Assembly (NCBI GenBank): GCA_964016885.1
Contig: OZ024741.1
Location: 232,748,001 to 232,812,000, forward strand
Direction: 5' to 3'
Source of the DNA: Eledone cirrhosa
Taxonomy: Eukaryota
Length of the DNA: 64,000 bases
Within the stretch, counting starts at the first letter, position 1. The number at the start of each line of letters is the position of its first letter. Made by a program: the position numbers and the translations under genes. The notes under the pieces were generated by a model that worked only from the letters and a program-made list of their open reading frames with translations, had not been told where the DNA came from and ran no database searches. Below, piece after piece: positions 1 through 64,000 of this stretch.

Positions 1-168
1 TTTGGCACAAGGCCAGCAAATACCCAGTGCATTACTGGTACTTTATTTTATCGACCCCGTAAGGATGAAATGCAAAGTCAACCTCGGCGGGATTTGTACT
101 CGGATCGTAAAGGGACGTAACTATGCTGGAAAGCATGGCGTCCGACTCTCTACCGATACTGCCAATCC
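1..168 (-). mobile_element. tRNA-derived SINE (octopus-type), nearly full length
   Basis: The reverse complement has an A-box TGGCAGTATCGG, a B-box-like GAGTACAAATCCC and the central block ...TTTCATCCTTACGGGGTCGATAAAATAAAGTACCAG; it matches the copy at 45841-46027. Confidence 0.9.
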
Positions 169-610
169 TGCTCACTATTTATACTTTGAGCTTGTAAATT
201 GCAGGGTATCAATATGAGTTAGTAACTCTGTATCTTATTTGTATTTTGGCTCCCTAACTAGTTGAGCTTATAACTTGGGTGTATTAAGGCTGTTATTTCT
301 AGCATATCTACTCACACCACTTCTAACGTCCAAGGCACGAGGTGAGATATTCATTCGTGTTGATTGTAGTTACATGTGTTTGTTCCATTTAATCTTATCT
401 CTCGCTGAGGAAATCCTACGGATTATCTGTTACAAACACAATTTTCAGGGCGAAACAGATTAAATCTCTAATCTGTCCGAGAGATGAAATAGTTATTGAG
501 ACGGTCTGTATATACATATATTATATATTTTACGTTTGCTTCAGGTTAAATCTATCAAACCAATGTGGTATTTCAACCCTCGTTATTTTAGACACTCAAT
601 TTATTACTGT

Positions 611-674
<64 letters not shown>

Positions 675-1015
675 TTCGTTTTTAACTCATATTAACTCTT
701 TTTAATTTTTTACACTCAACATTTGATAAGATGGATTTTAATAACACATAGAAACCGGTAATAATTCTTCATATACTTTATATACATCATAAACAATTAT
801 ATACACTATAAGAAATTTTATAAAAAGAATGGATCCTCTCATTTTTTTAATAATGTTATCTTTTCAATGTCACTTTGACGAATCAAAAAAGAAAAACTGA
901 CCCTTAAATATATTTTCCATACTATTTCCAACTTCACCTTTTCTCTCTGTCTATATATATTTATTTTCCAATTCCAACCCACCCGAACCCTCAATATATC
1001 TTATTTCTCATTCTT

Positions 1016-1051
1016 TCTTCTGATGAAGAATTAACGTTCGAAACGTTAAGA
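1016..1051 (+). ncRNA. Minimal type I hammerhead ribozyme
   Basis: Stem I TCTT/AAGA, core CTGATGA, short stem II GAA..TTC, GAAA, palindromic ACGT stem III, GUU triplet. Confidence 0.65.
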
Positions 1052-1152
1052 CCCTATTCCTGCTATATCTAGCGTTAAACTAATATATGCCTTCCATATA
1101 CTGTACCGTTTATGTTGGTATTTCTGTGTACCTTTTACATATATATATACTC

Positions 1153-1236
<84 letters not shown>

Positions 1237-1349
1237 ATATATATATATTCACACAAATATATATATATATATATATATATATGCTCCCTGTTCACCTTCC
1301 AAACTCTCAGAGCTTGTGAGAATATATGCTACTTTCAAAAATACACAGT

Positions 1350-1814
1350 GACTGATCGGTTGATTTGCATATTAGCAGACTGGCTAATCAGTCAGATCTG
1401 CATATTAGCAGATCCACTGATCAGTCAGATTTGCATATCAGCAGACTGGCCAGTCAGTTTCCTGTATACGAGCGATAAATGGCTGGCTTTGCCAAATTCA
1501 AATAAAAAAAGAAAATGTCGCTCTACATGGCTGAAAACAATAAATGTAATCTGAGTTGTTCGTATATTAATAATAACAATAGCTCTGAAAGTTTGCCAGG
1601 TGAACAGTCAGCTGTACTGGTGAAGGGTGATACCCAAAAACATTAGTGTCTGCAGTTCTATTCGCATACCAACACAAGAGCAAGAATGAAGTGTTCATTC
1701 TACCAACATGGCTATAAAATTGAGGCTTGCTTTCATAATTGCAAACGAATCGAATGTTATTATTAATATTCGAAAACCTCAGATTACATTTATTGTATTC
1801 AGCCATGTAGAGCG

Positions 1815-1817
<3 letters not shown>
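1350..1817. repeat. Repeat with triplicated octamer block, internal inversion and decayed HHR
   Basis: ATTTGCATAT-type blocks at 1363-1440; about 1515-1575 is the inverse of about 1760-1817; the HHR-like CTGTA-CTGGTGA-GGGT/ACCC-AAAAACATTAGTGTC-TGCAG at about 1612-1655; a homolog lies at about 45680-46080. Confidence 0.6.
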
Positions 1818-1879
<62 letters not shown>

Positions 1880-1887
<8 letters not shown>

Positions 1888-2292
1888 ATAATATTGCCAG
1901 AAATAAGAACAGAACACACTCACTGGTTGGTTTCGATTGCTTTTCGCTTCTGTATCTTTTATATCTCAATAGTTAATTTTTCTGGCAATCAATGTTTATC
2001 ATTGATTGACCAACGGTTAAAAATACAGATATAAATATATAAATAAATGAATAAATTAAATAAAAATGATGTAGGCATTAAAATAAAACGCGATGAGACA
2101 TATTAGTACCGCTGATGATGTCACAGATTTGTGACGAAAGAACTTTGATAGACTATATATTTATATTTATATCTGTATTTTTAACCGTTGGTCAATCAAT
2201 GATAAACATTGATTGCCAGATACATTAACTATTGAGATATAAAAGATACAGAAGAAAAAACAATCTAAACCAAACAGTGAGTGTGTTCTGTC
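1880..2292. repeat. Inverted repeat pair with HHR-like motif in the spacer
   Basis: About 1910-2045 is inverted at about 2155-2292; the spacer has CTGATGA-T-GTCACA-GATT-TGTGAC-GAAA (2112-2140) with a decayed stem I; family copies at about 4228-4315 and 51421-51590. Confidence 0.75.
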
Positions 2293-2296
2293 ACAC

Positions 2297-2370
2297 GGGG
2301 TCGATAAAATAAAGTACCAGTAATTCACTGGGTAATTGCTGGCCTTGTGCCTAAAGTAGAAACAATTATT
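2297..2370 (+). mobile_element. SINE 3' fragment
   Basis: GGGGTCGATAAAATAAAGTACCAG...GCTGGCCTTGTGCCTAAAGTAGAAACAATT. Confidence 0.85.
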
Positions 2371-3390
2371 TATGGCAATATTATAACAATATGACCCTCC
2401 CCAAATATAACAATATTTGTTTCAACACAACAAAATCCTTGCAAAATAAATTCATATATATACATATATATATATATATACGTGTGTGTGTGTGTATGTG
2501 TGTGTGTGCATGCGTGCGTGCGTGCGCGTATGTGTGTGTCTGATTGTTTATAGAATGTAAATAAAGGAAACAAAACAAACACAGGAATGCAAATTGTTAT
2601 CTTTTTTATATATAAAGTGAACACCAAGATACCAAATAATTTTACCTTGATAATACAGTCGTTTGGTTGCTTACTTTGAGAGTTTGACAGTTTTAACGAA
2701 AGCAGATCTAAAACAGCTCATTTCCTTCGTACTACTGCTGCAACTAAATTTTGTATTATCTGCGATAAAAACATTCAAACCGGCAATGTGAGTGTAGATT
2801 TAAGTGAGAGTTAACAGTAAAATACATAATATCGTAACTCAAGGAAGAAATTTAAAATAATTTAAATTATATGTTAAGTGATGAGAATAATTATTTATTT
2901 AAATCAGATGTCTAATACGATTCCACGACGTAGAAATTATTTTCTCTAGAATATTTGTAACAGCCATATGACTGAAAAGAAGATTATTAGATATACTAGA
3001 GAAATGCACTTCCCTCGAATGCTTTCTGTAGTTGGCTTTGGCTTACTGTTCAGGATATGGAAATGAATTCAAGAATTTGAAATCGATTATTGTGTTTGCC
3101 AGAAGAATGGGGGATAGAAATACAAACAATTGTAAAATTATTAAATGAACTATAATAAAATAAAAAAAATTCCCTTGACATAGATAGATAGATATGTAGG
3201 TAGGTAGATAGATAGATACAGACAGAGTTATACATAGAGGTACAAATCAATCTGTGTGTGTTGTAGAAGCTAAGGTTTATTTTGGTGCTATATCTAGCAA
3301 GACAGGTTACCACAGCATGTCCCTTGCGTGTACGACAGACAGGCATATTGCTAGATAGATGAAAGGCCAACTCCAGTTACTCTAACTGAT

Positions 3391-3479
<89 letters not shown>

Positions 3480-3997
3480 CACACGCACACACACACACAC
3501 AAACAAACACACACCACCACGTGGTATAATGACTACGATGTTATAGTTCTGTATCTATCTAATATCTTTCTACAACTCTCGCACTATCTCTCTATATATA
3601 TCTCTCTCTTGTTGGCTTTGTTTGCTAAGTTACCATGTCATCGCTCCCTATATATATTCTGTATTATGTGTTTACACGAGCTAACAAGTTCATCCTTTTT
3701 GTTCAAGAGTTGGTCCCTAGCAAACAGCATCTGGATCGTTTCCTCCAAGCATAAATTACACGGATGGAGTCCTCCAGAGTAAGATTTTGCCTTGGAAAGT
3801 ATGCTCCAACTTAGATGGTAGTTAATATTATTGTCTTGGAGGTCCCAAATATGGCCAGAAAGTGGTGTCGTGTGTCGCCTGGCCGGGTTTCTAAATGTAT
3901 GTTGGTGTTGGTAATACCGGGTCTTAATACTGCCTGGTTACTTCGGATCTAGCTGTCGAAACGGCCGGAGCTCAGCTATTGGGATCCTGACTCTTTT

Positions 3998-4052
<55 letters not shown>

Positions 4053-4124
4053 TAAAATAACAGATTAAAGTTTAAGCAAAGAATCGAGCCCTCTTTGGAT
4101 TTTAGTCTTCAAATTTATTATTAT

Positions 4125-4202
<78 letters not shown>

Positions 4203-4329
4203 AGATAAATTAACGGAGCCGTATATATATATCTGTATTTTTAACCGTTGGTCATTCAATGATAAACATTGAATACCAGATAAATTAACTATGAAGATAT
4301 AAAAGATACAGAAGCGACATTCCCCAGAT

Positions 4330-5400
4330 TAACCCACCTTTCACCGAATTAACTCGGGTTTGGCACCTCTCTCACCACTCTCACCTTCCTTCTGAAGTGA
4401 TGTTTAAAGAACGGGATGAGTTGTTGTCAGGAGAGGAAGGTGTATGCCCACAGTCCTTTTAACCTCGTCCACCATATTACCTCTTTCGCCATTGCCACCA
4501 GACAGAGGAAAACCGTCTCTCCTTCATTCTTAAATAAAGGCGGTGGGGTGATCCTCACGATGGACTCGGCTGACAATTGGATGCGGTCCACATGTGACAG
4601 TAGCTGTTCGATATAATTCCACAGGTCTGTCACCCCTGCCCATTGAACAATTGCGTGCAGAACGGTTTCAATATCCTGCTCGTATCTTGGACAGGTCCTT
4701 TTGACAGGATCCCTGCCAGGGCGTCCGAATCTGTAGATTTTATTTTGAACTGTTAGAGCTCCTTGGTAGCACTGCCAAGCCAAAGACCTCTGGAAGTTAT
4801 CCATAATCCCTGGACGGAAGGTCCTCCAGAACAGACTGACCAGTTCGTCCACTTCGATGCCTAGAGTTTCCCCGAGACCGTCGTCGTACTTATCATCCAC
4901 TAATCCCCTCGTTCCAGCTTTTGTCCACAAGGAGGTCTAGACCAAACCAGACCCCTAGCAATTTCACCGGTCCTTCCGTCCAGCGTCCAACTACGCAATC
5001 AACGGCATGGGTTTGCTTCTCCATGTACCGAGTTGCAAACCAACAGACTCGTTTGGGTCTAATCTTGCTCCTGTTAACAGTTCGTATTCCTGAAATAAGT
5101 TGCCGATTACACTGATTTCCGAGGTTTTCAACACCATTACGGTCAGCTCGTCGGCATAGGCCGACGCTCATTTTTGCAGTCCTCGTTCGATCTGGATGCC
5201 CTGCAATAGCTCTAAATTCCACAGTAGTGGCTCGAGAGTCAGCACGTATAGAACGGAGGAGAGAGGGCATCCTAGGGCGATGGAACGCATGATTTGGAAT
5301 AGCACCGATAGGTAGCCATTCACCTTCACTGCCGAACAGATATTGCTGTGCATGGCAGTGATCCAGCCTCTGAAGTCTGGACGAAACCGGCCGCCTGGAG
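4330..5400 (-). mobile_element. Degraded Tx1/L1-like LINE ORF2 fragments (RT C-terminal part and Zn-knuckle region)
   Basis: ORF pieces GCPLSSVLYVLTLEPLL, a YADE-like motif, KLLGVWFG and CPRYEQDIETVLHAIVQ; frameshifts and deletions; homologous to 62300-63590. Confidence 0.8.
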
Positions 5401-5409
5401 AACCGCTAT

Positions 5410-5990
5410 AAATATTTAATAAAGAAAGAGCTTCTACAGGACTAGAAATGTTTCATTCGGGAGAAATCATTAGGAAGCCGACTGTAAATTATAAGTAATA
5501 TGGCGGTATTTCTACATTTTCTGGTGTGTATGTGTATGTATATATATATGTATATATATATGTATATATATATGTATAGGTATATGTATATATATATGTG
5601 TATATATATGTATATATATATATATACGTGTGTGTGTGTGTGTGTTTGTGAGGGGGGGCGTGATTGTAGACGCCTGGCCATTTTTGCAGACCTCACCAAT
5701 GAGTAGCTATTGTTTGCTTGGAATAAATGAACCTTAAAAATTCGGAGTGTCACTATGTACTTTGCTTGAATTTTTTTCTACCTTTGTTTCTCTATAAATA
5801 GTTTTTAAAGAATTTATTTCTTTAAATCCATTACCCACTAACCTCCATACCTCCGAATCCCCACCCTCTCCAACCACCAGAAACATGTATATATACCACA
5901 ATATTACAAGGACAGTCGTCGACTTCTTGATGATTTCTCCCGAATGAAACAGTTCTAGTCTTGTAGAAGCCATTTCTATATTAAATATTC
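5410..5990. repeat. Inverted repeat pair carrying decayed HHRs
   Basis: About 5412-5490 is inverted at about 5910-5990; the cores CTAATGA (minus) and TTGATGA (plus) are each followed by TTTC-TCCC-GAAT-GAAA. Confidence 0.6.
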
Positions 5991-6189
<199 letters not shown>

Positions 6190-6280
6190 ATAATGAAGTA
6201 TTTCCGTCGGAAAGGTACAGAAAAAGAGTGGTCTCTGTAGGCTACAGAGCTTATTAGTTATGTAAGGATAAGATAATTAT

Positions 6281-6341
6281 TTCATTTACCAGTGGTTTCT
6301 TGAAGGTAGATGTTATATCTATCTTCAGTCGTCAGAATGAA
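6281..6341 (-). ncRNA. Type I hammerhead ribozyme
   Basis: Minus strand: TTCATT-CTGACGA-C-TGAAGATAGAT-ATAAC-ATCTACCTTCA-A-GAAA-CC-ACT-GG-TA-AATGAA; all three stems pair; GUA triplet. Confidence 0.8.
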
Positions 6342-6843
6342 TAAATAACATGGTGTTTTTATTAAATATGGTTTTGAAAACAAAATTTAGGAAATATGAA
6401 AGTGAGGCTGAAAAATCGGGCAAATAGGGATTAGTGGAAAAAATATATATAAATAAATATCCAGAACATAAACATCCACACACTCAACTTCGCGAATATA
6501 GGTATTAGTACGTAGACGTATACTTTCTCACATAAGCGTATTTGCGTCTACATGGAAATACGAACAGACACATAAATACATACACACACATATACACAAA
6601 TATATATGCACTCATATAAGTACACACAAACAAACACGCACATATAAATATATAAACCCTCCATCTCAATTCTATTTTTGAAAAGCACAAGAAGTGCGAA
6701 ACCGGTAAAGGAACCAAATAATTTTTTTTTTTTTAAAAGACTCTAGTTTCATTTTCGATTTCATCTTTTTTCCTTATATTTACTCGTGTAGGACATCACC
6801 TTTTTTTTTCATTTTGTAAAAAGACCGCACTTACTAATGTATA

Positions 6844-6976
<133 letters not shown>

Positions 6977-7056
6977 GTTCTATTTAAATTGTTGGGATAC
7001 AACAAGCAAATATTTTTATAACTGATATAAAGCACTCAACAAATATTTGGAGTAAA

Positions 7057-7373
7057 ATACGATATTAACAAATGGAAACTATATTTATAAAACCATATTT
7101 ATTTCATTATACATATTTCAAGGACACCAAGTTAAATTATGGTGTGCTTTCATCAGATAAAATATAATATAGATCAGTTTTATAAAATGACTATTCGGGA
7201 GCTTCCAACATTAATGGTTGCATTCTTTAAGGGTATGTCAATATTTATTTATAAAACTGATCTATATTATATTTTATCTGATGAAAGCACACCATAATTT
7301 AACTTGGTGTCCTTGAAGTATGTATAATGAAATAAATATGGTTTTATAAATATAGTTTCCATTTGTTAATATC

Positions 7374-7377
<4 letters not shown>
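7057..7377. repeat. Inverted repeat (about 130-bp arms), each arm with an HHR (7101-7163 minus, intact; 7271-7333 plus, GAAG variant)
   Basis: ATTTTAT-CTGATGA-AAGCACACC...GGTGTCCTT-GAAA-TATGTA-TA-ATGAAAT; the arms are reverse complements. Confidence 0.75.
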
Positions 7378-7440
<63 letters not shown>

Positions 7441-7884
7441 GAGAGAGAGAGAGAAAGAGAGAAGAACAAAAACAGTAAACGATACAAATTCACACACATT
7501 TTAAACTCACGTAGATATGAAAAACATAGGGAGACACACACAAACACACACAGATACACACACATACACAAACATACACATACACACATATACACACATA
7601 AACATACACAGATGCATGCGCAAATGCTTGCACAGAGAAGAAACACAAACAGGGCACTAAAAAGCAAACAAAGATAAGGATAGAAGTTGAAGAGCAAGAA
7701 AAAGAGCTGGCACGAATCGGATAATCAGTGAGGGTGTCACAGAATCTGTGACAAAAGAATTTTTATAAAGAAAAGAATAGCGAATAATAAAGATAAAGGG
7801 AAATTTATAGGATGCGCCTCTTTCGTTCGAGTGGCGATATTTACAACATGGACATACATAGCAATATATATATATAAGTATATA

Positions 7885-8875
<991 letters not shown>

Positions 8876-9063
8876 CTTTAAAGTACTATAGCAAAGAAGG
8901 TGCGGTAAGATACCATGTGGACCATAACGTACCAGAGTTCTCGATATTTTGGATAAAAGAGTGGGTACAGAAAAGAAGTCATGTTCTCACTCTTTTTCTA
9001 TATTAATATATATATATATATACATTTATATAAATACACATATATATATACATATATATACAC

Positions 9064-9102
<39 letters not shown>

Positions 9103-9197
9103 TATGTATATATACATTTATATATACATATATATGCATATGTATATATACATATATATATATACATATATATATATGTATATATATATACATACAC

Positions 9198-9254
<57 letters not shown>

Positions 9255-9261
9255 CATACAC

Positions 9262-9304
<43 letters not shown>

Positions 9305-9334
9305 AATGTATGTATATATATATATATTATATAT

Positions 9335-11165
9335 TTGATTTTAAAAGAACTAAGGAAAAATTATAAAAAAGCCCCGGCTGAAGATCTTACAGACATCAAT
9401 AATGAGGCATATAAATTAATTGCAAAGTTAGGAATTGAAGGAAGAACCAAGTCTCTTATACCTAGACAGTCGCGGATCAATGTTAAGGAAGACCTGCCAG
9501 TTAGTCTGATTGCTCCATCCAAATCGGATATTGGAGTAATCAGTAAAAATATTATTGATAGAATTCTACCTATTTTGAAATTGAGGTCTAAATTGAGCTT
9601 GTGGAAGGATATAAATGAAGTGATTGAATGGTATAAAAATATAGATGATAAGAAAAACCATAAATTCATCCAGATGGACATAACAAACTATTACTCTTCC
9701 ATTACGCCTAACCTACTAAATAAGGCTTTATCATACGCTTACAAACATACGGATCTAACTACGGATGAAATTGATATCATATTAACTGCTAGAAGAACTC
9801 TAATTAACTTCAACAATGAGTATTGGACCCGCTCAGATAGAAATAGAAACTTCGACATTACCATGGGACTCAGCGCAAATCACGGATCTTCTGCGGATTT
9901 ACATCTTAGATATGATAAATAGAAAAATTACCGGTGGTTTATATAGGGACGATATTTTATTTACGGTTGTTAAACACAACAATATAGAACTAAATAGGGT
10001 AAAGTAAAATATAATTGAGTTCTTTAAAAATTATGACCTTAAAAATTACGACCTTAAACTAGAGGTAGAAAGTGGTACCAAAATAGTTAATTTCCTTGAT
10101 GTTACCCTTAACTTAAACTCTGGTTTGTATTGCCCTTTCCATAAGCCCAATGAAAACTTAAATTACGTTAGTTATTACTCTAATCACCCTAAATCTGTGA
10201 AAAACGCAATTGTAAATAGTATACAAAAGCGCATAACTAGAATATCTGCCAATAAATCAATATTTGATGAAAAAGCAGGATATTACAATGATGCGTTAAG
10301 AAAGACAGGTTACAAAAATAATATAGAATATATAGACAATAATAATCCTAGTCTTAATCCTGATAAAAATAATGGAATATATAAACCAAATTCTAAAAAT
10401 TCTAATAATTGTAATTCAAATACCTGTACTATGAATAAATCGGGGAAAAGAACCAGAACTAAATCAGTTATATGATCCCCCACCCCTGCTTCTGTAGCAG
10501 TAAGAACACCAATAGCTAATCTATTTTTTAAAGCTTTAGATAGTTCCTTCCCTAGTCAACATAAATACCACTCCATATTTAATAGACACACAATTAAACT
10601 GCCTTATTCTACAACTATGAATATGGCCCAAAACATCGCTAAACTAAATAGTATAATTCTAAACCAAAATTAACATAATGCTATTAATAATAGTGTTAAT
10701 ATAAATAATAATAAATCGAAATGTAATTGTAGAAATAAACCAGATTGCCCTCTGCAAAATAATTGTCTGTATAGAAATCTGGTGTATAAATGCACCGTAA
10801 AAACAAATAACAACACATACAACTACATAGGAGCAACTTCTTCGACATTTAAATCGAGATTTGCAAATCACAAATTCTAATTTTCGAATTATAATAGGAA
10901 GTCTTCGACTTCTTTATCACTACTTATATGGTCATTAAAAGAAAAAATGTTTAAATACTCGATCTTTTGGACGAAGCTTTGTAATAGTAAAATATATACG
11001 AACTCATCTATATCAACTAACTGCAACCTCTGCACAAAAGAGACCCTATTAATAATTACTAATTATGAAAACTTAATTAACAAAAAAAGGGGATTATTCT
11101 CAAACTGCCTTCATAAAGCTTTGTCTACATTCCAAGTCTCGCAAAAAGTCAGGAAAAAACACTAA
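9335..11165 (+). mobile_element. Penelope-like retroelement ORF (RT + C-terminal GIY-YIG), Naiad-like, 5'-truncated and frameshifted
   Basis: [39 protein letters not shown]; the endonuclease has CNCRNKPDCPL (CxCx5C), YIGATSSTFKSRFANH and CNLCTKE; begins at a (TA)n tract. Confidence 0.88.
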
Positions 11166-12303
11166 ACAATCAGGCCTGAATTTTTGACGTCTCTTATCAA
11201 CTGTTGGTCCTAAAAAGTCATAACGGTTTTTAAAACTTTAATAATGCTTTATCTTCTAATCATTTATGATAGAATTAATGTTAGAATGAAGGATACTCTT
11301 TTGATAACTTTTTTACTTGATAAATATGCATGCCTTAAGATTTGTTTAGATATTTATTTTTGATTCAGATGTTTATTTATTCAGATGTTTATTTATCTGT
11401 CTCTGTTTTAAATATATAATTTGGATATTTAACTTGTAAATTGGATATTTAACTTGTAACTGATTAGAATTGAACTGTGGATCATTCATGCGTTTGCATA
11501 TTTTACATATTTTACTCATTTTCAGTATATCTTTGGGGACTCAGAAAGTTAGATTTGCATCTATTTATTTTTTTATATATATCTAGGTATAAATATAAGA
11601 AACCATAATAGTCGACAAATATTGGTCTCTCTCTCCACTGAACTGGAGGTAAAACTTCAATTATAGCATTACTAATAATGATTATAATTATTTTTTTATT
11701 AAATGTATACCGTTTCATTAATACCTATAATAATATCTCTATATAATTGTACAAATATCTTTATCTAGTGTAATAACATACTCGTAGTTACATTTATAAA
11801 TAATTTAGACACTCAAATGACTCTATATTGTTATAAGTGTTTGATATTCCCTGGAAGTTCGAATTTATATAATGATTTTTACTTAATATAATATAATTTA
11901 ATTTAACTTATTTTATTTTAATTAAATTTAGATTACCTTCGGCTTTTTCAAATATTTAGCTCCTCTTTCTATCACATTCGCTAAAATATTTTAGATGTAT
12001 CTTTTGTCTACTATATTAAAACCCTATTACATTTATAATATATTTTTAACATTGGGCATCTTTAAGTTTCGCAAACAATTCATTATCTTTTATTTGTATA
12101 TTTATTTTGTATCTAGCCCCTATCATTAGGACTCATATAGTTTTGACTTATATGTCTATAGTATATATCAACTAAATGAAAATAATTGATATAAAACATT
12201 AATTTTTTAGCAATACTTTTTAACAATATCTTTTAACTATATATATTTTTTTAACAATATTTTCAGTAACTTATTTACTATATTGTATTATTGTATTATA
12301 TTA

Positions 12304-12410
12304 TCCCGCCGAGGTTAACTTTGCATTTCATCCTTACGGGGTCGATAAAATAAAGTACCAGTAATGCACTGGGATAATTGCTGGCCTTTTGCCAAAAGTA
12401 GAAACAATTA
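12304..12410 (+). mobile_element. 5'-truncated SINE
   Basis: TCCCGCCGAGGTTAACTTTGCATTTCATCCTTACGGGGTCGATAAA...GTAGAAACAATT. Confidence 0.88.
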
Positions 12411-12828
12411 TATATATTTGAAAGGTATCACCTCAATTATAAACAAATAATAAACTATAATCCTTGTATATTTTTTGATCAACACATATATATAATTAAA
12501 AATCCTTTAAATTTGTTTTCATAAAATTTGAATTTTAGAAATTAAACATAATTATAATATTAATACAAATACCTATTAACTTTTTAAACCTAAAATATTA
12601 TTCATTACTCTGAAATAACTTAAATTAAATATTTTGAATATTAACGGCCAACTATATTAATTTGGATATATGTTGAATATATAGAAAACTGTATATAAAC
12701 TTAAACATAAATTACTCCCCTTTGTCTCTCTCTCTCTCTTTAATCATCTTTCATTTGTTTTTTCAAGGCACCTACTAAATATAAATATATTATAACATCA
12801 GCTGTTTCTTCCTCTATGCTTCGCTATG

Positions 12829-12915
<87 letters not shown>

Positions 12916-13022
12916 ATGTATTGTATTTTCCGTTGAAAATTGAAAGAGTCATAGGAGTAAAGAGTGCTCTATGTAAGTACCAGAGCTAAATTTAATATAT
13001 AATAAACAATACAATATAATTA

Positions 13023-13090
13023 CCTCATTACCAGAGGTTTCACGAATAAGACGAATACGAAAAACGTCCTCATTCGTTCATCGGACAAGG
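13023..13090 (-). ncRNA. HHR with CCGATGA core variant and long stem II
   Basis: Minus strand: CCTTGT-CCGATGA-ACGAATGAGGACG...CGTCTTATTCGT-GAAA-CC-TCT-GG-TA-ATGAGG. Confidence 0.65.
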
Positions 13091-13558
13091 CAATTTAAAA
13101 CATAGTGAAATATTTGAAAAATCTCCTCAGGAAAGGCAAGAGTTTAACGGGCAAAAAAAATATATATATAAATAAAAGTAATGCAAGAGATATATAAAAA
13201 AATAAGGAAATATAGTTAGGGTATGTGTATATGTATATTAACTCACATATGTACATATGTGTGTATGTACAAATGCATGTGTATGGTGAAAATGTGTGCG
13301 TAAGTACATATATGAGGGCAAGTATATTTGTGTATGTGTGACCACAAATACGTATATGATATGAGTTGAAAAAGGAATTGTAAGATAATATTGTTAACAT
13401 ACATCCAGATACAGGTATTAAATATATACACATACGAGTATGAAAGCACGCGTATAAACACACTCACACGCGCGATCACTTATATGCGGAAGATAAAGAG
13501 GGAAGGGAGTGTAATACGTACAGACAAAAGCGCATTTTCTGGTGTGTATATATGTCTA

Positions 13559-13623
<65 letters not shown>

Positions 13624-13624
13624 T

Positions 13625-13965
13625 AAGGTAGAGATAACATTTTGGTCGTTTGAACTGCTGCTATTTCTAGTGGCAGGACATTGACCTGTCCTCCCTTCCC
13701 TTCTGTCTTTACATACGGCACTAGACAGAATTGGTCCCTTCCTCAATCAATCTCATCTGGGAACAGTTTTGTATGGTGCCATTTTGTGATTTGAACTCGA
13801 GCGAGAAGAACCTTCTAACGAGAATCCCCTTCTCAATGGTGGACGCCTGGATTATCCATTTATTTTGGGATTTGAAACCGCGCGGTAAGGGTACATATAG
13901 TAAGTACAGCGAACTTTTTTAAATGTATTTTAAAACTTTTTCTCTATTTGCTAAACCTTGATTTT
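13625..13965 (+). repeat. HHR-bearing repeat (family with 20600-20735, 20865-21225 and about 32900-33180); HHR at 13810-13892
   Basis: ACCTT-CTAACGA-GAATCCC...GGGATTT-GAAA-CCGCGCGG-TA-AGGGT; flanks align with 20865-21225. Confidence 0.75.
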
Positions 13966-14146
13966 ATATATATGTATATATATATAACTATATATATATA
14001 TTTCGTTTCTGAATTTGTTTAGCAAGATTCTTTATCTGAAATCGTGTGTTGAAACCGATATTGTTATACTTTGGGAGGGTCATATTGCGTGTGTTTCTTA
14101 TTGGCAACATGACCCTCCCAAAGTATAACAATATATATATATATAT

Positions 14147-14720
14147 ATGGTATTAGGATTGGTGCTCTGAAATAGTGATGTATACAATGAATGTATCTAT
14201 AGTATATTTGGCAATATACCGTATGCTTAATTAAAAACATGTTGTAGACCATACGCTATCAGTTTTAATGTAGTGAGTATGTCGCTTACTTCTTTTCTTC
14301 AGCGAAAGAAGGGAGAGAAGCTAACAAACTGTTTGTTTCACGCTGTTGGCGATCATCAAAGCAACGTACTCCCCGCTTTCGCCGAAGATTATAGAAGCTG
14401 GGTTCTTATAGAATTCACGTTAAAACTGATAGCGTATGGTCTTCAAAATGTTTTTAATTAAGCATTCGGTATATTGTCAAATATACTATACATACATTCA
14501 TTGTATACATCGCTATTTCAGAGCCCCAATCCTAATACCTAATTTTTGCTGGACCGGTAATCGCTCTGTATAATCAGCTCCTGATTATTACTGGATCGAA
14601 TCTGACTCTGGATTCAAAAGTTCCTCTGATACGTCTAGTGATTTCGAAGCAAATTCTCTAGGACCATAGACTGCTCAACCTGCATACCGCCTATTGGGCG
14701 CATCCGAGCAACCTTACTGC
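14147..14720. repeat. Repeat with about 125-bp inverted arms (14148-14270 / 14418-14540) and a minus-strand HHR variant at 14320-14362
   Basis: The arms are reverse complements; minus strand GCT-TTGATGA-TCGC-CAACA-GCGT-GAAA-CAAAC-A-GTTTG-TT-AGC. Confidence 0.7.
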
Positions 14721-14737
14721 ATATATTTATATATATG

Positions 14738-14783
<46 letters not shown>

Positions 14784-14914
14784 AACCAGTAAGACCCCGA
14801 CAGCTGAGCTCATCTGTTGGGGTCTTACTGGTTCCTATTACCCACTCTACTACCCCAAGTATTGAGTACTTTGGTGCGTTATGGTCCACCTGGTTCCTTA
14901 CCACATTTCCTTCG

Positions 14915-14959
<45 letters not shown>

Positions 14960-15214
14960 CATATATATTTATTTATATATATATAAATATATATATATAT
15001 ATGTATATATGTATATATGTATGTATATATATATATATATATAAGTATGTATACGTACATACATATATGTACACAGATGTACAGTAGTATGTATATATAT
15101 ATACATACATGCACACATATATATATATGTACGTATGGATTCACCAAACATTTATTATAATGCTCGGTGTGTTTATAAACAAACATCCCGTATTAAGCCG
15201 CGGTGTCTAGCAAC

Positions 15215-15309
<95 letters not shown>

Positions 15310-15339
15310 GTGTGTGTGTGCATGTATATAAATATATGC

Positions 15340-15508
15340 CGTAAGGTTGTTATGATACGTCCATAGGCGGTATGCCGGTTGAGCACTCTATGCTCCTAGA
15401 GAATTTGCTTCGCAATCACTAGACGTACCTGACGAACTTGCGATTCCAGGGTCAGGTTCGATCCAGTTATAATCAGGAGCTGATTATACAGAGCGATTGC
15501 CGGTCCAG

Positions 15509-15512
<4 letters not shown>
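15340..15512 (+). repeat. Fragment inverse to 14540-14720; continues at 18856
   Basis: ...CTAGAGAATTTGCTTCGCAATCACTAGACGTA...GATTATACAGAGCGATTGCCGGTCCAGCAAA is the reverse complement of 14543-14700. Confidence 0.75.
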
Positions 15513-15550
<38 letters not shown>

Positions 15551-15555
<5 letters not shown>

Positions 15556-16438
15556 TGAAACAAAATGAAAACGAAATTTCATTTCTCACTCTTAGTATGG
15601 CACTTACTTAAATGTAAGTATGCATGTATACGTACATACATATATGTATACAGACGTACAGTAGCATGCACATATATATATATATATATACATATATACA
15701 TACATATGCATACAGGTACACATACATATATGCACGTATCAGTTTAGCGGCGCTAACGTCGCTTTGTTCGTTTGTAAACAAACTGAACAGCCTGAATTTA
15801 TGCCATACGGTGTTAAGGCAACCACGTCACCTTTTTGTTCAACACTGACACAGGAACGATGTACTAGTTTCAAGCTTGTTAGCTATCATCAGCACCGTTT
15901 ACCCATCTGCCAGATAGTTGAACGTTCGAAAGTATATACTTTCCTTATGAAAATTAACGGCTGAGCAGCCTAATTTGCATATTGAGTGAGTTAAATCGGT
16001 CAGGCATACCGAAAACGATAAATTGAAACAAAATGAAAACGAAATTTCATTTCTCACTCTTAGTATGGCACTTACTTAAATGTAAGTATGCATGTATACG
16101 TACATACATATATGTATACAGACGTACAGTAGCATGCACATATATATATATATATATACATATATACATACATATGCATACAGGTACACATACATATATG
16201 CACGTATCAGTTTAGCGGCGCTAACGTCGCTTTGTTCGTTTGTAAACAAACTGAACAGCCTGAATTTATGCCATACGGTGTTAAGGCAACCACGTCACCT
16301 TTTTGTTCAACACTGACACAGGAACGATGTACTAGTTTCAAGCTTGTTAGCTATCATCAGCACCGTTTACCCATCTGCCAGATAGTTGAACGTTCGAAAG
16401 TATATACTTTCCTTATGAAAATTAACGGCTGAGCAGCC
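15551..16438 (-). repeat. 468-bp HHR tandem repeat, left arm (about 1.9 units; HHRs at 15855-15899 and 16323-16367)
   Basis: Exact period of 468 (e.g. identical ORFs at 15565 and 16033); reverse complement of the right arm. Confidence 0.95.
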
Positions 16439-16517
16439 GTTAATTAGGCTGCTCAGCCGTTAATTTTCATAAGGAAAGTATATACTTTCGAACGTTCAAC
16501 TATCTGGCAGATGGGTA

Positions 16518-16562
16518 AACGGTGCTGATGATAGCTAACAAGCTTGAAACTAGTACATCGTT
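16518..16562 (+). ncRNA. Type I hammerhead ribozyme of the 468-bp unit (also 16986-17030, 17454-17498, 17922-17966, 18390-18434)
   Basis: AACGGTG-CTGATGA-T-AGCT-AACA-AGCT-T-GAAA-CTAG-TA-CATCGTT; 7-bp stem I, intact core, palindromic ACTAGT stem III; predicted cleavage after GUA at 16555. Confidence 0.88.
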
Positions 16563-16904
16563 CCTGTGTCAGTGTTGAACAAAAAGGTGACGTGGTTGCC
16601 TTAACACCGTATGGCATAAATTCAGGCTGTTCAGTTTGTTTACAAACGAACAAAGCGACGTTAGCGCCGCTAAACTGATACGTGCATATATGTATGTGTA
16701 CCTGTATGCATATGTATGTATATATGTATATATATATATATATATGTGCATGCTACTGTACGTCTGTATACATATATGTATGTACGTATACATGCATACT
16801 TACATTTAAGTAAGTGCCATACTAAGAGTGAGAAATGAAATTTCGTTTTCATTTTGTTTCAATTTATCGTTTTCGGTATGCCTGACCGATTTAACTCACT
16901 CAAT

Positions 16905-16912
16905 ATGCAAAT
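16905..16912 (+). promoter_or_regulatory. Octamer motif ATGCAAAT in each 468-bp unit (snRNA-type distal element candidate)
   Basis: Perfect octamer; a TGACGT at 17056 and a PSE-like CACCGTATGGCATAAATT at 17073-17090 lie downstream; function is inferred. Confidence 0.5.
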
Positions 16913-18672
16913 TAGGCTGCTCAGCCGTTAATTTTCATAAGGAAAGTATATACTTTCGAACGTTCAACTATCTGGCAGATGGGTAAACGGTGCTGATGAT
17001 AGCTAACAAGCTTGAAACTAGTACATCGTTCCTGTGTCAGTGTTGAACAAAAAGGTGACGTGGTTGCCTTAACACCGTATGGCATAAATTCAGGCTGTTC
17101 AGTTTGTTTACAAACGAACAAAGCGACGTTAGCGCCGCTAAACTGATACGTGCATATATGTATGTGTACCTGTATGCATATGTATGTATATATGTATATA
17201 TATATATATATATGTGCATGCTACTGTACGTCTGTATACATATATGTATGTACGTATACATGCATACTTACATTTAAGTAAGTGCCATACTAAGAGTGAG
17301 AAATGAAATTTCGTTTTCATTTTGTTTCAATTTATCGTTTTCGGTATGCCTGACCGATTTAACTCACTCAATATGCAAATTAGGCTGCTCAGCCGTTAAT
17401 TTTCATAAGGAAAGTATATACTTTCGAACGTTCAACTATCTGGCAGATGGGTAAACGGTGCTGATGATAGCTAACAAGCTTGAAACTAGTACATCGTTCC
17501 TGTGTCAGTGTTGAACAAAAAGGTGACGTGGTTGCCTTAACACCGTATGGCATAAATTCAGGCTGTTCAGTTTGTTTACAAACGAACAAAGCGACGTTAG
17601 CGCCGCTAAACTGATACGTGCATATATGTATGTGTACCTGTATGCATATGTATGTATATATGTATATATATATATATATATGTGCATGCTACTGTACGTC
17701 TGTATACATATATGTATGTACGTATACATGCATACTTACATTTAAGTAAGTGCCATACTAAGAGTGAGAAATGAAATTTCGTTTTCATTTTGTTTCAATT
17801 TATCGTTTTCGGTATGCCTGACCGATTTAACTCACTCAATATGCAAATTAGGCTGCTCAGCCGTTAATTTTCATAAGGAAAGTATATACTTTCGAACGTT
17901 CAACTATCTGGCAGATGGGTAAACGGTGCTGATGATAGCTAACAAGCTTGAAACTAGTACATCGTTCCTGTGTCAGTGTTGAACAAAAAGGTGACGTGGT
18001 TGCCTTAACACCGTATGGCATAAATTCAGGCTGTTCAGTTTGTTTACAAACGAACAAAGCGACGTTAGCGCCGCTAAACTGATACGTGCATATATGTATG
18101 TGTACCTGTATGCATATGTATGTATATATGTATATATATATATATATATGTGCATGCTACTGTACGTCTGTATACATATATGTATGTACGTATACATGCA
18201 TACTTACATTTAAGTAAGTGCCATACTAAGAGTGAGAAATGAAATTTCGTTTTCATTTTGTTTCAATTTATCGTTTTCGGTATGCCTGACCGATTTAACT
18301 CACTCAATATGCAAATTAGGCTGCTCAGCCGTTAATTTTCATAAGGAAAGTATATACTTTCGAACGTTCAACTATCTGGCAGATGGGTAAACGGTGCTGA
18401 TGATAGCTAACAAGCTTGAAACTAGTACATCGTTCCTGTGTCAGTGTTGAACAAAAAGGTGACGTGGTTGCCTTAACACCGTATGGCATAAATTCAGGCT
18501 GTTCAGTTTGTTTACAAACGAAAAAAGCGACGTTAGCGCCGCTAAACTGATACGTGCATATATGTATGTGTACCTGTATGCATATGTATGTATATATGTA
18601 TATATATATATATATATGTGCATGCTACTGTACGTCTGTATACATATATGTATGTACGTATACATGCATACT

Positions 18673-18745
<73 letters not shown>

Positions 18746-18747
18746 GT

Positions 18748-19220
<473 letters not shown>

Positions 19221-19224
19221 TTTC

Positions 19225-19259
<35 letters not shown>

Positions 19260-19360
19260 TATAATGAAATATCTATGATCGTCGGCAAATCACTGATGAG
19301 GGACTTATTTTATTACATGTTATCCATGTGCAACCTGCAGTATTCTTCTCCCCATTTTTT

Positions 19361-19482
<122 letters not shown>

Positions 19483-20404
19483 TATGTATGTGTGCGTGTA
19501 TACAGAACATAGTGAACGGTAAGAGCAAGATGATTGACTGGGAGTGGAGTTGGGAAGTGATGGGGTGTTTAAGGAGTGTTTTAGAAAGAGGTGGTAAAAG
19601 TACCCTTTGCTGATTCTATTTCAATAATAGACGACCTTCGGTGAATAAAATATATAAGCCGATTTTTTTAATTATTATTTTCTCATAACTGAATCAACTA
19701 TCTTAAGATTATAATGAATAACCTCAACAATTTTCTATATGTGTTTGTATGTATATGATTGCGTGTATGTGAGTGTGTTGCCGTTTTGAATTCCTTTCTG
19801 CGATTAAACGTATAATGCGATTGATAATTTTGATGGCAAGAAGAGAAGCAATTATTAAGAAATTAAGAGGAGAGGGGTTGATTGATAAAATGACAAGTCA
19901 GTCAATCATATTGATGACCTCCCCACAGCCCCGGCGGACAGAGGTGAATTTTGTGTGTGTCTGGGGTGGGGCTTAATGAGATGTAAGTTGCATGACTTTT
20001 GATAAAAATAGGATGACAGCAAAGAGAAAAATAAGGTTAGTTTTAGAATATTTGTTGATAGAAATGTATGTTGTTGACATTGGTTTGGGAGAGGAGGTTA
20101 GAGGATTTAAGCCTACAAGACTCATAAACTTGTCTCTCTTTTCCTCTCTTTACGTTGCATTACTACCATGTTGTTTGTTTACTTTCCTCTGTCCCGATAA
20201 CTTAAGTTAGTTATCGCTCGCACTGATTTTAGGTATCTAGTCTTTAATGCGAAGAAATACCAATGATAACCAGCAGACTACTGATGATGGACATTCCTGT
20301 TTCTCGGTCTATTATCATTCATATATATATATATATATAGTGGTGGAACACTGGAAGGTAATATCCGTAGTGGTAGAGCACTGAGTCCTAGGGACGAGTT
20401 AGGT

Positions 20405-20579
20405 AGAAGTGGTTACACAACAGTTAGTTCACCATACCGAGAACAATTGTTTCACTTCAGCGGATCTTCAGCTCGGGATGTGCATGGTTATAAGAACCAT
20501 GCACATCCCGAGCTGAAGATCCGCTAAGGTGAAACAATTGTTCTCGGTATGGTGAACTAACTGTTGTGTAACTACTTCT
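20405..20579. repeat. Near-perfect palindrome containing two divergent HHRs (20437-20476 minus, 20508-20547 plus)
   Basis: CCGAG-CTGAAGA-TCC-GCTAA-GGT-GAAA-CAATTG-TT-CTCGG; the same sequence ends the PLE remnant at 42905-42990. Confidence 0.85.
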
Positions 20580-21067
20580 CGCTCTCTCTCTATATATATA
20601 CGAATGTCCTTCTTTTCAATGGATATCCGCAAGGTTTATCCATTTATTTTGTGACTTAAAACCGTACGGTAAGGGTTATTACAGCAGGTACAGTGAACTT
20701 TTTAAAACTTTTTCTTATTTGCTAAACCTTGATTATATATGTTCTGGCTCGTTAATTTATTAACCTGCCATAGAACCACATTGGCATACGGTTAGATAAT
20801 ACATGTGTCCCTATATGCATTTTGCATGTAGGGAAACATACTTTATTATTATTAATAATCTCCCCTGGTCGAGATAACATTTTGGTCGTTTTAACTGCTG
20901 CTATTTCTAGTGGCACTACATTGACCTTTCCGCCCCTGCCTTCTATCTTTACACACGGCACTAGACAGAATTGTTTCTTCATCATACACTCTCATCTCGG
21001 GAACAGTTTTGTATGGCGCCAGTTCGTGATTTGAACTCGGGAATTTTATATTCTCCGAGCGAAAAGA

Positions 21068-21151
21068 ACCCTCTGACGAAAGTCTTTCTTTTCAATGGAT
21101 TTCGCAAGGATTATCCATTTATTTTGAGACTTGAAACCGTACGATAAGGGT
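21068..21151 (+). ncRNA. HHR with extended stem II
   Basis: ACCCT-CTGACGA-AAGTCT...AATGGAT/ATCCATT...AGACTT-GAAA-CCGTACGA-TA-AGGGT. Confidence 0.75.
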
Positions 21152-21778
21152 AATTACAGCAGGTACAGTGAACTTTTTAAAATTTATTTTAAAACTTTTT
21201 CTTATTTGCTAAACCTTGATTATATATATTTATGAGACACAAATGCGACTAAGAAAGAAGTTTGTTGTTTGAAGGCCCGTCAATGCATGCCAGATAAAAA
21301 TACCAAGGTAATAAAAAATGGGAAGGATAAAAAGAAAAGAGTGAAGTCGATAAAAAAAACTTACCTGACTAATTTCTAAGGATCAGAAATATTTTCAGAT
21401 TTTCCATCCTTTATGGGTCCGTAGGGGGAACATCAGAGAGAAACCTGATAAAATCGTGTGTGGTTCGATTTACTTTCTATTAAAAAAAACGTTAAGTTTA
21501 ATCTTGTTTCCGCATGTATGTCAGGAGTTTATGTGTGAGTATGTGTATGATATATGCGAGCGTCTGTGCATGGGGTTATGTGTGTATGTGTAATGAAGAA
21601 AAGATTTTTAGGGGATAACGTTGTGTGAGTGTAGTTGGTCCGCAACATGTTTTGTCTTCTAGCTAGCCACTCACAGCCAGTAATTTCCAAACACGCAGTC
21701 GGGCTTACAATTAACCAAAGTTTTTTTCTTAATCGTATTTGTATCTCATATTCCACAATAATTGAAGCAAACTACGGC

Positions 21779-21829
<51 letters not shown>

Positions 21830-21833
<4 letters not shown>

Positions 21834-22934
21834 CTTTGAATAACTTTGAAATGTTTTGGCCAGAATTGGCCCAGGCCATGTCTAACTTAATAGCACCACC
21901 TGGCGAAGTCTTTCAATTCAGGATTTGGGCACCATGGCCCATTCGAGAAGAGAATTACTGTTTGCGGAGACATATCCGGGTGTGGGTGGTTTGTCCGGGA
22001 TTACTTGGAGGAATTGGTCCAAAGACTTCTTGAATTTTGTGTGGTCAGTTTCTGTTTTGACGTGTCCTGGTGTGATGTTGAAGAGAGCAGGGCCGATTGA
22101 GGTGAAATAATTGTGCCGTATTGTTGTTATGAGTTGCGATTTAGATTTTTGAATGGGACGGATAGCACGGGGCCCAAGCCTTGGGTGTATCTTGAAGGCG
22201 ATGCCAACATCATTTGGGCAGTGATGATGGAACATTTTCCACATCATGCAGATAATATAACGCTCACGGCGACGTTGGAGTGAGTAAAGTTTCAGGTTTT
22301 CTAATCGACCCCAGTAGTCAAGGTCTGACATGCCATCTATCTTTTTCGTGATTGCCCTTTGAGGAGCTTCAAGTTTCATGATACTTTGTTTCGTGTGGGG
22401 AGACCACAGTGGACAACAGTATTCAAGGTGTGGTCGGGCAAAAGTAGAGAAGAGAAGGATAATGGTGCGGGAATCTCTCGACTGGAAGGTTCTGAGGATC
22501 CAGGAACACATTCTGCGGGCCATGTCAACTTTGCTGCTTATATGCGTGGTCCAGCTTATGTTGCTGTCCACGGTTACTCCCAAGTCTCTGATGTTGTTAG
22601 ATGCCACGAGAGTTTCCCCGGAGGGAAGGGAGTACGGGAGTTTCAGAGCATCCTCTTTTCCAAAGTGGATCAGTTCGAATTTGTCTTCGTTCAGTAACAT
22701 GTTGTTCTTTTCTGCCCATTGGGTAACAGCCAGTAGGTCTGACTGAAGGCTTATCCGGTCATCCACGCCATTGATGACCTTTTGAAGCTTGGAATCATCA
22801 GCGAAAATTTTAATGTTGCTGTGTTTGATGATGTCAGTGATGTCATTAATATAGATGATGAAGAGAAGTGGGCCCAACACAGTGCCTTGTGGGACCCCAC
22901 TACTGACTTTGGCTGGGCTTGATTTGACTCCCTC

Positions 22935-22938
<4 letters not shown>
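21830..22938 (-). mobile_element. 5'-truncated CR1/L2-group LINE with uninterrupted RT C-terminal ORF (21918-22938)
   Basis: SGVPQGTVLGPLLFIIYIND, IFADDSK, DLGVTVDS, RPHLEYCCPLWSP, LYSLQRRRER; short 3' UTR ending in (TTCAAAGTTA)2; (TA)n on both sides. Confidence 0.9.
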
Positions 22939-23014
<76 letters not shown>

Positions 23015-23018
<4 letters not shown>

Positions 23019-23370
23019 AGCCAACTTGTGCAGCTTCATATGCAAATGAGATTAATCACCTCATTTACACAGACAAAAAAACTATATATTCTCGATCGAC
23101 TGTTTTCAAGTCCAGCTGTTGCAAGCGGTGGGAGGGACCGTCCTGAAGAAGGCCAGTCAAGCCTGAAATGCATAGACGGTTGTCCCCCTTGCTTCTGTTG
23201 GACACCATCAGAGGGCTTTAGTCCCGGTGTTTGCATAGCTACAGCTTCCTAAAACCGTGTGTCTTTAGAAATACGAAATTTTTATACATATTTGTATAAC
23301 GCTATGCTTGAAGCGAAATCCTATTTTTATTCTATTATAAGTTGAGCCAACTTATGCAGCTTCATATGTA
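23015..23370 (+). repeat. 326-bp unit plus terminal redundancy, with octamer (23040-23047) and intact HHR (23137-23180)
   Basis: GTTGAGCCAACTT.TGCAGCTTCATATG occurs at 23015 and 23341; HHR ACCGTC-CTGAAGA-AGGC-CAGTCAA-GCCT-GAAA-TGCA-TA-GACGGT. Confidence 0.8.
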
Positions 23371-23472
<102 letters not shown>

Positions 23473-23735
23473 CCAGTGCTTTGAGAAAACAACACCAAAC
23501 GTCAGCACTGAGCAAAAAACGAAATAACAGAAGTAAATTTTATTCCATCTATCTCGAACTTGAACGGGAAGAAAAAACATATTTATGGAATAATATTTCC
23601 TCCATTATTTCTGTCCCTTCATTTGCCTTGTCCCGAGGTATGGTGTTGTTTTCTCAAAGAACTGGTGGCTTATGATTTAGAATGAAAGAATTCAAGCATC
23701 AGTAAAATTTACCTTCCTCTCATTGGTCAGATACT

Positions 23736-23797
<62 letters not shown>

Positions 23798-23819
23798 TCC
23801 AAAATTAAGATATATATAT

Positions 23820-24212
23820 ACGGCTCCTTAATTGTAGAGCTATTTCTGTTGAAAAGAATTTGACTGCTATTTCTAGTTGTCGAATACCTTTTCACGCCAC
23901 TGAAACGAAACCGCTATCTTGTGTGGACGCAACACGTGGTGACGGCTAGTTGAAGATTTGATCTCGCTCTGTAAGCACGAATAGCTGGAAATTATTACTT
24001 TCCTTGTTGACAATCCAATGATATCCACTTTCCGTGACTTACCATCTGATTAATTGGTGAAATATATTTCTTTAATGGGATATATAGAAGGAAAGGTTAT
24101 TCACTCTTAAAGGTAAATATTTCCTATACTAGCTATGCGTGGTTACACGCGAGCAAAAATTATCTCCTGTGATTATTCATGTATATTTATATGTTAATCA
24201 ATCTATAGTTAT
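23820..24212 (+). repeat. Dispersed repeat, homologous to 56402-56830
   Basis: Shared ACGGCTCCTTAAT.GTAGAGC...CTGCTATTT.TAG...GCAACACGTG...GGTGAAATATATTTC. Confidence 0.7.
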
Positions 24213-24222
24213 TATATATATA

Positions 24223-24305
<83 letters not shown>

Positions 24306-24306
24306 A

Positions 24307-24349
<43 letters not shown>

Positions 24350-24352
24350 GTG

Positions 24353-24383
<31 letters not shown>

Positions 24384-24458
24384 GTATATATATATGTATA
24401 TATATATATATGTATATGTATATATATATATATGTATATTTATATATATATGTATATA

Positions 24459-24540
<82 letters not shown>

Positions 24541-24657
24541 AGTGTAAAAGGGTAACACACGAGTTGATATATATAAAAACAAATAGTAGAAAGGAAAAAG
24601 ATTTTTGCAGTAGAAAATGAAAAGAATACTTTTAGTGAAATTTCAAACCATTAATTT

Positions 24658-24836
24658 TTGGCTGTATCGGTAGAGGGTCGGACGCCATGCTTTGACGCAT
24701 AGAGTTACGGCCCTTGCCATTCTGAGTTAAAATCCCGCTGAGGTTAACTTTGCCTTTCATCCTTACGGGGTCGATAAAATAAAGTACCAGTAATACACTG
24801 GGCATTGCTGGCCTTGTGCCAAAAGTAGAAACAATT
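24658..24836 (+). mobile_element. tRNA-derived SINE, full length
   Basis: A-box TGGCTGTATCGG, B-box-like GAGTTAAAATCCC, family core and tail. Confidence 0.9.
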
Positions 24837-27800
24837 AATTTATTTACAATGACGGTTTCAGCATTAAATGCATTGTCAATTGCGGATATGCAGAATATTG
24901 TTAAGTTGCATATTTGTACAAATAGAGAAAATAATAATAATAACAAAAAAATATATAGAGAGAGAAGGGAAGAAAGGTTAATTTTCACTTACGAGATCCT
25001 TCAGAGAAGAAAGTAAATTTGTCTGTCCATCCTTCTCTGCTAATGACTTTGTTGTGACTGCAGAGGGTAGAAGCAGGAGTGGAGAGGAGGAGTAGTAGTA
25101 GGAGGAGGAGCCAGGGATGGTTGTTGTGCTGCAGACTGCTATGTGTGACCCTTTGAATAATGGATACAAGGTTTGGCTGGGATTGGGTTGAAAGCCTGGG
25201 TGACCTTACAGTTGACCGGGAGAGGGCTGCTTCTAAAAATATCTATCTTGGTATTTTTCTTAGAAGAAATCGTCAACATTGACTTTGTTTTTTTGACACA
25301 AAGAAGATTTAGAGTAATTTAAATATTAATTCCATCCCTAGCAGGAATTTTAGATTTAGCGGGATGGAGAAAATTTTGCTACAAAGAGGGGTTCAGAGCC
25401 ACTGGAATACCCATTCTGTCGTCAGAAAAAGCTTCCAGATTTAGGGGAATGTAAAGCATTTAGTTTGACACCTGTATGTTTCCATTCATCCGATTATCTT
25501 CGTGGCGGTCCTCCGGGACTTGCTGATGTGAGTGTTACTATGTGGTTGCTTGGTCTGCATTATATAGTTGTCAGAGGTTGCTGGAATCTTGGAGAAGGAT
25601 ACATTGCTAAAGGGTTAATTTGTCTAGGATGTTGATTTTAAAATGTGCCAGCTTTGGTTTAGTCCGAAGTGGAAGCATTTATTTGGCGGCAAATTGTGAT
25701 TCCTTGCTAATGCGTTGGATGTAGGAAGCGGTCTTTGAATTTGTAGATGGGAAAAATTATAAAATTGGGTTGTTCATTAGATGCGCAGGTCGCGATGTGT
25801 TCACGTAGTGCTATCTTTCTGTATTCCGTATTTTGATTTTGGATCTGTGGACGGTCATACATTGTCGGAGGTTGTTTTTGGTCTGTCCTATGTAGTGCTC
25901 TCGATAACCTGAGCAGGTCGACACACAGATCAGGTTTTCTGAGGCACATGTGAAATTGCACTTAACTGTAAAGTTTTGTCGTTCTTTGAAGTGGAACACC
26001 GATCCCTCTATTAGGTTGATACATATACCACAGTTGGATCTTCCGCATTTGTTTTACTGTAGGTTTCATTGTGGAGTCGGCTGGACTTTGGCCTGTGTAA
26101 GGATGTTTTTATTGATTTAGGTTGTCTTTTGCTCTTTATGATATTGTGCGTTTGGAGAATTTGGTTCATTCTTAGGTCTCTTTTTAATAAAAGTATGTTC
26201 TGGAAGATGGTTTCGAATGTCTCATTGTTAAGGGGGTTGTGTGTGGAGATGTATGGTAGAGTTTACAGTTTTGATTCATTCCTTGGTTTGGGGTTTCTAA
26301 GTTCATGGATGCTGAGTTTTAAGGCACGTTGGAATCCATTGTTGATTAGGGATGGTGGGTAATTCCTGCTAATAAGTGTGTTCTTTAATTCTTCTAGTCG
26401 TATGTAGCATGTATATTTATCAGATACTATTGTGCACGTCTTTTTGGCTAGGTTGTAGCGGATGCTCATTTTGGTGTGTCTAGGGTGGCATGAGTTGAAT
26501 GGAAGATACTGTTTGGAGTATGTGGATTTATAGTATATGTCTGTTTATATTTTGTTGTTGGTTTTCTTGATAAGGATGTCAAGGAAAGGAAGTTGTTCGT
26601 GGCTGTATTCCATTGTAAATTGAATGTTTGTGTTGAGTCCATTTAAAAGTGTTTTAAATTCGAAAAGTCTTTCTATACTTTCATGCCAGAGGATGAAGCA
26701 ATCATCCAGATGTCTCTTCCAATTTTTTCTATGTGGAACAAGAAGGAGTTTCCGTATTTATCTAGTACTTTTCGGTAGAGGGTGCTTTCCATGTATCCCA
26801 TAACGAGGTTGGAGTAAGAGGGGGCCGTTTTCGTGCCCATAGAGAGTCCCAGATTTCTGTCTGTAGAACCTGGCATCGAATCCGAAGTAGTTATTCTCCA
26901 AGATAAATTAGAGCCCTTCTATTACGATTTCTTTTATGGTGCGGTGTGGTACTTCAATGGGGTAATTTTCTAATCAGAATTGGATTGCATCCATACCTAG
27001 GTTGTGTGATATTGGAATAAAGGTTTACTATATCAGAATACACTAGTAGGGTATGTTCATTATTAAGGGTTTTGGGGAGGTGGTTGAGCATATCGAGGTC
27101 ATCCCTTATGTAGCTTTTAATGTGTTTCAGGAATGGCTTTAACATAATATCTAGGAAGTTGCTGAGGCGGTGGGTTTCACAAGCGGAACCTGTTGTGATA
27201 GGTCTTAATTTGAGGTCATGGGTGAGGGGACATTTATGAATATGTCTGTAGCTTCTCTGCATGCCTTACTTATTTTTTCGCTTTTGTGTATCTTGGGGAT
27301 ACCGTAGAAAAGGTTGGGTGCTCTTTTGAAGTCAGTGATATACTTGTATTCTTTGTAAGTAAGTTCTTCTCTGTACAGGGTTGTTCGAGTTTTTAGGTTT
27401 CTCATTATTTTATGTTGGCTGTAGAGTTGAGCATTTTCGTAGTATGTTTCGTCTTCTAAAGATGAGAGTACTAGGGTTATATAATATTTTGTCTAAGGTC
27501 ACCCAGCCTTTCAAACCAATCCCAGCCAAACCTTGTATCCACTATTCAAAGGGTCCCACATAGCAGTCTGCAGCACAACAACCTTCCCCTGCCAGCTCCT
27601 CCTCTTTCTTTTCCTCTCCCGTCCTGCTTCTACCCTCTGCAGTCACAACAAAGCCATTAGCAGAGAAGGATGGACAGACAAATTTACTTTCTTCTCGTGA
27701 AGGATCCCGTATGTAAAAATTAACTTTTGCACCCCTCTCTCTCTATATATATATATATTTTTTTTTTTTCGTTATCATCATTATTTTCACTATTTGTTCA

Positions 27801-27875
27801 AATATGCAACTTAACAATATTTTGCATAACCGCAATTGACAACGCATTTAATGCTGAAACCGATATTGTAAATAA
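24836..27875 (-). mobile_element. Penelope-like element (Neptune-like) with an inverted pseudo-LTR (24836-25215 / 27495-27875); frameshifted
   Basis: FYGIPKIHK, LRPI, DIVNLYSNI, MGTKTAPSYSNLVMG, RYLDD, FLDILI; GIY-YIG NLICVSTCSGYREHYIGQT; the two roughly 380-bp ends are reverse complements with a decayed HHR near the outer ends. Confidence 0.88.
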
Positions 27876-27984
27876 ATGAGGATAATACTAAATGATCATT
27901 GAAATAATAATCATTTGTATCATAATCGCTTGACATCTACAGTCGCAGACTCAGTCTGTATATATATGTTTACCCTCAAACAGT

Positions 27985-30900
27985 TAACTTAAAAAACTTG
28001 ATTCAGTGGAATGATACGTGATGCCCAAAACACAGCTGTGGCGGACAGAATGGAGAAGGCGTTTCTCCGGAGGACGGCAAGACCAACGCACTGGAAAAGC
28101 CACTCCAATTCGCGGAGCTCACACTTGCGGCTGGCCAGTTCAGCGCCTATGGTAGTGAGTAGGGAGGTAGCCCTAGGGCCGAGGACACCAGAAGTCTCCA
28201 CTACCAAGGGGACAACCGCAAACCTGTCGGAGAGCGACCGGTATTTTAGGAGTTTGACCTCCTCAGCCCGATGTCCAGCAGAACCTGGGTTATTCACAGA
28301 CTACACCAGGTTGCGGCTGCAGAAAATCTCGGTGCAAGTGGCATCACATACGAGGGGTTTGCCACAGCGGTACGGAATGATGGTCATAGCCCCAAAGGCT
28401 TGTGCTGGGAAGGGAAGCCTGCAGCGTCCAATCCATGCTTTATGACCTCGTTGATAGCAGCATGGTGTGGCGGGCGGCCGGCCCTGTTGTGACAGGAAAT
28501 CGGATGGAGGCCGAAAGAGTCCACAGTGGATCCTCAGCGACATTGGTGTGGGTCGCAGATCCGGAGGCCGAGCTCAAGGAAGTACCGATGCGCAGGCTAT
28601 TGTTGTCTAGTTGCGGGCCAGTGGAGAAGGTGGGCAGGGCATGGAACGAGGCACCACTGTGGGGTTTGGAGGCCGCATGAAAATGGGCAAGGCGGTGCTG
28701 GTCGAGCTGGCGCATGAGCCTGTCTGAGGCCAGGATGCACTGGATGGCATCCCAAGTGCTTTGGGGGACTTGACGTCAGCAGGGGGAGAAGGAGGAGGGA
28801 CGTCTACTGGGCTAAGTCCAAGCCGGTCCCACATCTCGCAGGCGGCCTCACGTTCTCTGAACAGAGAGGGTTCTATTGTGTTTTGAAGAACCCTGGTTAT
28901 GAGGACGCGGCATGAGGTTACCGACGAAAGATACGACGGCAAAGCCAGTGAGATCGGTGATCGGAGACCAAGGCCGCAATACCTGACAGATAAAGAGGCC
29001 TATTGCCATCCAATGTCGTCAAACTTGACGGTACATATCTCCTCGGCTGCTGCTCGGATACAATTATCGAGGTCAGCGAGGATAGAGGCGTGGGTGTAGC
29101 ACGGAGCGCTGCGAAGGGTATAGAGGAGCTTCGGCATGGCGAACCAGTTCCTCAACAGAAAGAGAGCTGGGTGGCCGTCGATCAGGCACAGTTGGCTCGT
29201 GAGAGTCTAGAGTTGTTGGAACCTGGACCTAGGGTGGAGCGGATGGCTGGCGGGTGGATGGTTTGACCCGAGGATGAAGACATCCACTTTGGTAGTCACC
29301 TGTACCTGGTGGAGAGTGGACAGAATGTCAGCGACGGAGGCTGCAAAGCTCTCAGCATCATGACTGACATTCACCACCTCCGACTTGGCCGAGTTGACCT
29401 GGATGCCGATCCCGCCAGGGCAGGGACCACCGATTGTAGGTCATGGCAGACAGTCTGTACGGGCCCACCCAACGTAGCATCATTCAGATACCAAACGTTG
29501 AGAGGGGCCGTGATACTCCGGGAGATGTGGTCTATACCAAGGGCAAACAGGAGGGGGTCCCAAAGGGTCGCCCTGTTCGACCCCAGTAGCCGAAGGAATG
29601 ACCGTCAGCAGCAAGGAGAATGCTCGCGGATCCATACGACAGGTAGGCCAGTGGGTAGGCAGAGGCGGCTCGGCTGAGGCAGGCATCGAGCAGATGGTCC
29701 CGGAGTAAGCAGTTGAAGGTATTCCTCATGTCAAGCTTGACAATGATGTGCCTAGAGTCCCTGGATGCCGAATCCGGTGGGCAGCTGTTGAATAACTGCC
29801 TGGTTAAATGTGCGGCACCCTCACAACCACCGGACACACCGACACCAAGTTGCACCGGACTGAACTCCTCACCCAGTTCGGGTGTTTTCGACCTGCAGAC
29901 CACCTTGGCAGCCAGCCTCCGGAAGACATTGCCCACAGCGATAGGGCGTATGCCACCCTCTTTCTTCCTGAGGCTAGCCGAAAAAAAGAGGCCTCGGGCG
30001 TAGGGGTGCAGGGCGCCATGGATGAGCCTATTGGTGAGTGCCACAATTGCACTCCGAAGGCGGAGCTCGGCCTCAGTGGAGAGGTGGGATAGCAACTCCT
30101 TGATGTGGTTTGGAAGGGCACCATCAGCACATCCGCTGCTGCTAGCTGAGGAGTCGATGGCGGTCATTATGTCTGCGCCGGAAGCCACAAGGAGCAAGTG
30201 AGGACCAAGTGGGGGTATGGGTCTGAGATCAGTGGGTGGCTCAGGGTGCTTTAGTTGCAGGGCAGCGAGAGCCTTCTCGGTGGGTTGGAGGACAGTGTCC
30301 TCTGAGGCAACCACTCTGACTGCGGCCGAGACATCACCCATGATTAATTTAGATTTACGCGGTCGCGCAAACGCTTGGCGCTGGCCTCAGGGGTGGATGA
30401 TTAGGGGTACCCGAGGGTGGGGTGTGTGGCGTCCCTACGCATGCTTGGAATGGGCGCTTGCCCAAAAGGACAAAACATTGGACTTGACGCTGGCTGCTGT
30501 CAGCGCCAGATTTGGGGAGGCCGAGGGCGAGTGGAGCGAAATAAAAGAGTCGCTCCTAGTCGCTGGCTCGATTGGAGTCCCGGGCGTTCTCAATCGAGGA
30601 AGCGAGGGCATCGGTTACCGGCACCCGGGACGCTCTCGGGATCCTGAGTGAGATATTCCGGAGCCGCCTGAGCCGAGCAATGTTGACCAGTGTGGCTTGG
30701 GTATCAGGCAAGCTCGCTGTCTCATCTGGTTGTGCCAGACGGCCGTCGCTGGGCAGACGAGGGGAAGAGGTAGTTCCTGCATCTCCACGCTGCGATGGCA
30801 CTGGAAGCTCGACGTGTCAAGCCAACACAGGTGAGGTGGTGGAAGCAGCCGAATCCCCAACAGTTCCGGCCCCTCTTCCGTCTGTTCGTGGTGGTGCAAG

Positions 30901-31560
30901 TGCTGCAGGTGTTGGCTTGGGGGGGATGAGGTGTGGGGTCGGGGACTGGGGCACCGAGCGGCATCAGGGATGAGTGGCTGGCGTGTGTGGGTAGAAGGGA
31001 AAGTGTTGGTAAGAGGGCCTCATAGCTCACGTACATCAGATATAGAGGCGTCAGAAGACAAGAGAGAAAAGAAGGGGTGCATGGAGGGCGCCACACAAGA
31101 AGGTAGGATGTTAGCAAATGTATGAGTGAATGGATGAATTACGAAAAAAAACCAAGAGCAAGGGGTGGGAAAACAAGGAGTTTTTCCCAGCGGAAAGACC
31201 CAGAGTTCAGCACGCACACATGCGAGCATGTAAGCAGTTTCTCATGGGGCCTTGTGGCTGGAGGTGTGTGATTCAATCCTGAAAACATGTGTTGTTGTTG
31301 TCCCTGATGCTGGAGTCGGCTTCCTCTTGTTAATGGTAGTGGTAGTGATTGCTGGTAAGATGTTGATGTATACACATATGTGTTGTTGTTAATGGTGGTG
31401 GTAGATGAAACAGCTACCAATTCGGGCTGCCAGGCATTATGCTCAGGCTCGAGTGCCTTCTTTTACCGAAGATGCGGGGTCGTTGTTATTGTCCTGTTAC
31501 TGTGGCCTTCTTGACCGAAGATGCGGGTCAGTGGCTTTGGGCATCATTTGGCAGCACAAC
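27985..31560 (-). mobile_element. CRE-clade-like non-LTR retrotransposon (RT + restriction-like endonuclease), degraded, GC-rich
   Basis: GGIRPIAVGNVFRRLAAK, QLGVGVSGGCEGAAH, KLDMRNTFN, GVEQGDPLGP, WYLNDATLGG; C-terminal GKPLVCDATC, KLLKY and VPLVVETSGVLG; the 5' boundary is approximate. Confidence 0.82.
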
Positions 31561-31747
31561 GGCAAATAAATATATTCTCTATTTTTTTCTTCTCTCTGTC
31601 TAATCCGATTCAAATTATTTGGAAGTGAATTGGTGGTCGGTTTGGTTTTGTTTTGTTTTATGTTTCTATTTGTTTTTATTTATTTCTCTCGCTCTCCTCG
31701 TATGTTTCGGTGCGTTAAATTTGTGAGGTTCCTATCGATGGTTAATA

Positions 31748-31930
31748 GCATTAGTATCGGTAGAGGGTCGGACGCCATGCTTTAAAGTATAGAGTTACGG
31801 CCCTTGCCATTCTGAGTTCAAATCCCGCCGAGGTTAACTTTGCCTTTCATCCTTACGGGGTCGATAAAATAAAGTGCCAGTAATGCACTGGGTATTTGCT
31901 GGCCTTGTGCCAAAAGTAGAAACAATTATT
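31748..31930 (+). mobile_element. tRNA-derived SINE, full length
   Basis: B-box GAGTTCAAATCCC, family core and tail. Confidence 0.9.
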
Positions 31931-32439
31931 TGAGGTTATATTTCCATTCTAGGATGTATTCCATCATAACAGCATATTCTGCTTCCCAGCATCATGGATT
32001 AAACTGTGAATTAATGTCGCGAATGTTTGGGGCGAATGTTTAACTATGGGGTAATCAGATAATCCAAGTGTAAAATCATTAATGTAGATATGGATAGAGT
32101 CTGGTGGATTTAGGAATGTGTTAGAAGTGATGAAGCAGCGTGGTAAATGTTTAAGATAAACATACATTAACTAAAGAGGTTTGGAATCTGATACAAGCAA
32201 ATTTCCTATATATATATATTCAAATAAAAAATTATATATGTATATAATCATATATCGTGAAAGAAACATATAGCATTCTTCATATACAGTATATATTTTT
32301 TTTAAAAAACACTTTTTTAACACTATATGTTTTAAGGTGGCAAAACTAAAATTCCTTACGGCACTGTTTCCCGGACGATATATGATTATATGCATATATT
32401 TTTTAATTTGAATTATTGACGTTCAGGATCCAATATTCA

Positions 32440-32744
32440 TCAGAATATAGTTAGAAATAGACGATAAATAGAAAGAAAAACCATGCGTTGAGACTGGATC
32501 TCGAAATAATGGTCATGGCTGCAGAGCCGACGAAGCCGGAGAAATCGGGAGTAGGGTGTGCAGAGTTTGGTGTGGTTTGGTTGGGAGGAGATGAAGTCAA
32601 GTAAGGAGTGGGCGTCAGTGGCTTTGTAAAAAGATGAAAGCAGAGAGGGTGTGCCTAGTGTGATCGAGAGAGAGAGAGAGAGAGAGAGAGCGGGAGAGAG
32701 AAAGGTCGAGACGGTGTCGGAGACGAGGGTGCTGAAGGTGAGAG

Positions 32745-32750
<6 letters not shown>
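32440..32750 (-). mobile_element. PLE RT thumb fragment
   Basis: YKATDAHSLLDFISSQPNHTKLCTPYSRFLRLRRLCS, homologous to 39250-39400. Confidence 0.7.
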
Positions 32751-32793
<43 letters not shown>

Positions 32794-33056
32794 TACAACT
32801 ATTATAAACACTATGCATATTTCTGTGGGTACTTAGTACCTGTTGGAATATCCATACTTTTTTATATTTATTCTCCTTATAAGTAGAGAACAAAACGTTG
32901 TATCGCGCTGCTATTTTTAGCGGCATGGTCAACAAGTTTATAATATCCCTTATGGCTTATTTTTGTGTGTAGGTCAATTTAACGGCCTGACCCATGCAAC
33001 GGACAGGAAGCGATATATTCTCTTACTATGAGGCTTTATACCCTTATAGTATGGAA

Positions 33057-33142
33057 ATAGCTGTCTGAAGATCTAATTCTTTCCATTGGAAATTCTCTGA
33101 ATTTCCAATCTTTTGATTAGTGAAACCGTCGGTAACAGCTAT
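33057..33142 (+). ncRNA. Intact type I HHR with extended stem II
   Basis: ATAGCTGT-CTGAAGA-T-CTAATT...ATTGGAAATT-CTCTG-AATTTCCAAT...GATTAG-T-GAAA-CCG-T-CGG-TA-ACAGCTAT; 8-bp stem I. Confidence 0.85.
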
Positions 33143-33590
33143 AGAACAGGTGAATATTTAAATCGTTTTTAATTTATTTAAAATATTGTTTGATGATTAC
33201 TTGTTCCGCTCATTTATATATATATATATATGAGAGTATTGAAGTTTGCTTGAAGCATTGTGGAATAATAAGATTTATTTTCTTTTGGGTTTTGGAAGCC
33301 TCAATAATGCAGATGGGTAATTCTCCGAGTCACAGCATCCGGTGGTGAAGCGAGATGTAAGGGAATGTAGAATGAGATGTATAGTGTGTAGAGGAACGTA
33401 GGAAAGGGCGTAAAAAATAAAAATAATAACACGAGATAGAGTTACCTAGGGAGATATTTAATTGTCCCTATATTTCGGATTCGTATCCATCAACTGGGGT
33501 TTTTTTCCTGAAAATAAAATAAATCATATATATATGTATATATATATACATATATATATTAATATAAGACAAACGCAGAGATACAAACAA

Positions 33591-33772
33591 ATAATTGTTT
33601 CTACATTTGGCACAAGGCCAGCAATTATCCAGTACATTACTGGTACTTTATTTTATCGACCCCGTAAGGATGAAAGGCAAAGTTAACCTCGGCGAGATTT
33701 GAACTTAGATTGTAAAGGACATAACTATGCTGGAAAGCATGGCGTCCGACTCTCTACCCATACTGCTAATCC
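33591..33772 (-). mobile_element. tRNA-derived SINE, full length
   Basis: Reverse-complement match to 45841-46027. Confidence 0.88.
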
Positions 33773-33965
33773 ACTTACACTTAGATGAAATGTAGACAAA
33801 TCAGAATTTAACGTATCGGATAAAGCTCTTCGCCAGGAGATACAGTATAAAGATAGAGGACACATGTTTCAGACTGAAGTGAGAGTGTATGTAGAAAAGG
33901 AACAAGAGTAAGATAGATAAAAGAGGAGAGAAGTATATGTATGATTGGTGAGATGAATATGATTG

Positions 33966-35687
<1,722 letters not shown>

Positions 35688-35696
35688 CAAGAAAGA

Positions 35697-37344
35697 AGAG
35701 TGACATGGTTTACTATACAATAAGGGCTTTATTCACATTGCTGACAATTGTTTCTCTGAACTGGTAGGTCTAGAGATCACTACCCGCCTGTTTTTGCGTC
35801 AATCGATCACCAATACTTTGTTATAACCAGTCAGTTCATCAGAGCCTGCGAGAATGGCTTCTATATATAGTAGTGGCATTAAATCAGAACAATAATATTA
35901 ATTCTAACAATACTAGCAATACTACAATAAATTAGCTAGACCGTAAATATTAAAAATAATCACAACATCAATCTAAGTATACTGATGGCTTTAGCATGTA
36001 AAACGAGCTGATACGAAGCAGATGTATGAAACTGACATGTAAAAGCTGTCATGGGGTGTATTATATATGTTGAATGCTAAGTTATGTTGATTCGAATCAC
36101 TTGAGGACAAAAACATCGACTACAATATCAACTGGTCGAGGTTGTCGGCCGCAAGGGCATATAGTTCCGGTATGTCCTATTGTAGGCTCTGCCAGCTTGA
36201 ATTACTATATATCCTTAGGAACGAAAAAAGGCTACTCAACAACAAGATAGAAAGGTCAATTTTCTGCAGACACAGGATCGCTACTAAATTCACAAGATTT
36301 AAGCCACGGTGATTCGAACCAACATAACTTAGCATTCAACATATGAAATCCGCACACTCACACAGACCACCACACAACTATAATATTCTTTAAGCAGCTT
36401 CTAGCCTCCTTAATTCTATACCATGGTAATGTCTGCAAATATCTTATCAACCCATAAATATATCTCTTCTCGGCTACTGTCAACACAACTTCCTCACTCT
36501 TGATTCTCAACAGATGAATCTAATTCCAAGTACATTATTTGACTACTACCACAGTCCTTGAAATATCACCTTCCCCCTGTTGTTATAATGACCACCCCAA
36601 GATATCCGTAATTGTAGTCATTATGTTCTCTCTATATGTACCTTGCTTCTTAACCTCTGTATTAACTTACTTACTATATTGCTGCTATTATTATTATTGC
36701 TGTCTTATCCATACATGATGTGTTATTGATGCTGTGAAAGCTAAACAACCCCATGATTCGAACTAACAATCTCTTCATCTAATATAGACCACTTAAATAA
36801 TGAATCCGCTTTACACCACATAAAAAATACCATACTCACTACAATGGAAATATTTTATCTGTCAGATATAAATAACTCGTACGGTCAGCAAACCTACAGT
36901 AAAGTAAATGGTCCATTGTTTCAAGCCACAGGTTATCTCTACACTATATATAATACACCCCATGACAGCTTTTACATGTCAATTTCATACATCTGCTTCG
37001 TATCAGCTCGTTTTACATACTAAAGCCATCAGTATACTCTATGTCTTACTTAGATTGATATTGTGATTATTTTTAATATTTACGGTCTAGCTAATTTATT
37101 GTAGTATTGCTAATATTGTTAATATTGTTATTATTGTTCTGATTTAATGCCACTACTATATATAGAAGCCATGCCTGTGTATTCCCTCCATTTTCGCACG
37201 CTCTGATCAACTGACAAGTTATAACAAAGTATTGGTGATCGATTGACGCAAAAACAGGCGGGTAGTGATCTCTAGACCTACCAGTTCAGAGAAACAATTG
37301 TCAGCAATGTGAATAAAGCCCTTATTGTATAGCAAACCATGTCA

Positions 37345-37348
<4 letters not shown>
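35697..37348. repeat. Inverted repeat element (about 380-bp arms) with outward-facing HHRs (35740-35845 minus, intact; 37200-37305 plus, CTGATCA variant)
   Basis: GCT-CTGATGA-ACTGACTGGT...(about 65 nt)...ACCAGTTCAGA-GAAA-CAATTG-TC-AGC; an inner inverted pair lies at about 36065-36100 / 36310-36345. Confidence 0.8.
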
Positions 37349-37407
<59 letters not shown>

Positions 37408-37429
37408 AAAAATTGAACGGGAACAAAAC

Positions 37430-40813
<3,384 letters not shown>

Positions 40814-40878
40814 GTTTGAATCATGGGGTTGTTTAGCTTTCACCGCATCAATAACACATCATGCATGGATAAGACAGC

Positions 40879-41222
<344 letters not shown>

Positions 41223-41257
41223 TTCAAACTCGCTCACTGTTCCAAAACATACTTACT

Positions 41258-41334
<77 letters not shown>

Positions 41335-41339
<5 letters not shown>

Positions 41340-42162
41340 AAATATAGAGAAAAATACTGCAGGTAGCACATGGATAACATGTAATAAAATGAGTCCTTCA
41401 TCAGTGATTTGCCGACGATCATAGATATTTTATTGCATTAAAAATCATATACCTCACGTCGGTTCAATAATAACCAAAATAAGTTATTAGGACAATTGAA
41501 ACGCGTAAAGCAAGTGAGACAGGAGAACAACAAAGAGTATAGCTAACCGTAGGGGAAAGAAACAAGCTTCAAAATTATTCTGTTTAGCATAAGCTAGGTG
41601 AATATATGAGCGCTTTTAGAAAACAGACCTGACACGAACGATGGCCATGTGAGAAGAGAGAAAAATAGCTTTCGTGGTGTACAGGATGAAATGAAGAGAA
41701 GAGAAACAGTGAGTGAGTGAAAGTGTGAGGAAGAGTTAACTGACATGACAGAGGGGGAGAAACAGAGAGAATGGGGGAGCAGTAAGAGAGAGAGAGAAAA
41801 GACACAGAATCGCAGTGGTAAATATATGTAATAAAATATAGAGAAAAATACTGCAGGTAGCACATGGATAACATGTAATAAAATGAGTCCCTCATCAGTG
41901 ATTTGCCGACGATCATAGATATTTCATTGCATTAAAAATCATATACCTCACGTCGGTGCAATAATAACCAAAATAAGTTATTAGGACAATTGAAACGCGT
42001 AAAGCGAGTGAGACAGGAGAACAACAAAGAGTATAGCTAACCGTAGGGGAAAGAAACAAGCTTCAAAATTGTTCTGTTTAGCATAAGCTAGGTGAATATA
42101 TGAGCGCTTTTAGAAAACAGACCTGACACGAACGATGGCCATGTGAGAAGAGAGAAAAATAG
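41335..42162 (+). repeat. Partial tandem repeat, period 494 (about 1.7 units)
   Basis: 41335-41668 is repeated at 41829-42162; an inverted fragment lies at about 19262-19360. Confidence 0.85.
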
Positions 42163-42164
42163 TA

Positions 42165-42990
42165 AGCGCATCAATAGACAAACTATCTGGTTCTCTCCTC
42201 CCTTCTCACTCAACGTTAAAACTAATGTAGGAAAACAATTTCTAGCCCTCTTAGTTAGATACTTTCTCATAGGTCATAAATACTGCTCCATCTTTAACCG
42301 TTAAAGTTAAACTAGGATACTCCTGCGCTAAGAACATGAAGGTTCACATCACCACCAGCCCTAGGAGCAACACCCCACCAGAGTGCTCTTGCCGTAAGCC
42401 TGAAGCTTGCCCCCTTCAACAGCAATGCAATACACCAGCTGTAATTTACGAAGCTGTGGTCACTTCCAACCGACCAAACGAACCACAGGAGGTCAAATCC
42501 TATGTGGGCATGGCGGAGGGCCGATTTAAGGAACATTTCCTGAACCATCAGTCTACCTTAACGTATGGTCCCTCAAGGACTCAAGTATAGACTACTCCAT
42601 TCAATGGAAAGCCACCACTAAGTCCAAGCCATACGCAAGGGGAAATCCGACGTGTGGCTTATGTATTGACGAACGAATAACTATTCAATAGTGATTGCCT
42701 AAAATCGAGAAACGTCGCCAAACACCTATTGCATAACTACAAGGCTTCGGACTAATTCTTTGCAATTTTATTTTTTAACTAAAACTTTTCGGACTTTCGC
42801 AGTTATCTCCCTTACACCTCTCGCACTCATTCTAGTATTGCCTGTGTGATATGACCGGGTTTCTGTGCATGCGCGTTCGTCCGGTTGTCCTTCCTGTTCC
42901 TATAACCATGCCCATTCCGAGGTGAGGATCCGCTAAGGTGAAACAATTGTTCTCGGTATGGTGAACTAACTGTTGTGTAACCTCTTCTAT
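42165..42990 (+). mobile_element. PLE 3' remnant (Naiad-like GIY-YIG plus pseudo-LTR with decayed HHR)
   Basis: IWFSPPFSLNVKTNVGKQF, CSCRKPEACPL (CxCx5C), VIYEA, YVGMAEGRFKEHFLNH, CGLC; the end matches the palindrome at 20495-20579. Confidence 0.8.
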
Positions 42991-43357
42991 ATATATCAGT
43001 GTGTTGGTATTTAAACGTTAGTTATAGCTCTGGTTTATCCAAACTATTGAGCACTTTGCCACACATTTCGAAGATTGTGTTTCGTTATTTCGTGGGCCGA
43101 GGTTCCGATTCTCGATAATTTATTTATATATATATATATATATTTGTTTGCCTGTGTGTTAGTATGTATTTTGTATGTATATATGTATTTGTATGTGTGT
43201 ATGTATGTGTATCTGTATATATCTCTATGTATCTGTGTGTTCGGCAATCTCTCCGTACATTACGAGATTGCGGAACTCACACACACACGCATATTGTAAA
43301 TGGACTGTTTAAGTGACTACGAAATCTCGTGGAATCGACCTAAGACATTGTTTATTA

Positions 43358-43530
43358 TTATCGGTAGGGCGTCTAACAACATGCTTTGTGATATATTGTT
43401 ACAGCACTTTACGTTCTGAGTTCAAATCCAGACACGAGTAGCTTTAACTTTCATCCTTACGGGGTCGATAAAATTAATTTCGAGTAACGCACTGGGGGTT
43501 GATTTAATCAACTTTCTGCTCCCCTGAAAT
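43358..43530 (+). mobile_element. Diverged SINE (longer subfamily)
   Basis: CTGAGTTCAAATCC...TTTCATCCTTACGGGGTCGATAAAAT...CACTGGGGGTTGATTTAATC. Confidence 0.7.
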
Positions 43531-44179
43531 TGTTCTCCCGCGAAAGGTGGGTTTTTCGCAGTTCCCTGAGTGCGCCTGAAAATAGTAGCTTTCCTCGGTG
43601 CCCATACTGGATTTTCAATAGCAACCTTTGCTAGGTGTTTTTTGTGTGTAACTATCAATCTTTTGTGTGTGACTATCAATAACTGTTTATGTCATAAGTC
43701 CTTCTTCCATCCAGCTTTCTTCATTCAGAGTGAATAAGCCGGGATAGTTTGAGCTCGACGACAATCGAACTTATTCAATAAACTTATGTATAAGAATAGC
43801 AAACTTACTGCCTTAGCATCTCAAGAACAAACACAGAACAATTGAGGATGTCATCGCAATTATTGAAGAAATTATAACCGAGTGAACATATTCAGGTACT
43901 GTTCAAGCACCCTGTATATCACCGTTTGTAAAACCCTTCGTATGACTGAAGCAATTCAATAAAACCATCCCGTTTTCTCCTTATAGTAGTCATAATCCGA
44001 GAAAACACACCATAATACGTCGGATAAACAATCAGAAGTATTGGCTCTAAAGAAGTTCTTGTAACGTTCACTGTTGCAAAGTGTAAATATTGGTTACATC
44101 TTCTTAATTCGTGTTAATCTTCCCACGATCCGACACCTCGAAATATCGACAAAATAAATACTACTCTCAAAATCTGTAC

Positions 44180-44350
44180 CAGTTGCTCTCCGACAAGTTG
44201 GCGGTCGTGCCCTTGGCAGTGGAGAATTCTGGTGTCCTTGGTCGTAGGGCTACCTCCCTACTCACCTCGCGAGCTGGAATGGATCTTCCAGCGCATCTCC
44301 CTTACCGTCCTCGGAGGAAATGCCTTCTCCATTCTGTTCGCCGGGGCTGT
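44180..44350 (+). mobile_element. CRE-like 3' endonuclease fragment
   Basis: LSDKLAVVPLAVENSGVLG and ELEWIFQRISLTVLGGNAFSIL, homologous to 28040-28250. Confidence 0.75.
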
Positions 44351-44991
44351 AGGGAGGCCAGCACGTGGGACCTTATTTGCTCTCCATACTGAGAAATTGG
44401 GAGGGCGAGAGAGATGGAGGCGATGACAATGGGAGTTCGGCTCTTCCACGTTTGGACCATATCCTTGTCGTTGTGTTCATTAAGCAGTTAATGAGTCCAC
44501 CACACAGAATAAAACCAACCTTATTTGTTCACAGCCTAATTTCATACAATGTCATCTTTTTTCTAAATGTAACTGTTGCAAGGAATCTATCAGGTTAATA
44601 TTACTTACCATAAGGTTGGTCGGTGAGTTATAGTTAACAGTGTAATACCTTAATCTTTAGCTCTTTGGTATATACTACTCTCCATATCAATAGAAAGAGA
44701 ACTTCTACATTCATCCAGAAGTGCAAATTGAGGCCTTTAAATAATTGATATTAAAAAATATTGTTCAATATAATAAGAAAAAAATAAAATAAAATAAAAT
44801 AAAATCAACATGCCGGGAATACGAATATTCGTTAACATACGATTCGGATTTTATTTTTCGGACTAATCTCATTGTAATCCAACTTCCTGGTCATTGATCA
44901 TCACACTATTTTGTAACTTATCACCGATTCCTGCAGTTGACATTAATGCGACCTAAGCGTGTGCACGTGTCCAGAATCCATATCAGTGGTT

Positions 44992-45100
<109 letters not shown>

Positions 45101-45454
45101 AGATAGAGAGAGAGATCTGTTCAGTCTGCTTAATTTGACAATTTTTTATGTAAATTTCTAATAAGTTGTTGCCTCGTTTTGGAGAACTGAGTTGTGGGAG
45201 GAGGAAGGGGGGTAGTGGGAGGGAGGGTTTCACATAGAGTAGTAGTAATTTCTCTTCTCCCCTCTTACTGAAACGTTTCTTTCCTCCTCCATTGTAAAGA
45301 TGTCCCCAGGGGTTCCATGATTGATTTTTATTGAAATCCAATTAGCCAGTCCTGTTTCTGAATATTAGCTTAACGTGTGTAAAGTCTCATCAGGAGCGGA
45401 TCACTGGTATAGACGCCAACTGGTTACACACAGACAAACAGACATTGCCATATA

Positions 45455-45557
<103 letters not shown>

Positions 45558-45619
45558 TATGTATGTATGTATATATATGTATATGTATATATATATATGT
45601 ATATATGTAATATATATAT

Positions 45620-45651
<32 letters not shown>

Positions 45652-45840
45652 GTGCACATACACATACACACACAGGTAAACAGTATACTGTACTGATGAA
45701 GGATAATAACCCAGAAACATTAGTGATACCGTTCTGTTCATATGCGAACACAAGAGCAAGAATGTCGAGGTCATTCTACTGAAATGCCTTAAGAGGCTGT
45801 TTGCATAATTGCAAACAAATCGAATATTATTATTAATATT

Positions 45841-46027
45841 GGTGGATTGGCAGTATCGGTAGAGGGTCGGACGCCATGCTTTCCAGCATAGTTACGTCCC
45901 TTTACGATCTGAGTTCAAATCCCGCCGAGGTTGACTTTGCCTTTCATCCTTACGGGGTCGATAAAATAAAGTACCAGTAATGCACTGGGTAATTGCTGGC
46001 CTTGTGCCTAAAGTAGAAACAATTATT
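45841..46027 (+). mobile_element. tRNA-derived SINE, full length, inserted into an older repeat
   Basis: A-box TGGCAGTATCGG and B-box GAGTTCAAATCCC; the flanks match the uninterrupted sequence at 1730-1815. Confidence 0.92.
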
Positions 46028-46189
46028 TATATTCGAAAAACTCAGATTTACATTTCTTGTATTCAGTCATGTAGAGCAATAAAACTATTTGTTAGTTATA
46101 CATATGTGTGTGTAATTTACAGGTATATTACTTGACGCTTTTGACAGTAAGGAAGAGCATTTAGAGACGTACAATATAGAGGAACAGAG

Positions 46190-46870
46190 TCACAGAGGGA
46201 TTTCCTGAAAGTTAACCGGTTCAAGGCGACAGAAGTAGTGTGTAGCTAGAGCAGATCTTTAGGCAGGAACAGAGTATCTTGGTGGTGAAACAGTAGGGTG
46301 GATGAGACAATTAAAGCCAAAAGGCAGGCATGGAAATAATGGCAAGATGGGGGAAGTAGAGAACACTATCAGGTGGCTAGAATAGAAGCTAGGAAACTAG
46401 TGTACTTTGCAAGAAGGGAAGCAGACTATAGAACGTTCAAGCATGTTCTACAGTGCAAGGACCAACGACGAGAGGTGTTCAGGATTACAAGACCTGGGCA
46501 CAGTGTGCAGAAGATAAGATCTGCGCAGATTGGAAAGAAACGAAGCATGCATGCTCCAATAGATGTGTAATAGTAATATACACGAAAGGCAAAGCGTAAA
46601 TGAACTAAGAAATTAGGCATAAGATGGATCAGATGCAGTTTACTAGAGAGGAGATTACGTTGGTATGGTCATATGATGCGTATGAAGGACGACAGCTGTA
46701 TAAAAAAGTGGAGGCCGATCAAAATTGATTGAAACTACAGACTAGGTAGACCCAGAAAGACCTGGGACGATGTGATAAAAACTGACCTTGCACATTTGTA
46801 CCTCTCTAAGACGACGTCATAAGATCGAAATCTTTGGCGCTATACAGTAATACAGAAGACCCGCATTCCC
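46190..46870 (+). mobile_element. Degraded RTE-like LINE fragments
   Basis: RLRWYGHMMRM and GRPRKTW motifs at about 46650-46770. Confidence 0.65.
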
Positions 46871-47009
46871 TTGCGTACGGACTTAAACCTACACTCAGTA
46901 GGCACCTCTTAATCCAATATACACCCACACCCCCTAACACCTTCCACATACACCACCCTTTCTCTGTAAAGTTATGTTGGAACCATAAAATATCCAGCCC
47001 ACTCTCTAA

Positions 47010-47170
47010 ATGTGGTTGGCCTTAGGAAGGGCATCCAGTAGTAGAAAACTAGCCAGAAACAATCCTATATGAATGAAACACTGTCACCCGACCCAACATG
47101 CCTCAAGTTGAACAAACCCGTTTAACCCATGCTAGCGTGGAAGATAGATGTTAAACGATGATTATGACTA
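47010..47170 (+). mobile_element. SINE/LINE 3' tail fragment
   Basis: TGGTTGGCCTTAGGAAGGGCATCCAG...ACCCATGCTAGCGTGGAAGATAGATGTTAAACGATGATTATGA; a similar tail occurs on the minus strand at 54855-54890. Confidence 0.55.
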
Positions 47171-47177
47171 TGATATA

Positions 47178-47266
<89 letters not shown>

Positions 47267-48659
47267 AGAGAGAAAGTGAGTGAGTGAAAGAAAGAGTGAG
47301 AGAGTGCAAGAGAATGAAAAAAGAGAGAGTGATTGGAGAGAGAAGATAAAAACTGTGTCCGTACTTTATTTTTCAACTTCAATGGAAGTTGACATCTTCC
47401 CCATAGTGCAGTTAATTCGAAGCCATTATGCCATATTTTTCTGGTGTTTGAACTCTAGCGATTCCACGAATTCTCACAGAAAACAATGTAAAACACCAAA
47501 AATGTTTTGCCTCTATAAACAGTCACTGATCTCCGCTATATCAGCCATTCTACCACATGGAGTTCCTTTCTTAGGTGTTATAATGTTACGATGATCCAAC
47601 TTCAACGTCAAATATCAAATGATGTCGACTCTTAACACAAGGAACACTTGAGGTGATTCTCGACCAATCAGAAGTTCTTTTGTGTTTGCCTCAAATCTAT
47701 AAGAACCGCTATTCCTGTATTGACCTGCATTATATGACCTTGGGGAGTAGATAAAAAAAAGCACCCGTATGGACTGGGATAATTGGTGGTCTTGTGTCAA
47801 AAGTAGAAACAATTATGTTTTTCTCTTGCAACTCTCTTCTGATTGGTCGAGAATTTTGTAGAATGCTGTACATCTTTCGCGGCGAAATCATTTGATATTT
47901 GGCGTTAAAAAATGGGCCTTCGTAGCATACTCCACGTAATGGTACCTTCCTCCAACATACTTCCTCACTCTTGGCTACCACAGACACCTTGAACATGCAT
48001 ATGAATACTACTCACCACAAAACAAACAATCAGATGAATGGATGAATAAATAAATAATGCAAAATCTAAAAGAAAATATCGCCAAATGTATTCCAAACCT
48101 AAATAGCTCGTGAGTGATATACTAGAAGTTAATAAAATGGGAAAAGACGACGTCTCGTGACAATGAACGTGTACGATTGTTCCGTTGGCATTGTCATCAT
48201 GATGAACGCCTCTCCGATAACAAGTTTCAGATAATGGAAATCAGATGCTTTTTCTAACTTTCGATTTAAAGTGTGTTAATCCGCCTTACAATGCCTCCAC
48301 ATTCTATTGCTGGAATTATTATTTTATTAACTTTGGAGTCAACATTAGCCAGTAGTAAGTAATAATACCCTTGCTAACTTATTTACATATTGAATGTTTT
48401 GTTTGTCTGTCTCTCATGAAATGCGTTATTCTCATTTTTATTAAATACGTACAATATGGGGGGAAAAAATTATGTTAGAAGACAGTAAATTCTACCATTT
48501 TATCGACAGAAAGAGTAAAGATCAACACTGTGTGTATTCACACACATACACACACACACACACTCACAGATACACACAGACACACTCACAGATACACACA
48601 GATACACACAGACACACACACAAACACACACACACACACACATACATACACACACACAA

Positions 48660-48709
<50 letters not shown>

Positions 48710-49642
48710 CAATGGAAATGTAGTAAGGAACCAGATGGACCATAACGCACCATAGTACTCAATACTTAGGGTAGTAGAGTGGGAAATAGGAAAAAGTATG
48801 ACCCCGACGGCAGAGCTCAAGCCATTTCGACGGCTATTTCTGGAATAAATTAGAATGTTTAGCCTGGTGAATAAATAGCCGAACTTGTCAAGGGGGTACT
48901 TCCTTATATGGGAAGATTGTAGTTGTTAAGAGGATTGGTTAAAATTTGTTGTAAACACAAATAAGTCTATCATGGCATTTGGTGGGAGGTAGGGGTGGCT
49001 GAACTTGCCTGTAGAACAATAGGGGAGTGAGTGGAGCGGTCAAGCGTTGAAAGTGATATGTATACAGCAGATTCTAAGGATAGTGTATGAAGTGGAGGAG
49101 GGAGGTTATAGAATAAGTAAATCGAATGAGATTAGGAGACAATAAAAGATAATAGAAAGAAATAAAAAATATATATAAAATTAGATAGTGAGAAATGAAT
49201 AAACAAAATCACAATGCTATCTTACAATTACAGGTTAATAAGGTGAGAATAGAAAAAGCTTGTAGAAATTGAGTAGTACCAAAACTGATACAAAAATAAA
49301 AGGGGTTTAACACCTCTGCTATAAGTAGTTAGTAAAACGTATTCGGCCGATTCTATCTTAAAATTACAAGGGTGGATGTATCTCTTTTCTTTTCTTTACC
49401 TCATTGTCTTCTTCTTCCCCCTGTCTCATCCTATCACTTCCTTCCACCCCCTATTTTCTTCCTCGTCTGCTTTTCCCCTTTCGCCTACCCCGCTGCAGCC
49501 CATCGGGCCTCTGTAGCATCAGTTCCGCCACCCCCGTAATTTTAAGATAGAATTGGACGAATACGTTTTACTAACTACTTAGTTTCACGATTTTTAAATA
49601 ATATTTTATGGTAACCATAAACCCGGTCTTTTTTAATTCTGC

Positions 49643-49720
<78 letters not shown>

Positions 49721-49764
49721 TACATTATACATATATATATATATACATATATATACATATATAT

Positions 49765-50345
49765 ATTTCGTTTCTGAATTTGTTTAGCAAGATTCTTTAT
49801 CTGAAAACGTGTGTTGAAACCGATATTGTTATACTTTGGGAGGGTCATGTTGCCAATCAGAAACACACGCACCAGCAACGTCACAACTTACAATTAAGGA
49901 CAAAATGAAAACACACACGCACATAGAACAAACAACCAACCAGTAACATGTAAATAAACAAATAAATAAACAAATATAAACACACACAGACACCCGGATG
50001 TAACACATGCGCAAACTAAGCACACAACACACACAAAAACAAGATGGCGTAGGAGAGAACAAAGGAGAGGCACAAAAACAAAGAAAAGAATCCCCAGTCA
50101 CTGAAGAGGTCACAGAATGTGTGACGAAAGAACTTTGACAATATATAAACAATCATCTTGTTATGGAACCAACCAACAAACCAGAAATTTATAAATTTAT
50201 AAATTTATTATAATAAATTGAAGTGAAATAACTGGTGCGTATGTTTCCTATTGGCAACATGACCCTCCCAAAATATAACAATATCGGTTTCAACACACGT
50301 TTTCAGATAAAGAATCTTGCTAAACAAATTCAGAAACGAAATATA
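49765..50345. repeat. Inverted repeat pair (49765-49875 / 50230-50345) with an HHR at 50097-50139 (plus)
   Basis: GTCA-CTGAAGA-G-GTCACA-GAATG-TGTGAC-GAAAG-AA-CTT-TGAC; the arm family is also at 2375-2455, 13995-14135 and 55745-55960. Confidence 0.75.
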
Positions 50346-50362
50346 TATATATAAATATATAC

Positions 50363-50409
<47 letters not shown>

Positions 50410-50427
50410 CATATATATACATATATA

Positions 50428-50489
<62 letters not shown>

Positions 50490-50509
50490 TGTATGTATAT
50501 ATTTATATA

Positions 50510-50567
<58 letters not shown>

Positions 50568-51010
50568 TGTGTGTCGGGTCACTCTTGGGTGCTACTGGTA
50601 ACATGTAACCCAGTACAGCCTGTCGCATGGTCGGGTCATCGGCGACTAAACCCGCAACCCCACCAAGTTTACTTGCTGAGGAGGGTGATTTTGGACACCC
50701 TGCAGGACAAAAAACAAAACCTAACAAAGGGCGGAAGGACGCCTAAGGGTCAACGGCCATCCAAAAGTGTGTAAATATGTATATACACATGTACATATGT
50801 ATGTATATGTATATGTGTATATACATGGGTGCATGTGTATGTATATGCGCGGGGACATAGAAATAGTCTGGCTGAACACCCGATCGCGCGTTTAAGCCAC
50901 TGGGAGTGAAGGACCCCTAGCCTTTGTCAGCGCATTCTTCTAGGAGAAGGCAACTCGGGAAACCGGAGTAAGTCCGATATAGAACCTGCAGCTCAGTAGT
51001 TACCGATGAT

Positions 51011-51090
51011 GTTTTTCTTTTCTTTTTCTTCTTTTTCTTCTTTTTCTTCTTTTTCTTCTTTTTCTTCTTTTTCTTCTTTTTCTTCTTTTT
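51011..51090. repeat. (TTTTCTTCT)n 9-mer tandem repeat
   Basis: Direct reading. Confidence 0.9.
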
Positions 51091-51306
51091 GCTTTATAGC
51101 TACTGTCGCTCAGAGAGTGGGATTGGCTCAGTGCACAGTCTTTCCTCACTTTAAAAAATATCTTCACGTACAGGCATTGCACGATAGAATTAATTAATAA
51201 TTATTAATAATGGTGTATCGTGCAATGGCTATACTCGATAACGAGGGGGCAGCCATCATATATATATATGTATATATATATATATTTACACACACACATA
51301 CGCACG

Positions 51307-51393
<87 letters not shown>

Positions 51394-51599
51394 TGTTACA
51401 CTTGGGTGGGGTGGGGGGCATATTGTTATAATATTGCCAGAAATAATTAATAAAACACACTCACTATTTGATTTGGATTGGTTTCCGCTTCTGTATCTTC
51501 TATATCTCTATAGTTAATTTATCTGGCAATTAATGTTTATCATTGATTGATCAACGGTTAAAAATACAGATATAAATATATAAATAATTACAACAGTGA

Positions 51600-54000
51600 C
51601 ATAAGCTATTGCCATATATGCTCCTTATTCTAGATGTGAAAGACGAGATCTTTGAAACCACACAGTAACAACTTGTTCGGGAGTTGGTCCAGCTCGCATT
51701 GCCAAAGTTTGGTGCTAGTCCCTCCAGGATTTTCCATATGTATATCACTGCCTATCTCTCCCTTCTTCGCTGCAAGATGCAGTGTTACAGTTATTTTAGC
51801 CTCTCCCAGTAGCTCATCTTCATCGTGGCAATCCACTTGGTGTAGTTTCGTTAAATTGCCTCAAGCTCCGTGGTTAGTTTAATACTATGGAGTGACCACA
51901 GTAGAGAGCAGTAGTCCAGTCTGCTTATGAAAATATCCTCCATGATATCAACATGGTCTCTCGGTGTCTTGTCCAGAAAGTCAGCTGCACATTGTCATCA
52001 TGCTCAGGATGTGTGAAGAAAAAATGCACCGTCGTTTATGCCTATTCCCAGGTCTCGTGTCAATTTCGACACGTGGATTTCGATCCTTCTTGCTACGATG
52101 TAGCTGTGTTGTACTGTCTTTGTGTCAGCAGGTTGGTATTGTAGGGCTTCAAATAGTCCAGCATTAAACTGCATATTGTTGTCCTCAGCCCATGTATATA
52201 TGACATCCAGATCTTGTAAAAGTGTAGCATCAGCCAGGTTTTTGATTGCCTCTGCTACATTTGTCTCATCAGCAAATCTAGTGAGGGATGTTTTATATAC
52301 TACAGAGGGTATTTCTACGAGAGCCACCAAAAACTTTACTGGCCCAAGCCTGTGCTCTGGGGCACCCCATTTTTTATTCATGTTTACTTTGAGAGGGCCC
52401 CATTGGCTGCAATTGTCTGGCTTCTGTTTTTTAAGAAATCATGCAGCCACTCACCTAGTTTTCCAGTTATACCGAGTCTGTGTAGTTTGCGACATATCAT
52501 TCCATGGTCGATCTTGTCGATGGCCTTCGCAAAGTCAAGATATATCACATCCACATGTAAGACTCCAGCAGTTGTTTAAGTACCCAGCCATAGTGGTGTA
52601 ACAGCTGTGTAAGGCAGCTTCCCCTGGGCGAAAGCCATGCTGCGTGCTATTTAGGCGGTCATTTTCTTCGAGGAACGTGATCAGTTCTTTCTGATGATTC
52701 ATTCCATGACCTTACTGATATGTGACGTCAGAGAGACTCGCCTGTAGTTTTTGGCTTCCGCTCTGCGTCCTCCTTTATGGTTAGGACATATTGTGCCTTC
52801 GTTTAGCTCTCTGGGTACTTTACCTCTCACCATGGAGCTTCTGAAGAGGATCTTCTGTGGTCTTGCTACGGCAAACTTACATGCTTTTAGGAGGACTGTT
52901 GGAAATCCATCAGGTCTAGCAGCTGCGTTTGTTCTAATTTCTTCTATGGCGGATATCACGTCTTCCTACGTTATGTCTATGTGTTTAATGGTCACCATAT
53001 CTTTGTGGAGTGTTGTGGAAGCAAAGAAATCCCCTGGCTTTGTTATTTGTATGTGTGTCAATGGGGGTGTGAACACACTTTGTACTGTTCTTTCAGTATT
53101 TCACTTATCTCTTGGGGAACCTGAGTTAATGAACCATTTTTATGGAAGAGTGGCCCAATCTTGCAGTGTACCGAGGCAGTTCCTTTTGCTAATATAAAGA
53201 AAGCCTTAGGATTTGTTTTAATATTTTATATGACCCTGGCTTCTCTCTCTTTTCCCTTTCCTTCTCATGGCAAAGTTTCAATTTCAAGGAGTGCCTATTT
53301 CAGATAGTGATCCTTCTTGTTCATATGTTGTGCATTTAATTGGTTTGAGAGCTTAGTTCTACGTCTCATAAGGGTTCCTGTCTCTAGGAATAAGATTTTT
53401 CTGTCCGTTGGCCTTTTCTCCGCAACAAACGTATGGCATATAGTTTGTATTGTTGTCATGAAATGTTGAAAATTTGTGTTGATGTCTTGTGTGGTGATGT
53501 CACTCCAGTTTTGCTTCATGATCTCTTCCTTGATCTTTTTCTAGTTAGCCTTGTGAATGTTTAGGCTGGATAAATTCCCAGTGCTTTTCGATGGTTGCTG
53601 ACTCTGCTGACTCTCTCAGACTATATATCATTAGTTCTACTAAGTTATGATCCGAGAAAATCGTTGGTGTCACCTTTACATTGTGGATGAGCACTTAGTT
53701 ATTTGTAAAGCAGAGATCCAGGAGATCCTCACCTCATGTTCACGGATGTACAGGACAACCCCACCATGAATTCTCTCCTTCCTGTCTGAGCGAAATACAG
53801 TATATTGTGGTATATGTATTTCCGCATCTGCTATACTGCTTGTCAGGTGCGTTTCGGTTAGCGCCATGAATATTACCTGATTGCTTATGGCTAAATTTCT
53901 CAGGTAGGGAATTTTTCTCATGTTAGTGAGTTTCACCAGGCTTCTGACATTCAAAAGCAGCACTATTGTGACATTTGAGGTGACAGCAATGGCTGTCGGT
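51600..54000 (-). mobile_element. Degraded CR1-like LINE ORF2 (APE + RT)
   Basis: LLLNVRSL, MALTETHL, FRSDRK..HGGV, AARPDG, KNYRRVSLTSHISKVME, YLDFAKA, FADET, WAEDNNMQFN. Confidence 0.82.
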
Positions 54001-54374
54001 GTGGCACCTGGCATGGAGTCAGAGGCCGCTACCCTGGATCCCTTGATTGTGGTCTCGATTGTCAGGTCAGTTGTCCCACAATCCCCTCTACCATTTCTAT
54101 AAAAGTATTTGCTCCACTGACGCTGTTTGTATTGCATCTGTATATGCTTGCCTTCTCCACTTTGTTGGGGCGGCGCGCACGAAATCAGGATAATTCTGGG
54201 GCAGCTTGTATCGGTTCTGGGTTTGGCTGGAACATTTTGAATGAGTAGATTGAGCGTAGCTCACCTGGGGCCCAGGGTGAGCGACCTTACAGCCTGTCCT
54301 TCTTTCTCCATGCCAGCAGGTCCCGTTACGTATGTATATGTATGCACTTGTGTATGTGTGTGTGTGTGCGTGTG

Positions 54375-54452
<78 letters not shown>

Positions 54453-54501
54453 GTAATATTAATAAATGTGAAGACTAAAATCCGAAGAGGGGTCGATAAG
54501 G

Positions 54502-54617
<116 letters not shown>

Positions 54618-54671
54618 CATATATATATATATATGGAGATCCCGAATGAAATCGTTACTCAATACATTAAT

Positions 54672-54769
54672 TGTTTCTACTTTAGGCACAAGGCCAGCAA
54701 TTACCCAGTGTATTACTGGTACTTTATTTTATCGACCCCGTAAGGATGAAAGGCAAAGTTAACCTCGGC
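54672..54769 (-). mobile_element. 5'-truncated SINE with 21-bp target-site duplication
   Basis: ATCGTTACTCAATACATTAAT at 54651-54671 and 54770-54790. Confidence 0.9.
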
Positions 54770-54854
54770 ATCGTTACTCAATACATTAATATTGTGTAAA
54801 CAATATCATTTATTACAGACATTCTCTGTGCAGGATTAGAAGTCAATTTTTTGT

Positions 54855-55500
54855 CATATCATCGTTTTTACGTCCGCTCTTCCACGCTTGCCTCGTTTCG
54901 ACGGGACCTTCTCAGCACAGCATCTCTTCACACTTTGCGATACTTTCTCTGTGAGTCTCATTGATTTGAGGTCAGCTCTCACAACCTCTCCCCAGGTCTT
55001 TTTTTGGCCTAGCTCTACAGCAACTTCCTTCTGCTGGCAATTCATCGTATTTCTTCACCCATATGTCATTGTCCATGCGTATCAATGGTCCCATCGAACG
55101 CAGTTTCTCTCCGGCTCACCTCGTCGGATTTCTCTTAAACCCAACTTCTCTTTCAACTCTTCCAAGCTCTGCCTTTCTCTCACATTTACATTGCACATTC
55201 AACGGTGCATAATGCTTCATTCCTCTTCAGTATACACATGTCCTCTGAAGTCACAGCCCATATTTCGCTACCATGCAGCATCGCACTTCGCACACAGGTG
55301 ACATACAGTCGTCCTATGTACATAGGGAGAAAAGTTTTGTGGTCAACAGTGGGGGTAGATATCTGAACTTATCATTATTCTAGCTATTATGCTGTCAGCG
55401 CAGACCTTTCCGTTTCTAATTACGAAGCTATCAACCATTTCTATGGATTCTTCCTGTGACGGGAATAGGAGTTCACCGCTGGTTATGTTTCCCTTGGTTA
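54855..55500 (-). mobile_element. Degraded RTE-like LINE 3' end
   Basis: KKTWGEVVRADL and LRSMGPL (decayed LRWxGH), with the tail GGACGTAAAAACGATGAT. Confidence 0.6.
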
Positions 55501-56117
55501 CCATTGGGCATCTTCACTTTCTGTTAGCCTACTATTTCATCTGCTAAATCGCTTGCGTCCCCAATATTTACATTGTGTACATTGTATGGAATTTATGCCT
55601 ACTTCGTTTCTACATATCGAGCAGGGCCACTTAACTGAAGAAATGTGGTCATATCATGTCTCCTACCAACTAGAACTTTCATTTGGACAAATTTTACTCT
55701 CATATATATATGTGTATATGTGTATGTGTGTGTGCGCGTGTGTGTAAATTGTTATAATATGGGAGGGTCATACTGCCAATAAAAGAATAAATAAAAACAC
55801 CTGTTTGTTTTCATTCTATTTATTACAAATATCCGGTTGGTTTGTTTAATAACAGATGTTTGTTTATTTATTGTCAAAACTCTTTCGTCACACATTGTGT
55901 GATCTTCCCAGTAACTGAATTTATATTTTATATCTCACCTTTGTTCTGTCCTACACCATCTAGCGCTACCCGTCAGCTTTCAAAATTCATAGCTAGAAGA
56001 CTTTTAAATGTTTATTTGTAAACATACCGTATATCATTAGATATACGAAATTTACATATTTATATGCATACAGCTATGTCGAAATGAAAATTGTAATTCT
56101 CTCTATATATATTATAT

Positions 56118-56398
56118 ATATCTAAAATTAATTAAATTTAATTAAATTAATTAATTTAATTAAAGTTAGGGCGTCATGTCCGAGACATCCGCCTTATCCA
56201 CCGTAGAATAAACTCAAAGATTCCAATGAATAGATCCGAGCATTTTATATCAACTAGAAATTGATTGACATAAAATGCTGTTGATATAAAATGCTCGGAT
56301 ATATTCATTGGAATCTATGAGCCTATTCTACGGTGGATATGGCGCATGTCTCGGACATGACTCCCTAAATTTAATTTAATTTAATTAATTTTAGATAT
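56118..56398. repeat. Foldback palindrome (about 130-bp arms)
   Basis: GTCATGTCCGAGACAT...CCGAGCATTTTATATCAAC / GTTGATATAAAATGCTCGG...ATGTCTCGGACATGAC. Confidence 0.85.
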
Positions 56399-56973
56399 GT
56401 AAACGGCTCCTTAATAGTAGAGCTTATTCAGTTGAAAGGACTCGGCTGCTATTTATAGCTGTCGACCACCCTATTCACGCCAATGTGGTGACGCTAGGAT
56501 GTTGTTAGTAGTTTTAGAAATGCAACACGTGCGATGGCTCACTCGCAGATTTGCATTTGATGTGTAAACACAGATCGTTAAATCCTCCCCCTTGCTGAAG
56601 ATCCAAGATTTGACTACTGTGACTTAACGGTGAAATATATTTCTTAAATGAAATATATACAAGGGGGATTAATCATTTTTTAAAAAGGTAATATTTGAGC
56701 TCTAGTTAAACTTTAATTAGTTACCTACATAACTATGTGTGATTACACATTTTACAAATTATCCCATGTGATTGTTTCATGTGTTTATTTTAAATATATG
56801 TATGTCAATCAATTTCTAGTTGATATATTATATATGCATTTATGTAAATGTATACATACGCCTATCAATGTCTGCTTCAGTCAATGTATTGATGTGTGTA
56901 GGCTCGTTGCTTGAATACGAACATCTTGCACAAAACAAACAAACAAACATGTGTTTCGCACTTTTCTTTTCAG

Positions 56974-57054
56974 ATTGCGAACATCCTACTGCCTGTCTTA
57001 CAGATGACAGACATACCAATGACGTTTGTGCGGCCCGTTGTTCAAGAAACGGGA
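56974..57054 (+). CDS. Candidate 81-bp internal exon of an unidentified host gene
   Basis: Acceptor CTTTTCTTTTCAG and donor GGA|GTAAGT; length is a multiple of 3; open as IANILLPVLQMTDIPMTFVRPVVQETG or as a Cys-rich frame; non-repetitive. Confidence 0.4.
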
Positions 57055-57249
57055 GTAAGTATTCTGGAATGTAATGTTTCTCATAATCTCCGTATCAATG
57101 GAATTATTACACAAGTTTCTTCTTCTTCTTCTGCTTCTTCTTCTTCTTCTTCTTCTTCTTCTTCTTCTTGGATAACTTTCAGAAATCCCTGGCCTGATTA
57201 CAGGGATGTTTTCCAGTTCAGGACAACCTGTACAAGTACGGAAGTGTCG

Positions 57250-57870
57250 TGAACCAGGCTTGTCCGAGACGAGATTTGCGTAGGATGAGGAAAACTTCCT
57301 GTACGGAATCCTCGAGTGCCCGGGCACGAGTCGGACGAATCCATCTATCAACTGAGTCCATTGTGAATATCGCCCGACCAGCTCTATTTAGAGTGGAAGG
57401 AGAGGCAAAAGAGATCGTGCGTGCGGTGGACGTGCTTGAAAGGTTTGAAGACAAGCACTTTCCTCTTCATCGATATCATGACTGACTTTTTCAGGTATCA
57501 CCTGAAGAGTAAAATCAGTATGGAGAGGGAAATGCTGCCTTCCAATCAATTTGCTGGAAGATAGGCGAAAATGGCGAGCATTGTCCGAGTGAATGGGTTT
57601 GCTCTGACTATGCGCCTGTAAATTGGAGGAGAACATCTGAGAAGGGCACTTGCAGTAGCAGTCACGATGACCATGGCGTTTTGTGCTATTTCCATTGAGT
57701 TAACCTTGAATGTATCCAACATTTCAGGGAATCTGTTATGTTTTTTTATTTTTAATGGTTATTTTTAAAGATTTCTATATAAACATATTCCTCGCACAAG
57801 AAAACCCACTGGACTGTCCTGTACCGTCTTTATAGTTCCCTTTATGTAAACCTTGTTTAGATAATAAAGA
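57250..57870 (+). mobile_element. Tx1-like LINE 3' end fragment
   Basis: RVGRIHLSTESIVNIARPALF, homologous to RIQLSAESIVRITPPPLF at 4530-4590; ends near AATAAA at 57862. Confidence 0.65.
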
Positions 57871-57978
57871 AATGATTATTATTATTGAATGTGAAACTAT
57901 GTTTCATATCGACTCCATGTTTGTTCAACTATGTACATATATTTCAACCGCTTCTAAACTGTTATTATAATTTTAAAC

Positions 57979-58102
57979 TTTACGATCTGAGTTCAAATCC
58001 CGCCGAGGTTGACTTTGCCTTTCATCCTTACGGGGTCGATAAAATAAAGTACCAGTAATGCACTGGGTAATTGCTGGCCTTGTGCCTAAAGTAGAAACAA
58101 TT
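57979..58102 (+). mobile_element. 5'-truncated SINE with target-site duplication TAATTTTAAACTT
   Basis: Duplication at 57968-57980 and 58104-58116; the body matches 45901-46024. Confidence 0.9.
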
Positions 58103-58530
58103 CTAATTTTAAACTTGATAAGAATTTAGAGTAAGTGACCGGGAGGTTCACTCGTAAATAACACGACACGCCATTATGTGCTGTCGTCTTTTGTTAGGTT
58201 TCACTGAGAAAAACATTTTCTATAATTATTTCAAACATTATTTCAAAAGAGAGAGCGATGTCAGACAACAGTTCAACAAGATAGCATTCTCTCAAAGGAA
58301 AATACAACAGAAAATATTTCGAAAGAAAAGAAAAACAATATCGTTATTAATGATATTGTTTCATATTTAAAGCAGTTAAATGGTTCCCACATAACACCAA
58401 CAATAACACCACCAATAACAACAGCAACAACGAAAATAACAGCGATAAGGTTGAGAAAGACAATAACAATGACAATAACAACAACAGTCACAACAAGATC
58501 AGCAACAGTATCAACGAAAACAACAATAAT

Positions 58531-58733
58531 GGTTTCTTATATAGGCACAAGGCCAGCAATTTGGGAGGAGGGGAAAGTCGATTAAATCGACCCCAGTATG
58601 TGACTGGTACTTTACTTTATCGACCCCGTAAGGATGAAAGGCAAAGTTAACCCTGGCGAGATTTGAACTCAGATCATAAAGGGCCATAACTCTATGCTGC
58701 AAAGCATCGCGTCCGACGCTCTACCAATACTGC
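58531..58733 (-). mobile_element. SINE (longer subfamily) inserted into a minisatellite
   Basis: A/B boxes on the minus strand and the family core, plus an extra GGGGTCGATTTAATCGAC segment; flanked by CAACAATAAT on both sides. Confidence 0.85.
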
Positions 58734-58930
58734 CAACAATAATAACAACAACAGTCACAACAACAATAAGATCAGCAACAGAATCAACGAAAACAACAAT
58801 AATAACAACAACAGTCACAACAACAATAAGATCACCAACAGAATCAACGAAAACAACAATAATAACAACAGCAGTCACAACAACAATAAGATCAGCAACA
58901 GAATCAACGAAAACAACAATAACAACAATA
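58734..58930 (+). repeat. 60-bp minisatellite (3 units plus one before the SINE)
   Basis: AATAACAACAACAGTCACAACAACAATAAGATCAGCAACAGAATCAACGAAAACAACAAT at 58741, 58801 and 58861. Confidence 0.9.
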
Positions 58931-59049
58931 ACAACATCAATAATAGTAACAACGATCCCAGCGGGAGCAAAAGAAACAGCACAATTCACACTGAACAATA
59001 TCACCAATAAAAATGTCTTTCGCCGGTGCAATCAAGTCATCCTTCAAAA

Positions 59050-62000
59050 AACTAAACTTTTCTGAGGATGAAATAGAAAAAGCAAGGAGTCTTGTTAAAG
59101 GCAATAGCCATATCGTCAATCTCAAGACTCCTTTGGAAACATTACAAAATACGGGACTTCGAACTGTGACATAACGTATTATTGGATTAAAAAGTTTTTA
59201 AAAAATTGAAAGAGCTACAGAAATTCAAATTCAAAAGGCGTTGGGGCCAGTCTGGTCCCCCAAATATTATATTCAAAGAGGCAGAGGTTGCAGTAACGTT
59301 GAGGTGATATTTGACACCGAAGAAAAGGCAAAATCTCACTCCCTCAAACCCTTACACACTGATGAAATTCGGCAAATCCCATTCTACTGTGGAATGAGAT
59401 TAGTAATATTCAAATTAAACCGAATACCACAAGGAATAGATATTTCTTGGCAATTAGCTTCCGTAACGGTAAATATTAAGGAGAACACAAACATCCTTGA
59501 TGTTTACCAAATAAGGAAGGACAATTGGTCTGGGATGGCATTGTAAATGTTACTGCAAACCACACAAAAAAATGTAGATGGCATCCCTGAACAACTACAC
59601 CTTTCGGGCGGTATAATATTACCCATAAAGGTTGAAGGCCGAAAAGCTAGATGTCATATCTGCATCTCCACAAAACATCTCAGAGCAATCTGCTCTTCCC
59701 TAAAAACAAACATAATGAAATCTCCGCTCCTACCAACACCTAAACCCACAACAACTACTACTAGAATACAAACACTAAATAAAACAACACCAACATCAGT
59801 AGCAGCAGAGAGTTCACATGAAGCAGCAGCACCAGCACCGCCAAGTCCAATACAGAAAAAGCTTTCACCAACAACACCAACACCCATTGAAGACATGCCA
59901 CTCCTCGACGATACTCATAACAACAAGGGGAAAATAATGTGTTCTCCCCAAAACAAATAGAAAATAGAAAAAATTCTCCGTCTTCGTCCTCAAAAAAAAA
60001 AGGGACCGAAAGAGCAAAGAAAATCCCAAAAGCCGAAAGGCAAAAACACTCCACAAAACGACATCTTCAACACCACCACTACCACCACAAACACCCACCA
60101 CAACAGTCACCACACACATAAACAACATCTCAAGCAAAACCTAACCCACACCTGCAACAACAAAAAGATACGAACATCAGAGTGTATCACAAGCAATGCA
60201 AAACTTTTAAATTACTTAGAACACAACACCACAATCACACAAAACGATTTACAAAACCAGAAAAAAATAACATTATCCAAATACATAAAAATAATAAAAA
60301 TAACACACAAAAAATACACATTTAAAAGAAAATTCCCAGATTCGATTGGTGATTTTATGGGAACAATCTCCAAAATAATCTAAACAGACATTTCGGGATT
60401 TGAGCCCAAAAAATACCCCCGAAGGATTGAACTACTGTCTTTCCGCCCAAAAATCTAAGGTACGTGACCTTTCCGACTTTCTCCTCCTCTAAATCAATCA
60501 TGGCCTCACTCAAAATAGGCAGTGTGAATGCACGGGGCTTGTGGTTGTCTTGGAAACAGGGACACCTGCTCAATGACCTCAGGTTACTGAAAAAAGATGT
60601 GATGGCCATTAGCGAGACCAGAGTTTCCGATGTACGAATCTTCGCACCCATTTTCGGTGGCTACGAGGTGTACGCATCTCCCAGCCGTCTAGGCTCGGGA
60701 GGCAACGTTGCCGAGTTGTTCTGGAATGAAATGGATCTCACCATACGGACCATCTTCCTGGACCCGGAATGTAAATTGGTGGTGGTGGACGTGACCAGTG
60801 GCCGTCTATGTTCCAACAGGGGCAGGATGAACTGATTTCTTCCGACATCTGGAAACCTTTCTGAGATCGTCTTGCTTTTTAGTCTTTGTGGGCGACGGGA
60901 ACTGCATCTTAGATGCACGCTGGGAATATGTGAGACTAACGGATATGTGGGGGGGGGGGTAAATCCTTGCAATTCTGCTTAGACGCTTCCAACTGTCTGA
61001 TAGATGCAGACTGGATATTCCGAATGCGCCAATGTAGACATGCAAAACAGCATCATCCAGATCCTATCTAGATAGGGTATTCCGTAGGGAACTAGACATG
61101 GATAGCATAAGTTGTCCACAATTTCAAACAATTGAATGCACAGAGCACACATTTTTGACATGTGTAGTAGATCTAGCTAGGCCCCATAGGGAAGGACCCG
61201 GTTACTGGAAGCTAAACGCCTCATTCCCAACGCGCAAAAATACAGAGACTGGATTAGTGAATTAGTTAAACGATCGTTGACAGGACCAATCGTCAACAAC
61301 ATGTGGTGTTATGCCCTGAAAGGGCAATTAAAGTAGAATCAATAAGATTTAACAAAGCTGTAGCAATAGAGAACAGCAGAGTAGAGAGGGAGCTAGTAAA
61401 ACGTCTAGAAGAGGCAATTAACAGAGGCATCGCACCCGGCGTTCTTGCGTCAAGTTTGGTCCTAAACCAATTCTTCAATGCTAAGCACGAAGGCTGCGTG
61501 GTCAGAGCTAAGGCACATGCTCTTAGACATGAGGGGACGAAAGCCATTTAATTGGCCCGTGTAGCAGCGGTCCGCCGTAGCAACAAAGTCACAATTCGAT
61601 CTCTGGAACACTACGACGCGCGCATGATACTCGTTCACAAGCAAATGTGTGCTACTTTTCAGCAACACTTTGCTGGCATTTTGGAGGCGTTGGTGGGCGA
61701 ATTGCGAGATGAGCCTCACAACATATCTCGACGGCCTGCTATGGCTGTCGGTGAAAGAGGTGGAGTGTTACGTTGAGATACAGGAAGCATTAACTGACTG
61801 CACGAGAGGCAAATAATCAGGATTAGATGGTGTGCCCTATGAGCCGTATATTTTTATGCCAGACTTGTTTTGTGACCTTTTGGCAGACCTCTACTGCAGC
61901 AGCTGGCAGCAGATTAGGAGAATTCCCAGTTCTATGAGCCATGGAGTGGTGGCGCTGCTGAGAAAAGACCTGAACAAGGGAGATAATATAAATAGTTCTA

Positions 62001-63590
62001 GCCCATATTTCTAATAAATGCAGAGTTCAACATTTTTGCCAAGGTTATAGCAACGGGGTTGGTGGTTGTCGTTGGTGGTCTGGTAGGAGAGGCACAGACA
62101 TGTGCTATTCTCAAGAGATCCGCTCACGATATTCCTTATCTCCTGCGACACATCATAGAGAGGATGGCTAAAGATCCTGGCACGGGTAGAGCACTGATAA
62201 ACTTTGATAAATCGGTACCTGGCGGCGCTCTTCAAAGCAGCATGCATTGGGTCGGTTTTCAAAGGATGGATAGCTACTATGCATAGGGACATCTGCTCTG
62301 TGGTCAGAGTGAACGATCACCTCTCAGAACCGTACGGTCCAACAGGGCTGTCCCCTCTCGTCCTTGTTTTATACATTGACTCTTGAGGCAGTACTATACC
62401 AATTAGAGACAATAAGAGACATCCCGCATGAACTAGGACATGGAAGATCTGTGTCGGCTTATGTCGACGATGTCACAGTCGTAGTGTCGAACACCAAACA
62501 CATTAAAGTGATGAGCACTTCTCTGAAGTAAGTTGCTGACAGGAGCGGAAATGAACCAGGAAAAATCCATGGTGCCTAAAACCCGTTGCATGGATGGGCA
62601 AATCCATGCCATCCAACAGTGTTGTCGGACGCTGGATGGATGAGCCGGTTAAATTATTTGACATCTGGTCTGGTCCTGACTTCCAGATGGACAGATATAG
62701 GGTTGAGGTGACGAACAGAGTGGCCAATATCACCCAGAAATGGGCTGAGTGAAAGCTGTCCCTGGACGGTAGGGCAGATTTGACGAACGCATTCATCACA
62801 TCCGTCATCTACTACCGCTTGATCTCTGTGCCTTGTCCCAAACCCCGTCTGACTGCACTGGAGCGTTTGTTCTTCCAATTGTTGTGGAAAGGACGTGTTC
62901 CAATGGTCAGCTGGTCTATATGTCAACGCGTTCCAATGGTCAGCTGGTCCATATGCTGTCAATAGCCTCTGCGTGGAGGAATGGGAATGGCGTGGAAAAT
63001 GATGCGTAGATATGCGCTGCGGCTACGACATTTCTATCTCTTCCTTAACGGTGAACAGGTGTGGGGCCGTTCAGCAGATGCATGTTCCCCCAGCTCGTTC
63101 CCTTAACGGAGTTACATTCCTAGGTCAAATGGAGACCGAGGGAGACCGCTTGGTAACTGGAATGTCTCCAGGATCTTACAGCCCTTCAACAATCGGGCAA
63201 TAAGATCGGTGGAAACACCTCTTTGACGTTCTAAAGAGGGTTATAAAAACTATAGGCATGGATGACAATCAATTAGCCACTCTTTACGGAAGGACGTTCG
63301 GTCCAGAGCCCATGGATAATTTCCTGAAATCCCTTGCATGGCATTGCTACCGAGGAGATTTGCCAGTTTCAGATAATATCTAGAAACATGGAATTGCCGT
63401 CAGCCGGGCCTGTCCGAGATGCGCACAGGACAACCAAACCTTTCTGCACTCAATCGCCCAGTGTCTTAGCATTGTTGACTTGTGGGTTTATGTCGAAAAC
63501 CTGCTGTCACATTTAAGACAAATTATGTTATCAACCGAATCCATTATGAAGATTGTCGCGCCCCCTTCTTTTAATCAAGAAGGGCACGCT
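59050..63590 (+). mobile_element. Near full-length degraded Tx1/L1-like LINE (ORF1 Zn-knuckle; ORF2 APE + RT)
   Basis: ORF1 CHICISTKHLRAIC (CCHC); ORF2 MASLKIGSVNARGL, AISETR, VGDGNCILD, GPGYWKLN, SGLDGVPYE, AYVDD; many stops and frameshifts. Confidence 0.85.
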
Positions 63591-63594
63591 GTTT

Positions 63595-64000
63595 TTTATG
63601 TCTTGTGGTCGTGACGAAACTTCTCCAGCTTCCAGCGATTTTGTTTCACTGTTCAAAATGAGTGTTGTTTTCCATGTTTTCATACTGAATGACAGGAATC
63701 TCCTGACAACGGAAGATATTTTGAAAATCTCTAAACACTTTTCAATCCAGCTGTGTGGCAAACTATCGAATGTTTTTTGTAATCTATCCAAGCAATTCAT
63801 AGATTTTTGTGTCTATTATGACAATCTTCCCGTATCATTTTGTTAGTCACAAGCTTATCCTTACAGCAGTGAGCCTCGTTTACATCCTTTCTGCTCAGTG
63901 GGAAATATATCCTTTGATATCAGGTGATCATATGTATCTTCAGTTATGACATGTTAAGATTTTATACATTGTTGTCAAGCAAGGTATCGGTCTGTAATTT
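63595..64000 (-). mobile_element. Non-LTR retrotransposon RT fragment (clade uncertain)
   Basis: NYRPIPCLTTMYK, EQKGCKRGS and KTFDSLPHSWIEKCLE. Confidence 0.75.

Follow-up and report, generated by a model that had tools for sequence, protein, structure and literature searches.

An inverted two-arm insertion of a dispersed hammerhead repeat family in Eledone cirrhosa and its probable mobilisation by a Penelope-like element

The hammerhead repeats at positions 15550-18677 of the window, by which the whole analysed stretch of 64,000 nucleotides from Eledone cirrhosa is meant, are best read as one young insertion of a dispersed non-coding repeat family that was laid down in two inverted arms. With high confidence, the family is a non-autonomous non-LTR retrozyme mobilised by a Penelope-like element (PLE), which is probably of the Neptune type. 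Regarding the RNA that served as template, we lean towards a 468-nt molecule that would have cut itself and been circularised, from which the arrays, as passengers of that element, would have been copied, a reading drawn from genomic sequence whose main rival is an uncleaved multimeric transcript. At stake are the route by which animal retrozymes enter genomes and the role of hammerheads in PLEs; since the genome supplies young insertions by the hundred, nearly identical and with defined starts, together with a 468-nt substrate and Neptune-like proteins, circle and multimer are directly comparable. In addition, the family seeds many perfect inverted repeats, and hence potential double-stranded RNA, in a cephalopod genome.

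The repeat has a period of 468 bp and a GC content of about 36%, and it occurs in 1.9 + 4.8 = 6.7 units, among which a single base (18523) constitutes the sole difference. A preliminary description had reported about 6.7 near-identical non-coding units of this period, flanked by (TA)n on both sides and carrying extra hairpins; period, units and flanks are present in the sequence, and both hairpins are seen in the predicted fold. The tandem array described there does consist of 468-bp units, but not of a single head-to-tail series: 1.9 minus-strand units meet 4.8 plus-strand units in a head-to-head join near 16440, with two hammerheads directed leftward and five rightward (Table 1). The arms form a perfect inverted repeat of 889 bp (15550-16438 versus 16447-17335) with an 8-nt spacer. 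With its two arms inverted, the locus cannot yield a single read-through transcript that would cut itself every 468 nt along the whole length, as had been proposed. We infer that the junction arose when the template was switched at a short microhomology. The array contains no plausible protein-coding ORF, and an ORF combining reverse transcriptase (RT) and GIY-YIG domains, as in autonomous PLEs, is absent from the array. The 59-nt stretch between the two 3' ends is termed the tail by analogy with the PLE tail as described in PMC11167929.

Table 1. Features of the insertion and its flanks in window coordinates; unit positions are numbered from the predicted cleavage site.
Feature	Position	Strand	Remark
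(TA)n target, left flank	15512..15549	.	
Left arm, 1.9 units, sense leftward	15550..16438	-	Ends outward in the long 3' end (with tail) at unit position 312
Tail of 59 nt separating the two fixed 3' ends	15550..15608	-	Left end only; short predicted hairpin inside
Type I hammerhead	15855..15899	-	Motif
Type I hammerhead	16323..16367	-	Motif
Inversion junction, head-to-head	16439..16446	.	At a natural hairpin of the unit
Right arm, 4.8 units	16442..18677	+	Ends outward in the short 3' end at unit position about 253, running into (TA)n
Type I hammerhead	16518..16562	+	Predicted cut after 16555
TA/TG-rich internal tract of each unit, one shown	16678..16808	+	Predicted long hairpin; length varies among copies
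Stem I extension, one unit shown	16962..17048	+	Prediction; pairs sequence on both sides of the cut site
Type I hammerhead	16986..17030	+	Predicted cut after 17023
Type I hammerhead	17454..17498	+	Predicted cut after 17491
Type I hammerhead	17922..17966	+	Predicted cut after 17959
Type I hammerhead	18390..18434	+	Predicted cut after 18427
(TA)n target, right flank	18678..18870	.	

The surroundings of the insertion hold further repeats. Another repeat forms an inverted pair, 88% alike, at 14545-14717 and 15339-15512 beside TA runs, with a partial copy at 19091-19132, and this pair encloses an older fragment of the 468-bp family at about 14947-15213. Broken ORFs lie within the window at 8957-10475 (+) and 38693-40820 (-), which by their motifs resemble two other Penelope-like retrotransposons.

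By motif, a hammerhead core is found in every unit (7 of 7). Stem I comprises seven pairs (AACGGUG/CAUCGUU, one of them G-U), the core boxes read CUGAUGA and GAAA, the cleavage triplet is GUA, and stem III is a two-pair palindrome within ACUAGU. Stem II, with four pairs, is closed by U10.1-U11.1 instead of the canonical G-C, so that the seven intact type I hammerheads initially described stand with respect to cores, stem I, boxes, GUA and ACUAGU, but not with respect to a canonical stem II. A U10.1-U11.1 start is known from natural hammerheads according to PMC3088659 and is also seen in two other hammerhead-like motifs of the same genome. A search of the hammerhead repeat against Rfam gave no family at gathering score, and a hammerhead model is absent among the 150 listed of 239 weak matches; the miRNA-like matches were rejected as TA-tract noise. 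At least three other families of hammerhead-like motifs occur at or near PLE loci (L084, L088, L094 and L097; L086, L090 and L095; L061 and L092).

Conservation of the ribozyme was followed by aligning the window with 23 older copies out of 29, leaving aside two truncated copies, three with hammerhead deletions and one that was misaligned. The counts also exclude a per-site table in which overlapping loci could enter more than once and part of the loci had been chosen by the hammerhead itself. One pair of stem I covaries, reading A-U in nine, U-G in nine and G-U in two of 23 distinct copies. Among older copies that were selected through a motif lying beyond the hammerhead, changes recurred at N7, loop II, H17, stem I and wobble positions, and the extended stem I pairing is retained through wobble changes (92.8% of cells paired; 0/500 shuffles), with few independent events. 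Compared with its flanks, the hammerhead showed no significant depletion of recurrent changes (p 0.82). Selection on the ribozyme is the best reading of these patterns, the covariation amounting to one compensatory pair in few events. A G-G mismatch at the core-adjacent pair of stem I is carried by the older copies L151, L162, L164-L167, L173, L174 and L178, which possibly constitute a sub-lineage that spread with a weakened ribozyme, within a set that was selected for change at this position.

The TA-free part of the unit folds better than shuffled sequences (z -4.9 for the sense and -3.0 for the antisense strand). In the predicted monomer fold, the three inner pairs of stem I reach pairing values of 0.18-0.28 and stem III reaches 0. 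Such a weakly predicted core is consistent with cutting as a dimer or with the help of a protein, as in minimal PLE hammerheads, which have a short palindromic stem III and are predicted in PMC4209133 to act as dimers; on the other hand, eight of nine predicted dimers of Xenopus retrozymes failed to cut (bioRxiv 10.64898/2026.07.22.740005). The extended stem I, if formed as modelled, would keep the two ends of a monomer together.

In the 3.0-Gb genome the 39-nt hammerhead has 10,198 exact matches, while the reversed control has none, and hence the repeat is not due to chance. The genome encodes molluscan hemocyanins, and one hemocyanin unit scores highest against PDB 1JS8, from octopus (855 bits), followed by 4YD9, from squid (738), which makes an octopod host likely. 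A motif of older subfamilies adds 4,489 further matches, with copies down to about 78% identity. Genome-wide patterns for the youngest subfamily found the exact tail-to-TA end 866 times and the internal junction 4,268 times, which puts the young insertions at at least 866, while a narrower pattern for the short end gave 471 matches. The dispersed copies in (TA)n that the preliminary description expected are therefore borne out by the hammerhead matches and the young insertions alike. Satellite-like arrays in which higher-order repeats occur, 9 to over 20 kb long, are built from this unit as well (L233-L234, L240, L232). The long older arrays that were examined, with 17, 39 and 20 units, contain shared variants with periods of eight and six units, so that tandem growth must also have proceeded at the DNA level.

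The snRNA-type promoter of newt satellite 2 consists of an octamer plus a PSE and resembles the host snRNA promoter. The unit has ATGCAAAT, but no octamer occurs in three U2 upstream regions, whose similarity to the unit does not exceed that of shuffles; a promoter of this type is not supported. Comparison of the TA-free part with four of 24 sequencing runs yielded one weak contig for X4, 18 contigs for X5 and 69 for X8 (kind not on record), while X24 contributed no reads. RNA runs are absent among the listed carriers of the sequence, which carries no weight regarding expression, and contigs are blind to circles. Neither expression nor horizontal spread, which 20 runs filed under many organisms had suggested, is claimed on these results.

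The termini of the insertions carry the argument for PLE-type mobilisation. Among 68 arms from 40 loci, 66 have their outer end either at the tail site, position 312 (35 arms), or at the short site, about position 253 (31), and two end elsewhere. These two fixed end points lie 59 nt apart, neither of them at the ribozyme site; 62 of the 66 fixed ends lead into flanks rich in TA. Of 23 inverted loci, 22 combine a tail end with a short end. A further set of 60 loci was chosen solely by the tail end, and here the resolved inverted arms stop at the short site in 37 of 39 cases (35 exactly, two within a base), the other two ending elsewhere and none showing a second tail, while 17 loci lack an inverted arm and four are longer than the stretch fetched. 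Moreover, 100 listed tail ends include 30 tail/short pairs, every one of which is oriented outward.

The inner ends, on the contrary, are scattered: across three sets, 0/68, 1/36 and 0/58 lie within 7 nt of the ribozyme site, that is 1/162, where about five would be expected if they were uniform. Inner ends in or just before the tail, within the last 69 nt of the re-phased unit, number 19 of 68 against about ten expected, an excess that perhaps marks a place of protein binding. The non-integer multimers noticed at the outset are present, but what shapes their ends is a pair of fixed start sites together with 5' truncation, not the ribozyme site. Likewise, the multimers for which rolling reverse transcription had been proposed exist, but because long arrays display higher-order repeats at the DNA level, multimers alone do not prove it.

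A fixed 3' end, a one-sided tail, 5' truncation, an adjacent inverted copy, partial tandems and a (TA)n target together make up the features of PLE insertion, and this pattern supports PLE-type mobilisation more strongly than the evidence from which it was originally proposed. According to PMC11167929, a PLE protein extends both strands in vitro and starts at two internal sites that bound the tail, while partial tandems, an inverted 5'-truncated copy, a one-sided tail and microsatellite targets are described as the PLE layout in bioRxiv 10.1101/2021.04.23.441226. The genome is rich in PLEs, with 10,596 GIY-YIG candidates, of which 150 were scored. It harbours a Neptune-like family with RT, CxxC finger, GIY-YIG and a U-U-closed hammerhead of its own, the insertions of which terminate in (TA)n in the same two ways, short and long, with L094 carrying one kind per arm. 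No sequence common to the unit and this family was detectable, nor was any homology of the unit to the pLTR of an autonomous PLE in 50 GIY-YIG loci, a small sample of the 10,596 candidates. Three hammerhead pattern searches, with loosened patterns among them, and ten kb-spaced loci revealed no partner element.

The preferred course of events would begin with transcription of an array, the hammerheads of which would cut, probably as dimers or with the help of proteins, whereupon a host ligase would close the monomer. A PLE protein would then cut both strands of a (TA)n tract and prime reverse transcription at two internal sites, each copy would pass the ligation point and go round a varying number of times, and the two copies would join at their 5' ends via microhomology; some arrays would later expand at the DNA level. 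A more specific version, which is no more than tentative, assigns one PLE protein dimer to each insertion, with two reverse transcriptases rolling round one 468-nt circle from two starts, whereby changes at the RNA level, such as trimming at the ligation point and possibly A-to-I edits, would be written into every unit of both arms. If true, this version would provide direct genomic evidence for circular RNA as a retrotransposition template in animals.

What speaks for one template per insertion is the distribution of variants. In three sets, both arms taken together, 32 substitutions are fixed in both arms and none in one arm only, next to 147 singletons and three shared polymorphisms, and many arrays carry private fixed changes; the best reading of these sequences is that each insertion represents one haplotype copied from one template. 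Genome-wide, the ribozyme junction shows 18 deletions within the 12 nt before the site and three insertions at the site, as opposed to 10,198 intact copies. Since copying starts in the middle of a unit and crosses the ribozyme site without a scar, the RNA was either a circle or an uncleaved multimer.

That the PLE mobilised a linear multimer which had been transcribed from a pre-existing array and left uncleaved, with the hammerhead cutting rarely or serving another step and length being regained by DNA duplication, appears possible but rather unlikely. In its favour and against the circle, hammerhead cleavage was unnecessary in vitro, unprocessed RNA was the dominant substrate and no RNA ends lay at the site, as described in PMC11167929; long arrays of 17 to 39 and more units could have served as sources, and the ribozyme-dead array L254 has normal ends. 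Besides, both arms of L050/L101 contain the same ordered run of unlike units, and in L102, L353 and L383 variants occupy a subset of the units, neither of which is predicted by a monomer circle. A multimeric template would, on the other hand, require many separate homogeneous sources, with private changes fixed across whole arrays and both arms, whereas the long arrays under study differ from the young insertions in being heterogeneous and older. Within-array variants are nearly all singletons, with 71 versus 7 and 89 versus 4 in a subset of units.

Two deletions bear on the circular template. In L322 an 8-nt deletion is fixed in both arms, and its pattern matches nowhere else in the assembly. 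In L254 a 7-nt deletion ending at the cut site occurs in five of five hammerheads, which are the only five matches genome-wide, and at the same locus (L254:888-3211, G000:C1 about 184.445-184.448 Mb) the inner end of an arm lies 3 nt after the cut site. As a single case, the latter deletion fits a circle that was trimmed and then ligated, while the parents of both deletions could be lost or reside on the other haplotype. Compared with two control intervals, deletions at the cut site were not enriched.

Traces of editing were sought in the fixed changes. Outside the TA tract, fixed A>G and T>C changes stand at 7:3 and 2:0, which is not significant, and A-to-I editing is therefore not established. 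Array-fixed interruptions of the internal TA tract favour G over C in the sense strand (12 versus 2 arrays of 48, and 3 versus 0 of 37), while flanking TA tracts are symmetric (52 versus 50); non-fixed changes of the internal tract lean toward G too. This excess of G could stem from A-to-I editing or from selection for G-U pairs, with TG slippage and shared lineage as confounding factors.

It is improbable that the template was a cleaved linear monomer on which the reverse transcriptase jumped repeatedly from the 5' to the 3' end. Homogeneous multimers would be expected here as well, the cut site is directly adjoined by a few deletions (L254, L283, L325), and one inner end lies 3 nt after it; yet there is no accumulation of inner ends at this site (1/162), and the junction is almost devoid of added or lost bases. 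Ordinary satellite DNA spreading at the DNA level with an incidental hammerhead, to which the higher-order repeats of long arrays would be suited, is very improbable: at least 866 dispersed insertions stop in (TA)n at exactly the same 3' end, which, together with the outward-facing pairs of ends and the truncated 5' ends, marks retrotransposition, and the fixed two-end pattern contradicts a satellite origin. Finally, an assembly or read fold-back artefact, as a perfect 889-bp palindrome with an 8-nt spacer might suggest, can be dismissed with near certainty, given that dozens of loci repeat this layout with junctions that vary, arms of unequal length and ends that differ, among young as well as older copies.

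Compared with known systems, the 468-bp family fits the DNA-level definition of metazoan non-LTR retrozymes (Cervera and de la Pena 2020, PMC7229834), which are described there as non-coding tandem units with a GC content under 50% and one type I hammerhead per unit, present in thousands of copies with PLEs alongside; examples given are mussel units of 350-400 nt and those of axolotl. The present unit of 468 bp compares with 150-450 bp for these retrozymes, for which expression and circles were shown according to the same source, whereas the Eledone family is described here from its DNA. The fixed tail and short ends and the inverted arms are what the family adds, the main text of PMC7229834 being free of the words 'inverted', 'octopus' and 'cephalopod'. 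That such repeats depend on PLEs has been concluded in bioRxiv 10.64898/2026.07.22.740005 as well, in agreement with our results. That conclusion is based on co-occurrence and pLTR homology, mainly in vertebrates and in no mollusc, with 'tail' occurring 0 times, unlike the present one, which is based on an insertion signature in a family for which the 50 GIY-YIG loci yielded no homologous pLTR. Hence, the metazoan retrozyme class (as described in PMC7229834) and a PLE dependence argued from homology (bioRxiv 10.64898/2026.07.22.740005) are already published, while the Eledone cirrhosa family and the evidence from insertion ends at population scale are new, a status that repeat libraries or supplements may change: searches of open-access literature showed neither a cephalopod retrozyme nor a tail or inversion analysis of retrozymes, and Repbase, Dfam or supplements may hold the family.

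Circles have been proposed as templates of retrozymes and PLEs in the texts of PMC4209133 and PMC7229834, the former suggesting circle-templated copying of more than one unit. With EN+ PLEs, namely Neptune (Craig et al. 2021, bioRxiv 10.1101/2021.04.23.441226) and Poseidon PAc (Frangieh et al. 2024, PMC11167929), as described in these reports, the family has in common partial tandems, 5' truncation, an inverted 5'-truncated copy, a tail at one end, microsatellite or AT-rich targets, a hammerhead near the end and two internal starts; it differs from them in lacking an ORF, in its many short units per insertion and in a tail of 59 nt versus 30-40. Similarly, its hammerhead resembles the minimal PLE hammerheads described in PMC4209133 (Cervera and de la Pena 2014) in the short palindromic stem III, but is distinguished from them by a longer stem I of seven pairs plus extension, a short stem II and U10.1-U11.1 in place of the conserved G-C.

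What the first reader, a model, noticed from the sequence alone, without database searches (positions are those of the whole stretch)
16905..17090. snRNA-type promoter layout inside the 468-bp unit (octamer, HHR, then PSE-like element)
Seen: a perfect ATGCAAAT, the HHR 81 bp later, TGACGT, and CACCGTATGGCATAAATT 168 bp after the octamer. Established: snRNA genes use an octamer-containing distal element roughly 150-200 bp upstream of a PSE, and newt satellite 2 is transcribed from such elements. Inference: each unit drives transcription of the next, so the promoter is only propagated in tandem or circular form. The PSE match is loose and judged against the vertebrate consensus.
Basis: partly seen in the sequence, partly recalled or inferred. 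Interest (0 to 1): 0.7.

Follow-up and report, generated by a model that had tools for sequence, protein, structure and literature searches.

The report
Ribozyme repeat with octamer–TATA promoter
This is a small self-cleaving-RNA retroelement whose copies keep an octamer site and a TATA-like box just in front of the ribozyme, which points to a built-in promoter, though probably not the snRNA-type one first proposed.

Summary
The 468-bp unit is a retrozyme-type element with a type I hammerhead, backed by compensatory base changes, in head-to-head arrays inside (TA)n. The PSE call fails the tests available. It matches two human PSEs at chance level (9/19, 9/15; sites as good occur once per 37 bases of the window). 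Its core is one arm of the unit's only perfect long-range 8-bp helix, and a related family keeps that helix through three double changes while losing the PSE-like core. The octamer is supported: ATATGCAAAT is invariant in three diverged families in this window. Best reading: an octamer–TATA–initiator Pol II promoter starting near 16977, 47 nt before the cleavage site, not near 17125–17145. No transcription data, no species PSE and no copies outside the window were available. A review says animal retrozymes seem to lack promoters, so this is a testable new variant. Interest 0.5.

The parts
16903..16912 (+). Octamer (16905-16912) with its two preceding bases; probable POU-factor site, about -72 from the predicted start
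   Evidence: 10 of 10 columns invariant in families A, B and C/F; all 8 copies of this 10-mer in the window lie in these families, 0.75 expected by shuffle
16947..16954 (+).
   Evidence: Best non-ribozyme A-B block upstream of the ribozyme, 16/20, reached by 1 of 1000 shuffles; 42/43/42 bp after the octamer in A/B/F; 6-7 of 8 matches to a recalled TATA consensus
16976..16977 (+). Initiator-like CA; predicted transcription start at A16977 (inferred)
   Evidence: CA at +29 (A), +30 (B), +30 (C plus copy) from the TATA-like box; absent in decayed copy F; copy C45693 begins at this offset
16986..17030 (+). Type I hammerhead ribozyme: 7-bp stem I, 4-bp stem II behind a U-U pair, 2-bp palindromic stem III (dimer type); cleavage after 17023 (GUA)
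   Evidence: 6 of 13 pairs with a change on both sides among 4 relatives; stem III palindromic in A and B
17052..17070 (+).
   Evidence: Predicted in A and, with different sequence, at the matching place in family C; the hexamer is not kept in B
17073..17090 (+).
   Evidence: Chance-level match to human PSEs; pair probability 1.0 for 17077-17083 and 0.62 for 17084; three double changes in family C
17283..17290 (+). 3' arm of that helix
   Evidence: With its partner, the only 2 of 338 core 8-mers that have a perfect distant complement; such a partner occurs in 68 of 5000 shuffled units
16442..18677 (+). Family A plus array, 4.8 units of 468 bp, 5 ribozymes, 4 octamers, one substitution among copies; ends in (TA)n
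15550..16438 (-). Family A minus array, 1.9 units, 2 ribozymes, 1 octamer; head-to-head with the plus array; ends in (TA)n
   Evidence: 889-bp mirror run
16420..16464 (.). Junction of the two arrays at a small self-complementary hairpin; it cuts the octamer of both central copies
   Evidence: Sequence; the mechanism is inferred
23015..23371 (+). Family B: one 326-bp unit plus about 30 bp terminal redundancy in (TA)n; octamer 23040, TATA-like 23083, hammerhead 23136-23181
   Evidence: global score 123.5 against a shuffle maximum of 101 in 200 shuffles
1283..1575 (-). Family C minus copy (F): three 33-bp repeats with two perfect octamers and one variant, TATA-like box at 1328-1321; ends just before the ribozyme
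1576..1818 (+). Family C plus copy: decayed hammerhead at 1617, helix 1706-1713 with 1801-1808, no CCGT core
   Evidence: homology to A downstream of the ribozyme reached by 3 of 1000 shuffles
45673..45845 (+). Second family C copy, 5' end at the predicted start site, decayed hammerhead at 45693
55935..56108 (+). Decayed B-like fragment (D); keeps ACCGT as the arm of a perfect 8-bp hairpin; no octamer region
   Evidence: B-D alignment reached by 0 of 1000 shuffles

Best explanation
The 468-bp unit is a non-autonomous, hammerhead-bearing retroelement (non-LTR retrozyme type) with an internal mRNA-type Pol II promoter placed just 5' of the ribozyme: octamer at about -72, TATA-like box at -30, start at about A16977. 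Inferred cycle: a POU factor and TBP start Pol II 9 nt before stem I. The transcript runs through successive units, paired hammerheads cleave after 17023 and 17491 and remove the 47-nt capped leader, and the 468-nt monomer is ligated into a self-paired circle. A Penelope-like RT/endonuclease copies the circle more than once round into a (TA)n site, which puts the promoter (at the monomer's 3' end) back in front of the next ribozyme. Shown: the motifs, their conservation and spacing, the covariation, the array geometry. Inferred: binding, start site, polymerase, cleavage, circles, mobilising partner.
For: Octamer 10-mer invariant in A, B and F; a run of 10 invariant columns arose in 45 of 100,000 column permutations. 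Octamer plus TATA-like box: 7 matches in the window, all in these families, 0 in 100 shuffles (pattern written after the alignment). Octamer-TATA spacing 42/43/42 and TATA-CA spacing +29/+30/+30 stay fixed while TATA-to-ribozyme varies 46/60/50. The octamer is invariant although its pairing partner differs at 2 of 8 positions between A and B and it pairs differently in F. F has multiplied the octamer as a 33-bp repeat. Copy C45693 starts at the predicted start. A T4 run at 17314 would stop Pol III before the next ribozyme. Helix at the PSE-like site: 3 double changes between A and C, predicted independently in C. Hammerhead covariation. Inverted 5' copy, (TA)n targets and a 30-40 bp tail are described PLE traits (PMC8557442). 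A broken RT/GIY-YIG element lies in the window.
Against: No transcript, cap or binding data. Only three families from one window, related by descent; F was found with a profile that contained the octamer, and the A-F match upstream of the octamer is not significant (109 of 1000). The TATA-like box matches the recalled consensus at only 6-7 of 8 in an AT-rich genome; F has C at its first position and lacks the CA. The octamer is also a hairpin arm in A and B. ACCGT is kept in 3 of 5 homologous sites (A, B, D), including two unpaired bases; a post hoc register gives 14/20 against B (28 of 2000 shuffles) and 11/14 against D (11 of 2000). The B/D helix register is manual and MAFFT does not reproduce it. 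Both family C copies are decayed. The A ribozyme has U-U where G10.1-C11.1 is usual.
Confidence: 0.55

Rival explanations
1. One reading: an snRNA-type promoter with the octamer as distal element, a PSE at 17073 and a start near 17125-17145, as in newt satellite 2.
For: Octamer conserved. ACCGT present in A, B and D at 169 and 214 bp after the octamer in A and B, compatible with DSE about 200 bp and PSE 40-70 bp upstream of a start (PMC11696126 passage). Third-highest peak of the A-B profile. PSEs are species- or taxon-specific (PMC9841428 passage), so a poor match to human is not decisive. Newt precedent (PMC2220036 passage).
Against: Chance-level match to human PSEs. The best-anywhere test of the block gives 159 of 1000. 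The core is lost in both family C copies, and in the one that extends far enough the helix is kept by double changes. It does not explain the fixed octamer-TATA spacing. No 3'-box-like match to a recalled consensus.
Confidence: 0.1
2. No internal promoter: the element is transcribed by read-through from flanking DNA, and the octamer and TATA-like blocks are kept as RNA features (hairpin arms, or sites for the ligase or the mobilising RT).
For: A review states that metazoan retrozymes do not seem to harbour promoters (PMC7761336 passage). The octamer is a hairpin arm with high pair probability in A and partly in B. The junction of array A and the 3' end of B both fall inside the octamer.
Against: The invariant block is exactly a known DNA-binding motif, invariant on one arm only. 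Octamer, TATA-like box and CA sit at core-promoter spacing in three families. The TATA-like block is palindromic in A but not in B, so pairing does not explain it.
Confidence: 0.25
3. A compact U6/H1-like (type 3, Pol III) promoter: octamer enhancer, a taxon-specific PSE between or overlapping it, and the TATA box, with the same start near 16977.
For: Type 3 promoters are PSE plus TATA; three further columns (TCA) are invariant between octamer and TATA-like box.
Against: The interval matches human PSEs at only 7/19 or less (U6) and 7/15 or less (H1) and is poorly conserved. A T4 run at 17314 would end a Pol III transcript 336 nt after the start, before the second ribozyme, so no unit-length circle could form.
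Confidence: 0.1

Closest known systems
Metazoan non-LTR retrozymes (PMC7229834, PMC7761336)
   Same: Type I hammerhead in short tandem non-coding repeats, low GC, predicted self-paired circle, coexistence with Penelope-like elements.
   Different: Unit of 468 bp is above the 170-400 nt reported. A conserved octamer-TATA-initiator layout, where the review sees no promoter. Head-to-head arrays in (TA)n. U-U at 10.1-11.1.
Newt satellite 2 (Coats et al. 1994; title and a citing passage seen, details recalled)
   Same: Tandem hammerhead repeat with dimer-type stem III and an internal octamer-containing Pol II promoter. From memory only, unverified: the newt start also lies a short way 5' of the cleavage site.
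   Different: The newt promoter is octamer plus PSE (snRNA type). Here no PSE is supported; the octamer is at about -72 with a TATA-like box. Sequence homology was not testable.
Pseudo-LTRs of Penelope-like elements (PMC4209133, PMC8557442)
   Same: Hammerhead with short palindromic helix III, partial tandems, an inverted 5'-truncated copy, (TA)n targets, a tail of about 30 bp (family B), start site inside the repeat.
   Different: No ORF. No sequence link to the broken PLE at 38693-40820 was found. The ribozyme is canonical-like (7-bp helix I, no extra base after A9), not minimal.
Octamer-TATA Pol II promoters such as immunoglobulin V and histone H2B (own knowledge; the paper read, PMC3575799, gave no spacing)
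   Same: Octamer a few tens of bases 5' of a TATA box.
   Different: Here inside a mobile repeat of an invertebrate-looking genome; factor binding untested.

Membership tests
snRNA-type promoter (DSE + PSE) | Octamer-containing distal element about 200 bp upstream of the start | tested here: inconclusive
snRNA-type promoter (DSE + PSE) | PSE resembling vertebrate PSEs | tested here: not met
   9/19 and 9/15; one site per 37 bases scores as well
snRNA-type promoter (DSE + PSE) | PSE resembling this species' own U1/U2/U6 PSE | not testable with these tools
   No snRNA gene in the window at gathering score or among the 150 of 288 weak matches listed; no mollusc PSE found in searches
snRNA-type promoter (DSE + PSE) | PSE sequence conserved among related promoters | tested here: inconclusive
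   ACCGT in 3 of 5 homologous sites, with variation that follows base pairing
snRNA-type promoter (DSE + PSE) | SNAPc dependence and a capped start 40-70 bp after the PSE | not testable with these tools
   Needs CAGE, ChIP or reporters
snRNA-type promoter (DSE + PSE) | SPH/ZNF143 site beside the octamer | not tested
Metazoan non-LTR retrozyme | Type I hammerhead in every repeat | tested here: met
   7 copies; core intact; covariation; below Rfam gathering
Metazoan non-LTR retrozyme | Tandem non-coding repeats of low GC (<45%) | tested here: met
   GC 0.365 over 16001-18000; the only frame of 120 aa or more touching the array is a microsatellite frame
Metazoan non-LTR retrozyme | Monomer of about 170-400 nt | tested here: inconclusive
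   A is 468, outside the reported range, owing to an AT-rich tract; B is 326, inside
Metazoan non-LTR retrozyme | Highly self-paired predicted circle | tested here: met
   68% paired; z -8.3 for A, inflated by (TA)-rich palindromes, and -2.0 for B, 60 shuffles each
Metazoan non-LTR retrozyme | Self-cleavage and abundant circular RNA | not testable with these tools
   Needs in vitro assay and RNA data
Penelope-like element | RT and GIY-YIG ORF | tested here: not met
   No such ORF in or next to the array
Penelope-like element | Tandem plus inverted 5' copy, microsatellite target, 30-40 bp tail | tested here: met
   against PMC8557442 passages; this indicates the mobiliser, not membership

The most novel reading that the evidence does not exclude
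A group of invertebrate retrozymes carries its own POU-octamer/TATA/initiator Pol II promoter just 5' of the hammerhead. The ribozyme removes the capped leader and rolling reverse transcription of the circle rebuilds the promoter in each copy. This would be a second, independent solution (after the newt's snRNA-type promoter) to how ribozyme circles are transcribed, and could tie their expression to POU factors.
Probability: 0.45. Interest if true: 0.7.

Novelty: new variant of a known kind. Interest (0 to 1): 0.5.

Why it matters
Animal retrozymes are abundantly expressed in soma and germ line (PMC7229834 Discussion), yet a review says they seem to lack promoters and suggests read-through (PMC7761336). 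The exceptions I saw cited are newt satellite 2 and the schistosome satellite. A promoter layout conserved across three diverged families, with a start predicted to within a base or two, makes the question testable with one 5' RACE and three point mutants. It also warns that PSE-like calls in these repeats can be RNA helix arms.

Tried and rejected
PSE at 17073 scored against human U6 and H1 PSEs: chance level. A PSE between octamer and TATA-like box: no match. TGACGT as a conserved site: rejected. Rfam: nothing at gathering; the listed weak matches are mostly microsatellite hairpins; family B's ribozyme got no Rfam match. ARAGORN: 0 genes. One scan of bacterial and archaeal genomes with a shared ribozyme pattern gave 1 hit, L001, which by my reading is the end of a bacterial coding gene with no other similarity; discarded. 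Assembly mirror artefact: rejected because the mirror stops at the element's end and the flanks differ. First covariance model R1 had a one-column error in the structure and was not used; R2 replaced it. MAFFT did not give my manual B/D helix register, so only the A-C comparison is relied on. Host identification: two protein searches named no close host; the organism stays unidentified, and my impression of an octopus-like genome is from memory of its repeats only. Ten paper searches: none gave a mollusc PSE, the newt promoter layout (paper not held), the octamer-TATA spacing or a retrozyme paper that mentions an octamer among those listed. Metagenome and viral contig collections and any eukaryote genome were not available, so copy number and relatives outside the window are unchecked.

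Full report
Observation. The four motifs are at the stated places. They lie in a 468-bp unit present as 4.8 copies on the plus strand (16442-18677) and 1.9 copies on the minus strand (15550-16438), joined head-to-head and bounded by (TA)n on both sides. The plus copies differ by one substitution, which suggests a recent insertion or a collapsed assembly. The flanks are not mirrored, so it is not a fold-back artefact. The junction cuts the octamer of the two central copies: 7 ribozymes but 5 octamers.

The ribozyme. It is a type I hammerhead with a 7-bp stem I, a 4-bp stem II behind a U-U pair, and a 2-bp stem III inside a 6-base palindrome. That is the dimer-dependent form described for metazoan hammerheads (PMC4209133 passages). 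Rfam does not call it at gathering score (E 0.042 in a narrow scan). Among four relatives in the window, 6 of 13 pairs change on both sides, against at most 1 when partners are slid. Two of the four rows are decayed and partly misaligned, and the shuffle control is only moderate (39 of 500 for that measure). Tandem, non-coding, low-GC units with such a ribozyme fit non-LTR retrozymes (PMC7229834 passages and Discussion; its supplement could not be read and may list similar elements).

A perfect octamer occurs in 292 of 5000 shuffled units on either strand. The PSE-like site scores 9/19 against human U6 and 9/15 against H1 (motifs from PMC1790723). It is not the best site in the unit, and 3235 of 120,900 window sites score as well. 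Given an octamer, 168 of 169 shuffles also had such a site at a suitable distance. These are unweighted counts against two PSEs. PSEs are taxon-specific (PMC9841428 passage), and no PSE for this animal could be had.

Relatives in the window. A hammerhead pattern scan and a profile search gave family B (326-bp unit, 23015-23371), a decayed B-like piece D (about 55935-56108), and family C: a head-to-head pair in (TA)n at 1283-1818 and a copy at 45673. B is homologous to A (global score 123.5, best of 200 shuffles 101). C matches A downstream of the ribozyme (3 of 1000 shuffles). The minus copy F is tied to C by a 43-base match (0 of 1000) and a 65-base inverted match at 92%, but its match to A upstream of the octamer is not significant (109 of 1000).

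What is conserved. In A, B and F the ten bases ATATGCAAAT are invariant, among 32 invariant of 92 ungapped columns; 45 of 100,000 column permutations give such a run. F was found with a profile containing the octamer, so this overstates the case. All 8 copies of the 10-mer in the window lie in these families. A TATA-like block follows at 42, 43 and 42 bp; it is the strongest A-B block upstream of the ribozyme (16/20, 1 of 1000). A CA follows at +29, +30 and +30 in A, B and the C plus copy, but not in F, while the distance from that block to the ribozyme core varies 46, 60, 50. CA occurs at 0.067 per position, so this is modest support. Copy C45693 begins at that offset, next to a (CA)n tract (one case). 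The octamer is a hairpin arm in A and B, but the partner arm differs at 2 of 8 positions and in F it pairs elsewhere.

What the PSE-like site is. In the folded circle 17077-17084 pairs with 17283-17290. These are the only 2 of 338 core 8-mers with a perfect distant complement. Family C has the same helix, predicted on its own, with double changes at 3 of 8 pairs that remove the CCGT core. Random decay would not change both arms in step. In B and D, ACCGT begins a local 8-bp hairpin with further double changes, but that register is manual and MAFFT placed it otherwise. Against this reading: ACCGT is kept in 3 of 5 homologous sites, and a register chosen afterwards gives 14/20 against B (28 of 2000) and 11/14 against D (11 of 2000). 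A dual role as helix and PSE is not excluded. TGACGT is not kept in B and lies in a predicted hairpin shared with C.

Mechanism (inferred). Octamer at -72, TATA-like box at -30 and a start at A16977 give a Pol II transcript that begins 9 nt before stem I and 47 nt before the cleavage site. Pol III would stop at the T4 run at 17314, before the next ribozyme. Cleavage at successive ribozymes releases a 468-nt monomer with the promoter at its 3' end; ligation and more-than-unit reverse transcription restore promoter-before-ribozyme. The outer ends of the two arrays fall at different unit positions (372 and 431), each at an AT overlap with (TA)n, as expected if both target ends primed on a circle and the two cDNAs joined at the hairpin at 16420-16464. 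Inverted 5' copies, (TA)n targets and 30-40 bp tails are Penelope-like traits (PMC8557442 passages). A broken element at 38693-40820 has a relative with RT and GIY-YIG domains; no direct link to it was shown.

Novelty. The element type is known. An internal promoter is reported for newt satellite 2 (title and a citing passage in PMC2220036; the paper was not held, so its layout is recalled only). A review states that metazoan retrozymes seem to lack promoters (PMC7761336 passage). In some searches no listed paper described an octamer-TATA promoter in a retrozyme; this covers the open library only, and only the listed rows. Other papers seen as passages gave nothing decisive: PMC2770079, PMC11696126 (DSE and PSE positions), PMC13282606 (with its supplement searched for five terms; its repeat library is held elsewhere), PMC5054213, PMC6466107, PMC3575799. 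Verdict: observation confirmed, interpretation partly supported, new variant of a known kind, interest 0.5.

Noticed in passing
window 395-490 (+): A separate, well-formed type I hammerhead with long stems I and III (GUC site); fold z-score -3.4, 0 of 200 shuffles as stable; no octamer within 330 bp.
   Followed up: partly
window 20434-20550: Two near-identical hammerheads head-to-head (cores 20471 minus, 20513 plus) with palindromic stem III, like an inverted pseudo-LTR.
   Followed up: partly
window 1020 (+), 2112 (+), 50101 (+), 37523 (-), 7156 (-)/7278 (+): Further minimal or decayed hammerhead-like motifs; 37523 lies 3' of the broken Penelope-like ORF; none has an octamer within 110 bp upstream.
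   Followed up: partly
window 14150-14500 (-): Decayed hammerhead (14368-14314, E 0.001 with model R2) between long inverted repeats; by eye, similar sequence follows the A array at about 18860-18940.
   Followed up: partly
window 38693-40820 (-): Broken Penelope-like element: RT fragments and a C-terminal region whose relative P0122 has RT and GIY-YIG domains; candidate mobiliser.
   Followed up: partly
window 16905-16925 and 17078-17102: The sequence after the octamer is repeated after the PSE-like core (local alignment reached by 8 of 2000 shuffles); unexplained, perhaps an old internal duplication or template switch.
   Followed up: partly
window 56090-56560: Inverted-repeat element with an octamer on the minus strand (56556-56549) and a good TATA-like box about 95 bp further on; no link to the ribozyme families was seen.
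   Followed up: no
window 8957-10475 (+), 21918-23051 (-), 29532-30386 (-): Other retroelement ORF fragments; 21918-23051 is an RT with 1007 relatives at E 1e-30 or better.
   Followed up: no
window 1-170, 2280-2370, 45850-46020: A repeated SINE-like sequence; from memory it resembles octopus repeats, which was not verified by any search.
   Followed up: no
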